Source: Okamejei kenojei
Taxonomy: Eukaryota
Direction: 5' to 3'
Length of the DNA: 64,000 nucleotides
Assembly: GCA_035221665.1 (NCBI GenBank)
Contig: CM069162.1
Location: 24,862,001 to 24,926,000, forward strand
The translations under genes and the position numbers were made by a program. Of the stretch, positions 1 to 64,000 are shown piece after piece. The notes beneath the pieces are model-generated. The model did no database searches. It was not told the DNA's origin and worked only from the letters and a program-made list of their open reading frames with translations. The first letter of the stretch is position 1. Each line of letters starts with the position of its first letter.

Positions 1-1010
1 TAAGGGATTAAATACATTAAAGCTATTAAATGGATTTCCTCACTAACAGACCACAGTCTGTTAGGATCAACAACCTCACCTCCTCCACTATAACACTGGC
101 GTGCCACAGGGCTGTATGCTCAGTCCTCTCCTCTACTCTCTCTTCACCCATGACTGCATCCCTAAGTATGGCTCCAACGCCATCATAAGATTTGCCGACG
201 ACACCACGGTGGTAGGACTGATCAGCGACAACGACGAGTCAGCCTACAGGGAGGAGGTCCAGCACCTGACAACCTGGTGTGCCAATAATAACCTCGTCCT
301 CAACTCCCAGAAGACGAAGGAAATCAGTGTCGACTTCAGAAAGAACAGAGGGGGCAGACAACCCCCATCCATATAAATGGGACTGAGGTTGGAGCGGGTC
401 TCCAACTACAAATTCCTCGGGGTACACATCTCAGGAGGATCTGTCCTGGTCCCTCAAACACCTCCAAGTGATCAAAAAGGCGCAGCAGCGCTTTACTTCC
501 TGAGGAGGCTCAAAAAAGCCACCTGTCCCCCAGATCCTGACCAACTTTTACCGCTGTACCATGGAAAGCAATCCTGACCACCTGCTTTACGGTATGGTAC
601 AGCAGTTGCACCGTAGAGACAGGAAGGCACTACAACGGGTGGTGGAAAAAACCGCCCAGTAAAATCAATCGGTGCCCGCTCCCTGCTTGGATGCCCTCCA
701 CTGAAAACGGTGTCTGAGACGGGCCGGGAAGATCATCAAGGACCCCTCCCACCCTAACCATGGACTGTTTGCCCTCCTACCATCGGGGAGGCGGTACAGG
801 AGCCTCAGGTCCCGCACCAGCAGGATGAGGAGTAGCTTCTATAATAACACCATCGCACTGCTGAACTCGGAGTCCCGCCGATAGATTTCCACATCTGTAT
901 TTATTTATCTGTATTTATCTATATATTGCTATCACTTCGTACTGTCACTAAACTGCATTTCGTTGTACCCATACTTGTATCTGTGCAATGACATTAAAGT
1001 TGAATTGAAT
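1..1010 (+). mobile_element. Rex1/Babar-type LINE, 3' part (RT domain), frameshifted
   Basis: GVPQGCMLSPLLYSLFTHDC...RFADDTTVVGLI...KTKE RT motifs; 3' end ATTAAAGTTGAATTGAATT. Confidence 0.88.
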
Positions 1011-1077
1011 TAGAGGCCTTTGCATTGCTACATCCCTGTCCCCAATTAATTGTCATATTTGTATCCATGATTACAGG

Positions 1078-1222
1078 TCCATAAGACATAGGAGCAGAAT
1101 TAGGCCATTCAACCCTTTGAGTCTGCTCTGCCATTCGATTATGGTGAATCTATTTTTCCCTCTCAATCCCATTCTCCTGCCTTTTCCCCGTAACCTTTGA
1201 CAACCTTACTAATCAAGAATAC
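1078..1222 (-). mobile_element. CR1/HER1 3'-tail fragment
   Basis: acataggagcagaattaggccattc... tail shared with many copies in the window. Confidence 0.75.
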
Positions 1223-3939
1223 TATCGAAATAGAGGTCACTACCTAAAAAGTTATGAATCAAATTCCTGAATTAAAATGTCCAGATAACTCCTGTCCCTT
1301 TAATTTTCTGATGGCTAAAGCTCAGACTTCATCCTACAATATGCAGCTTACTGCAGATGTGATTGCTAGGAATCTGTGGTTTCCACAAACCTCTGCATGT
1401 TACAATTACAAAACATCACCATAAAACTTTGGTTCATATTTTCAAACAATTATGTTTTACCATTATATAAACTCATAGTACATAACTGACTTTCAGCATA
1501 CTGCATGTTTTTTTTCTAAAAGACCAAGCATGAAAGAAAATTGACAAAATGTCAATACTTACTGCCTAAAGCATCAATGAACCTTTAGTGTTTGAGGCAA
1601 ACTGCACCAGCTCCTTTCTTCTGAACCCAATTCACATGTTGCCATTATCACTAAGGGGGAAATTGCACACTGCGCAAATCAACATAATCGATCCGAAACA
1701 TCGCCTATTTCCTTCACTACATAGATGCTGCTTCACCCACTGAGTTTCTCCAGCATTTTTGTCTACCTAACCTTTATACTTGAGACGTTCTACAGTCACT
1801 TAAGTACTGACTGAATCCCAGCTGAAAGTAATTACTACCTTTATCAGGCAGTAAAAGCCTTTATCAGTTACAGCTGACTATCTGATTAACTTAACAGCAA
1901 TTAGCAGGCGGTCTGATTACTAATTAAAACCCTATCAGAAATTGATGTTTTAAATTAAACTAAATTTCAAAATAAGACTTTTCACCCACCAATTCCCATG
2001 CCAACATAAATCTTGACTTTGGCCCACTTTTAAAGTTGCACGCGAACAGTTTCAATAGCACAACCAAAACTGTTCCAGTGGCAGAAAGGTCAGTAACAGG
2101 AGGCTCAGATTTAAAGTTACTGGCCAAAGATGGCATAAGGTCTCTAACTGAGAAGGTTGGCAGGAGATCAAATTGTAATATTCCAGACAAAATTGGATAA
2201 AAACATGGAACGGGAATACAGTAACTGTCCATGGTGTAAATTGAACAAATTTAACGAGGAAGCCAGTGTAGGCAGGTGGAGCCAAATGACCTTGTATTGA
2301 ATCAAGCTTTGAGTCTATATTGCAACAAGGGGTAAACGCTTCAGGGTTGAAGTGGAAGGGACAGGGCAGGGTACGAGGAGGACACGTGAAGAATAAAAAA
2401 ATAGAACTTTGTTACAGATTGATTGTTTTAGAGATGGTTATCTTACTGCAAAAATATTGCGATGTTAAAGAATACGCAATTATTCTGGACCATGATTTGG
2501 TGGATCTGTAATGCCTGGGTCAAAATGGTAGTTGCAATATTGGATTGGGCAAAGGGTGTATTTTATCCTTTATTCCCCAATTAGTCCTCTTATTGCCTCA
2601 TCAAATCTCTGGGAGCAAAAGAGAAACAGGCATAAGATATTCATTTCTGAAGTGCAATTACATAATTTGGTTGCTGACAATTTACTTTGAAGGACAGAAC
2701 TACCGGTGTTTTATTGTTGGAAAATAAGACAATTGTTTTAAGCATGGAGGAACAGTCCCTAAACACCACAGGGTAAATGTTTGTTTATTAGGCAAGGGAG
2801 AAATGTTGACTGAGATGTGAGGTGAAGTTGCCCCTCCCCCCATCGCCAGGTTTTAAGAACATTGAAGACACCCGAGTAAAATGAACCTTGACGTTACGTG
2901 TCATCGCTCGACTGCAGGCAGCATTGCGTTTGGCTCCGGGTGGAAGGGCCTGATTGTTCAGCATGGAACAAAACTAAGTAGAAGCAGGGGAAGATTCAAT
3001 TCTATGATATAAAAGTTCGATAGTTCTTTAAATGTTCAATTCCCAATCTATCCAATATCTTTATTGTATGATTTTGTCAAAACAGCCCATGGAGTGATAG
3101 CATTTACATAGTCAGCAGCATATACATTCACACGGATCCTGATTATAATAGATTCATGCATAGTTCAGTCAAGAGCCACTGCTTATTTTTTTTTATATCT
3201 ACAGTCCTACACGTTTTTGACAGTTAGAACTAAATTCTGATTCTTGCAATAATGATCACATTGTTATCGTTGCATATATACAGCCGGTTGCCTGGCCACA
3301 ATATTCTATTGTGCCATAAGATTATGTTACAATATTAGTTTATTCTATTTCTTCAAATGAACATCTCCAGCAGTTAATAGGTGTAAGCATCAGAGATGCC
3401 TTCCGAGAAGTCTCTGAGCCTAGGGCCAATTTGATGAATATAACATACACAGTAGTGTGCAGCTTTGGAACCCCACAGCACTTATTTTGGGGGCTTGGGC
3501 AATCCTTGTTGATTTGGTTTCCTATGAAGCAGTTAGATTACAGTCAAACCTGCTATAGGCAGTTTCCAGCAGAGTGCCATAGATTATATTCTTGATCAAC
3601 CAAACTCGATATCCAGCAGTAGCTCTTTAAAATAATGAGTGCAGAAAAGTTATGGCATCACGGCAAACCAATCAAATCTGTGACATTTTGGAATTCCAGG
3701 AAAAAATAAAAATTTAAAATTAGCAAAGGTAACAGGCAGTCCACGGAACCAGCTATGCCTTGCCAGCACTGGTTTGTGGCTCTTTTTTTTTTCCTTTTTG
3801 ATCCTTTTCTGTTGCATCAGGAACTTGAAGTTTAATTCCTTCATCAGACGCGTACTGATATTAAATTCAGTTATAGCTTGAGCAGGCAAAGAAGTTTGCT
3901 TTTGAAATGATAACAGTCCAGAATAATTGCAATTCCTTA

Positions 3940-4029
3940 TTAGGACCGATAATCCTTTTTGCTGTATGGCTTGTTTCCCAGGATACTATCGATCTCATGA
4001 ACAATTGATGAGGATAACTTTGGAAGAAC
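3940..4029 (-). CDS. KCNAB2: KCNAB2 last coding exon [29 protein letters not shown]
   Basis: 90 nt after a cag acceptor; TAA stop at 3942-3940 followed by a second TAA; exon lengths sum to 1197 nt (1242 with cassette). Confidence 0.97.
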
Positions 4030-4299
4030 CTGTTGGAGAGAAAGGATATCCATAATGTATTGTAGTTTATACCAGAGCCCTGTGGTCACAGTGAAACTGC
4101 TTTCTATGCAAACTTGGTGCAGATTAATAATAATGGTTTGGGGAAGATTTTCAGATTAGTATAGCGTTGTAGAATAGTAAACCAGGGGTAGGGTATTCCT
4201 CCTTCTCCCCAGAGGTGCTGCCTGTCCCGCTGAGATACTCCAGCTTTATGTGTCTATCTATGGGATATAAACGTCAGGTTGACATGAAATATCTGGCAA

Positions 4300-5430
4300 C
4301 TCTTTGACCTCTGTCAGAAGGTTGTTGGCTCAAGTTGCACTGCAGAAACCTGAGCACAGAAATCTCAGTTGATGTTCAACTGCAGGCCAAAGGCAGACTG
4401 TTCACGGTGCCAGCTTTCGCTGTTACATTGAAGCCCCCTTCCCCAGCTGGGTAGTTAAGATCCGATGCCACAATTTCAGAGAGCAGGAGAATCATCTGAC
4501 CAATATGGTCAGAGAGCAGGAGAATCATCTGACCAAATGGTAGGGAATTGAGGAATGCTGTGGAACAGAGGGATCTAGGAATAACTGTGCATAGTTCCCT
4601 GAAGGTGGAATCGCATGTAGATAGGGTGGTAAAGAAAGCCTTTGGTGTGCTGGCCTTTATAAATCAGAGCATTGAATATAGGAGTAGGGAAGTAATGTTA
4701 AAATTGTACAAGGCATTGGTAAGACCAATTCTGGAGTATGGTGTACAATTTTGGTCGCCTAGTTATAGGAAGGATGTCAACAAAATAGAGAGAGTACAGA
4801 GGAGATTTACTAGAATGTTGCCAGGGTTCCAGCAACTATGTTACAGAGAAAGGTTGAACAAGTTAGGTCTTTATTCTTTGGAGCGCAGAAGGTTAAGGGG
4901 GGACTTGATTGAGGTCTTTAAAATGATGAAAGGGATAGACAGAGTTGACGTGGATACGTTTTTCCATTGAGGGTAGGGAAGTTTCAAACAAGAGGGCATG
5001 ACATGAGAATTAAGGGACAGAGGTTTCGGGGTAACGTGAGGGGGAACTTCTTTACTCAGAGGGTGGTGGCTGTGTGGAATCAGCTTCCAGCAGAAGTGGT
5101 GGAGGCAGGATCGATTTTAACATTTAAGAGTAAAGTGGATAGGTATATGGACGTGAAGGGAATGGAGGGGTATGGTCTGAGTGCAGGTAGATGGGACTAG
5201 GGGAAAACAAATGGTCGGCACGGACTGGAAGGGCCGAGAGGGCCTGTTTCCGTGCTGTAATTGTTATATGGTTATATGGTTAATACTTAATAAAATAATA
5301 ACAGTAAAAACATTTTGGTCAATATTCATGTTTCAGTCAACATTATTTAAACAGATGAACGGATCATTATTAAATGTGTCTGTGGGAGCTTGCTGTATGC
5401 CAATGAATATTAGTTACACATTGAAATAGT
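4300..5430 (+). mobile_element. Old Deu-domain SINE (SacSINE1-like) interrupted by a CR1 insertion
   Basis: Deu-like segments taagatccgatgccacaatttcagagagcagg (5' of the LINE) and aaacagatgaacggatcattatt...gtgggagcttgctgt (3' of the LINE). Confidence 0.6.
4537..5281 (+). mobile_element. CR1 LINE, 5'-truncated, young
   Basis: ORFs 4548..4970 and 4967..5200 (RDLGI...LYKALVRPILEYGVQFWSP...RRRLRGDLIEVFK...NFFTQRVVAVWN); (GTTATATG)n tail. Confidence 0.95.
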
Positions 5431-5769
5431 TTAATTGCCTACTTAAGGAGATACATGCACCTTTTTAATTAGCCAGAGATAATAGCTCAAACTGCACAGT
5501 CTTGGTAATGGTGAATTAATAAAGATGGAAGAAAATGTTAGATTTATGTCAGTATTACTGATTCTACCAGCTTGTCATAAGCTTCTCTGGGCTACAGTCC
5601 TTTAAGACTGTGAACAAGAGAAAGATTACAGACTTAAAGGACTTTAAACGGTCCTTTAAAGAAGGACCTTTTCTTTAATGAAGCAAGTCTACTGATGCCG
5701 TAACCGGTCTGCCAGACAAGCCTCACGCGATCTCTAAAACTACTCTCTGAAACTGTCCAACAAGCCACA

Positions 5770-6900
5770 CTGTTGTACTAACTGGAAGATGAAGGTTAGT
5801 AGAAATAAAACCAGACAGAATACTCAGCTAGTATTGAGCTAGTTATTGGATGTGTACACAACAAAGCCATCTCTCTCAGTCGACCCTACAACGATTTCCT
5901 TGCTTATCTGTGGAATTTTGTGCCAAGCCAAAAATCTTGGACAGAGACTGCTGGATGCGACAACTGGAAGGCCTCGTCAACCACGATCCTGCGTTGACAT
6001 TAATGCCTTTCACTCCGTCTCACAGCTACCAATTCATGCTACCCATGCCACTGATCTTGACTGATAAAAGTTTACAAAAACATATCCCAATTCAATAATA
6101 ACAAGGGCTTGGGAGCAGATAGAATCCCCACAGGTTTTCAAACTGGGCAGTCTCAAACTCACGACATCAACCACATCTGGGCCGTCTCTTGCCCAAGGTA
6201 GACATCAATGATGAAATTCAACACCACCGTCAATGCGCCTGCATAGCCTGTGGTTGATTAAGAAAAGGATAGTTGAAGATCAAAGCCTCAGTCCTGGCAC
6301 CAGTCATATCCACAAGGCAACACTGACTTCCCATAAGCCTCTGATATCTGGACCATCCTCAGCTGGCATCTCAGTGGACTTGGGAAAGTGTTATCAACAC
6401 CATGTCTGCAAAATTCTCTACATCTATTGGATGGAGAAACAGACCAACGTCAGTGGCCTCTCCCAATCCAATGGACCCAGTATTGAGGCATGAGCTACAT
6501 TCTGTTGGCTATGTTGGGCCACATTGCTCGCATGTTTGACACTCAGATTCTCCATTCCAAGCTGTCATGGGAAAAGATGGCCAAGAAAATAGAGAAAATG
6601 ATTCAAGGATGTGTTTAAAGCCTTCTTTCATGTTATTTTCTTTCTTGAAGAAATACAACATTGTCCCTGACTCCCAGGAATCTCTGGCCCCTAATTGTTC
6701 AAGATGGCGAAGGATTATTTGGAATGGAATTGAGAATGTTGAGGTCATGCATCAGAAGCTTGCAGAGGTCCTGCACAAGTGACAGAAGGAGAAGGTCACC
6801 TCATTAACCACCTGTGTGCCCCACTTGCGTACGTGTGTCCAGTTCCCATGTAGGTGCTATCAGCCACCTCAGAACTGGAGTTGTAGATCATCCTCAATCT
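5770..6900 (+). mobile_element. Decayed RTE-clade LINE 3' part
   Basis: Remnant peptides YQHHVCKILYIYW..TNVS and RWRRIIWNG resembling the RTE C-terminus. Confidence 0.65.
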
Positions 6901-7294
6901 TGAGGAACTCCCTAAAAAGAGGTTCCACCACCAACTGCAAGCTCATATATAAAATTGAAATTTTGCATAGGAAAAAGTCTGAATTAAAGGGTACAAGATT
7001 GGAATAGTTGACTTGGAACCATTAAACTAATTTGGCCTTCAAATAACTGAACGATACAATATTATTTAATGACAAATAATAGACAAACATGTGTGTACTG
7101 TAAGTATATCTCATTGCAATCAATCTACATCTCCAAATTTTTGGATATTTTCAATAACGATAGTTATGGGGTTTTACTTACAGAAATTGACGACCTTAGT
7201 GATCAGCCAAAAGCAAAGGGTTTAAGGTACATATAACGGCCACTGTGTGTAATGAGATCAGCAATAGTTGCTTCGTTCAAGTGTCAATACTGAC

Positions 7295-7383
7295 CTGTAT
7301 TGCTCCAATGTTTTCCAAGAGTTGTTCAGTGTTAGAAGCTCCTACCAGAACAGAACTAACACCTTCATTTCTTAAACACCAGG
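7295..7383 (-). CDS. KCNAB2: KCNAB2 exon [30 protein letters not shown]
   Basis: 89 nt, cag|...|gtcagt. Confidence 0.97.
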
Positions 7384-8826
7384 CTGCAAGAAGAACAAGA
7401 AGACTAAATTATGAATAATGTATGCAAGATTCGAGTTATGGTCAATGGTACAACATAATTCTCTGATTAATAACTTCACTTTATTTGTTCCCACAAAATT
7501 AATGCACACTAGAATTAATAAAGCTAAACCGAATATAAAGCCTTATAACTTTTGCTGAGTAAAGAAATACACATCAGCAAAGTTTATCAGATCAAGTCCT
7601 GCAAATGTGCGTTGCTTAACTCAGCCAGCATTTTCATGTGAGGGTAAAGAAAGATTAGGTCCCAGATCCACAAATACCACTGTCAAAGGCCCCAAGATTG
7701 CTGTTTAATTCTCAGTTGTAAAAAGCTACATTTCTACTCCGAACATTAGTAAGCTTCTGGATGTTCCAGCTACCCCTGCGAACTCCACAAGCAGCATTAA
7801 GAGGCAGCACAGACACAGCTAGTATTTGTAGGGCAGATGATGCCACTGCTGCCTGTCCCACTCCACTATAGAATCTGAGCCTTCCTTGGTAATCGTAGCC
7901 AAGTACGGGGATTAAAATGGAAGTTCCCGACTATTATTACTCGCTGCTCTATCCGTTTGAATCTTTTTCCTAAGCAGTTTGCATAAATGCAAGTATTGAT
8001 CCAACATTGATAGCTGCAAACAGAGAAACAGAAAGTGCTGGCTGCAGATCTCTGGAGACTAAAATGGGAAGCCTTTCTCCGATCATTACTGTCCAGTACC
8101 AAAGAGAAACACTTTAAATGCATCATCACTGGAGGCTTCTGAAGGGATGTAAAGACATTTCTTTCAGTCATTTACCTCAATGATAAGACAGGTTTCCTTT
8201 GTTAAGTAAGTGTTTTGATTTTAAAAGAGCTTAGATGTAAGACTCTTTTGGTGTTGCTTTGAACCCATTATCTTTGCAATGGTGAAGATAACTGCTCAAG
8301 AGCTCAAGTGATCACCTAGATGCAGCAATGTTTGGTCTCTCACCTTCTCGTGACACTTGTTGATTGGTGTAGTTGTATTGATGAGAAGGAAGACTTGGAG
8401 AGGCAGGGAAATTAAACTTCGAGATTGAGCTCTTCCAACTCAGTGAGGAGAGCATCTCTTTTTCAGTTTGATTTTAACCAAACATCTTGCAAGTAAAGGA
8501 CCATCTAAGCTCTTCAATCATGACTGATTTCACCTAATGGCAGTAAAACATTTCTAAAAATCATTTTGCCTGATAAAATTTGTTCCGATTCAGTGTTCCA
8601 ATGAGGAATCTCACCTGAAAATAGAACAGATTGGGAACTAGAGCATGCTCTGCCTAACGTTCTAACTGTTAATCTAAGTGGTGGAACTCCAGTGCCCACA
8701 TTTCCTAATCCAAACGGATAAAAGGTGTAACAAAGTGTGGTACATCACCGTACTTACAGTAAAAAGGTGTCAGACAGTTGTAATTCCAATGCATTTTTTG
8801 TTCAGCCATTAAATTTAAATCCTTAC

Positions 8827-8947
8827 CTATTGCTAACTGAGGAAGGGTGCAACTCAGTCGCTCTGCAATGCCCTGGAGTTCTTTTAGTTTTCCTTGCTGC
8901 CGCCTGCCTTCCTCGGTCAGAATCTTATCCTTTAACCATTGGTAACC
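8827..8947 (-). CDS. KCNAB2: KCNAB2 exon [40 protein letters not shown]
   Basis: 121 nt, cag|...|gtaagg. Confidence 0.97.
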
Positions 8948-9456
8948 CTGTGAATACATAATAATTCAGCTCAGGTTTGTGCTCCAAAGTGACCTGGCAG
9001 CTGGAGCAGGTGAGGCAATTCATTCCATATCAGAACATTATAGTTGTACAACTGTTGGATAAATCAGTGAGGTAGCTATATTGTACATGAGGAGAGTAAT
9101 GCCCCCAAAATGAATTCTCCTCTGTATTACAATCAGTTCATTGATGTCCATTTTTACAGAAAGCAAATTACGTGTAACTTAGATGATTCCACTTCCGTAA
9201 ATTCATTTACATTAATTTCCATTTTGATTTTAAATATCTTTAAATGTCATATGAAAAGCTCTTTTATTGGTTAATAAAAACACAATACAATTTTAAAATA
9301 GTGGAGCAAAATAAATTAAATATAGACATTTGAATATCCCACCTGAATTTTATGCTGTGATTTTCCAGCCAGGGTAGAATGCTGAAATTGGCCTAACCCT
9401 CTAGATCACAAAAATACACTGGAACCAAGCAATATTTGTTCTTACACTTACTGTAC

Positions 9457-9551
9457 CTTTAAAGAAGCTCTAGAGTAAGGAGGAACACCTGCATCATACT
9501 TTCCAGAAATAATGCCACATGCCAAAGGAGACCAAGTCATTGCACCAACAC
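9457..9551 (-). CDS. KCNAB2: KCNAB2 exon (G)[31 protein letters not shown]
   Basis: 95 nt, aag|...|gtacag. Confidence 0.96.
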
Positions 9552-9931
9552 CTTCAAGAAGGAATGTGGCAAGAACAAAAGGGTTAGATACACTAAAAAT
9601 CACAGTTTTCCAGTAATACACCAAAGATAATGTTACTGCTAAGGATAGTTAGTAGCCATCCAATAATCTTACGCAGGTTCAGGACAAGGGCAATCAGTGA
9701 GGCTTTCACTCTTGCCATTTCCACTCGACAAACTATTCAGAAAGTATTAAAATTCAAACTAGCCATCAAAACACATTATTTGGTGTCCCGAGTAGTCGAA
9801 TGAGGTGCCTCAAATCTTTTACTATAGCTGGACGTACGCCACATAGGAATGGATGCAAAACTGGACAAGGGAAAGGCACAATTGGAAGCAAGAGTTTGTT
9901 GCGAAAATGTATCTGCCAAAAAAATATTTAC

Positions 9932-10052
9932 CGATCTTATGGAAGAGCTCTGGAAGCTGCACTTCGACTTTCTCTCTTTGGAAGAGGTGATATTCAGCTT
10001 GTTCACATATTGGGGGGATGAGATTAAATTGACGAGCCACTGAGTAAGCCTC
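9932..10052 (-). CDS. KCNAB2: KCNAB2 exon [40 protein letters not shown](G)
   Basis: 121 nt, cag|...|gtaaat; ELFHK is beta-2-type. Confidence 0.97.
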
Positions 10053-10745
10053 CTGCAGGACAGAGACAGTGAACATATGACAGAGTAATAAAAGAGATAA
10101 CTGTAACTCATCTTGGAAGAGGGTCCTTCATCAAAAATACTTTCAAAGGTATTCTCTTTGTTGCATTTGCCATGTTATTTCTCAGCAGTTTCTGTTCACT
10201 GCAAAAACCCAGACTACTGCTATAAAATACAAGGACATGTGAAAACTGTTTATGTTCATATATCACCTACATTTTAAATTGTTTTTAAATGTCATCAAAT
10301 CTCAAGAACATTTAAAATATTTTAAACTTTATGACCGGTTTCACAACTTCTCACCACTGAGGACACACAGAGGACTCTGGAGGATTAGGGGGCATAACAG
10401 ACTTTCCCCACAAGGCAAGTGCAGATAAGGGGGCCATCAGTGATGATCCCACACAGAGGCACTGAGCCAGCAAGATCTGGTCCAATAATATTTATATTTT
10501 CAGCAGGATTTGGAAAATATTATAATATACTGATTGGTTGTGAGATGGTTCATGGTGCAAATCTCAGCAGTCAGCAATATGCTGTGGTTACTTATTTATT
10601 ACAGCAAGATGAAACGGATTGCACACTCAGTGCTCGGTTTCAGGGAATCAATAAACTAAATGTTTTAACCTATGCTGATGGAATATCAAATTTGCACCAT
10701 GGTCTGGATTCACACTGAAGTACAAATGTGAGTTTATGCTTCAGT

Positions 10746-10990
10746 AGACAATAGACAATAGACAATAGGTGCAGGAGTAGGCCATTCGGCCCTTCGAGCC
10801 TGCAGCACCATTCAATGTGATCATGGCTGATCATCCTCAATCAGTACCCCGTTCCTGCCTTTTCCCCATATCCCCTGACTCCGCTGTCTTTAAGAGCCCT
10901 ATCCAGCTCTCTCTTGAAAGCATCCAGAGAACCTGCCTCCACCACCCTCTGAGGCAGAGAATTCCACACACTCACAACTCTCTGTGAGAA
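10746..10990 (-). mobile_element. CR1/HER1 3'-end fragment
   Basis: (AGACAAT)3 tail then aggtgcaggagtaggccattcggcccttcgagcc. Confidence 0.88.
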
Positions 10991-11029
10991 AGGAGAGAGG
11001 GAATGAACACAGTAATAGAGTTGTAGGTC

Positions 11030-11335
11030 ATAAGGGCTCTCAAGCCTGATTCACGATTCAATAAGATCATGACTGTTCCTCGACCTAAACTCCACTTTCC
11101 TGCTCAATTCCCTGACTTCCTAATTCCCTCAGTATTCAAAACCTATCAATCATTGGTTTGAATGCACTCGATGACCAAACCTTCTGGAGAAGAGAATTCC
11201 AAAGATTTACAACCTTCTGAGCAAAGACATTTATCCTCATCTAAATCTTGATTGACTGTGTGCTTATTCTGCGATTCAGACCTAAAGATCATGACCTTCC
11301 AGCTGCAGGAAATAGCTTCTTAACATCTCTTCAAG
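11030..11335 (-). mobile_element. Older CR1 3' fragment
   Basis: agagaattccaaagatttacaacc motif and related decayed tail. Confidence 0.6.
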
Positions 11336-11555
11336 TAAAGCATTGTGTCCAAATATAAAACTGTACAGATGAGTTCAGAATAAAGAAGCACCCTGATGAG
11401 ACAATTTCAGAACTGAATTCCAGGTGAAGGGCTGGATCCTACAATACAGGAAACTATTAAAGCCGAAGAAGGGGGGTCAGAAGCGGAGGTCATAATGAAT
11501 AGGCGGCATAATTGCTTCTGAAAAACGTCTGAAGTGTTCTGAAGCTTAAACCTAC

Positions 11556-11641
11556 CATGATTTCCATCGCACTCCACCGTGAGGTCCCCCAGTACATGGC
11601 CATTCCTTGGTTAATCACATGCGTCATTGCTCTCACTGTTT
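11556..11641 (-). CDS. KCNAB2: KCNAB2 exon (E)[28 protein letters not shown]
   Basis: 86 nt, cag|...|gtaggt; inside ORF 11490..11681. Confidence 0.97.
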
Positions 11642-12829
11642 CTGTTAGGAGAGAAAACGCGATTTCTTTATTTTTGGACAAAATGGCATAACCATGGCTG
11701 TGCCATACTAAGGGCGTGTATTGCTACTGGCTTCACAACAGGGATTTGGCCGCAAGACATCTTGCAAGCAGTGTACATCTGTCCTGCAACAGTGGAATGG
11801 TGAGGCATTCTGACCTTTTATTTTCCCTCAGAATTCCTTTTTATTGCTGGATTAATAAAGTAAATGGGAGATGGGTGTGTGTGATGAAAGTGACCCCTTG
11901 GATAAATGTATGGGTGGAAGAAATGGGGGGGAAAACAATAAAAGAAAGAATGAGCCAATTATTCTGACTTTCCTGCATCAGGCAAAAGAAACATGGTGAA
12001 AGCATGTACAATATTGAATAGAGGTGATAAGCATTGCCACTAAGTATTGGTAAAACTAAAAACAATGGGTTATCTGAGGATTGGCATGAACCAGGAGACA
12101 ACATCCCTTTTTTGAAGGCCTACCTACAATAGATTAATATCCAAATACCCAGTAATCCTCAAATCACATCAATCTCTTTGACCAGTGCAGATTTTAGATC
12201 TTGAAGAAGCAATCTTTTCTGAAATAGGCCATGGTACAGACACCGACCGGTCTTTCACTTCTGGAACTTGGATTAGTGTTCTGGCCACCTTTTTTTTGGG
12301 CGTAGATTCACAGCACAAAACTAACAATACATTGCTGAGCTCAATTAAGCTATTGAATGGTCAGTGTAACACATTTGAAAGTGCCTTGTTGGTTCAGTAT
12401 GAAATGCCCTTTTGAGCTTAAGCCCGAGGCAATGTTCATGGTCGAGTAACTCTTAACAATAACTGACCTAAAAACATTGTTTATAAACCGTGGTGACTTA
12501 AAGAGAAAATGCTCGACTGGCATCATTTACTTAGAGTAGAAGTAATCTAAACTTTGCAAGAGCAAATTTAAAAAAAAATCTAACACGCACGTTTTAACTA
12601 CATTTTGGAGTTTTCAAAAGTCAGCTCAGCAGGCTTATTTTTTTGTTGGTAAATGGGACATGGACGTCTCTTGTACCCCTTGAACTAAGTCTCAAAATGA
12701 GAAAGAAAATAGCCATTAAAAAAACTTCTCCTTTATGTGTAATGACCGTAAAAATGTAAGCAGCAAATACTGGGTTATGTTCTCCCCACTTTGCATTGCC
12801 AACTGAAAGGACAGGATTTCAGAATAAAA

Positions 12830-13110
12830 CGTTGATGGAAATTCACTGCGGGCTGCATCTTTTAGATGACACGTTAAACTGAAACTGATCTGCCATGTCA
12901 GTGGGAAGTGAAAAAGACATTGCACTATTTGGACAGAAATGCATTTGGCTAGTGCCTTGGACAGAATTTATCCCAGCTCCACCAGAAAACAGACTATTTT
13001 GTCATTAAAATCTTGCCGTGTACATTTTGGCCATCATGTTTGCTTCATACCAACATCAAAGCTTTAAAAATGATTAGAACAACTTTTGGACAACCGAAGA
13101 TAATGTATTT
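12830..13110 (+). mobile_element. Ancient Deu-domain SINE (SacSINE1/AmnSINE-like)
   Basis: tcttttagatgacacgttaaactg...aaaagacattgcactattt...atttatccc...aaaacagactattttgtcatt resembles the Deu-domain consensus. Confidence 0.65.
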
Positions 13111-16100
13111 GTTTTGTCTGTCAACGTGTTGCTCACACACAATAGGAATGCTACAACAAAGGATGATTGACTGCAGGTCTAAACAGGAAAAACAAAACTT
13201 GTCCTATAAATGTTGGAATAATCTAATTATTTAGCTGAAATACACTTCCTGGAGTATTGCCTTCCTGATAGTATTCCTTACTTGAATTTGCTTATCCTTT
13301 TTCTTGGGAGGGAAGAAAAATAGGGAAAATCAGTGAATTGCTGTTATGTTTATGCTCTGGAGATGAGAAAGCAACAAACTGAAGAACAGGGACAATAAAC
13401 GCAGAACAATTGATTTGAAATGAAGGGGAGCAAGGCTACATATAGTTCCTAGTATTACTGTTCTACAATGCAATCCCAGTGCACAAATGCAACTTGCAAC
13501 ATCTAACTTTAAATCTGATTAAAACATCTTTAAGGAACCGGAATTTGTAACTTAATTATATTCAACCACCTATCTGCATATTTTATTTTATTGACTACTT
13601 ATAGCAGTCAAAACAACATAAATGCCAGATTACTGGCTCAAACCTATATAATATTCTGTAACAAATATATTTGTGACATGATGTGTTAACATAAACTCTC
13701 CATTTGCTGCAAGTTGGATTTTCATACATGGTAACATCTTTAGCTTCCCTCCTCCCATGCTGGACTCAACGTGCCTTAGGAACAGCAATAATCTCCCCTT
13801 TTCTCTCTGTCTCTGTCAATGACTCAAGCTTTGATGCTACAAAGTTTCACCAGCACTATCTTTCTGTCTTGCTAAATTTGTACCCAAGCAGTGAAGACTA
13901 ACAGGATCATGATAATTCAAAGCAAAGTGCAATCCAGTTATCCCTACGCTCCATACATTCACACTATCTACCAGGGGACAATAAACAGCAATCAGGAAGG
14001 GCTCTTTGGCTGAGTGCTTGCCTCATTAGTCCAGTACTGCTAAAATCAAAACAGTGTCCCACATGCCCATTTAGCTTATGCAACCAACACAATACAGAGG
14101 GGGGTCCAACTTAGTTCTTTTGTTGTCTAATTATATATATTATATTTTAGTGCTCCCTTTACCAAGGCTGCATTCCATATTTATAAATAAATCCTTATGC
14201 AAAATGATTAAGAATTGCAATTAACAGCCTTTTTGTTTAAAGTGTTACTGTACTTCTTTCACATTTTCTACTCAAGAAGCCACTTTGTCCAATTGAGCAG
14301 AGGTGGATTGGATGGTGCAGTTGACCACATACTGGCCCTTCACCTATAGGACTTGCACCACATCACTACACTGAATGTCTCTTTAGCTGCTAGCTTTAAG
14401 AGCAAGTGAAGTGAACTTGGAAATGTTCAATTCCTTTTAGGCACATTGTCGCTTTGTATTAAAATTATTAAGGCAGATTTTCTGCCCAGCCACCAGTGAA
14501 AATACTACAAAAGACTTGGGTATTTAAGAAAATATGAGTTGTTCTTAATTAATGTTAAAGTTAGTTTTAATGATTTTAGTTGGTTCTTATGAAAGTGTTT
14601 TTAGATGTTAAATTTAAGAAACTTTGAATTTTGTTCAAAAAGCTATGCTGCTTCTACATGTCCTGAATATTACTGAAGGCATATGAATGTCAATGATGTT
14701 CACAGACACTCAATGTCCCATATCATATTGATAGCTTTGGTAGACTCAATGTTTAAGGAGTAGAGGCAGGCCATTAACCTCGATTCCCAACTAAGTAAAA
14801 AGTATTACTTTTGTTGAGAAGGTTCCTATAAGTGAAGCTGTTCAGCAATTTTGGAACAATAAGTCCTGCCAATTTGCACCTAGTTAACAATCTCAGCACA
14901 GAATAACTCATAATAGAAAGCCATATTTACTACCTAAAGCTATGGTATCTTATTGCCTTAGGTTTGATCAATCTGTGCCCAATTTGATCAGTTTTTTTGT
15001 TTCTGAATTTTCATATTCATGTCTTTATAATCTTTTTTCAACTCTTCTGTTAAAATCAGCAAAATTTACAATAAGCAAAGGACTATTTTTTTTAAAGAAT
15101 GTGAGATAACAAGATCGATCGCTTCTTCTAAATAAACAAAATGGTTTTGCGCAGGGCAAGTACAACTAAGTGGCAGTTATTTCCACAGCTGTTGACGGTG
15201 TCTTTTCATGTCAGCTGACAAAATTAGCTTTGGTCGACTGCACTCGGCAAGCTCTTATGAGGTGCTCGGACTATCTGACAGGGCCAATGTGTCCAGCGCC
15301 CTCAATGGAGATGGGTCATAATGACTTTGGTGTAAAGTCGCCTTTGATTTTCGTGGATCAGAAAAAGTAATATCCATTTTTATCCAAAAATTGAGCACAA
15401 AGCTCTTACCAATATCACTGCTCCAACCAATTTACTATAGTAGGAGCACCATTCAGATAAGTAAGCTAGCAATGGCCACATAAAACTACCTTATTTTGGA
15501 AGAGTAAGGATAATACTTGATATCCCAATCAAAATGTATCTCTTAGCACACACCACCAGAGGAGATTGACTGTTACTTTGTTTTATTGCAGATGGCAGGA
15601 TCTTGGTGCAAAGTGGCTGCCAAGTTTGCCCATATGCCATTAGTCAATGAATTAAAAAAATTAGTCTGGAAACAATTTGCAGCATATAGAGGCGTTTAAA
15701 AGTGCATTACAAATTTGATTATCTCATCATTCTCTCCAGCCCAGTAAAATATTTATGTTCACTCCCCGTTTTCACAAATAAGCTACACGCTGTATATCCA
15801 TTTGTCTGAGATAACTGTCGAGGGTTCTGATTTAACATGATCTTTCTTTTTTAATTTGCTGCATGTGGGGAAAACATTCTCGCAGCCTCTTATTTTTGGA
15901 TTTCTTTACCAACTGCTACAGAGGAGCAAGTAACAAACACAAAGCCAGAAGCCTCCGTTACTGGCATCAATGCTCTTTTTTTGAGTATCACTAGGCAAGA
16001 TGGCTGTGGAAAAATCCAGGCTCTCCCTAATGCTGATTGGTTCATGTTGTCTGGATGAAAGCCAATAACAAGAGGATAAAGTTCAAGCTACTCTTATGCT

Positions 16101-19100
16101 GCACAAAGGCTGCCATGTTAATGTGTGAAAATAAACTGTGAAAGAGCACCTCCTATGTGAACGAAGCTGGGTGAGAAATCAATGGGAAAATTATTAATGA
16201 TGAAAATGCATTGAGCAAAAATAAATTACAGACATAAATACTAACATATGCATTGACAAATTAAGTGAGACGAAACACATATACATTTTGAGAAAATCTG
16301 AATGTTAGGTCTATTATGGATAAGCATGTATTTATTCCTGAGGGTGAATTGGTGTTGCTTTGGTGTGAATGGCCAGACAAGTTGTACACAATTTCTGTTA
16401 GATGGGTTATGACTGGGCTACAAAAAGGTTTAGTCGAACGCACTAAGCGTTCAGATCAAAGTACCACTTCAAATCCTGTACCTAATATTCTTTCTTTCAT
16501 AAGGCATTTTACGTCTTGCAAGAGTTCAGATTCAAAATTCCGGCTGACATCTGGTATTTTTGCCAGAGTGGCTGTTTTCATGCATGAGCACTGTGTATCA
16601 GCAAACTGATCATCTGCAAAAACTAATGCTATTGATCTTGGCCTGGTCAGCAGCAAGGGCTGCTGGTGACCATGGGCAGGATCTGCGGCTGGCCAATTCT
16701 TCATTTTCGTACAATGGGCTCTGAGACCACATTTTCATTACCTGAATGAGCACTTCACAAATGTCTTTGAATTGGTGCAATTTTTTTTAATATTAGGGCA
16801 GAAACATTTCAATCCTCAATTTACCTAGCTTTATTTCTAACAATATTCCAATTGTAGTTAAATGGTAATTTTTCTCCAGAAAGTATTAATTCAAATTATA
16901 ACCTAACATACATTTTTTCTTTGTTGAAATAGAAATATCGTGGTATGAATTGACTCCATTCCTTTCTTAACGTATTTAAGGCTGAATTATTTTGCAACTC
17001 TCACAATGCGTTTTCCTTCAAAGGAAATGTCAGGAGAATTGATTGTTACTGTCCATTTCAAAAGTATAAAATGAACAAGATTTACCAAAAAAAAAGTATA
17101 CTTACTGAGTTGTCTCATAACCTTTAGTTTAAAATAATTTGTTTGTAGATTCACTGGTATCACTCAGTTCTGCACTGCTATATTCTACGCTGTATGGCTA
17201 GCTGACACAAACTGGGGCCAGGTCATGTCTGCAGATATCTTCCTCATGCAACATCATGATATTCCATTGCAGTGAGATCACAAACAGAAGCAGAAATCTT
17301 AACGCACTGCTCTTGAGGCTGAGCTTTGTGAACTGATTGTTTAGCCTGCTAAAACCAGCATTAATCTGGTTATGAATACATTAGCACATACAAATATTTT
17401 ATGACTATTCCTGGAATTCAGGTTTATTATATTCAATTTATTTATATCCCTGTAATATTTTACTGACAAGATTGCTAATATAGTCCTCAAAAAGGTTCTA
17501 TTGTCTCATGTAGGCCAACAATAAAGGACGAAGCTGCTCTAACCAAGGAGGTCCTTTAGAATTTAGTGAACTGGTACGGTGGGATGATTTATATATTTTT
17601 TAAATCAATAAAATGGTACAAAAGTAAATGTTTAGGCCTGAATCGGGCAGACAGTCAGTAGGGCTGAGAGTAGATTGCAGCATTAAACATTGATATTTAA
17701 AAATAAATTATTTTATTAATGAATTACAAAATACAGGTGGTTCATTTTCTCCCTCTTTTCCTCCCACCCTCCACCCCGTCTGGCTCTGTTACATGAATAC
17801 ATTGCTTGCAAGGCATATCTTAATTTTTACTGCCAGACTTGTGGAATAAAATATTTTTAGAAACAACCCCAAAAAGCATTCAATAAACCCGCCACGGCTT
17901 CTCAGCCCAATCTGTTATCATGCAGGCTTTTTCATAAAATTATGCACAGGCACATGTAGGCCAAATATAAAAAAAAGGACAATGGTTGAAATGCATAACA
18001 TGCACAATGCACAAATAATTCAGCAATAATTCTGCCAGAATTGCCACTTTACTGATGATGCATTAAATGATTTAGCCGACTCTTAATTAATCAAATGGAA
18101 AGGAAAACATAGACAGGATTTTAAAACAAAACATGAAGGCTTGGACTAAGTAGTTAGTGATGGACTGGTACAATAGTTAGAGGAGGCGTGTATTACATGA
18201 CTACAGATTTGCTGCTACCAGCATTGCAATGGCTTGATCTCTCAATTAATCTCAGTACTACATCATCCCTGAACAGGTATAATAACGAAGGATCTTACAT
18301 AGACTAAAGGGAACTGGATATTATTTTTGAAAAGGAAATGCTAGCAGGATAAATCAGAGGGGAACGGGGGGGGGGGGGGGGGGACAGATTTGACGGCAAT
18401 AGGCTGAATCAGCAGCTTCTGGATTTGGCCTTGTTTACTGTGCCTGGGTTAATGATGGAAACTGTCAGAAACTCTTGTTTGCAATCATTTTTAAATTAAC
18501 AAAATCTATTTTCTGACTCCTACTGTGGAAACAGTCCTTTCTCAATTCACTCCATTAAAGGTATTATTTAATTTTGAAAGCATCAATTCTGATCTGGTAA
18601 AGTGGAAACATTATAAAATCTTTAATATCACCTTGTGATCATAATTTAATCTGGAAAACAAGTGATAACCTCTCCTCGTTGTTTTAATGCCCTTCCATTC
18701 ACAACATGCCCAAAATCTAACTCCATTCTATACCCACAATACTTGCATTACCTTAGTATTAATTAATCAAAATGTACTCCATTTGTTTCTGGGACATCCT
18801 GAAGTTTCAAACAATACTAGGTTTTTCTAACAAATCTTTTATTCAACTCAAGATTACAACTTTAATTTAGTACATCATAGAAAATATAATATATTATTTG
18901 TTATCATTGCTTATTTATTTTTTCAAAATGGATCACTCTCTTAAATGTTCATTAAATCACATCTACTGCTTTTTGAAAATTCTGTAGACTTCACTGATTA
19001 AAAGTCTCCTACTATGTTGTGAGCAGCAAACTTTGAGACTTTGGTCCACCATGCAAGTCTACATCAGCCATGTATACCAAAAACTAAAGTGTTTCTAGCA

Positions 19101-19624
19101 GTAACTCCAGAATTTGTCCTCTAACATTTTTCTTCCTATCAACCAACTTGGTATTCATACTGCTAATTTTTTTCTGAAGCCAAATGTCTGGATTTTTCAA
19201 ACACACTACTGGTAGCACTCTATCAACCAACTTTGGCATCACAAGCACTGCCTCAAGATGGGCCTTTAACAAATCTGCTACTGAACTTGAATTCCCCTTT
19301 AGATTTTGAATTTCCCCTTTCCCCTACACCCTCTATGTTCTTCACGATTATCATGGACTGGCCTAACAAAGGCCTCATTTTAAGCCTTAGTTTAGGTTTG
19401 ATGTATTTACTAAAGTAGCTCAAATCTTTGGTGCAGCTTTTTTATATCTGTTGGGAGCTGTGTACCTGATCAATCTTATATGAAGATTTTCCATTGCTGA
19501 CCTGTTTGCTGACATACTGTCAGTTAATTGACACTAGATATCCTCTTGCCCAAAAAAACTTTGTCTTAATTGATTACAGTATCATTAGCTTTGATTCTTT
19601 ATTCTATTGTGTTCTTACGTCAAA

Positions 19625-20185
19625 CTTAACTATAACTGCTGCGTCCTAATTGTTCTCCTTTAAACAAAAGTTACAAAATTCTTCAGTGAATGATTAATGG
19701 TAAGGAATAAATAGATGGACTGTATTAATATTATTTTCATCGACGTTGGTGTACTTGAGGGTCCTGACATTTCCGAATATTTAATTTATCCCAGGCAAAA
19801 TTAGAATAAAGCTAATGTGAACATATTATTTTTGTTCTAATCTTGCCAGGGATAAAATCACACAATACTATCCACATTCTGTCTTAATGCAACTTTCAAA
19901 ATATACTTAACATGGTGATTACATAATTTACTACAACGCTAACCATAACTCTGAATTTAAATGGTAGACAATATTTCAATGGATGACTATTTCTCTCAAC
20001 ATTAATTTTTCTGTTGCACTTTTAGTTTCAATGTTCTGAAATGTCAGATCCCCAAAGTACACTAATGTGGATGAATATAATATTAAAGTCCATCTATTTT
20101 TTACTAGTCATTCACTGCAGAATTCTATAACTGTCACTGCTACATGATCAGGGTTGTGAACAGAATCAAGCAGTTGCAAGTTAGC
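19625..20185. repeat. Old foldback/MITE-like element with long imperfect inverted arms and an internal hairpin
   Basis: 19675..19781 is the imperfect reverse complement of 20030..20126; internal hairpin at about 19785..19856. Confidence 0.7.
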
Positions 20186-22696
20186 TGAACAACTCCTTAC
20201 AATAAATCTTGCAGCAAATTTGCATGGATCGTTTGCATGAAGAGTGAATATTGTGAAGTTAGTTGTTCAGAAGTGGCGATTTCAGTTAGCAAAATTTGTC
20301 CCAGCCCCACTGTGCTGAAAACAGTACCAGTCTATCACAATATAACCTATAGCAGTGATTGCAATAATTACTAATTTACAGTGAAACCTGCACTACAAGG
20401 TCACTTTCACCAATGCAAACAACTGGCCACAGATGGTTGAATAGGCATTAAAATGTCATGTCCTGAATTAAATGCTAATGGCAACTTTAGGCTGTAATTG
20501 TAACATTTAATTTGGCAAGCCCCAATTTGCCATAATTCTTCTTGACAACAATGAATAGAGAGTAGTTTAGGTTATTCAACAGTGGAAAGCATCACAACTG
20601 TACATTTGCTTTTGAGAGTTACTGGACAGCAGGCAGGATAGAACTGTGGCAGAGCTCCCCTTTCCCAAGCACTCGTCAGCCATAGGTGCTGCCTATGATG
20701 AGTGTGCCTAAAGCAGATTCAGAATTGAACCTGGAAGCTTCCTGGTCTGAGCGGCTCACACACTCATGCATAAATTCTATTCACCTGCAGCACTACAATG
20801 CATAATTCCCTTTAATAAACATAGCCCAGAATTTCAGGCAAAACCTTTAACAAGTTTAAACCACTTAATTGCCAAAAATATGTTTGCAGTTTTAAGAAAT
20901 TTTACTTAGGGTGAAGCTAATATATAACAGTTTTGAAAAGCATTCAAATAACTTCATAAAAAATGTTAGGAAATTATTTCTATTTACTGTAATCTATCCA
21001 GAAAATAGAATTAAATCCTACTTATTTTAAACATTTAAATTTCAATCTGTTCTAATTTAATTCATTTTGCCCAGCCTTATTTACTTGTACAAAGATTTGA
21101 TCATGACTATAAAACATATACATTTCATATTTTATTGCTACTGAAGTTTGAAAGATTGTTTAGTGACACTAAATGTCTTTAGGATATAGTTAACATTTCA
21201 AGTGGGAAACAGGGAAATAGTTATCTGGTTCAAATAGATGATAATTAGTGCCGAAGGAACATTTTCGTATTCACCTTAATGAGTCTCATTTCACACATCT
21301 GACAATTGCTCTTAAGGGGATTCCACTGCTTATTAGTTTATCGTATTGTTGATTATTATATATTTTCTGTTGTTGCCTTACGCTAAGCTGCAGCAAGTAA
21401 GAATTTAATTGTTGCGTCGTCAGTATTCATGATAAAAACTCTCCACTCTTGCTTACATCACATCACTTACACCTGCAGATGACTGCAGGCTGATGAAGGG
21501 GACAATCTGATTACAGGTTTCACATTTGCTAGCTGCTTTGGGTAAACTTGCAGGTGTTACTCAAGATGGACTCTCGCTAATGTAAACCATTGGCAAAAAC
21601 GTCACAAAAATCACTGAGATTTCCTGAAGAACTTGGCATGGTGAATTGGGAGTCTGGCTGGGAATCGTGCTCACCGCACGCATTAATATTTAATTGACTT
21701 TTGAATCAGTGTGCTAGCGCTATCTAACAGTGACATATTGGTAATGCACAACTCATTTGAGGCAAGTAGTTTACAGGGTAGTGTTAGCATGAGCAAGAAC
21801 ATGAGGTAATAAAATACTTAGATAAACTAAACCTCCTGCTGCTTAATCAAAGTGACCAGAAGAACAGGTTTCAGTTGAGTAGTTTCATACTTACCCAAGT
21901 TTAGAAACAACTGCAACAGCTTCCTTCATCCCCTTTCTACTCAGCAGACGTGTGCCATTTAGCAATGGGAAATGGCAAGGCTGCCTACTGCCTTTCACGG
22001 GGATTCAGTTTTTACAATGTATTGTTATAGACTAAACGTTGTCACAGCCTACATGTTACACATTGCTCATAATTATAAAAAAAACTTAAGGCGCATGTTA
22101 ATGAGGGGAAAAAAAATCACAATATTAAGAAAAAGTAAAATGAATTTTAACATCTGGCAAACATTTAATTTAAAAAATATCAGCCAAAGCAAACACTTAT
22201 AGAAGGAGCCATGAGACTTTCAATTTAATTTCCACAAAATCAGAAACAAGACTTGTGCAAAACAAATGAAGCGCATAAATTTCTAAGAGTACGGTAATTC
22301 TATCTACATAACATTACTATACACAGCACTACTGTTCACAGAATGAGAGGAATTCAAAATGAAATGCTGGCAAACCTGAAAGCACGTAAACAGAAAGTCA
22401 ATTAAAGTGCTAAACCCTAATGGATTGGCATTTGTACAACATGCATGGTTTAGGAATATGAAGGAGGCGTTCAAAACGTAAGAAACATGTTCAAAAATAA
22501 GAAGCAAAAAGGGTAGGACAGAATCATTTTATTTACTTGCAAGATGTTGTTAAGAATTCAGGTAAGTTGCATTTTATGGGGAGGTTACTTCTCTGGGTGA
22601 AAGGGAGGAAGTGGGAGCAGAGTGAACGAACAATCTGCCCCATAAAATGCCTTGGAACAGCTAAGTATTAATACTCATTTCTTGGGTACTGTGTAC

Positions 22697-22741
22697 CTTC
22701 AATGATGAATGTTCTTGACTTTGAAGAACTAAATGGATCCC
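22697..22741 (-). CDS. KCNAB2: KCNAB2 alternative cassette exon GDPFSSSKSRTFIIE
   Basis: 45 nt, symmetric phase 1; tttttttattaccag|...|gtacac; peptide matches the 15-aa insert I recall from longer mammalian Kv beta-2 isoforms. Confidence 0.88.
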
Positions 22742-23789
22742 CTGGTAATAAAAAAAGATTTAAAAAAAAACCAGAGTTTATAGCTGAAGGCACATTACAT
22801 TGTAGAATTTAGGGCATGGGAGAGGCAAGATTAAATTCTACATATACATACATACACATATGACTTCCCAGCTCAGAAAACAGTAGTCCCGTGCAATGAT
22901 CACCTTCATTGGAAACACGTCATAAAATACATTCAACATGTAAAAGTTCAAATATAGTATGAGTAAAAATAAAAACAGAGCACTCTATCAATTAAGGTAC
23001 AAAATACTGTTTAAAAGACAGTATCCCTTTTGTTTACCTACACAGATTAAATTTTAAATGTAGTACCAATCAACATACTTGACAAAGTTAACTGGAAGGG
23101 CAAATGTACCATGAAATAGATGATTAATATGACAGGAGTGGCAGTAAGGAAAACATCACTTACAATCTTAGGTTGTCAAAGTCTCAGAAACAATTAAATA
23201 TCAGCAAAATAACCCAACATCTTAATCCATGCCCTTCATCCTTGAGTCTTTGTGCCTTCCTCTTCACCATTGCAAAAGGCAGTCATCAATCAGAAACCTG
23301 CACTAGAAACCTCTGTCTAAGGATCACAACTCTCCATTTCTTTCTCTTTAAAAAATCTCCTTAAATCTACATCTTTAGACACATCTTTGAACCTATGCTT
23401 GGTGTTGATTTTAACCAACGTCCGTGAAAAGCACCACATTTCCAAACTTTGTACAGGAGGGTCCTGGTGCAAAAAAACTAAATACAGGAGTGGAGACAGG
23501 AATTAAGTTTGTTGTTTCATCCAGTGCAGTACAGAGGAAATAGCATCCAAAGAGATACTTTGGTTAGCTCCCTGATGATTCAATAAGTATACTGAGTGAG
23601 CGGGTTATCAATTATCTCCTCAGCTCAAGGTGCCTACTCCTGATTTAATTCCCATGGATTGAGAGTGGATACATTTAGTTGTCGCTTCTATAATTTAATT
23701 TGCTGATGATTGTTGTTATGATTTCTTAATGGTAATTCAACATTAGGTATAGATTCGGATTTGAGTATTTATAACTCAATACTCGAAAG

Positions 23790-23932
23790 ACGGTTAATTG
23801 GGCTGGTATAAGTGTAAATTGTCCCTAGTGTGTGTAGGATAGTGTTAATGTGCGGGGATTACTGGTTGGTGCGGACTCGGTGGGCCGAAGGGCCTGTTTC
23901 CGTGCTCTATCTCTAAACTAAAACTAAAAACT
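23790..23932 (+). mobile_element. HE1 (V-SINE) 3' part
   Basis: taaattgtccctagtgtgtgtaggatag...gggccgaagggcctgtttcc...(CTAAA)n tail. Confidence 0.8.
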
Positions 23933-24129
23933 AATTTTTCCCCCAATCAGTTCTTAATGATTTGTTTTCAAGGGAGTCATTCATCTCAAAAGACAGTTGT
24001 GATACATGTGTGTTTCACAGCTGTCACTAAATGCCCAGAAAATGCTTTTGCGTTTGCAAGGATTTTACAATTGTGGGAACTGGAATTATGAAAAACATCT
24101 AACCAGGTCAGAGAATAATAAAACAAGTT

Positions 24130-24490
24130 GCGTATCCAAGCTAGCCCCACTGGCCAATGCCTGGTCCATATCCCTCTAAACCTGTTGTCTTCATGTAACT
24201 GTCCAAGTGTCTTTTAAATGTTGTAATTGAACCAGCTCCATCACTTCTTCCGGCAACTCTTTCCATGTATGCTGAACCCCCGATATGAAAAGGTTACCCA
24301 TCAGGTCCCTTTATTTCTTACCTTTCGCATCGTAAATCTATGTGCTCTCGTTTTTGACTCTCCTAACTTGGAAAGAGACTCCGATTTTTTAATTTATCTA
24401 TGCCATTTTTTTTTAAACCTCTGTAAGGTCATCCCTCAGCCTCCTTCACTCCAGGGAAAAAAGACCCAGCCTATCAGCCAGGCAAAACCA
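24130..24490 (-). mobile_element. Decayed CR1 3' fragment
   Basis: ggtccatatccctctaaacct...gtccaagtgtcttttaaatgttg. Confidence 0.7.
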
Positions 24491-25799
24491 AGTCTCCGTT
24501 TTTCAAAGATTTGTCTCTTTAAACTGACTGCATGTATATCTCAGACATAACATTCTGAGTTGTGATCAGTTCTAGGTATTTGACAAGGAGCTTTTCAGTA
24601 CAAAAATGTTTTAGCTGGTCGATATCACAGAACAGCTAAATCACACTCACTTTTCAGGAAACAATGGTTCTTTGTGAACAAACATAGTACCTCTGAATCG
24701 GAGGAAAAAGATTTAAACCTTGCTCTCAACAATCCATGATTGCAGCTTCCGCTCCAAAACCCTGATTCACAACCCTGTAAAATACTTGTGTTGATGCTCC
24801 TTGCCTATGATCAGGTGATCCCCTCTCTAGCAAAGGGAAAACCCCAATCTTATCACCAACAACCAGCATTCAGAGAGTTATGATCACTTGAAATATGTTC
24901 AGACTGCTACTTGATCTGTGAATACTTGTATTACTTCCATATTATGACCTTAAATTACATTCACCCAAATCTATGACATGAAACACGCACCCAGCCAATT
25001 CTCACTGTACAATGTACAAGGCATCTCACAAATGAACTGCTTGCATTATTGTGCAAAATCATGTGCACTGTGGCATACAATCAAGATTCCACACCAAACT
25101 GCATATTTTCACCCATTAATTTGTCTGCCCATGATCAAATGTACAGTTGTAATTCCATTCCAAGTTTTACATGTTAGGGAAGTCAAGATTTTAGCCTGAA
25201 AGTCTGATTTTTAGACAGGCATGTGTTGAAAGAATCTAATCCATCCAACCGGACACACACACAATTCATGTAGGACTACAAAAGGGACATTGTTTTATAA
25301 ACCTCTTGTTGTCGACTTATGGTGATTCCACAATAGTAGTACCAGCAGTCAGCATAACCTTCATTAGATTGATTTGAATTAAGAGCATTTCTGTACTGAA
25401 CTCTGAAGGACTTTCACCACAAAAATTCTCCAAATGATGGACAATTTAAAAGTATATTAGCAGTTTGCTAACATGCTGCTATACAGTATTACAAAAGTCA
25501 TCAAATAGAACATAATTCCTTTACATATTCAGTATTTGATTATATGAAGAAATAAAAGAACAAACACATTTCAGAAGAAATGGAGGTACTTTGAATAGAA
25601 CGGCTGGAAATCGGGAATAATGACAGGGAGATGGATCCTCCCAAGTGGGTAACAGTTAATGAGGGATGGAACTCATCCTGTACCACTGGTGTGATTCTCT
25701 TTACACAAAGTTCAGAGAGGCATCCTGCCCTCTTTGTATAGAGTATGAGATGGGGCAGAGGACAATGTGGAAGATGGGGATGGAATGAAAACATACAAT

Positions 25800-26360
25800 A
25801 GAGATAAGGAGGGATTTATTTTGCCAGAGGGTGGTGAATCTGTAGAATTCATTACCACAGATGGCTGTGGAGACCAGTACATTGGGTCTTTTTAAAGTGG
25901 AGATTGATAGGTTCTCGATTAGTATGGGCGTCAAAGATTAAGGGTAGAAGGCAGGTGAATGGGTTGAGAGGGAAAAAATAGATCAGCCATGATTCGAGAA
26001 CCAGAGGGCATAGGTTTAAGGTGAGGGGGAAAGGTTTACTAGGAACCGGAGAGGTAACTTTTTCACACAAAGGGTGGTAGGGGTATGAAAGGAGCTGCTG
26101 GGGGAGATAGTTGAGACAGGTACTATCGCAACATTTAAGAAACATTTAGACAGGTACATGGATAGGGCCGATTTAGAGGGATATGGGCCAAATGCAGGCA
26201 GGTGGGACTGGTCTGGATGGGATATGTTGGCCGATGTGGGCAAGTTGGGCCGAAGGGCCTGTTTCCACGCTGTAAGACACTATGACTCTATAATTCAACC
26301 TATGATTGAATTGCGTAGTAGACCCGATTGGCTGCATCACCTAATTCTGCTCCTATGTCT
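25800..26360 (+). mobile_element. Two nested CR1 3' fragments (inner copy about 25995..26290)
   Basis: gagggtggtgaatctgtagaattc...; inner copy agagggcataggtttaaggtgaggggg...gggccgaagggcctgtttcc; outer tail resumes after 26295. Confidence 0.8.
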
Positions 26361-27289
26361 CATAGAATAGAAAAAAATAGAAGTCATGCTTCAAAGGTTC
26401 AATTAAACTGGCATTTATGTGGAACTGCAGAGCTGGTATAAATATTCAAAGACAATTTATCCCAGCCACCCCAATTTTCTTATTTTATTTTCCTTAAATT
26501 GCAACAATGTTGACCCCATCTTGGGGTACAATCCCACAGTTGTTAACTCTCTGCATCCATGTTCAAAAACCCAATATCTATTCAATGATTTACCATTCAA
26601 CTCTAAGGTATTATTACCAAGTCAGAATGTCATCATTTACAGCTTGTGTCACCAGGAATGGGGATGTTGGTTCTATCCCTTATCAACTACAGTTGAACTA
26701 CTAACTCAGCTGAAATCAGCAAAGCTTTTCTTTTGATTAACATCTCAGTAAAGGGAAACAAGATCTAAATTCAAAAATCAGACCTGCAATAAGTAAACAT
26801 TGCAGGATGCAGTAAAGCTTTAATAGGAACTTTTCTTAAAGAGCAGTTACTGTTAGAAAGAAAAGAAACATGATCCTGTCATTTTATCCTGTGATGATGT
26901 TGCACACAGGTGGCAAACTATCATAGGTTTTGCTAGGTCACATTGAACAAAGAGTACATCAAACAAAAATAATGGTTCTTTCAAATACCATTGCATTAAG
27001 AGTGCATTGAAAAAACAATTCAATAACTTATTATGGTAAAATCATAATGGACTTTTGAGATAATATTTATCATTTTGTTTCCTACATTCTGTGCTCAAAT
27101 TGTATTGATTCTGGCAAGTAGAATATTTTCCTCTCTGGCCCTAATGACAAACATTCCTTTGGTCAAGAATAATGTGGAAGGCGCATGTCAGATTTAGACC
27201 AATAATCTTTTAATTCATCAATCTGAATAATATTTTGAATACTATTCTGAAGCTCTTTGAACAAAGATGCAATTAGAAGCCAATTAGTT

Positions 27290-27720
27290 TCACCACCTGC
27301 AAGGCAAGAGTTAGAAATGCGATGCAAGATTCTCCACTTGCTTGCATGAGTGCAGCTCCATCAATATTCAAGCAGCTCAAACCCATCTAAGAAACAACAC
27401 CCCTGTTGACTGGCACCCTGTCTGCCGATCTAAGCATTCACATCCTTCACCGCTGACACAATGTGGCTGCAGTGTGCACTGCCTACAAAATGCACAGCAG
27501 TTATTGCCCAAAGCTACTCCAACAGCACCTCCCAGTATGCAATCACCAGGACGACAAGCTCCATCTCTCGGAAGGTGTTTCCCCAGTCCCACATTACCCT
27601 GACACATCAGCATTCCTTCAGCGGTGCCGAGTCTTATTCTTAGAACACTCTAGCCATAGCACTGTGGGTTTACTTTCACATGAAGGACAGCAGGCAACTC
27701 ACCTTTTCAAGGCAAATACA
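27290..27720 (+). mobile_element. Old CR1/L2-group LINE 3' remnant (related remnants at about 29690-29990, 43680-44480, 50280-50520)
   Basis: caaggcaagagttag...tctccacttgcttgcatgagtgcagctcca pattern recurs at these loci. Confidence 0.6.
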
Positions 27721-29108
27721 AAAGGAAATAACTGGGTTAGCCACCCTCAAACTGCTACTCCTCCCAATATACCATCCTCCCCTGTTCCACTCTGTTCTTC
27801 CAAGCATTTCCTCATGTAAATTATATCATTTTTATTCACCACATTTCAATCCTTAAATTACCTGACATTAAAAAAAATCTGAAATAAAAGCATCTACTTG
27901 CTTTATCTAAGAATATGCATGTGAGAACTGCACCAAGGATGGTAAAACCTATGGGCCTTTTCCAAGTTACATCTGTTGTATTTAAAAATAAACCTTCATG
28001 TTCATTTTGCCTCAAACGCCCAAAGGTGTAGGCAGAAACAAGCGTTGCTCAGTACTTATCTTCGTTGCATCCATTACAAATACTTGGATAGTATAAAAGA
28101 AGAAAAATCACTGGGTGCTTAAATCAGGATCATATAATAGTCTGGTGTTGTGCTTGCCCCTCTCATGGTGCAAAGCATCAGACAAAGCACCACCGGGCTT
28201 AGATCTCAAATTTAAAATATTTTCCAACGAGAATAAATACTGATACCTTGATAATTAATCTTTAAAAATCTGTCAAAAGAGAACCAAAAAATAATTCAGA
28301 TAGCAAAATGCTCTCAATTTGTTGTTGTTGTTGTTCTCAGAACAAATTTATTGGAGCCTAGAATTTACGCATGCACATTTACGACATTTGGAATTGCAGT
28401 GAATTATTTGGTCTAATGTGCGAGTCATGTAGGTGAACAGCATAGACACAGGCCCTTTGGCCCACTGCAACTATGCAGACAGTTAAATAAAACATGCACT
28501 TTTAACTTCACACTGCTCACAACCAATGTACTATATCAAAGGTTTTGAATCTAGAATAATCAATAAACTATTGTTGGTTCAAATGCTACTTCACAAGATA
28601 TTGTAGCTGATCTCAGATAGGCCAGTAGTTGTGTGTTGCCATTAGGCCCAGCCACATTAGGGTTGTGCACAGGAAATAGTACAAGTACTACTCAGTTGTC
28701 CCCTCAAACAAAAAGAGTATGAACTAGATATTTGGCAGCCCTCTGTGGTATTGTAATATTACAAGAATTTATTCTTTAAGAGATAAAACAAAACTTGGAA
28801 AGAGGCATTGCAAATCAATCCCATGTAAAACATATAAAGTCCACTAACGAATGATCCTTAACATTTGCACTTCTCTACTAAATGATCAGAGGTCCTATGG
28901 ATATTCTGCTAATATAATGGTGACCTTAGCTTAATTATCAATAAACAGTCTGTCATTGTTGCAAAGATGCCGATCTACATTTCTTGAACCTTTACTGTAG
29001 AAGTTACTCATTGAGGCAGGATGTAAGAAGGAAGAGGAGGTGAGTGCTTTTTCACAATTTACAGATTAAAAATTGGTGTTACATTTTTACTTGTGTAATG
29101 AAACTCAC

Positions 29109-29195
29109 CTTCCATGGGTGTGTTTGGGTCTGGCCTATTAGCAAATACCACATCCACATACTCCAACTGTAACCGCTCAAGTGAAGCTTTCAGTC
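29109..29195 (-). CDS. KCNAB2: KCNAB2 exon [28 protein letters not shown]
   Basis: 87 nt, cag|...|gtgagt; beta-2-type KASLERL and PDPNTP. Confidence 0.97.
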
Positions 29196-30171
29196 CTGCC
29201 AATGCAGAATACAAATATTCATTAAAAACCGAAGGGCTTAATCCTGCAGAGATTTTTCCTTCTCTGGATGTGGGGCAACTGGCAGAATAAAGTGACAGTG
29301 TTGTACAGCAAGAACAAAACTATTGTCTGATTCATTTCTATGAGGACATTTAAGTTAGTCACAGCTGATGATTATAGAAATGGGTTAGTATAATGATGCC
29401 TGTTCCCACAGCCTCATCTTCCAATAGCAGCATAATGTTTAGCATAGAATAGCATGAAGTCAATTGTCTGTTCAGAGATAGACTGCTGTCTCATCAATTA
29501 ATCTAGTCATTTATATTTAAGTTCAATGCAGATATATGTTAACTCACCCATGAGATTACCATGACTATGTTTTCTCACTATCAGTACCCACCATGGGGTG
29601 GGGGTGGGGAGACGCACAAAGTCACCATTGATCAGAAGCTTAATTTGATCAGCTAGATAAGTGTTGCAACTACAAGATCAGATCAGAGACTGAAGATCCT
29701 GTGGAGAACGAGTCCCTATTTGATCCCCCAGAGCCTTGCCATCATCTACACGGCAAAGATCAAGAATGTATGGAATGTTAGATGAATACAACTCCAACAC
29801 TAAAAGTTCAACACCGGTCAGAACAAAGCAGTCTATTTGATTGTCTCTCTATCGACCACTTCACTCCTTTCATTACTGGTTGCAGTGTACAGCATCCACA
29901 AAATACACTGCAGTTATTAAACATGACTATTTGACAGCATCACCTTCTCAAGAGCAATTAGATATGTGCCATGAATGTTGATTTTGCAAATGATGACCAT
30001 CCTTTGTCTTTTTTCACTTCTCCCTGCTTTGGAATGCAACATTTCCGCTTAAATCAGATCCCAGTTTCTATCTGCCGCTCTTGACGTTAATAAGATCCCT
30101 GAACTATTTCATAACGAAGTCACTAACCAATTATTATCAGCAGCAACTTCTCCACCAGCATGATGCCCTAC

Positions 30172-30215
30172 CTTCTATAATGTGCTTTCGGGAGAGTCCC
30201 CTCTCAGTCTCCGCT
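30172..30215 (-). CDS. KCNAB2: KCNAB2 exon AETERGLSRKHIIE(G)
   Basis: 44 nt, cag|...|gtaggg. Confidence 0.97.
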
Positions 30216-31057
30216 CTGCAATAAGAAATTACAAACACAGGTTTTAAAAGTTACTCTGCACTTGACTAGTGATTTAGTCAATAAAAAATTTAGTAGTATT
30301 AAACCACAAACATTGGCAATTTACATGTTTGATCCCATATCCGTGCTGAGGTTACTGATCAATAGCAGGGATCCTATGGCCCCAATATCCCAGAATAGAA
30401 TGAATAATGGAATGAAGATGGTTTACACCCCTGATCACCATCTTGTATCTCCTACTGGTGACTGTGCATGTAGAGGTTTATACCTTATGTTTACACCTTC
30501 TACCCTACCTTCACACGTAGATTTCAGCAGTTCAAGAAGGCCACTCATTACCATTTTCTCTAGTGCTATCATGGATGGCTTAGCTTGTAACGTTCACGTC
30601 TAGCTTAAAGATAAAAATGCTAAAATTGCCTTATGAGACTCCCCTAAACAGTGCTGATTCAAAGACTAATAATATTGACAAGCTCTCTCAGGTGGAATAA
30701 AAATATAGCCTCCTCAGTAAAATCACTAATAATTAACACAACCTTAGTGATCAAAATGTAGAAATATCAAGTTTTTCCTGATTTCCTTCTGCCAAAAGAA
30801 ATGTATTATAGACGCACCAGCACTGCTACATCAAAATGTGCCGAGCCCTGTACTCACAGACATTCTGTATCCATCTTTGTTTACCAGACCCCACAGTCCC
30901 AAATTAAAGATTCATGGCCACGTTCCATGATTCAGTACTCTGAAAATCGAATCCTAAACTTCCCAGTCTTATTGGCTCTGCCTTCAAATAAATACTGAAT
31001 AACTTATCAATTACATGCATTCAACAGTTTTAATCATTAAAATATCTGGTTACATAC

Positions 31058-31102
31058 TTTCCACCCCAGAAGATTTTGGTTGTGATGACAAGGCTGGAAC
31101 GT
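31058..31102 (-). CDS. KCNAB2: KCNAB2 exon RSSLVITTKIFWGG(K)
   Basis: 45 nt, cag|...|gtatgt; TTKIFW is beta-2-type and includes the catalytic Lys. Confidence 0.97.
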
Positions 31103-31916
31103 CTGCAAAGAGAAAAGAGAATGTTGAGAAATGGTTTTGTCTAGTTTTGCATTTGAAGTTTTATGTATAGTGTTGCAAAGCTAATACAAAGGAAATGTTC
31201 ATACTCACAACACAGAACAGAACATTTCTGGCAACCTTAGATATTATTTGACAATGTATTGTGCCACATCTATTTAACAAAAAAGGGCTAGTTGCATGCA
31301 TTCCTTGGCTTGTTCTGAATCTCTAATCTGCTGGACATGCAGTACAATCATCAGCAGAATTATGGAAAGTGCTGTCAATTTTACTATCAGGTGATCCTTA
31401 CTCAATAAAAAGCTAAACCCAGTTTGTGTTTCCCCAAAATATTTCAACTTCTGACTTGGACTAAAAATATGAATTCCAGAGGTGGGATGAGGTCTTCTGA
31501 TTTATCCACCTTAATGTGAATCCTCCTTCTTCTTGATCACAAACTGCCCTTGCATATTAGTGTGGTGAGAAAGGTGGATGGTAGAGCTGATCCACCAAAG
31601 GGAGATGCTTCCACTTCTCTGTTCAGATTGAGTGACAGTTTTTCCATTTTAATGAAATGCAGTTAACTTTGTTATGGAATTGATGATATATTTATTCACT
31701 AAATACGAGGAACAAATAGCACTGCTGAGGAAGCTTTTTTTTGCTTGCTTTTCCTGTTCCAATTTTTCCACAAATAAAAATCGTCATAAACACTCAATTT
31801 AGAAAAATATATTACATTAGTGACACAAGTCTTATATGTTAAACTGCACGGTAATGTCATGGATATGTGAATAATTCCTCCTAATTCTCAAAACATCATG
31901 CTAAGAATAATATTAC

Positions 31917-31961
31917 CTCCATCCTTTCTTCTTGATAATGTTCCCCAATACAATTTCTGCC
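31917..31961 (-). CDS. KCNAB2: KCNAB2 exon AEIVLGNIIKKKGW(R)
   Basis: 45 nt, cag|...|gtaata. Confidence 0.97.
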
Positions 31962-32258
31962 CTGTGGAGAAAGAAGAAAGTGGGGTTTAATATATTTTAC
32001 ATGTTACTTGGATAAGGATGTTACTTTTTGTTTTAAAGATTTGTTTTCAATCTTAGCTATCACTGCTTTCATTTCCATTTCCCCTCCCTGATTCTCCTCA
32101 TACCCAAGATTTTCTGAACCTAAAAGTACCTAAGATTAATTATTTTAAATCAAAATATAATTTATTTTCAGGGTGAAACATAGTAATAATCATCCCCAGG
32201 TTATTTTGTACCACTGGATGCTCAGACCGAGCATTTCCTGCTCATCAGTCACCCTTGT

Positions 32259-32383
32259 GGGGTGGAAGATTGCCACCTTCTCGTGGTCCACCTGCTTCGA
32301 CGAATGCAATCAACCCGGCGTGCACAATCAAATAGAACAAGTTGTCCTACAACTTTAGGCTGTGCACACTATACGCAAGAAGA
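32259..32383 (+). mobile_element. Short non-autonomous retroposon (Ingi/Vingi-like 3' end) with 5' HDV-like ribozyme, copy 1
   Basis: TSD agtcacccttgtg (32247..32259) / agtcacccctgtg (32384..32396); ATACGCAAGAAGA tail; homologous to 36379..36518. Confidence 0.8.
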
Positions 32384-33349
32384 AGTCACCCCTGTGAATC
32401 GAAACAATTTCTTATTCTGTATAGGATACTCCATTTCCAACCAACACATTTTTTGAGCACTGCAAGGACATTTGGATATCTCTGTCCTAGTGAGTCCTGT
32501 ACTATGCATGACAGGGCAATATGGTCTTCCTATCACAGAAACAAACTGGAAGGCCTACCAGGTACTAATGAAGTAAGTACCGTAAGTTTGAATTAAGTTT
32601 CCCATAACAGCTGTCCACTGGCAATCTCACAACACCTATTTAGTAACAATTACACTGTACCTTGCTGACGTTATATTTTTGTAAAATAATTTCTAGCTTG
32701 ATGACTCACGTACTTTTGAATTTGAGTTGACTGCAACATTTTTCTCTGGCAAGTAGCCCATTCCTCAATTTGGAGTTTCTTGCCAAGCCTTTCCGTTGTT
32801 AAAACCATGGATCAAAGAGCTGATGGCATTGAAGGCAAGGCTTGATTGTTGAAGGGCAATTGTCTCATCATAGCAACTATTTTTTGATTAATTTTACCCA
32901 AGAAAATCCCCTATAATGTGTTCCCGCTTAATAAAAAGCAGTGGATTTATACTGATTAAAATCTTAATTTGCAATGTCATACTTGGTGCAGTACCAATAA
33001 TTATGGGATTTTTGTTTTCTGGCTGGCTGATTTTCAGCAAGATGCTACAATTATTTTCATTGCCAGCTTTAATAGATGTATTCAAGGTGCTCAACTGTGA
33101 AACAAGCAGATCAACCAGACCTAGTGACGGCTAATGAGCAATCCTATTGGGTAATTAGCATTCTCAAATCCATGGGAATGGTATCTACAAACTCAATTAT
33201 TTACTATCCATAATCTTAATGTTGGTAGCTTAGCTGCGTTTATATGGGGTTGCCTGTGCATGTGTGAAAGCGTGCATTAGAGTGCATGTGAATTACTAAT
33301 CCTTTAATTTTGAAGTCTGTTTTCAAAATGAACTCCAGATTGTTAATTT

Positions 33350-33603
33350 ATAGAAACATAGAAACATAGAAATTAGGTGCAGGAGCAGGCCATTCGGCCC
33401 TTCGAGCCTGCACCGCCATTCAATATGATCATGGCTGATCATCCAACTCAGTATCCTGTATCTGCCTTCTCTCCATACCCCCTGATCCCTTCAGCCACAA
33501 GGGCCACATCCAACTCCCTCTTAAATATGGCCTACGAACTGGCCTCAACTACCTTCTGTGGCAGAGAATTCCACAGATTCACCACTCTCCGTGTGAAAAA
33601 TGA
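33350..33603 (-). mobile_element. CR1/HER1 3'-end fragment
   Basis: (ATAGAAAC)n tail then ggtgcaggagcaggccattcggcccttcgagcc. Confidence 0.88.
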
Positions 33604-33786
33604 GTAGTAATTATAATTGGTAGGTATGACTACTGAAACATTACATTAGTGTACATGAAAGATTTTTAAAGACAAAATAGTCCATATAACTTTCTTCCTC
33701 TGGAATTTTAGCAAGGGCATGTTGTGCATGATGGGAACAACTATTTAATTCTTTCTGTGACCATCATGGCTCTGATCATATTTTAT

Positions 33787-33790
<4 letters not shown>

Positions 33791-33830
<40 letters not shown>
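33791..33830. repeat. (TA)20 microsatellite
   Basis: Perfect dinucleotide run next to a LINE 3' end. Confidence 0.97.
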
Positions 33831-33834
<4 letters not shown>

Positions 33835-33839
33835 TTTTA

Positions 33840-34445
33840 AATTTATTTTTATTAGAAGCAATTGTACAAGGATAAGATGATCGGCATAACAATTATACAA
33901 TTATTGTACAACTTCATTTTTAACCGTATAACCTAAATTTAAAAAAAAGAAAAACGAAAAAGAAAGGAAAACAAGGAAAGAAGAACAAAAATAGAATGAA
34001 GAGATGAAATAGAAATGAGCAGGAAAAAGACCCCTAAGCTACCAAAGCAGTGCAGAAGAGAGAAAAGGAAATAGGAAAAGAAAAGATGGCAATATATCTC
34101 CCCCCCCCCTCACCCATCATGGCATTGGATTTAAATTTAAATTTGTGTTTAACCATTCTGTTGTTGTAAAAATTCAGTAAATGGTATCCATGTCTTAAGA
34201 AATTGATCTGTTTTTTCCGCCAAGACAAGCCTAATGTTTTCCAAATGTAGTGTCTCGGACATATCTGTAATCCACATCTTCACTGTGGGGACTGTTGTGT
34301 TTCCAAAATTTAAGTATTAATTTTTCACCATTATTAGGCCGTAATTGAGGAAACGTCTTTGAAATATCGTTAGCTAAGAGCAGGCCTCTGACATACCTAA
34401 TATGATCAGTTTTATATCTGGGTCCTATATTTTTTTTATGACAAA
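33840..34445 (-). mobile_element. L1/Tx1-like LINE 3' fragment
   Basis: Minus strand ends in AATAAAAATAAA after a pyrimidine-rich UTR; remnant ...FLKTWIPF... C-terminal pattern. Confidence 0.55.
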
Positions 34446-35359
34446 GGTGATCGATCATTTGGCACATTGAGCAACTCCATCAATCCCATTCCCCCATATA
34501 TTTCCATGTAACCTATTCTCTCTCGCATGATTATTAATTCCACCAGATTCTCTTGCCACCCACTTGTAAATTGAGTCATTTATTGCTTACTATCCTATCA
34601 AACAGCAAGTCCTTTGGGTGTCATCATGTTTTCACACAAGTCAAACCTATTGCTAGAGAAATGTATCATTTGAAAATACCATAATGGAATAAGATTCCAG
34701 CATCTGCAGATTCTTGTGTCACCATTGTGATAGTCATTTTTTTAAAAATGTTTTGTGATCACCTCCAAAATTGCACAAGTAGAGAAATAATGTATTATAT
34801 ATAGTTCCTCAATCATTTTTCAATGCTTCAGTGATTTACAATCAAAATTACAACAGACATACAGTACATTGAGTGCTGTGCAGAACACTTTGCAGCCAGT
34901 TTAGGTTCTACAAGGGTCCATTGATTGAAACATATTCTTTCTATGCCAATGTAATTCAGGTGATGGTCAGCACAAAGCATTTTAATTTGGCAAGACATAA
35001 TTTAAAGGTAGATTTGAAGTATTTCTTCAATTCATTATAATCTCTGCTAAAAAGATTGAGATATTCATAACATTAACAGTTAGAAATACTTCCAAAGATC
35101 AGCTGAATGGTCTATGAGTACTTCTATTTACCAGTAAATATACTTCAATTAACAATAACCCAGAGAACAAAAGATAAAAATGGGAGCAATTTGAAAGATG
35201 ACTGATAACATTTTCATAATCCTCTGACAGTTTCTGAATACTTCTCTTTGTTTGTTTATCCTAAAATCTCAATCTCAGTAGCAATCCAGATATGTAGTTG
35301 CAAAACAGCAAGCTCTATCAATTATACAGAAGGTTACCTCATGTCTTGGCTAATGGTTT

Positions 35360-35560
35360 AAGACAAAGTGCTGGAGTAAGTCGGGGGTCCGGGCAGCATC
35401 GCTGGAGAACACGGATAGTCAACATTTTGGGTTGGGATCCTTCCTCAGTCCCGACCTGAAACTTTGAATATCTATATTCTCCAGATATGCTGCCTGACCT
35501 GCTGTGTAACTTCAGCACTTTAAATCTTTTTTTTGTAAACCAGCCTCTGCAGTTCCTTTT
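35360..35560. mobile_element. Inverted pair of Penelope-type terminal fragments
   Basis: aaagtgctggagtaa...gcagcatc versus atatgctgcctgacctgctgtgtaacttcagcacttt; related fragments at about 1700, 4200, 39650, 49800, 63870. Confidence 0.6.
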
Positions 35561-36378
35561 GTCTGGATAATGAATTAGATGGCCAAGTTTACCAACCATA
35601 CAGTGATAAATGGTGGTAGGCATTGAAGGTGAAAATATAAATTAGAATGAGATAATGGGGATGATCAGCCATGATCACATTGAATGGCGGTGCTGGCTCG
35701 AAGGGCCAAATGACCTCCTCCTGCACCTATTGTCTATTGTTGAGATTTAACAACTCTGTGATAGATCGATTTTGATGCAGATAAATATGAGACCAGTCAC
35801 TTTGCATTCAGCAAGGACGGGATGGACTAATTTTAAATGAGGAAATCTAGAATTAATGTCCAAACAAATTTAAGAGGTGCACCTAAATAGATAATGGATA
35901 CATACAGATAATAATCAATAGAAGTTAGTTGTGTGAATTTACTTGCTTCACAAATTAGCTGTGACCCCAGTGAACTGCAGAAAGACTCAAGGGGCTAAAT
36001 AGATTACTCCTGTTCCCAACTTCTTATGCCTTGCAAAATGTGAGTTAAACTTAATGTTTTAAAAAAAATTTAAAAAGTGTGGTGCACATGGCTTTAAAAC
36101 ATCACAATTGATCAAGAGACAACATTTGATGAATTAGCAATGTAATAGTAATTAAATATATTTTGCCTTTAAACACAACTATTTTGTGCATTTCTTTTGT
36201 TTTACTGCAATTCTCAGCAATTCTTTACATAGATACATAGACACATGGACAATAGGCGCAGGAGTAGGCCATTCGGCCCTTCGAGCCAGCACTGCCATTC
36301 AATGTGATCATGGCTGATCATCCACAATCAGTACCCCATTCCTGCCTTCTCCCCATACCCCTTGATTCCGCAAGCCCT

Positions 36379-36518
36379 TCTTCTTCTTCTTTCGTGTGGC
36401 GTGCACAGCCTAAAGTTGTAGGACAACTTGTCCTACTTGATCTTCTGTTTGTACACGTCGAGTTGATTGCATTAGTCGAAACAGGGCGGACCACGTGAAG
36501 GTTGCAATCTTCCACCCC
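36379..36518 (-). mobile_element. Short non-autonomous retroposon with (GAA)n tail, copy 2
   Basis: TSD ccgcaagccct (36368..36378) / ccgcaaaccct (36519..36529); minus strand ends CCACACGAAAGAAGAAGAAGA. Confidence 0.85.
36465..36518 (-). ncRNA. Predicted minimal HDV-like (CPEB3-type) self-cleaving ribozyme, 54 nt
   Basis: GGGGUGG-AA-GAUUGCA-ACC-UUCACGU-GGU-CCGCCCU-GU-UUCGA-CUAA-UGCAAUC: P1 7 bp with G1-U wobble, P2 7 bp, P3 3 bp, CPEB3-like L3, J4/2 CUAA. Confidence 0.75.
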
Positions 36519-37242
36519 CCGCAAACCCTAAGAGCTCTATATAAGTCTCTTTTGAATGCATCCAGTGAATCGGCCTCAACAGCCTTCTGCGGCAGAGAAT
36601 TCCACAAATTCACAACTCTGTGTGTGAAAAGGTTTTTCCTGATCTCAGTTCTAAATGGCCTACCTCTTATTCTTAAATTATGGCCCCTGGTTCTGGACTC
36701 CCCCAACATCGGGAACATGTTTCATGCATCTAGCATGTCCAATCCCATAATAATTTAATGTTTCTATAAGATTCCCTCTCATCCTTCTAAATTCCAGTGA
36801 ATACAAGCCCAGTCGCTCCATTCTTTCATCATATGACAGTCTACATGATTAAACAGGAAGATATCAAAGCACCATTAATTGGTCAACATGATTTATATTA
36901 TGATAGCGCTAAATAACACAATTTCATGAGATTTGTTAAGAAACACATTACAATATTTGAAGTAACCAGCAATAGTTCTCATAGTCCAGAGCTAAATACC
37001 AATTGTAAGAAGTGCAACTATAGAAAATGAATCAACTGTTAGGATGTCCCAGCACTGCAGAAGAGGAATAGGACAATTATTGTCATGAAAATTCTAGGCT
37101 GGATGCAACAAAGTTGGGCAATCCTTGTTTACTGAGTTATTAGGTTGAGAAATTATTCCAATTCAAAAATAAAACAGAACAATCTGCTTGATTCATGCAT
37201 CATGCTGTACTCTGCAATGATCATAAAGGTTAGATGACCTAC

Positions 37243-37322
37243 TTGCCAGCTGCATAAACCTCTGCAGTGTCAAAGAGGTTAATTCCATTCTCATAGGCCA
37301 GTGTCATCAGCTGTTCAGCCAT
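37243..37322 (-). CDS. KCNAB2: KCNAB2 exon [26 protein letters not shown](K)
   Basis: 80 nt, AG/GT borders; carries the aldo-keto reductase catalytic Asp and Tyr (DTAEVY). Confidence 0.97.
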
Positions 37323-37389
37323 CTGAAATGAGGGAGACAATAAAGATTTATTGAACACATTCAAGCAGCTCATAAAGACAATCACAATT

Positions 37390-38118
37390 ATACTTTATTA
37401 GCCAAGTATGTTTTGCAACATACGAGGAATTTCATTTGCAAAGTCAGTCATACAAATAAAAAGCAACGGAACACACAAAACACATTTTAACATAAACATC
37501 CACCACAGTGACTCCTCCACATTCCTCACTGTGATGGAAGGTGAAAAAAAGTTCAAATCTCTTCCCTTTGTTCTCCCGTGGTCAGGGGACCCGAGCCCTC
37601 CGTTGTCGAGACGATCTTAACTCCCATAGCCAGCAGTGTTTTGGCCCTCCGCATCGAGGCGAACAGCTCCTGCATCAGGGGGATGTCAACTCCCCCGTGC
37701 CGGCGGTCGGGGCTGGTCGAGCCTCTGCATCGTTGGAGCTTCCCGACGAGCCTCTCCCGAGACTGCGAGCCCTTGATGGTAAGTCCGCAGGCTGCGGTTC
37801 CAGTGATGTCAGGCAAGGGATCGACTCCGATGTTAAGTCCACGCTCCGCGATGGGGCCCAAGTCAGTCTGAGGAGGCCTCAGCTCCATCAATGGTAAGCC
37901 GCAGAGCGACTGGATAATGCGATCCGGAAAATAACCGCATCTCCGGTAAGGTAAGAAACTGAAAAAAGGTTTCCCCCGATTCCCACCCCCTCCCCTCACA
38001 TCACATAAAACAAACCGGAGAACATTTAGACGAACTTTTAACACACACAAAATTTTAAAAAGAAGAAAAAACAAACGGCCGATTGGCGGGGCTGCCAATC
38101 GTGCGGCTCCCCGCTGGT
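37390..38118 (-). mobile_element. Non-autonomous retroposon with a Rex1/L2-like 3' tail (related 3' fragment at about 57750..57935 on +)
   Basis: Minus strand ends ...aaattcctcgtatgttgcaaaacatacttggctaataaagta; GC-rich body; no recognisable protein. Confidence 0.6.
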
Positions 38119-38394
38119 AAATGCAATCATTCTGATATTTATCTTCCTTCTGCTACACAAATACACCATCTTACAAATTTATGTGCCTTTGGAAGGTTAA
38201 AGAGGGTCTAGATCTGAATTCCTCTGCCATGCATTTATTCGTGTTCTAGTCAGTTCCTAACCAAAGTTAGAAATGATCAATTGTTGTTCCTTTCAAACTG
38301 TTTCTCATTAGCTTCATCACCTATGGGGAAACTGTTAGTGTAACACACTCCAACATTACATGTATTGGCCTCTTTGATTTTCCAAACATTCCTC

Positions 38395-38688
38395 TTTAAG
38401 ACGGTGGGAGAACAAAGGGGGACCCGGTGTTGGGGGGGGGGGGGGGGGGGGGGGCACTCTAGATTTTGAATGCTCTGCCCAGGGGATAAGCCTGCGTTCA
38501 TTTGTTTGTTCGTTAGTTCCGGTTAAGGCGCTGTGCACACAGCAGCCAGCCAACAGTCGCTTGTCTTTTTCTTTTTGTTCTCACTTTTAATTTCAAGTTT
38601 TCATGTACCTTATTGTGTGTTGTGACTGTTGGCAAACGAATTTCCCTCCGTGGATGAATAAAGTTTTATTGTATCATATTGTATCGTA
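38395..38688 (+). mobile_element. 3' fragment of a non-LTR retroposon including a poly-G run
   Basis: ...caaacgaatttccctccgtggatgaataaagttttattgtatc tail; G run 38433..38454. Confidence 0.55.
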
Positions 38689-38921
38689 GGCTGCTAACTG
38701 ATCAAATATGGCTCTGAGATTATAGCAAGGGCGAGGTTTCAGACCATTGTTTTTGATGGCATTACAATGGCGCCTTCCACAAATACCAAACTACTTGCAA
38801 ATAGGATTTAGTTGATTGCCGCAAAGCTTTGATTGCTCCATGTTGTTAACCATTTCTCATTCAAGCTACCCATAGTAACATGGCACTTATGCTGTTTCAG
38901 ACTTGTAGACTAAACACATAC

Positions 38922-38959
38922 CTCATCGGTGATCTGTCCTCCAAAGGTAACCCATGTTC
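38922..38959 (-). CDS. KCNAB2: KCNAB2 exon (G)TWVTFGGQITDE
   Basis: 38 nt, cag|...|gtatgt; QITDE is beta-2-type. Confidence 0.97.
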
Positions 38960-39038
38960 CTGTAGAATAATAAAAGTTGAAGAACTTAAAACAATTATTT
39001 TCAGCTTATAAGAAAATTAAGTGGCAAAATAAAACACG

Positions 39039-39523
39039 TGTAGCGGCCATTTGGCCTGTTTTGCATGTAATTGTTGATGGCATGTGCCTTTAAATTTTAG
39101 ACCACCCGTTATATTGTGGGTGGGATTTATGACGTCTTTTTGGGCGTGTTTTGGGCTATGTAGCCTGCGCAGAAGTTTAGTTTTGAGTGTAGTTTGGAGC
39201 GAGTGAGGAGAAGGTTAACCCTCCGACCATGCGAGCCATAAAGGAGATCATGCGAAGTGTAAAGGAGACATGAGGAGTTTTTTTAATGTTTGAAGTAATG
39301 CACTGGAGTTCGATGAAGATTGTAGTAACGAGTTGGAAGAAATTTTGATGTATCTCACTGTTTTCTATCATCAAGACTGTTTTTAAGACTTATCTGTGAA
39401 GAAGCTCTGAAGGTCTCTGTGAGTAAGTTCGCATGCGTTTCGAAGACACCCCCCTTAACCATGCTCATCCATTTAGCGGCTAGAGAGTTGATTTCTCGAA
39501 AGATATGAAAATATGCCGCTACA
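39039..39523. mobile_element. Solo LTR (Gypsy/BEL-like), 485 bp
   Basis: TG...CA ends with a 9-bp inverted repeat TGTAGCGGC/GCCGCTACA; 5-bp TSD acacg/acatg (CpG transition). Confidence 0.75.
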
Positions 39524-39994
39524 ACATGTACTAAAGTGAATGTTATTTACTTAAGTTTTATTAGTTAATATGTCAGCTGTAGATTCAATAAATGACATCA
39601 ATCTGGAAGCAAAGATCTTTTCTATTCGACAACCATTATTTTCAAGCAAAATACCGAAGATGCTGCAAGTCTGAAACTGGACAAAGTGCTGGAATTAATC
39701 AATTGGCCAGGCAACATCTATGGAGATAGAACAGATTTAAGTTTTTCCAAGTCAATTAACTTTTCATCTGAAACATTAATTTTGCTCCTCCCACCAGAAA
39801 TGCTTCTTGATGAGCTGAACATTGTTTTATTCCATTATTTTACGTTCACTGGTATTTCCAGAATCGTGTGAGTTAATATATTAACAAAATGTCCCATTCT
39901 ACCCAATGCCTGCAGATCAATAAAATGACAATCCAAAAAGAAGAATCTTTATGACTCAGTGGCAAATTGGGCCAAGAAACAAATCAATCTGCTA

Positions 39995-40225
39995 CCTACC
40001 AATTTGATCAACGTCTATTAAATATTAAATAGTCATCCTTTTCTTCTTCTATATGGCCCACTTGCAACAATTATAAATCCAGTTAAAGGTTATGTAACCT
40101 ATCTCATGCTCCTGGGGGAGTGTAACCCTTTAGCATCAGTTTACCAGAATACTACTATGAGGGCCATATAGAAGAAGAAAAGGATGACTATTTAATATTT
40201 AATAGACGTTGATCAAATTGGTAGG
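39995..40225. repeat. Perfect 65-bp inverted repeat with 101-bp spacer
   Basis: 39995..40059 is the exact reverse complement of 40161..40225. Confidence 0.95.
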
Positions 40226-40369
40226 GTTGCCATATTTACATTCTGCAGAACTATATATCACTTGTGACCACGGAGATAAACTCAAATTATAATTTCATAA
40301 CAAATAGCGTGACCATAGGCCTGATGGAAATTAGAGACGAGCAGATTCCACAACCTTTTGAGAAATTAT

Positions 40370-40712
40370 AGGCAGCAGAGTGATTCAGTGGGTAGTGCTG
40401 CTGTCTCACCTCCAATTGGTTTGGTCCCAATCTCAGGTGCCATCTACACTGAATTTGCACATTCACCCTGTGATTAGGTGGTTTCTCCTGACTGCTGAGA
40501 TACCTTGCCAGCTCCCAAAGATGCACTGGTAGTTTAAATGGTTACTGTGAATTGTCCCTACTGTGGGTGGGTGGCAGGAGAATGACAGGGGAGTTGATTG
40601 ATTATGAGAGATAATAGGTGCAGCGAGTGGGGCAACAAGACTGATGGGTATGCTGTTAAGAGTCTGCATAGACTGAAGGTCAAATTGATCCCTCTGTGTT
40701 CCATGCTTAAAC
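40370..40712 (+). mobile_element. HE1/V-SINE, decayed full-length copy
   Basis: tRNA-like head ggtagtgctgctgtctcac; V-domain gaatttgcacattcaccctgtg...ggtttctcc; aattgtcccta. Confidence 0.7.
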
Positions 40713-41030
40713 ATTGAGAAGTAAAACTCCAGCTGAGAAAAATATAACCTGGCATAATCTCTTCATAAAAAGTAAAAGAAAGCAAACTGTGAAATTATTC
40801 AAAATGCCTGATGCTACTATACAAAATTTCAATGAAACATTTAACTATAGAGGAGGTTTAATCTTCAATGAACCAAGGGACATTTTCACAGTCCTGATAT
40901 CTTTAATGAATCACTATAATTTTTGTACTGTATTGGTTCCTAATCTAAAATGTCACCGGCTCAAATTAAAAATAGGCAAGATATCAAAATGGTTGTTATT
41001 AGTTTGTGCATGAGAAGAATTATTGCTTAC

Positions 41031-41074
41031 CTAGGCCAAGACATGATACCCTTAGTCCTGATTTTCCAAGGTTT
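41031..41074 (-). CDS. KCNAB2: KCNAB2 exon (R)NLGKSGLRVSCLGL(G)
   Basis: 44 nt, tag|...|gtaagc; matches the start of the Kv beta core. Confidence 0.97.
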
Positions 41075-44000
41075 CTATTACAAAATAAAAATATATGATG
41101 CAATTACAATAAATGAAACAATATTTTGTCAACATTATCATGATATTTAATTGAAGTTCTTGTTCCAATTTGTTCCATCAAGTTAGATCTTATCGTTCGC
41201 TCAATCCTAAATGTTTATCAAATATTTATACCACTTCACCATCACCATTAATAATGGACATTGTAATGTTCAACACTGCCTGAGTGAATGTGGAGGCAGA
41301 TTCTCTCATGACACTAGGACATATCCAGAAGAGTACATCAGTTGCCACGGAATATTAAGAGATGGACCATGTGTTGGTAAATGGGATTAGTATTGATGGG
41401 CATTGCTGGTTGACACGAACATGGTGAATGGTGAATGGAAGGGCCTGGTTTTGTGATGCTCGACTCTCTGACCTGCAACATTAATTCAGTTTTTCACTCA
41501 TTGTGGTTAGTGCCTGATCTACAGGGTATTTCCAGTATTCTTCTTTGTATCAAGTATCTGCCAACTACTGTAGTCTGCATTAGCAAGTCTATTAGCAAGC
41601 CACATTCTTTTATGTTTTTTCTCTCTCTCTCTCTCTATCTGCCCTTATTCATCTGTTAACTAGGTGGCACCAATAGCATTGTGGTCTCCACCCTAACATA
41701 AACATTCTTTATTCCCTCTGTTCCTCTCATCTGCTGCTTAAAATATATTTACGTTTTCCACTTCCCCAATTCTAACGAAGGATCATTGCTCTGAAACATT
41801 AACTCTCATCTTTCTCCATAATACAATTGGGTCTAGTCCAACCTGTGGACTAGACCCAACACATTCTCTTTTAATGAAAAGGAAATTGAGTTCATCAATT
41901 TTTTTGGAGATCCCAGGTGTGTCAGGCAACCGATATAAAGTACTGAGAAAGGAACGGCAAAAGGCACGTGATTAAAGTGTCATATAAAAGGCTACTGCAC
42001 AAGGGCTCAGGGTATTTGGTATATTGACATGGGAAGACAACTGGTTAACTGACAGAAAACAGTGTGGATAAAGAATCAATTTGTTTAATTTCTTAAAGAC
42101 TGCTGCACCACCGATGATCATGTCTTATGTTGTCTATGCTATAAGCTCCAGAATTCTTTCCTTTCAGATCTCTTTCTCACTCTTTTCCTTGTTAAGGTAC
42201 TCCTTAAAAATTGATAGAACATTTGGTCATCTGTAGTTTTCTCGTAAGGCTTAACATCAAATCCTTGTCATAATAATGTGCAGCAAAGTGTGATGGTTTA
42301 TAATTTAAATATTTTATTCTGACTTAGCAATGACAGTTTGGGAAAAGATGACCAGTTGTCAATGTAGCAGATGTTGTTGGTGCCAGAGGATATCAGATAA
42401 AATTCTGGATTAAACATGAGAGATATATTAAGACATCAGTGTGTGGATTCACCATTAGAATCAATCATTAGATTAAATGGCTTTCCACTATTACCAGAAA
42501 AATCTTACATTCTGTGCTTAAATAATAAATAAGTACATTATTAACTTGTGCGTTTAACTATGGAAGAATTTTTATATTATGTTGCGTATTTAAAAATGTA
42601 ATGGAAATGTGATATCACACATGACTTTTAAATTATATTTTTAGACTACTAATGAGAAACCAAGATTACAGATTTCCAATATGATTTACTGGAAGCACAG
42701 AATAGTCAGGACTAATCTTCCTCGAGTTCAAACTAATATAAAGCAGAGCAACAGAATTGATAAGAGAGAAACAAATCTGATTAAAAAAAAGGATGTATGA
42801 AAGACTTGGAATAAACAAACCAAAAGCATCAACAATTCAAAATTGGGAGTGCTGGAAATTAATCAAACTAGATTTCAGAGGATTTTCAGAATTACCAGTG
42901 AACTTTTATGTTTGAAATACAACACTAAAAATCTATTTTTACAAGACCAGGATTATCTTCATTTAACTTGTGCAACACATCCACTAAGCTTTTAGAGCGC
43001 TGATATACCCAGTTTCAAAAACATTCTGATATATTTAAAAAACAACATTTCTCAGTGGATGAGTTTAGGAATCATAAATCGGATAGAAGTTTGCTGCAAG
43101 ATGAATGATGTGATATCTATCCCTGTGAGTGAAGAAGGTCTGATTAAGTGAAGACAAATGACAGTACCCATGTAGGTGCTCAATGCCATTTCAACCAAGA
43201 ATAATGCGGGGATTGATTGTTGAGAAAACAGGACGTTGACCACAAAATGCACCAGAAATAGCATACAGCACATCAACATGCAATACTTGATCAACTGCAT
43301 GCAAAAATGATGTTGGTTCAGCAAGCAGTTCAGAAGCTAATCTAAAAATTGCACTGTCAAATTAATATGAACTCCTCTTGTATTCCCAAATCTCATTTTG
43401 CAGTTTATTTTTAAACCATTTTAAAGGTTAATTTTGAAGATAATTGTTCACAAGAAACAGGATAAATTCAATTACTGCAGTTTTAAGTATCAGTAAAATA
43501 ATCAACGATGCCATCAACTTCCAACAGAAGTGTGGATGCCCACTGATGGCTGCGTAACTCCTCAGCAAACAAGGCAGTGCTTGTGTGCACACAGCAGGAT
43601 CCAGGATAAACTTGATCAGTATAAACAGAAAGTAACAAAAGAAACCCAACAAAAGTGCCATGTAATGACAATTTCCAACAAAAAAAGTCTAATCACCCAC
43701 CCTTGACATTGAATTGCATAATTATCACTGAGCACCCCTTCCCCTCTGCCCTCCCACTATCAACATTCGGGGGATCACCATTGACTAAAACCTCAACTGG
43801 ACAAGCCACCTAATTACATTGGCTACAAGAGCAAGTCAGAGACGGAGTACCCTGCAATAAATGTGTACCTTCCTGACTCTAGAAATCCTTTATGGCATCT
43901 GTAAAATATGTCAGGATCATGGTGGAATATTTAATTTGCCTGGATAAGTGCAGCTCCACCATCTTTCAAAAAGCAATCCATGACAAGTAATTAGTTTGAC

Positions 44001-45319
44001 TAGCACCCCAACCATCCTAAGCATTCATGACCTTCAACATCAGCTGCTGTGTGTATCATATATAATATTGAACCACAGTTCCTTTCCTTGGCCTCTCTGA
44101 AATCACGTCCAAACCTGCGACCTATACAAACAAGGAGGTCCACGGTAGTTAGGAATGCGATCACCTGCGATTTCTCCTCCAGGATGCATACGGTCTTGAT
44201 GTGGAAATATTGTAGTTAGATCTAAACCCTGGAATCCCCTGCCCAACAGCATAATGGGAACACCTTCACCTGAAGTATTGCAGCAGTTTAACAAAGTCAT
44301 TCATCATCAGACCATAAGACAGGAGCAGAATTAGGCCATTCTGTCCATTGAGTCTACTCTGCCATTTGATCATGGCTGATCTACGTTTTCCTCTCAACCC
44401 CATTTTCCTGCCTTCTCCCCGTAGCCTCTGATGCACATCACCTCCTTGGGGGTAATTTGGGATGGACAATAAATGTTGGTGATTAAGGATGGGCAATATA
44501 TGTCCAGATTCTGAAAAAGTTAAATAGATTAAAAACAACTCAACATACAGTAGATGCTGACTACTGCTCCAGAATTTTCCATTTGTGTTTAAATTTTGAG
44601 AAGCTGCAGCATTTGCTTGTTTCTGAGAACAATAACCTCACACTATTGGAAATATATTTGTAACAATAAATTGATTTTAAAATATAAAACATTCAAAACG
44701 GAAATTGGGAAAATTAAGTGTCCGCATGATATACTGCACAACAGATTTATTTCTTCCTCTAAAAATATATTTTGGCACTTCATGATTAATGAATATTTTA
44801 ACAAGTAGATATCCAATTCATAAAAAAGCCACTGGGCTTAATTAATAATGAATAATGGATTTCACTTTCCAAGGACCTGAGATACGTTTACCATGTTTAT
44901 GTGCATTGGTAATATTGAGAAATTTGTAGAGATAAATTTACATTCATAACTTCCATTGGCAGCCAGTACACAATACCAAATGTTGAAAGGGAAGATGATT
45001 TCCAGGCCAATATTAGCAAATCTTAAAGGAGCAATATCCTTTTTGGTTTTCTGCTCGGTCATGCAAATTTCATTTGGACAATTAACTTATTTCTATATTG
45101 GATATTTTAGATTTAGGTTTCTAAGATTGCTATAAGAAAGATTTATTGATGTAAACCCTTCATGAAATAAGCATATTTATCATTTCTGCGGGAAAATGTA
45201 ATGTTTGAAAACGCAATTAAGCATTATTTGAGATAAAGTAATTTTTTCACCATCTTTTCAAACTTTATCTGTAAACAACAGAACGAGGTCTAAAGTTGTG
45301 CCATGATAAAATAAACAAT

Positions 45320-46900
45320 TTCAAGTCTGCAGAGCCTCCTTGGGTAGAGAATTCCAAAAATCTATAAGCTCTTTCATAAAAAAAATCTATCTTAGTCCTA
45401 AATAGCAGACTCATTTTTCCTGAGACGACAGCCCTAAATTCTAAATTTGATAGTCAGTTGAAGCAACTTCACATTCTTTATCCTTTCAATCCAATTCAAA
45501 AACTTACTTCAATAAGAAAATACAGGGCATTCGTACGCAAATGCTCCCAAAATGATAGACCTCTCAATCCAAAGATCAATCAAGTGCATCAATGATACAC
45601 CACATCTAAGTATGTCCCACATTGGATAAGACCAACAAGATCATGTACTATATCAACAATGCTTATTTATTTTGAGACATCAATATTCTTGTAATGAATG
45701 CATTACACTATATACCTTCCAAGTTTTATGTGCTTAACTAGCCCGACATACTACCATTCAGTGGTTTCTTACCATTGAACAAAATCTCTCTTCCTCCCAA
45801 AGTGTATACATTTTTCCACTTTATATATTATTACCACCTTTTTATCTTATTACTTCAGTTGTTTGCATCACTTATCATGCTCTTTGCAGCCTACTTTCCT
45901 AAGGAGTTTGTATCATCGCCGTCTATTCATCCGTCCATTAGCATGGATTGTAAATAGCTCAGTAAATAGTCAATGAAATTGTTAAAAGCATGTGGAAATG
46001 AACATTTTCACTCATTTATTTTTAGTTTTCTGTCCTTTAACCTGATCCCCTCGGTATCAATATATTAACTCCAATCCCCAACTGTGCCTTATTATACGTA
46101 ACGGATCCTTTAGGTGTCATTTGAAATGTTCATCAGCTTCATCCTATTTATTATTGCTAGTTACATCCTCAAAACATTTATTAGATTTGTCAAACTCAAT
46201 TTCTCTTTCATTAAACCATGTTGCCTCTCCCATATCATATAATTTGCTAAGTGCTCGTTAGCACATCCTTAATAATGGCTTTCAGCACTTTTCTGACAGC
46301 TGATATTAGGTTTACTGGTCTTCTGTTCCCTATATTCCCCCTCCCCAGTACTGTTATATATTTAACCTATTCTCAAATCTAGAGTATTGTGCATCCCTTG
46401 CGTCTGCAGCAACCTCCACGTACCCTCGAATTTCCACCATCAGTATGCTGTATTTATTAACTTTTAGTTCACTTAATATCCCTCCCCCCATATGTACTCT
46501 ACATGATTCACTTGAGGTCATTCTCTACTACTACACCTCTGGATCCCCATTATTACTTGTTTATTGTGCCATCTACTGTGAAGACACATACAAAATATTT
46601 GTTTAATACTTCAGCCAATTTCGTTGTGTTAATTGATTCTACATCACAGACCAAGATTTAATTTAGTAGTTTCTTCCGTTTTATTTGGTTGCCGAAATTA
46701 TCCTTTTTTTAAACTTTTGTTGCTTGTTCATTTTTATATTCCATTTTCTATCAACATCTTGCATTGCTCATTCCTAAAACTTCACCAATCTCAGGATTGC
46801 TACTCCGTTTGGGAATAATATGCCTCATTAGCCTCAGATGTTTAATTCTATGGAATGCAGATGCATTCATATCCCTTAAATTATTGTTTTAATCAATCTC
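45320..46900 (-). mobile_element. Highly decayed CR1-like LINE
   Basis: gggtagagaattccaaaaa; agatttgtcaaac...tctctttcattaaaccatgttg; tttactggtc patterns. Confidence 0.5.
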
Positions 46901-46929
46901 AATTCTTCCTTCAAACCTGCATAATTAGC

Positions 46930-47582
46930 ATTATTACCCATATCACCCATCTGAGGTATGCTTTTACGAAATTGTATTCCCTTCGTTTTTACTGCCAGCA
47001 GCGCTAACAGGGGAATATTTTCTTATATTCCCCTTTCTAGCGAACGCCTATGGACTTTACCTGTTTAAAACAGCGGGGAATATAGTCTTATATTCCCCTG
47101 GTCTCACATCCGGGAACTTGGCAACGTGACGGCAACGTGACACTGCGTGCGAAATTTAAAATTTATTCTCAAAACAAACAAAATGGCTGCCGGTTGCGAG
47201 AAGAGGTTCGCGATTTAAAAGTTCGACCTTCACATTGTCACATAAATGAATTACATAAATTACATAAATGAAACATAAATGTTACATTGTTTTAGTACCC
47301 TTATTTACAATGTTGCAATGGTTTTAGTACCCTTATTTACAATGTTGCAATGCATATTGCAAAATGTATAGATACATTCATATCATATGAGATGTTCAGA
47401 TTTTCCTCTAGATGTCTGATAATGGGTAATAATAACAATATTGACTGTCCTCTTTCAGGAGATACGACATATATTGCCCTCACTAGATCCATATTGCCCT
47501 CGTCTTCGACTCGGGCAATATGAATCTACTTCAGGCAATATATGTCGTATCCCCCTCAAGGCCAGTCAATATTCTATTATTA
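46930..47582. mobile_element. Non-autonomous Crypton-like DNA element with a terminal hairpin
   Basis: ATTATTA direct repeats at both ends; subterminal inverted repeat 46931..46956 / 47405..47432; ~155-nt hairpin 47427..47582. Confidence 0.6.
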
Positions 47583-48299
47583 TTCAAATTAATTTCAGCT
47601 GAATTATGTCCCTCCTGAATCAAACAGATGCAAAGAGAGTTCAGATGCAAGAAGATTAAAACACAGTTTAAAATTAGATGAAAGATTGTAAATGTATTTT
47701 GTTCATTTTAAATATCAAATTGTCATTTTTATATTTCCTTTATAAATTCCAATACACCTATTTATAATGAAAACCTTTACCATTCTGTCATTTCATTTCC
47801 TCTGTGCAGATATTTCAATCTTTTCAATGCTACAATGATATAAATACAAATCTGCCAAGGTTACATTGATGAGTTTATAACTCAGATTTAAACACTGGAT
47901 TTCAATCTTAGAAAAAATGTTGAGAGAAAGAATACGATATTATATTTTCAATTTATTAAAACAGACATTTTAAACATCCTACTTTGTAAACAACGGGAAA
48001 TAATTTTGATAAACCACCTTTTAATTAAATATTGAGCCTTTCTGTCTTTGAAAAAATACCACTGAGCAGTTTAAAATTTGCTAAATTCCCTGACTAAACA
48101 ACAATTAAACGCTGGATAACCCTTACTGGTGTTATTAAAGTAATTAGACTGTGACTCCTTAAATGGATACAATTCCATACCCGCAGGATACAACCAATTA
48201 ATAAGCATTCAATTCCTGTCTTTCTAAAACGATACATCAACTTAATAACCATAAAGATCTACCAATATTTTTACATTTCAGGTGATTTTGGCACTACAT

Positions 48300-48968
48300 G
48301 ATCATAAGATATTGGAGGAGAATAAGGCCATTTGGCTGATTCTGTTCCACTATTCGATCATGACTGATCTATTTTTCCTACTCAACCTTGTTCTACTGTC
48401 TTCTCCCCATAACCTTTGATGCCCTTACTAATCAAGAACCTATCCATCTCCGTTTTGAAAATACTCATTGTTGGCCTCCTTGACTTGGCCTCCAACCCTC
48501 GACGAATTCCACAGATTCACCACCCTCCAGCTAAAGAAATTCCTCCTCATCGCCAATCTAAAATGATATCCTTTTATTCTGGTCCTAGACTCTCCCACTA
48601 CTGGCAACATCCTCTCCACATCCACTCTTCAGTAGATTTCAAGGAGATAGCCCCCCCACCTCCCTCATCCTACAAAACGCCAGCGATTACATGCCCAGTG
48701 CTGTCAAACCTGTATCATACATGAACCCAATCATCCCCGGGATCATTCTCGTAAACCTCCTCTGAACCCTCTCCAATGCCTTCCTCAGATATGGGGGCCA
48801 AAATTGCTCACAATATACTAAATATGGTCTGATCAGTGCGTTATAAAGCCTCAGTATTACAGCCATGCTTTCATATGCTGGTCCTCTTGAAATTAATGCT
48901 AACATTGTGTTTGCCTTCCTTACTATCAACTCAACCTGCAAATTAACCTTTTGGGAATCTTGCACAAA
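48300..48968 (-). mobile_element. CR1 3' fragment
   Basis: ORFs 48687..49049 (LYNALIRPYLVYCEQFWPPYLRK..ERVQRRFTRMIPG) and 48440..48625. Confidence 0.9.
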
Positions 48969-51079
48969 GATCAGTATAGGAATGGGTAAGGGAGGTAAGC
49001 TTGTGAGCAACTGGGAGATCCAGCAGGCGTGGAAAGTATACCCATACAAAAACTCGTTAATTCTGGTGTTTGTTTAATTTTAATGATGCAAAAATTATTA
49101 GAAACAGTTAATTTTTATGATTAACATTAAATTGAGTGATGGAAATCCTTTTAGCTGTTATTTCTTTCCTCTGATAACAAGAATTGCCATAACTCTGGAT
49201 TTCTGGATATCAGCAGCTTTCCATAGGCACAGAAAATCGAGTGCTTTGTGTAGAATTTTAAATATTAACATGTTATTTAACCTTGGACAACACACTAGAT
49301 ACTGATCAAAAGACAGGTTGTAGCTGATATTTTCTCTCTCTTTTCGCAACTATCATTCTCCAACTGAGATCACTTAACTTGTACACCATTACAGAAAAAC
49401 TCGTATTGTGGGATCTTCTAATCAAAAGGCTTGAATACTCAAGCAGGTACCTATTTCAGGCTACTGAAATACTTGGAGGATTTCAGTGGCCTGAAATAGG
49501 TACCTGCATGCAGGATTTCAGTCATGCACAGATCAATATTAAAGCATCCAAATTTTGTTAGAGAATCTCAGAAATCCTTGCAAATGTATAAAATAAACAC
49601 AACAGTCGGACTGGTTTGGAGATTTTCTGCATGTAATCATAAAAGCACTATTAGCTATACAAGTGTGATGGTTTGGCAGGACAGTCAATAATGATAAGTG
49701 GCGAATCTGCAGCATCTTGTTCTCCATTTGTCACTTCCGAGCTTCTGTGTCTATGTCTATCCTTCTCTGCCCCATCCGCCGATTAACCCCTCCTCACCTG
49801 TCTCCACTTTTTGTTGCTCACTCTTGCCCACCTCTCCTCCCACCTTTTTATACTGGCTACTTTCCCTCTACTCTTAGATGAAGGGTCTTGACTCACCACA
49901 TATACTATATGATCTGCTGGGTTCCTCTTAAAAAAGACGTTGCTAATACATTTAATGTTAATTGTAAGCATGCGGTCAAAGAATAAGGTGCGGAAAGCAT
50001 GGAAGAACATAGGTTGGATGTTGGAGGTGGTTGAATTGGAGAAAGTGTTCTGATTGGCAGAGCAAGCTTGTTGGGAAACATTGTTGGCCTTTCTTACCCA
50101 TGAGCAGTGTTATAAAAGCACGTGCATCTGGTCGGCCACAAGCCATCTGTTTGCTAAGAGAATGTGTACTAGGAAAGTACTGAATTCCCCAAAGTTAAAA
50201 ATAACCCCTGCGCCCCCCCCAAGGAAAGTAGGATATATCCAATCTAGCAATTGTCTCCAGCCCGTTTACTTCCAAAAAACAAAGGAAGATGTTGGCCTCA
50301 GTGCTGGCAAGCAACACTTACTCTCTAAAAGCCTGTTCACCAAAGCCCAGTTTGGATTTAGGCAGGACCACCAACAGCCTTGGGCCAAAGATCTGAATGT
50401 CAGAGGCGAGGTGAAACCAATTACTCTTAATATGAAGGCAGCAACTGACCTCATATCATCAAGGAACGTTGGTAAAACAATGAGCATCAAGGGAAAAACA
50501 TTCCAATAGTTGGTGGCATGGAGAAATGCAACCTCCTAAGAATTATTTCCTTCCAAGAGCCAAATGGATACCTACTCTATTAAAACACTGGAATTAAAAA
50601 TGTCACTATCCTGTGACCCAAATTTAGCAATTATTTCTGGAATTAAAGTCATGCCCTATATTTCATGAAGCAATTAAAGCACACACCAGTCTCCCCCCAG
50701 CTCATCAAATACAAAGAACACTTTGTTAATTCTGAATAGTTATATTCTATTGCCAAATTACTGAACACAAATATTACACTACAAAGAAACAACCTAATGA
50801 AACTGTGTTTTTCTCTCTCTCTTTTCAAAGATTCAGTTGTCAAATGTAGATTGTATGATAGACTTGTATTTTAGATTAGGACATAGAAAAACATTCACAA
50901 CAAGTTTTTACCGACAGTTAATACAGAGGGAGATATTTTCCAGGAATAAATGGACCAGAAAACTGTAATTCTGAAAATTACTATGTACTTCATTTAGATA
51001 ATATTGATCGCAAAACAGTGCTGTGCAAGTACTCCCATTTTACAAAATTATAACGCTCAGATGAGTTTTTTTTCCATAC

Positions 51080-51291
51080 CTAAACTTCATCCCTGGGTAA
51101 TTTGATCTTAAATCACATGAAGATGCCATGTTTTGCACCGACAGCTGTCCTAAACTTCGGGCAACCATGGCCACTGTTCTGAACTTGCTCTTACTTCCTA
51201 GGTTGGGGCTACTTGCATTGTGCCGATTGAGTCTCTCATCTGTGCCTCTGTTCTTCAGACTATGATCGGTGCACATAAACGACACCTGCAT
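51080..51291 (-). CDS. KCNAB2: KCNAB2 first coding exon (Kv beta-1.1-like N-terminal inactivation-peptide exon)
   Basis: ATG at 51291; MQVSFMCTDHSLKNRGTDERLNRHNASSPNLGSKSKFRTVAMVARSLGQLSVQNMASSCDLRSNYPGMKF(R); 212 nt; phase-2 donor AG|gtatgg in frame with the next exon. Confidence 0.9.
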
Positions 51292-52449
51292 AATTGCTCT
51301 GAAAATCTCTATTGCAGAATTATGTCTTACAGAAAGGATGATCATAGAGTGTCCTCTTGGTGTTGAATGTGTGGTAGCAGATGAAGCTCTCAAGATAAGA
51401 TGGGTAGACTTGCAGCGATTGAATACAGTCTTCAAAATCCAACACTAAGCTTTTAACCAAGAAAAATAGAAAGATCAAACGTCGATAGTAAAAAAATGCA
51501 GCATATTTCATTTTCCTTGGAATTGGCGCATTTGCTCCTTCTTCATGGTCATGTATCCTACCTATGCTTAGTCCTTATAGGTGAATAAAGCTGCTGAATC
51601 TCCAAAGGGTTTATTTATTTTTTTCAATGCCAGCAGTATCTCAAGTGTCAGCGATGTTCTTTCGCTCTCCCCTTATCGTGCTGCAAATTGAAGACAGAAT
51701 TCTTTCAAATCGGAAGACAGATTTCAGCACTCAAGCATACTTCCGACAATCGTTTCCTGTTAATCTTCTTTTTCAAAGTCGTTCCGGAGTGTCATTGTCC
51801 ATAAACTACCAAAGCTAAGTAAGGAAATACTTACCGAAAAGTCCTACGATGAATCCCAAAATCTGCAGCACATTTAACAAAGAAAACTATTATATTTTGT
51901 TAATGCTAACCAGACCGCACCATTTGCATGTATCAATGCAAAGCTAAAGCTTTCCTCAGCCAGTACAGAGGCTTGGCAGCATTACAGTGTGTATAAAAAC
52001 AATTAAGGGCTCACTGGGCTGCATCTAACAAGCAGCATAGAAGTCATGAATAAAATAAAAATTGGTTTGCCAGGGGAATGGGAGAGGTGAAATAGTCCAG
52101 GAGCAGGTGGGTAACTGACTCACTACATCAAGTCTTCACCTGTAGAATATTAGCCACATACAAAACCGTGCTTAAAAGAGCACATCTTTTGTGAGATACA
52201 AAGGTCTACACGGAATAATAAATGTAATTTATAACTTACATTGAACAAGTAACACAAAACCTACCACACATTCATTAAAAAAACATATTCATTATTTATT
52301 TTTTTCAAAACTGATGAACATCAGTTTTTATTACTGCAAGTAAATAATCAAACAAAGTATCTAATAGACCAAAATTATTTTAAAAAGAGTTTAGTAACAT
52401 CACTCAGACATTATTAAATTATATCATTACTATTTTTGGAGTGAAAAAT

Positions 52450-53500
52450 TGACTCTTTAATTCGACCAATTATCTTAAATCTGTGATCCTTAGCTATTGG
52501 CTTCTCTGATAATTAGAAAAAAATTGGCACGCTTTTAATTTTACAATTTTTTACACTTTGATCAGATCTGTCCTCAACCTCCCTTCTTTCAAATAAAAAG
52601 CACAAACTCAGCTACTCTTCCCTCATAACTAAAGTTCCCCAGCCATAACAAGATCCACTTTGGCATGCTAATGTCTTCTCTTCAACAGACAATCGAGTAT
52701 CCCAAGCAAGGCATGTTTGGGCAACTTCTCATTTCAGCTTCCAGTATTGACAAGCCCAAATTCAGTTTTTTCTGCCTTAAGTATTTATTCAATTCACATC
52801 TGAAAGTTGCAGCTGAATGTATTTCCATCACCGTTCTTCCTAGATTGTGCTTTCTAGATTGTGATAAGGTGCTCATCTCCAGTTTTGGTACGTGCCAATT
52901 ACCAAAAATCTGTTGCACGGTTTCTGACCAGTTTTATCACATCTACTCTATCAAAAAACTGTAATCAATTTGAATATTCCACTTAATTTTAGCCATTGAT
53001 CTTCTGTGCTCTAAATGTGAGAGTGTGAAGGAAACAATTCTGGTTTTTCTAGTTTCTTCGTATTACTGAGGTTGTTTATATCTAGCCCCATTGGGAAAAA
53101 CCTCCAAGGTTTTCACATCCTTTCCAAAGTGTTGTGCATAAAATTAATCTATTCTCCAGAGTGGCATATCTTCCTTACTAATATCAATAAACTAAAAGAG
53201 CCTGTGAGAAATTTAAGAGCCTTATCATCACATCCTGCCATATTCAACAATTCATATATACAAATGCACAGATCTCCATCCCTTTTGAATCACTTTAATA
53301 ATTGTATTGAGATTCCCCTCCTCATTCTTCCTTCAAAACTGCCTTACTTCACTGCATTAAATTTCACCTGCCTTGTGCCAATTCACCGGTTTTCAAATTG
53401 TCCCCCAAGTTCAATACGTCCTCACTACATCCATCTCCGTATAATCTTTTTTTTATATAGGCAACTTCCTTCCCTGGCAACTCTGTATTGTGTGCTGTCA
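52450..53500 (-). mobile_element. Decayed CR1 fragments
   Basis: tcagatctgtcctcaacctccc; acttcactgcattaaatttcacctgcc patterns. Confidence 0.55.
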
Positions 53501-55089
53501 ATCTCTCACAATGAAAACTCTGCATTATTTATTTCTGTGTTAAACTGTAACATTTTCCAGTAATGCATGAAAGATTAATGAGAGTTTCCAGCTGTCATTC
53601 AGTGCAAGATCAAATCTACCATAGTTGTAGGGGGCAACTAAAGAGATTGCACTCCAGCCAAGCATAACTAGGAAATGAGATTCTTTTCACTGGGCTGTCA
53701 ATCATATTTTGATCGGATCTACACTTCCCAAAACCTGTTGAATTATTCATTGTCACTACATAGCAGGTAGCAACAATAAAATCTGCAATCACTACCTGAT
53801 TGCATTTTAATGAAACAATTTTGGGAGTAAACATTATGAGAAGGCCAATGGGCCCTATCAGTGATGTATGTTCCACATTAGTTTATTTAACCCCCCATTT
53901 ATTGATATTCCAGTACATTCTCAGAATGTAGCCAAAATCCTGCTGAGAAAATTTCTTATTTCTTGCTGATCAATAAAAACACAACTGATTAGCACTTAAA
54001 ATCTTCTTCATATGTCATGTAATGCTGCACATAGTGGAAAGACTGGCATGGGCTTTACCACGTCTCTCAGTGATATTGCAGAGTCCTTTCAGATACAATG
54101 ACTAACCATGGCTAGATGTTTGTCGCACATGAATATAATAACATATTCTATTTGCAAAAACTCCCAAACAGGAATGTCATCATTTAGCAATTAAATAGTT
54201 TTGGCATTCTTGGTTGATTAACTCAAACATAGACCTACTCTGTTACTACATTCAGTCCTTAGATTAATCCATTAATTATACTAAATTTGATTAGCTATAG
54301 CTCATATAACAAAGATGATTATGTTCAAATATTGACAGTTACTACCATTATATTCTCCCAACACTATTACGGCAACAAGCATTAACTATGACATAGGTAA
54401 TACCAGATCTAAAGCTCATTTCCTTACTCCCAGCCTCTGTTTCTTTCACTTTTCTCAGAACTTGCAAATTTGTGTCATATCGTTTACCACGAAGGATGCC
54501 ATATTTGCTAAAGTCACCCAACTTGCACCTCCTTCTTATCCAATCCTGCCTCTAGACAACACACATGAGCTTCCCTTATTCATATCTTTATTATTTCTGA
54601 GTTTGATGGTTCCAATGTAATCCAGGACTTTTATTTTCAACAGTCTAGAAATTTGAAGTCATCCAAATCTTTTGCGGCCTGCGTCCTAACTCTCACCACC
54701 CACTTCATTCATCATTACTGTGGTATTCAATCACAACTAAAACTGAGGAATCAGTTATCTGGGATTAACATTTGATCGTGGTTTTCAAAATCTCCTTCCA
54801 CTTCCTTATCGCTAATCTCTGCCTGTCATGCAAATCAATAACGTATCCAAGTTCTCCCAATTCTCTCCCCATAAGACAATTTTAAACACTGTTCCTTGCA
54901 TTTATAAATAAACACAAAATCCTTATGATTTTAAAAGCTTTGTCAACTTGACCTGTTACCTCCTTTAAAATTATGTCATGCAATTAAATCACTGACAGCA
55001 GAAATTACAATTTAATATTAAGTTTAAGAGTAAATGTTATTCCAAAACATTCAGTTAACCATAAATGACCATACAGCGGTGATGTTGGT

Positions 55090-55745
55090 GACCAAATAGG
55101 CTGAAGTTGGCAACACAAATAGATAGTGGTAAAGAAGGCATATGGTATGCTTGCTTTCATAGATCGGGGCATTGAGTATAAATGTCAGGAAATCATGATG
55201 CAGCTGAATAGGACTATGGTTAGGCCGCATTTAGGAGCATTTTGTGCAGTTCTGGCCATCCCATTACAGAAAGGATGTGGAAGCTCTGGAAAGGGTGCAG
55301 ATGAGGTTTACCAGAATGATGGCTGGTTTATTAGCTACAGGGAGAGGTTGGACAGACTTAGATTGTTATCTCTGGAATGCCAGAAGTTGCAGGGAGGCCT
55401 GATGGAAGTATATAAAATCATAAGAGGTATAGATAGGGTAGACAGTCATAAACATTTTCCCAGGTTGGATGAATCAAATACTAGAGGGCATATTTTTAAG
55501 ATGAGATGGGCAACGTTTAAAGGAGATGGGTGTGGCAATTTTTTTTTTCCAGGTAAGTGCCTGGAATGTGCTGGGTGGGCTGATGGTTGACACAGATATG
55601 ATAGTGGCATTTAAGAGACTTCTGGATAGGCATATGGCTAGGCTGGGATTGGAAGGATGTGGATCATGTGCAGGTAGTTAAGAGATGGTCTTAGCATCAT
55701 GTTTAGCACATGGGGGCTGTTCTTGCACGGTACTGATCTATGTAT
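55090..55745 (+). mobile_element. CR1 3' fragment
   Basis: ORF 55126..55590 VVKKAYGMLAFIDRGIEYK...RERLDRL...EVYKIIRGIDRVD. Confidence 0.9.
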
Positions 55746-56416
55746 TTAATGTTTTAAAAAAGAACTGCTAGTCACAATGTGTTTCAAAGGAGCTTCATCA
55801 AACAAAGATTAAATCAAACCATAATGAAAATAGTGGGGCAGTTAGTTAAAAGCCTGGTAAAAAGTCTGGTTTGAAAGAGGGTTTTAATGGTGACCAAAGA
55901 GGTTTCCTGGGTAATTCCAGATCTCAGTCTTCCCCCTTTAGCTATGTAATTGTCGTCCGCTATTAAGGACTAATTCATTCTTAATCTTAACATTAGATTT
56001 TAAATGGTAGTATTAGGGTTTATGTAATCTTTGAATGCAATGTAATTTTCGTATTTATTCCTTTATTATGTACACACAAAACATATTTCTGGATACATTC
56101 CTGGAACCGCTAGTTCAAATGGTATAACATCCTTGCTCCTTGACTACCCTTGTATTAGTAGAGTCATAGAGTGATACAGCGTGGAAACAGGCCCTTCGAC
56201 CTAATTTGCCCACACCGGCCAACATGCCCCAGCTACACTAGTCCAAATTACCCGCGTTTGGTCCTTATCCTTCCAAACCTGTCCTACCCATGTACCTGTC
56301 TAACTGTTTCTTAAAGGTTGGGATAGTCCCTGCCTCAACTACCACCTCTGGCAGCTTGTTCTATATCCCCACGACCCATTCTGTGAAAAAGGTACCCCCC
56401 AGATTTCTATTAAATA

Positions 56417-57706
56417 CTAGACTAAGTGGGACCCGTTGGGTGCCAGCATCACATGGAGGGGGCTGGTCCCCCAATGCAATATTCCACCTCTCCAACATTT
56501 CCAATATTGGTGGCCAGTGGGGGGAGGGGAGGGGGCTTTCTGGAGCGCTAGTATGGGTGTTGTACGCTGAAGGGACTGGTTTCCAGAGGGCTAGTATGGA
56601 CATTGTGGGCCGAATGGATTCTTGGGCTGGCAGCTCACTCACTCACGGCTGGTGGGCTGGCAGTTGACTCATGGCTATTCCTTGAAATTCCATTTCAAGC
56701 AGGGTGCATGGGCACCAAATTCAAGTGCAGTTTCATACCATTTCAAGCAGGGTGCAAGGCCACTAAAGACAGCGCGTCATGATCTCTCCCTCCCCCATCT
56801 TGCAGAGACTGAGCCACGCCCACACTTCCGGGTTTTATAGTCCCTCTCCCCCTCCCACAAGAAAGGGCATGGCCTTCAGGGCATGATTGACAGGAGAGAG
56901 AATCTCAACATTTTTTAAACTAATAACTCTTTTATTTTTCATCGATGGGAAAAGTCCTTGGCACCCGATGAGCGGAGGCGGACTCTGGGTAAGATGGCCA
57001 AAAATCACAGCCGTACATAGTAGCGTTTTTACTAAAATTAATATAAAGCACAAACAAGACGTGGTAAAGATTAGACATTTAATTATATAGAAGGCAAGGC
57101 AGCTCGCTTTAGCACTTTCAAAACCAAAGGCAAGGCAGCTCGCTTTAGCACTTTCAAAACCAAAGGCAACACAGCTTGCTTTAGCATTTTCAAAACCAAA
57201 GGCAACACTGCTTGCTTTAGCGCTTTCAAAACCAAAGGCAACACAGCTTGCGTTAGCACTTTCAAAACCAAAGGCAACACAACTTTCAAACCAAAATACA
57301 CTTTTGCATTTTCAAACTTCATTTTCAAACCACATTAAGGGCACTGACAGGTCAGTAAAACCACTCACAGTTTAGTAGACATTTGTTCAGTGTTATTCAC
57401 AGCTCAGACTGAGAATTGCGACCTCTCGCTCCCCCATCTTGCAGAGAACTGAGGCATCTCCAAACCTCTGGGTTTTATAGTCCCTCCGAAAGGGGCATGG
57501 CCTTTAGGAGAGAGAATCTAAACAGTTTTTAAACACTAATAACTCTTTTATTTTTCATCGATGGGAAAAATCCTCTTGTCCTGTGCAGCGAAGGGAGACT
57601 CTGAGTCAGATGGCCAAAAATCACAGCCGTAAGTGGCAGCGTTTTTTCTAAAATCAATATATAGAACAACAGGAAGTGGTCAAGATCAGACATTTAGTAA
57701 TATAGA
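56417..57706 (-). mobile_element. Non-autonomous Helitron, composite
   Basis: Minus strand 5'-TC (TCTATATTACTAAA), 3'-CTAG preceded by the hairpin GGCACCCAACGGGTCCC; inserted between A and T with no TSD. Confidence 0.85.
57091..57296. repeat. 36-bp minisatellite, about 5-6 units, inside the Helitron
   Basis: Unit aaaggcaaggcagctcgctttagcactttcaaaacc. Confidence 0.92.
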
Positions 57707-58948
57707 TTTTCCTCTTCACCTTAAATCTAAATAAAGATAAACAGGAAGAAAATTAGACTTTATCCATCACAATGAGGAACGTGGGGCGCTGTGGTGGATG
57801 TTTATGTTAACTTTTATGTAGTTGTGTGTCTTATTGCTTTTCTTGTTTAGTATGTATGTATGGCAATTGCTGTATGGCAATTCGAATTTCAATGTACCTT
57901 AATTGGTACATGTGACAATAAACTGACATTGAAACCTTGTCCTCATGTCCTTGATTCGCCTACTCTGGGCAAGAGACTCTGTTCATCTATCTGATCTATT
58001 CCTCGCATGATTTTATAATCTCTACAAGATCACCCCTCATCCTCCTGCGCTCCAAGGAATTGTGTCCCAGACTACTCAACCTCTCCATATAGCTCAGACT
58101 CTCTAGTATTACCAATATTTTGTGTAATGTCCTCTTCCGCGCATGCCCACCCGCGCTGCAGTGTAAATAAATCAACTAACAGACTTACATGACATATAAA
58201 ATATAATGTACTCCCCAAAATGTTAAGTATTTTAAAAGTTGCATTGGCTGCATGAGGAGTTAATGAGGCTGGAGTTGAGTAGGTGTTGGAGGCGAGGAGG
58301 ATTCTTCTTACCATATAACACAAGGTTCTAACACTTGAAGGTAAGGGGGGACAAGACTAGCATCAAATTAGTAAGATTAAACGAGAACTCACCTGTTCGA
58401 AGTTTGATCGTTATTTTACGAGGAGTTACGATGAGGGATTACGTGAAGAAGAGCCCGCCTCACGCTGGTAACGGCATACTTCAAAGCAACGGCATGAAAA
58501 ACACAGAACACCAAAGCCGGAGTAACATAGTAAGGCTCATAAAAAGACTTAGAACCACCATTTGATCATTTATTTTACGAGGGTGGGAGTGGAGGGCACG
58601 TAATCCCTCATCGTAACTCCTCGTAAAATAACGATCAAACTTCGAACAGGTGAGTTCTCGTTTAATCTTACTATTTTACTTCGGAGTCACGTGAGTGACT
58701 ACGTGAAGAGTTTTAAAGCTTTCTGTGTTTTTTATGTCGTAGAATTAATCCGTACGACAGTCCGGCTAAGTAAACACATACATGAGAAAGCACACAAATG
58801 TTAGATCTTTTCATAATTAAGTTTTTTAAATGGCTGAAAAACCATATAATACCCTCCTTATATTTGAGGGAAAAATGATTACAAGTGACAAAAGATATCA
58901 GTGACTACACAACTGATTATAGCAATTAATAGCAAACAAAGCAGGTGA

Positions 58949-59880
58949 TTATAGTGCTCCCAACACCGCGTGTCCAAAGCTTGTCATAGTGTGAACAGGT
59001 TTGTTGTAGAACTTTGAAAAAGTTTCTTCTTTACTCCACCCTGCGATTTTTAAAAATATGCTCGAGAGGTACGTCCCGCCCCTTCGCCGCGGACGTAGCT
59101 GCCGCCCTGGTGGAGTGAGATTTGAAGACATCAGTGTCTACTCCCGCTAAAACCAACACCTGTTTCAACCATTTTGAGATAGTTTGAACTGAAGCTTTTG
59201 TGTGTGGCTTTTTGTGCGTAAGCAGCAATGTCTTTTCGTTTCCTCGAAAAGTGTCCGTCACTTTAATACATTGGTTCAAATGTCTAACCACACACAAAGC
59301 AAGCTCAATATGAAAAGCTTGAAAGGTTACCTTTGTTCCAGATCTCCCTGGTCTACTTTGTTTGATCAGATCGTAAACATAGAATACAACGTTATCTGTA
59401 GTCACATGCATACAGTCTAAACGCAACATTTGTAAAGTTTGCACTCTTTGGGCTGAGACCAGTGACATTAACATGACCAATTTCAATGTTAACCTATCCA
59501 ATGACAACCCTTCAATTGGCGTCCATTCTCTAAGTAGAGCAAGTACTATGCTCACATCCAAATCTCTGTATATCTAGGTTTTGGCGGATTCATGTGAAAA
59601 ATTCCTTTCATGAATCGTGATATTAATGGATGCGACCCAATTGATTTCTCACCAGTCATAAGTCCTAAATAGGACGACAAGGCACTGCGTGCAGTGTTAA
59701 TGGCACTGTAACTTAAATGTTGGCCAAAGCGCAAATTGGCAAGGAATTCCAAAACATGAGTAACATTCACATAATCATCAGAAATATTTTGACTGTGTGC
59801 AAAATTCTTCCCATTTCTTAATATGTGTCATATATTGTTTCTGTGTGCTATCTCGCCATGATGCGCCAATAACTGTCAAG
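58949..59880 (-). pseudogene. DIRS tyrosine recombinase (frameshifted)
   Basis: ORFs 59552..59770, 59031..59561, 58949..59131: LSYSAINTARSALS; SAQR; LIKQSRPG; HSTRAAATS; AGWS..TFSKFY. Confidence 0.9.
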
Positions 59881-59916
59881 TTTGGTCCGACAATCCCAGT
59901 TCCTGTAGTGGTCTGG

Positions 59917-61580
59917 TCAAAACCTGCAGATTAACAAATTCATATATGCATATAATGGGTAATCTTTATTTGTTACTGGATTAGTCAAGATATCACTACA
60001 GTTAAGAATCTGCATATACGGTTCTTTAATCATATTCAGCATAACTGGGAACCAAGGTTGAGTTGGCCAATTTGGCACTACCAACAATCCGGAAGCTGAA
60101 TCTTGCTCTATTTTCTTCAAGCATCTCTGGATCAGAGCAAATGGTGGAAAAGCATAAAAGAACATTTTTCCCCAGTGTAATAAAAAATGCATCTACTGCA
60201 ACTGCGTCCGGGTCGTGTTCCCAAGACACATAATGATGCAAGTGATGATTAAGCCTGGATGCAAACAAATCAATTTCTGGCAACCCAAATCGTCGAACAA
60301 TATTCTTAAATATTGCTGGCTTAAATATCCATTCCGTATTATCTTTAAAAATCCTGGACCTTTCATCTGCTACCACATTGTCTTTACCTGGAGTATAGCT
60401 TACTGCAATCCATATCTGCCGACCAATACACCATTGCCATATCTCATTGACCAGACAATCACATGATACTGATCCAACTCTCCCCATGTGATTAATGTAA
60501 ACCACAGCTGTTTTATTGTGTAATTGTATTAACACATGCAGACCTTGTTTAGCACAACAATATGCTTTAAGCCCATAAAAGGCCCCCAATAACTCCAAAT
60601 AGTTAATACCATACTCTTGGAGAAACACTTGTTCTTCAGTTTTCCATCTACCTCCACAACTGGAGGATAAATCTGTGGCCCCCCATCCGAGAGCACTAGC
60701 ATCTGTATGTAAAACCATTTCAGGCTGTTTGATCATAATATTTATTAGCAGCTTGTGGGACATTTTCCTTTTTTAACCCACCATTGTAAATTCCAATACA
60801 GCTTCTTTTGTTAATTACATAGGCCTGTCAAATGGCCTGCCTTCTCTTTGAGAGCTTGTATCTTGTACCTTCGAAGATATCAATAAATGTAATGAACCAA
60901 ATTCTACTGCAGGAAATGCTGCTAGCAGTTCACCAATGGTTGTCACCATTTCTCGGATGGAAGGATAAGGTTTTGAATGAGATAATGACAAGTTACCAAA
61001 ATATCATCGACTTTAACTGTTGGTAAAGGTATTAACATAGTCACTGAGTTAATTACAAACCCCAAAAGTAAATTGTTTGTGCTGGCTGCAGCTGGGGCTT
61101 AATTAGATGAATTAAGAACCTTAGCTTACCACAAAGCTTTAGTAACTGAAACTGAGTCCTCAGCTGACTCCTGATAATCACTAATGACCAGAATGTCATT
61201 GAGATAAGCCATAATGATGTGCATTTTGTGCTCTAATTGGGCTAAACTGGTTTCAACAGTTTCGTAAAGAGTAAAAAGCTGAACTCAGTCCATTTGGCAA
61301 AGCTTAACTGCCATAATTGTCACAACCAATTAAAATTTAAGTACTACCGAAACCTGATGCATAGGTACAGAATAATAAGCGTCTTTTCATCAATCTTAGC
61401 CATATAACAACCTGCTGAATTAAATATTTTGCAGTATTCAATGACTCCATTTGAACATGTTTGTATTCTACAAACTTATTTAGACCTGTAAGGTCCAGAA
61501 TACTTCTGCAACCATCATCTGTAATGCCTTCTAACATTAAAGACAAATTTATGCTTGTGTTCAAAATCTTTTCCATTACC
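59917..61580 (-). pseudogene. DIRS pol: RT, RNase H and adenine-methyltransferase-like domains (frameshifted)
   Basis: CRSILDLTGLNKFV; IMAYLNDILVI (YLDD position); HTDASALGWG...INYLELL; IDLFASRLN...DAF; YAFPPF...VVPNWPTQPWFP. Confidence 0.9.
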
Positions 61581-61749
61581 TCTTTTCCAGATAATTAGGC
61601 AATGTGAACATAAATCTCTGCTTTTTCAATTGCAGAAAACACGAAACATAAGCAGGTTTATTCTGTACAGGAGGATTAACCTCTTTTTTTTTTTTTTAAA
61701 AATAATAGTAGTTAATGAAACTGCTCGTAATATACTGATCAAAAATAAT

Positions 61750-63100
61750 AGTAAGCCAGTCTTAATAAACTTTTTGTAATCTCCCTCTAACTGGAGATTA
61801 ATCCGCAGTTTCTTTAAGCAGGGAACAAGTCTTTAATTCCTCTGCATATGAGCGTGGTGGTCTCCTTATCCCCTGAATTCGGGTAAGTATTTGGTTGTGC
61901 AATACAATAAACTTCCTTGACATATTTCTGCCTCTTATTTGCAATATCAAATCCCCTTCTGGGCGAAAATACCTTTTTCGTCCAAAGACGAAGGTTTCAT
62001 GCAGCTAAAATATTTAGCTTTTCATCCAATTTCAATAAATTAGGCAGATTATTCCAAACAGATAACCAAGAGCTTAAACACCACTTGCTCGACACAGGTA
62101 TGCAACCTTGGGTGAAAAATGGGCCAAATAGCCATTTATATTATATAAAATTTCATAGAAAGAATTGCACAATAGCGTCTTTATTTTATGTTTTCCTTTC
62201 ATCTGCCCAAAAGCCATAATAGCAGCAGAATAATTTGTGAGGATTTTTAAACCTCACTATTTGACGCTCTCATATTTGGAGTCATGGATGCCCATATTAA
62301 CGGATAAACCGTAGGCTCTTCCAATGAGGCACAATTTCCTGTGCTGTGCAATTTTAATATTTCAATCATTACAAAATCATGAAGTTGGTGAGATACCATA
62401 TATATATGTTGGCAGCTAGGATTTCTTCCATAGCCTCACCACTTCCTTCATATATAGCAAAACCTTTTGCTATTCCAGGCATCTTTGGCCTCTTTTCATA
62501 TTTTTTCATTTTATTTTTATTTTTATTTTGTGGTGTGCTTTCAAAATGCAAATCACCATCAACAGGGTCTGCCTTCTGCAGCCCTAAATCAATTGGGATT
62601 TCATCCCATGAGACTTCTTCCGGCCCAAATCCTGGGTCCGGAGTTCCAACTTCCAATTAGGCCCATGGCCATATTCAGAATAATTAAACCCCTCAGGGCT
62701 AATTTTAGGAACCTTCAGGGTACTTTGACCCTAGTCTCATAATTATTTGGAGAACTTTCTCCATATGCTCCATAATCAGTTCCACATAGTTTACTTATCT
62801 GGAGGACTTTTCAATGTCAGAGTCATCAGAACCACGGGCCTCTCAGATTTTTTATTTTATTCCATTTTTCATATTCGGGAGCATTTCTCTCCGTGGTTAT
62901 CATTTTGTAAACTAATTCGCTAACGGGTATATCTGCGGCCACCGGTATCGGAACCGGCTCCGCACTAGCTTTCCCGTATATTTATTTTTCACCCCAGGAA
63001 GCATTTAACCCGCGAATATAAGTTTACTTCATCATCTGTGCTTATCCAGCACTAATATGACTCTGACCTGATTTAATATATTTCCTATACTGCTGGACCT
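61750..63100 (-). pseudogene. DIRS gag-like ORF1, heavily disrupted
   Basis: GNCASLEEPTVYPLIWASM at about 62285..62342 resembles the NC..L..P.VN..IW motif; position fits ORF1. Confidence 0.55.
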
Positions 63101-63870
63101 ACCCAGCGCCCGCTAAGAAATCCCAACTTTACTGTTCTTACCTGCGGGCCGTTCCGACCGCTGCGAGGAGCTGCTCCCTTACTGCAGCTCCACCTTCTGC
63201 CGTCAGCGTCGACGTCATGCCGTTACCAGCGTGAGGCGGGCTCTTCTTCACGTAGTCACTCACGTGACTCCGAAGTAAAATTAGTGTTACAGAATGCATG
63301 ACATTTATGAATCACTAGAAATGAGTACATAAAAACTCCTTTACAAATAAGCCAACTTTGTATCTATTGTTAAGTTTGTGCTTATGCATTGTGGACTTTA
63401 TGCATCTCTGAACTTTAATTGATATTCTAACATTAAAAAAATGGATGAGATCCTTTTCTATTTTGAAGTTTGTCAATTAATCTTTAGATTGCTCCTTTTA
63501 CAGGATCTATGACTTTTTTTTAAAATTGAGTTTCTGAAATGCACACATGGATTAAATAAAGACTTGTAGTTAAGTACCAGGTTTACTATCTCAGGTATTA
63601 ATTATCCACCGTAGTTTACAGATGTACATACTATACCACTCAGGGAATGCGGCATCCACAGCCCTAGAATATTCATCCTGGGAATCACTTTAAAGCCACC
63701 TGAGCAACTGTCTCTACTGATTGAATAGGTCGTATCACATCGCTGAAGAATTTGCCATTTGTTGAATTACGCTTGTCTACCGGTTCCTCATAGAAAAGTT
63801 TGTGTATAAAATATTCATGACCATAAATCAATAAAGCAATTGTCTGCACAGAATATTCAATAAAGGAAAG

Positions 63871-63968
63871 GTCTGAAAAACGGACTCGACCCGAAACGTC
63901 ACGCACTCCTTCTCTCCAGAGATGCTGCCTGTCCCGCTGAGTTACTCCAGCTTTTTGTGTCTATCTAC
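63871..63968 (+). mobile_element. Penelope-type terminal fragment
   Basis: gtctgaaaaacggactcgacccgaaacgtc...agatgctgcctgtcccgctgagttactccagc. Confidence 0.7.
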
Positions 63969-64000
63969 AGGACTGGAGATATTGGATTCTGTTTGATGGT

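Follow-up and report, generated by a model that had tools for sequence, protein, structure and literature searches.

The window analysed here is a 64,000-nucleotide stretch of the genome of Okamejei kenojei (contig CM069162.1). It contains two copies of a short insert, both located in one intron of a gene for a voltage-gated K+ channel beta-subunit (Kv-beta). Coordinates are collected in Table 1. The host gene was identified by matches to TIGR01293, with exon motifs at 37274 and 31948. It extends from about 8700 to 41100 on the minus strand and has at least 11 exons. Putative RNA contigs cover the Kv-beta exons; transcript ends, strand and level cannot be read from contigs of this kind.

The copy at 32259-32385 is 127 bases long. 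It opens with a G-run, its first base being G32259, and its (AAG)n tail is at 32383-32385. In line with the initial annotation, which described a diverged plus-strand copy with its own 13-bp target site duplication (TSD), 12 of 13 bases match between 32247-32259 and 32384-32396. This 13-bp reading takes one G from the start of the element and AG from its tail, and the unambiguous core is 10 bp. The part of the 5' UTR that follows the ribozyme is 10 nt shorter in the subfamily to which this copy belongs.

The second copy (36379-36518) is 83% identical to the first over its aligned part, 36383-36518 on the minus strand (E 3e-36). All 18 of its predicted ribozyme pairs are intact. It is flanked by TSDs of 11 bp with one mismatch (36519-36529 and 36368-36378). 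The older repeat that it interrupts has other copies in the window, and these contain the target site once.

Table 1 Positions, in the window, of the two inserts, their parts and the host intron
Feature	Position	Strand	Remarks
Left TSD	32247..32259	+	13 bp in the maximal reading; last base doubles as the element's first G
Predicted minimal (P4-less) HDV-like ribozyme	32259..32311	+	Descriptor parse, family majority, covariation in related LINE heads; activity predicted
P1	32260-32265/32288-32293	+	6 bp in this copy, against 7 bp in the family
P2	32268-32273/32306-32311	+	6 bp
P3	32275-32277/32285-32287	+	ACC/GGT
L3	32278-32284	+	TTCTCGT
P1.1	C32280-G32294	+	Single pair
Predicted catalytic C	C32301	+	J4/2 CGAA; L4 of 6 nt
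Rest of LINE 5' UTR	32312..32336	+	Predicted pairing of its first half with the 3' tail
Short junction in place of ~2.9 kb LINE body	32337..32341	+	Comparison with LINE copies
LINE 3' end	32342..32385	+	Last ORF codons and stop, short 3' UTR ending ATACG, (AAG)n tail
Right TSD	32384..32396	+	12/13 identical to left TSD
Second copy, CTAA subfamily	36379..36518	-	Inserted within an older repeat; same orientation as the host gene
Host intron of Kv-beta	31970..37240 (approximate)	-	Holds both copies

A dispersed family and its partner LINE

A first look at the genome gave 1,321 candidate copies. Exact-pattern counts then found 4,320 occurrences of a 23-nt tail, 827 of its LINE-type variant and 4,918 of a 34-nt ribozyme core; the reversed patterns used as controls for tail and core gave none. 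Capture-recapture over 38.9 Mb at the start of contig C1, where lists of 92 and 100 copies share 23, puts the copy number at ~19,000, a rough figure because the two marks behind the lists are not fully independent.

We examined 91 loci, 89 sampled from the genome plus the two window copies. They comprise 78 full-length mini-elements, 6 that are truncated at the 5' end and 7 LINE 3' ends. The mini-elements measure 127-137 nt and have no ORF. TSDs of 7-18 bp flank 59 of the 78 full-length ones, against ~2.4 expected from swapped flanks. Together with the 4,918 exact cores, these insertion marks bear out the mini-retroposon family that had been proposed from two copies. In 43 of the 59 copies with a TSD, the left duplication stops at G1 of the predicted ribozyme or one base further on, and 47 of 53 mini-elements selected by their tail begin within 8 nt of G1. 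Four subfamilies are distinguished among 74 copies, a set drawn from the 78 in which three copies with duplicated flanks and one further locus were left out. Mean non-CpG divergence from the own majority is 2-4%, in a best-match sample that favours young copies. The oldest-looking subfamily is identical to the LINE head at every base, with U-A in P1 and CTAA in J4/2. Later subfamilies have U.G in P1, and two of them have CGAA. Contigs of four runs from four organisms match the element; they cannot show its ends, strand or level.

Seven of 30 sampled tail matches continue upstream into the end of an ORF with a Cys/His knuckle. At 13 of 30 loci from a search with the 5' region, the head of the mini-element is followed by an ORF. 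These 13 loci share its first ~80 nt, and they include L128, a full-length copy that measures 3,043 bp and is flanked by a TSD of 8 bp. L124 is nearly full length and lacks the first 9 nt. At the other end, the last ~39-44 nt of the mini-element are 84-95% identical to the ends of LINE loci. Since the LINE loci share head and tail, the mini-element corresponds to LINE nucleotides 1 to ~80, joined through a few bases to the last ~44 nt of the LINE. A LINE with both ends in common, which the initial annotation had called for, is thereby in hand.

The LINE pieces match Pfam Exo_endo_phos and RVT_1. They cover residues 31-1019 of their closest intact relative, P0001, a protein of 1,019 aa (75% identity over the reverse transcriptase piece) that contains an endonuclease as well as a reverse transcriptase, with no RNase H match. 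All LINE copies examined are broken, and their pairwise identity is ~89-90%. The partner appears to be a Vingi-like LINE of ~3.04 kb, with a single ORF for endonuclease and reverse transcriptase and without RNase H. Vingi elements are described as compact, with one ORF that encodes an APE endonuclease and a reverse transcriptase and no RNase H (PMC13708176). The partner has this architecture, which is the basis for calling it Vingi-like; the matches to homologues carry no clade names.

Two observations on the LINE copies may be added. Seven of the 13 that reach the head (L094, L095, L097, L099, L105, L115 and L117) lack the first ~6-13 nt, in contrast to the tail-selected mini-elements, nearly all of which begin close to G1. 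In these LINEs, the folded P1/P2 may cause the reverse transcriptase to stall. In addition, mini-elements sit in sense orientation inside two partner-LINE copies (L125:2365-2500 and L102:1362-1497, oriented coordinates), so mini-elements were active after those LINE copies had landed.

An autonomous-type LINE of the same genome thus provides matches to both parts of the family, its 5' end to the 5' part and its 3' end to the 3' part. There are many independent insertions with a TSD and a simple-repeat tail, and no ORF. By these features the family can be classed as a SIDE, that is, a bipartite non-autonomous LINE. Mobilisation in trans is suggested by the shared tail and by LINE biology. Bipartite non-autonomous LINEs are known from RTE, Ingi, Vingi and R2 (PMC5786205). 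The initial annotation had spoken of a SINE-like family of ~130 nt made of a ribozyme and a LINE tail. The composition and the size are as described; SIDE is nevertheless the appropriate term rather than SINE, because both ends, the head included, derive from the LINE.

We also considered a classical Pol III SINE, in which a small-RNA head would be joined to a LINE tail and the ribozyme likeness would be due to chance. In its size and its high copy number the family resembles a SINE, and neither Rfam nor nested-fold energy flags the head (see below). This reading is nonetheless highly improbable. The head comes from the 5' end of the LINE itself and is not of tRNA, 7SL, 5S or snRNA type. A search of the 64-kb window found no tRNA gene, and neither copy has a match to the A/B boxes of an internal Pol III promoter, so that the earlier remark on the lack of a tRNA-derived Pol III head was correct. 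The structural descriptor described below is also highly selective in the window. Full-length L128, which carries the same head, rules the Pol III SINE reading out.

Predicted ribozyme fold and its decay

The head was analysed with a pseudoknot descriptor and parses as the HDV-like nested double pseudoknot of P1, P2, P3 and P1.1 with the G1 wobble, P1.1 being one pair only. On both strands of the window (128 kb), the descriptor finds exactly two places, which are the two copies. With the catalytic C swapped for A, G or T it finds none. The structure read by eye in the initial annotation for the 32259-32385 copy, from the 6-bp P1 and P2 to P3, L3 and the CGAA of J4/2, was reproduced in this way. 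In the family majority, the fold takes 54 nt. It consists of a 7-bp P1 with the G1 wobble, a 2-nt J1/2, a 7-bp P2, a 3-bp P3 and a 7-nt L3. P1.1 is a single pair, a loop of 6 nt stands where P4 would be, and J4/2 has 4 nt, the first of which is C. The catalytic C is the first position of J4/2 in both window copies. The same C, the G1 wobble and the P1.1 pair are present in all four subfamily majorities. The CGAA form of J4/2 is a subfamily trait, where the LINE has CTAA.

The head is predicted to be a minimal, P4-less HDV-like ribozyme that would cut 5' of G1, and the 5' ends of the elements map to this predicted site in 43 of 59 copies. Its cleavage rate may be low, given the single-pair P1.1 and the 6-nt L4. 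Rfam searches at the gathering threshold and at E<=10 gave no ribozyme match for either window copy; the curated HDV-like models include P4. The nested-fold energy of the whole elements is not above that of shuffles (z -0.5 and -1.8), a measure that is uninformative for pseudoknots.

Four changes are private, or nearly so, to the 32259-32385 copy: a one-base deletion in P1, A>C in P2, A>T in L3 and T>C in L4. Three of them are seen in 1 of 74 copies and one in 2 of 74. The change in P2 opens the pair next to P3. Among inserted copies, substitutions affect 3.5% of stem positions (89/2540) and 3.4% of ribozyme loop positions (32/934), with 128/1086 at CpG. The comparison of stems and loops over the 74 copies shows no selection on the fold. 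As stems and loops mutate equally and only 40 of the 74 copies pass the descriptor, the changes in the 32259-32385 copy appear to be mostly private decay, not the result of selection. The earlier statement that changes largely preserve the fold therefore holds in the sense that this copy passes the descriptor, but not as a sign of selection.

This bears on the idea that the 32259-32385 copy was co-opted to regulate the Kv-beta pre-mRNA by self-cleavage. The copy is intronic and passes the descriptor, and the CPEB3 ribozyme offers a precedent (PMC6765202). It is, however, antisense to Kv-beta and consequently unable to cut the Kv-beta pre-mRNA; only the copy at 36379-36518 lies in sense. With its private lesions in P1 and P2 in addition, co-option of this copy is scarcely credible. 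The 32259-32385 copy is a decayed, antisense passenger of the family.

Related LINE heads

A search with a protein alignment yielded related LINE proteins at 75 metagenome loci. At seven of these, representing 6 distinct elements, an HDV-like parse precedes the ORF match by 120-260 nt. Each of the seven parses is in sense, with none in antisense in 272 kb. Controls at the catalytic position gave no match with A or G and two with T. Seventeen of the 24 metagenome loci with upstream sequence have no strict parse, several of them being short or degenerate. Unlike the mini-element, these heads contain P4. In Rfam (RF00622/RF02682), the CPEB3 model is matched by two of the related heads, one at 55.6 bits, above the cutoff, and the other at 27.7 bits; a further two match the F. 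prausnitzii HDV model weakly.

Eight heads were aligned with MAFFT over their 5' 38-40 nt. In this alignment, pairing holds in 96.6% of cells, and both partners vary in 6 of the 11 pairs. The covariation score is reached by 0 of 500 shuffles and slid controls drop to 40-58%, while the number of pairs and of pair types are reached by 43/500 and 53/500 shuffles. Covariation in P2 was read by eye from the parses. Because the eight rows include some that were picked by the descriptor, the set leans towards structure. Distant relatives of the LINE thus share the fold, and their differences include compensatory changes. The structural covariation expected by the initial annotation is found at this level, between distant LINE families, and not among the inserted copies of the mini-element.

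A second predicted element links the two ends of the LINE. In the 32259-32385 copy, bases just after the ribozyme (32317-32326) may pair with bases preceding the terminal AYACG (32361-32370), which would form the 3' hairpin of the mini-element. In LINE loci, windows of the body are as good as the ends in 0/601 cases for L215, 3/574 for the partner LINE, 24/597 for L180 and 30/586 for L199. The pairing is strong in the own-genome majority and in L215, moderate in L180 and L199, absent in L166, undefined in L172 and weak on single decayed LINE copies. In the other LINEs it occupies the same position with unrelated sequence. The idea was drawn from the first of the cases that were then scored, and a 5' UTR-3' UTR pairing in this type of LINE is best regarded as a predicted feature and a lead.

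One of the related heads deserves a separate mention. The 55.6-bit match to the Rfam model of the mammalian CPEB3 ribozyme (cutoff 35, E 1.6e-12) is L199:3751-3824 (= L200:2199-2272). It is nearly identical to the model in P1, P2, P3 and L3, and it begins exactly where an APE-RT LINE on a metagenome contig has its 5' end; this LINE is full length and flanked by a TSD. Among the papers listed in the literature searches, none derives the CPEB3 ribozyme from a LINE 5' end. The match raises the idea that the CPEB3 ribozyme may be the relic of such an end.

Proposed route of mobilisation and known systems

Taken together, the insert is very probably a short, internally deleted derivative of a Vingi/Ingi-type LINE of the same genome, and it is likely to spread by excising itself through its predicted ribozyme from read-through transcripts and borrowing the LINE endonuclease and reverse transcriptase. 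A sense copy would be transcribed from a host promoter or within an intron and would cleave itself 5' of G1, which would yield a defined, structured 5' end. The LINE protein would then bind the 3' end in trans and carry out target-primed reverse transcription, as expected from established LINE biology. Inserted copies would subsequently decay, consistent with the lack of selection on the fold noted above. This scheme has precedents in related systems. R2 SIDEs self-cleave in vitro, and their release from a co-transcript with mobilisation in trans has been proposed (PMC3414825). NARTc/SIDER also self-cleave in vitro (PMC4035085), and a similar proposal exists for dispersed intronic RTE/Baggins elements (PMC6765202).

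With the same LINE-derived origin, the head could instead serve mainly to drive Pol II transcription from within the element and/or to protect the 5' end by its fold, self-cleavage being slow or dispensable. In L1Tc/NARTc, Pr77 acts as a promoter and also as a ribozyme (PMC3383444), and a stable HDV-like fold, as such, improves the use of R2 templates (PMC11331408). An internal promoter would likewise fix the position of the 5' end, and the reduced P1.1 and L4 may weaken catalysis. However, the catalytic C, the G1 wobble and the P1.1 pair are kept both in the subfamily majorities and in distant LINE families, and most 5' ends fall within one base of G1. We therefore regard this alternative as unlikely and favour release by self-cleavage.

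R2 SIDEs of Drosophila resemble the present family in that they join a LINE 5' HDV-like ribozyme to a LINE 3' end, are non-autonomous and have a proposed release from a co-transcript (PMC3414825). R2Dwi_SIDE is 529 bp long, occupies one 28S rDNA site in few copies and uses the R2 (RLE) machinery (PMC3414825). The mini-elements described here are far shorter, have an APE-type partner and variable TSDs, and are dispersed. NARTc/RIME/SIDER of the trypanosomatid L1Tc/ingi clade are also dispersed, truncated LINEs that share both ends with their partner and start with an HDV-like ribozyme. Their head, from a protist, has 77 nt with P4 (PMC4035085), whereas the present one has 54 nt without P4, in a vertebrate with a partner that lacks RNase H. 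Vingi LINEs and their deleted derivatives, such as those of Vingi-1_EE, provide the third parallel, an RNase H-less APE-RT LINE that yields bipartite elements (PMC5786205, PMC13708176). No description of the family or of a Vingi ribozyme was found in the literature searched; a repeat-library name may exist. The family differs from the SIDEs described in its length of 127-137 nt, in having a 54-nt ribozyme without P4, and in its dispersal through a vertebrate genome at very high copy number.

The range of ribozyme-headed SIDEs, which included trypanosomes and Drosophila rDNA, is thereby extended to a vertebrate, in which the family is dispersed and reaches a very high copy number. The results also indicate that Vingi-type LINEs have a 5' HDV-like ribozyme; Vingi is not among the clades with a 5' ribozyme in the list given in section 23 of PMC5786205. 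The ~130 nt that remain may represent the minimal cis-sequence of a LINE class, reached by natural deletion. This LINE class is under development for RNA-templated gene insertion (PMC13708176).

A broader reading is that a template of ~130 nt, consisting of the ribozyme and a 5'-3' stem read by a Vingi protein, has spread many thousands of active 54-nt ribozymes through a vertebrate genome; that sense copies are selected against because they frequently cut host pre-mRNAs; and that the same class of LINE 5' ends was the source of the mammalian CPEB3 ribozyme. We consider this reading doubtful, though conceivable. With thousands of intact cores, the strand bias of intact versus dead copies could be used to test whether co-transcriptional cleavage in introns harms splicing. 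As a proxy, same-strand neighbours were counted among 169 copies on C1. Within 100 kb there are 47 of 76, against 37.8 expected (P 0.023); five distances were tried, with P of 0.02-0.17, and the result is a hint only, without direction.

Minimal HDV-like (theta) ribozymes are also devoid of P4 and come almost only from phages (PMC10879173). They share with the present head the short J1/2 and L4 and the ACC/GGT of P3 (PMC10879173). The core motif ACC, TTCACGT, GGT, TTTCGA and CTAA/CGAA recurs, with one extra A, in 13 of the 127 theta rows compared (PMC10879173). Relative to the nearest of these rows, the present head is one base shorter after P1 and has a 6-nt L4 and a one-pair P1.1 instead of two pairs (PMC10879173). 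Theta ribozymes occur in gut phages next to a tRNA, whereas the present head is free of a tRNA and belongs to an animal retroposon (PMC10879173). The shortened core gave no match in viral contigs. P4-less ribozymes were already known in animals, from silkmoth R2 and abalone, and a 6-bp P1 is common (PMC3774820). The family thus points to a natural role for a P4-less minimal ribozyme outside phages. Theta rows such as 1782 and 1872 (PMC10879173, supplement 6) have a TC/GA P1.1 and a TTTCGA loop, with a core nearly equal to the LINE head. Some of the metagenomic matches listed as theta might come from eukaryotic LINEs.

Two further features of the window lie outside the Kv-beta intron. Broken ORFs at 59031-60772 on the minus strand include integrase-like, methyltransferase-like and RNase H/RT-like pieces, and presumably resemble a tyrosine-recombinase (DIRS-like) retroelement. 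A tandem repeat with a unit of ~33 bp, open in several frames, occupies 57075-57375.

Follow-up and report, generated by a model that had tools for sequence, protein, structure and literature searches.

A 54-nt sequence on the minus strand of the 64,000-nt stretch of Okamejei kenojei DNA analysed in this study (the window) carries a real HDV-like ribozyme fold of known kind, in a new minimal, high-copy vertebrate form. We hold with considerable confidence that this 54-mer forms the 5' head of a non-autonomous retroposon of 140 nt, which arose by internal deletion of a Vingi-like LINE and reached thousands of copies, and that the fold likely self-cleaves to release the element RNA from transcripts of the host. 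The evidence comprises the fold itself, the start of the copies and of the LINE at the same base (G1), target-site duplications (TSDs), ends shared by element and LINE, copy numbers and the recurrence of the fold in four LINE families. The element, with its nucleotides numbered from G1, has the following features.

36379..36518, minus strand: whole non-autonomous retroposon of subfamily A, 140 nt, consisting of LINE 5' end, short linker, LINE 3' end and (GAA)n tail
36465..36518, minus strand: HDV-like ribozyme fold without P4, cleavage predicted 5' of G1 (36518), C at 36475 as catalytic candidate
36440..36464, minus strand: rest of the LINE 5' UTR, element nt 55 to about 79, from alignment to the 5' end of LINE copy L213
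36400..36457, minus strand: predicted long stem-loop of the body (MFE fold), nt 62-69 pairing with nt 112-119 and enclosing a hairpin of nt 83-101
36379..36426, minus strand: LINE 3' end, made up of the final ORF codons with the stop, the 3' UTR and the (GAA)n tail, 40/44 identical to the 3' end of LINE copy L143

Parsed on the minus strand, the 54-mer forms the nested double pseudoknot of HDV-like ribozymes that the first-pass annotation had described, with all 17 pairs of P1, P2 and P3 standard and no mismatch. The 7-bp P1 (GGGGTGG/CCGCCCT) contains the G1·U wobble and one internal U·G, J1/2 is AA, and P2 (GATTGCA/TGCAATC), P3 (ACC/GGT) and L3 (TTCACGT) complete the core. P1 is followed by GT, P1.1 consists of C22-G37 plus a U·U, a 5-nt loop (TTCGA) replaces P4, and J4/2 reads CTAA (36475-36472), with the candidate catalytic C (C44) first and the conserved A after it. 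A relaxed HDV descriptor had no match in 3.2 Mb of window sequence after approximate dinucleotide shuffling, and on the real window it returned 36518 and one loose, G·U-rich site on the minus strand at 43879, which is probably a chance match. The comparison with Rfam, proposed earlier as a check, pointed to the anticipated model at a score short of acceptance: for a 121-nt stretch the CPEB3 ribozyme (RF00622) came out best at 23.1 bits (E 2e-4), below its gathering score of 35, HDV-F-prausnitzii reached 16 bits against a gathering score of 44, and a 5-kb scan around the element reported no ribozyme, neither CPEB3 nor HDV-F-prausnitzii. The likeness to the CPEB3 ribozyme in L3 and in the GU after P1, pointed out in the first-pass annotation, is borne out by the comparison with RF00622.

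Prediction of nested structure gave a P1 probability of 0.02 with a 40-nt leader and of 0.95 with an 80-nt leader for the copy in the window, so that its folding in place is uncertain; among 80 perfect heads the probability exceeded 0.5 in 52 with the shorter and in 39 with the longer leader. In subfamily A a competing hairpin between nt 4-10 and L3 is possible according to predicted folding, and at this site pairing of the upstream TSD with the 3' strand of P1 is possible and may be in competition with native folding. We consider self-cleavage of the 54-mer in vitro likely.

Alignment to the LINE identifies element nt 1 to about 79 as the LINE 5' end, with the first base corresponding to LINE nt 1, and nt 93-136 as the last 44 nt of the LINE 3' end, and therefore the element is a bipartite non-autonomous LINE. 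It lacks both the coding middle and any tRNA, 5S or 7SL head, and a tRNA-headed SINE identity was rejected because no such head is present. The analogy to L1Tc/ingi and R2 elements drawn in the first-pass annotation thus gave the correct identity, a LINE-derived element with a 5' HDV-like fold and shared LINE ends. The exact 54-mer occurs 1,259 times genome-wide (602 and 657 on the two strands; reversed control 0) and the exact first 38 nt 2,325 times (control 0), which marks the sequence as a feature of a mobile element and not as a switch made for the gene in which this copy lies. From 11 independent chance copies in 1.22 Mb of fetched flanks (17 matches, of which 6 were dropped as split halves of one copy) we estimate a family of about 25,000 copies, with a range of about 12,000-45,000.

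In two sets of copies chosen on the middle or the 3' part of the element, not on the head, 23/30 and 23/30 begin with G1. Among copies for which a TSD was identified, its end lies no more than 2 nt from G1 in 14/17 and 16/19. TSDs of family copies measure 7-18 bp, and the (GAA)n tail is common to element and LINE. Heterogeneous starts and missing helix covariation had been named in the first-pass annotation as signs against its reading; the starts are as uniform as just described, and covariation was found across families (see below). Within the family, head changes are one-sided only, and the three subfamilies differ in the head only at tolerated sites, namely P1 pair 5 (U·G or U-A), J1/2 (AA or GA) and J4/2 (CTAA or CGAA).

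Inserted copies decay neutrally. Family-wide, the catalytic C is substituted in 126 copies and a control C, which lies in a different sequence context, in 143, so that no selection on the catalytic C is seen in inserted copies. Mean divergence of the family is 4.1% (66 ungapped of 80 copies), and the copy in the window, with no change in its 54-nt head and 3 private changes in its 74-nt body, is consequently of ordinary age. Two of its private changes, both A to G (36436 and 36432; 0/66 other copies), close A·C mismatches and yield a perfect 8-bp hairpin, possibly through ADAR editing of an RNA intermediate or through quasi-palindrome correction. As a gauge of orientation bias, the T-A skew of the flanks, calibrated on one gene only, was negative in 75/118 loci (mean -0.009 +/- 0.005); under the same single-gene calibration, masked flanks gave negative values in 49/80 loci (p 0.057) and unmasked flanks in 45/80, and there was no G-C signal. 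In three independent copies (L106, L408, L421) another abundant short repeat appears to be inserted at about the same point of the element (nt 75-86), which suggests a preferred insertion target there.

The partner LINE was found by means of a search pattern in which a coding 3' end precedes the shared tail; this gave 51 matches, and the 20 that were read are 3' ends of one LINE with reverse-transcriptase-like frames. Searches for an ATG after nt 79 and for a changed base before the 3' part returned variants of the short element only, the latter revealing subfamily C. The LINE begins with the same ribozyme, of the subfamily C type, followed by about 60 nt of UTR and the ATG. Copy L210 of this LINE, 3,043 nt in length, has G1 as its first base, the same 3' tail and a TSD, contains endonuclease (PF03372) and reverse transcriptase (RT, PF00078) domains and is collinear with a 1,019-aa single-ORF protein (P0001). 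Neither 9 open stretches of L210 nor the Pfam lists precomputed for 13 homologues showed an RNase H domain, fragments being of lower sensitivity in such a search. Judged by its anatomy, a single ORF with APE and RT, the partner LINE fits a Vingi-like element, and an RTE partner was rejected in view of Vingi-like protein ends and homologues. All translated LINE copies are broken, and hence no currently active driver was found.

Two structural peculiarities of the LINE were observed alongside. In 15/30 loci with the LINE 5' region (L179-L208), a set in which one locus is the query, two overlap and one inversion measures only 31 nt, this region is inverted and stands head-to-head with a far 3' part, and loci L125, L129, L135, L140, L143, L159 and L174 show an inverted LINE 5' region likewise; these inversions resemble twin priming, except that a large gap usually separates the two pieces. 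In addition, 8 nt of the LINE 5' UTR just after the ribozyme (36457-36450) are complementary to 8 nt of the 3' UTR just before the tail (36407-36400). Such pairing, as modelled, could join the ends of the LINE RNA and may be linked to the inversions and to the bipartite deletions.

Three further Vingi-like LINE families of the O. kenojei genome (L259-L278), with 34-40% protein identity, each begin with an HDV-like fold. In representative copies, which are decayed and have 0-2 broken pairs, 6, 6 and 8 of the 17 pairs are changed on both sides relative to the window sequence, and P1.1 covaries as well, one family having two C-G pairs there and another U-A. All four families retain the J4/2 C at the catalytic position, a 7-bp P1 from the first base of the element, P3 and L3. 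Since the fold is kept in the three other families despite their different sequences, it matters to the element. A long P4 region is kept in those three and lost only in the family of the window element; Rfam reported no ribozyme family in 8 loci of the Vingi-like families.

The P4-less layout was also met outside the vertebrate genome. A core-motif search of viral and metagenome contigs gave, among the matches listed, tRNA-adjacent sequences with the same layout; a strict parser passed 10/116 core matches among those listed, and no RT similarity was found at these loci, again among the matches listed. The theta class is P4-less with this layout and is active and dependent on the catalytic C in vitro (PMC10879173, Kienbeck 2024), and in the available portion of that paper nearly 99% of minimal HDV-like ribozymes are placed in phages. 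The architecture of the window element is that of the phage theta ribozymes and looks new for a vertebrate; we found no earlier vertebrate report, and one may already be on record. Several JGI metagenomes contain a separate multi-copy HDV-like family with a long P4 region and a G-rich leader (L279, L286, L288, L289, L292, L298 and related loci), with no RT similarity nearby, and other metagenome loci (L337, L344/L345) carry tandem HDV-like copies.

We propose a model in which a copy would be transcribed inside a host Pol II transcript, for example within an intron, and the RNA would then be cut 5' of G1 with the participation of Mg2+ and C44, leaving a defined 5'-OH end protected by the pseudoknot. 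The APE and RT protein of the LINE would bind the 3' end and perform target-primed reverse transcription, producing TSDs of the length found in the family. Catalysis, mode of transcription and mobilisation are likely in analogy to L1Tc, NARTc, SIDER and R2 (PMC4035085, PMC6765202, PMC8256844, as far as their available portions extend). Active 5' HDV-like ribozymes are described for L1Tc, NARTc and SIDER elements, some well-folded SIDER ribozymes being inactive in vitro (PMC4035085), and for RTE, Ingi, Vingi and R2 bipartite non-autonomous LINEs have been described (PMC5786205). As a counterpoint, an internal promoter such as Pr77 of L1Tc could also explain the start at G1.

That counterpoint belongs to a broader alternative, in which the fold would be kept for a non-catalytic job, be it as an internal promoter at the DNA level, for 5' end protection, for binding of the LINE protein or for translation initiation, and the P4-less version would cleave weakly or not at all. 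Precedents exist, since the 77 nt of L1Tc serve as promoter as well as ribozyme and help in translation is proposed for R2 ribozymes (PMC6765202, PMC8256844, available parts), and both the single pair plus U·U of P1.1 and the competing hairpin of subfamily A would suit poor cleavage. However, a C at the catalytic position of J4/2, a 7-bp P1 at the first base, P3 and L3 are maintained in four families although the helices have been rebuilt, and theta ribozymes without P4 and with the same layout cleave in vitro in a C-dependent manner (PMC10879173, available portion), so we consider the alternative quite unlikely. A chance match of the parse within an ordinary repeat could draw on the Rfam score under the gathering threshold and on the one other loose descriptor match in the window. 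Against it stand the empty shuffles, the coincidence of the start of the fold with the element boundary and the compensatory changes across the four LINE families and the phage-type loci; this covariation refutes a chance fold, whose probability we regard as negligible.

The preferred reading, a mobile element headed by a likely self-cleaving ribozyme, has to be related to the gene in which the copy resides, described by the following features.

37243..37322, minus strand: KCNAB2 coding exon preceding the element, with its donor GT at 37242
36519..36529, minus strand: upstream TSD, 11 nt
36368..36378, minus strand: downstream TSD, 11 nt, 1 mismatch relative to the upstream copy
36245..36841, minus strand: older LINE 3' relic interrupted by the element, repeat families D3/D4, ORF 36410-36721
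32259..32385, plus strand: second element copy within this intron, antisense to KCNAB2, subfamily B (J4/2 CGAA)
31917..31961, minus strand: next KCNAB2 coding exon, acceptor 31962, 4,556 nt downstream of G1

KCNAB2 encodes a potassium-channel subunit. The peptide of the upstream exon (37322-37243) is identical to Kv-beta-2 in 25/26 residues, and all 12 PDB matches are beta-2. With the donor at 37242 and the acceptor at 31962, the KCNAB2 intron spans 37242 to 31962 and G1 becomes intron base 725 in sense orientation, in agreement with the placement about 725 nt past the donor given previously. G1 directly follows the upstream TSD copy, with 0-2 G of ambiguity, and the statement that the element begins at the predicted cleavage site holds here and for most family copies. 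Upstream of this site lies the TSD within the LINE relic, which we take to be CR1-like from the motif at the end of its ORF, and not a tRNA; no tRNA was found in 31900-37400. Contigs of related organisms cover the unique flanks of the site and break within the repeats. Contigs that join 36374 to 36526 without the insertion are present in all four runs, and in three of the four there are 444, 454 and 44 contigs, respectively, that depart from the stretch at precisely 36518. The antisense copy at 32259..32385 is decayed, a 1-nt deletion breaking P1 and one P2 pair being lost.

The first-pass annotation had seen in this arrangement an independent CPEB3-like case in a neuronal gene, with possible cleavage of the nascent pre-mRNA in competition with splicing. 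Under co-option, the copy would tune KCNAB2 output in this way. The sense orientation, an intact head (0/54 changes) beside 3 private changes in the 74-nt body and the distance of 4.56 kb to the next exon are compatible with such a role, given that the CPEB3 ribozyme, with a half-life of 2-3 min, is separated from the following exon by 9.9 kb (PMC10919898, available part). However, an unchanged stretch of 54 nt is expected about 10-15% of the time at a decay of about 4%, the intact head is shared by 1,259 copies, the copy sits within a LINE relic and has a decayed antisense relative in the same intron, the catalytic C is unprotected family-wide, and the TSD may misfold this very copy. Co-option therefore appears highly unlikely, and the earlier interpretation as an independent CPEB3-like case is not supported: the KCNAB2 copy is one ordinary insertion, with body decay at the ordinary level of about 4%, and no selection is seen at KCNAB2. 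Retroelements with 5' HDV-like ribozymes are already known, which makes a single site of this kind ordinary. Cleavage of nascent KCNAB2 RNA is possible as a by-product, perhaps weakened by the upstream flank according to the predicted folding, and a measurable effect on KCNAB2 is unlikely.

Other repeats of the window were recorded in passing. A perfect 65-nt inverted repeat with a 101-nt spacer at 39995-40225 is MITE-like, and at 56800-57700 a 36-nt tandem array (5 copies) lies between two 143-nt direct repeats 616 nt apart. Retrotransposon remnants with terminal inverted repeats occupy 58365-63281, with frames at 59031-59573 and 60026-60772; we take them to be DIRS-like, the first frame presumably being recombinase-like and the second RNase H-like.

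The independence of the likeness to CPEB3 is likewise doubtful, since it is probably due to shared Vingi ancestry. The 5' end published for the gharial element Vingi-2_Gav (PMC5786205, supplement, as far as available) matches the Rfam CPEB3 consensus at 46/48 compared positions, in a comparison made by eye with P4 left out (35/37 in nt 2-38 and 11/11 in the 3' block). Since helices can be rebuilt with other sequences, as has happened in these four families, this identity points to common descent, and at the level of sequence it suggests that the mammalian CPEB3 ribozyme is a retained Vingi head. The body of an alligator SINE and the Vingi 5' ends of lancelet and sea urchin in the available supplement are also similar to the CPEB3 consensus. 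The ribozyme is reported as not found outside mammals (PMC8233481); the available portion of that paper makes no mention of a retrotransposon, transposable or mobile-element origin for it, and CPEB3 is absent from the main text of PMC5786205 to the extent available. A literature search over titles and the starts of abstracts found no paper stating the Vingi-CPEB3 link or this ribozyme-headed family, either of which may already be on record.

A P4-less minimal form reported almost only from phages thus occurs in a vertebrate, where identical copies number at least 1,259. With near-identical ribozymes by the thousand, placed in varied flanks and orientations, it can be tested across a whole genome whether self-cleavage inside introns is harmful to host genes or tunes them, an effect so far studied mainly at the CPEB3 locus. 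The match between Vingi and CPEB3 would provide an origin and an outgroup for a ribozyme described as mammal-only in the available part of PMC8233481, and the 140-nt natural template delimits the minimal set of cis signals for the Vingi clade, which is now being employed for gene insertion (PMC13708176, available portion). In the widest scenario, a promoter-less retroposon derived from Vingi would have spread active P4-less HDV ribozymes through the genome by the thousand, intronic copies in sense orientation would cut pre-mRNAs in vivo, and the CPEB3 ribozyme would be a retained and co-opted Vingi 5' end; we put it forward tentatively, at clearly less than even chances for the whole.

Compared with known systems, the CPEB3 ribozyme (RF00622) shares with the element L3, the GU after P1, the G1·U wobble, a one-pair P1.1 and the sense intronic position, whereas the sequences of P1, P2 and P3 differ and the element is without P4, in keeping with a score below the threshold. 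The CPEB3 ribozyme is single-copy and conserved for about 159 My according to the literature available in part, in contrast to a multi-copy, neutrally decaying element whose host gene here is KCNAB2. The theta-type loci L304 and L362 have in common with the element a 7-bp P1, a 7-bp P2, the ACC/GGT P3, L3, GT, the 5-nt loop and CTAA; both sides are changed in 7 and in 6 of the 17 pairs, respectively. L304, L339 and L362 adjoin tRNA genes and the element does not; theta ribozymes are phage-borne, whereas the same fold here heads a vertebrate retroposon. Vingi LINEs are compact, about 3 kb long, with a single ORF, APE and RT and no RNase H (PMC13708176, available portion), features that the partner LINE shares with Vingi-2_Gav, Vingi-1_BF, Vingi-2_SPur and Vingi-1_Acar, and the length of Vingi-2_Gav (3,128 nt in the partly available source) is close to that of L210. 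Published Vingi 5' ends in the available supplement of PMC5786205, read by eye, show HDV-like folds that keep a P4 stem and a GCG/CGC P3, in contrast to the family of the 140-nt element, which has lost P4. The closest counterparts in organisation are NARTc/RIME/SIDER, the internal-deletion derivatives of Vingi and the R2 SIDEs, which likewise consist of the two ends of a LINE, 5' and 3', after deletion of its middle (PMC4035085, PMC5786205, available portions). Like the retroposons of the NARTc/RIME/SIDER type, as described there, the element places an HDV-like fold first, is dispersed and TSD-flanked and has no small-RNA head; unlike them, it resides in a vertebrate, is only 140 nt long, of which 54 are ribozyme, has no P4 and reaches a copy number of the order of 10^4 with 1,259 identical heads.
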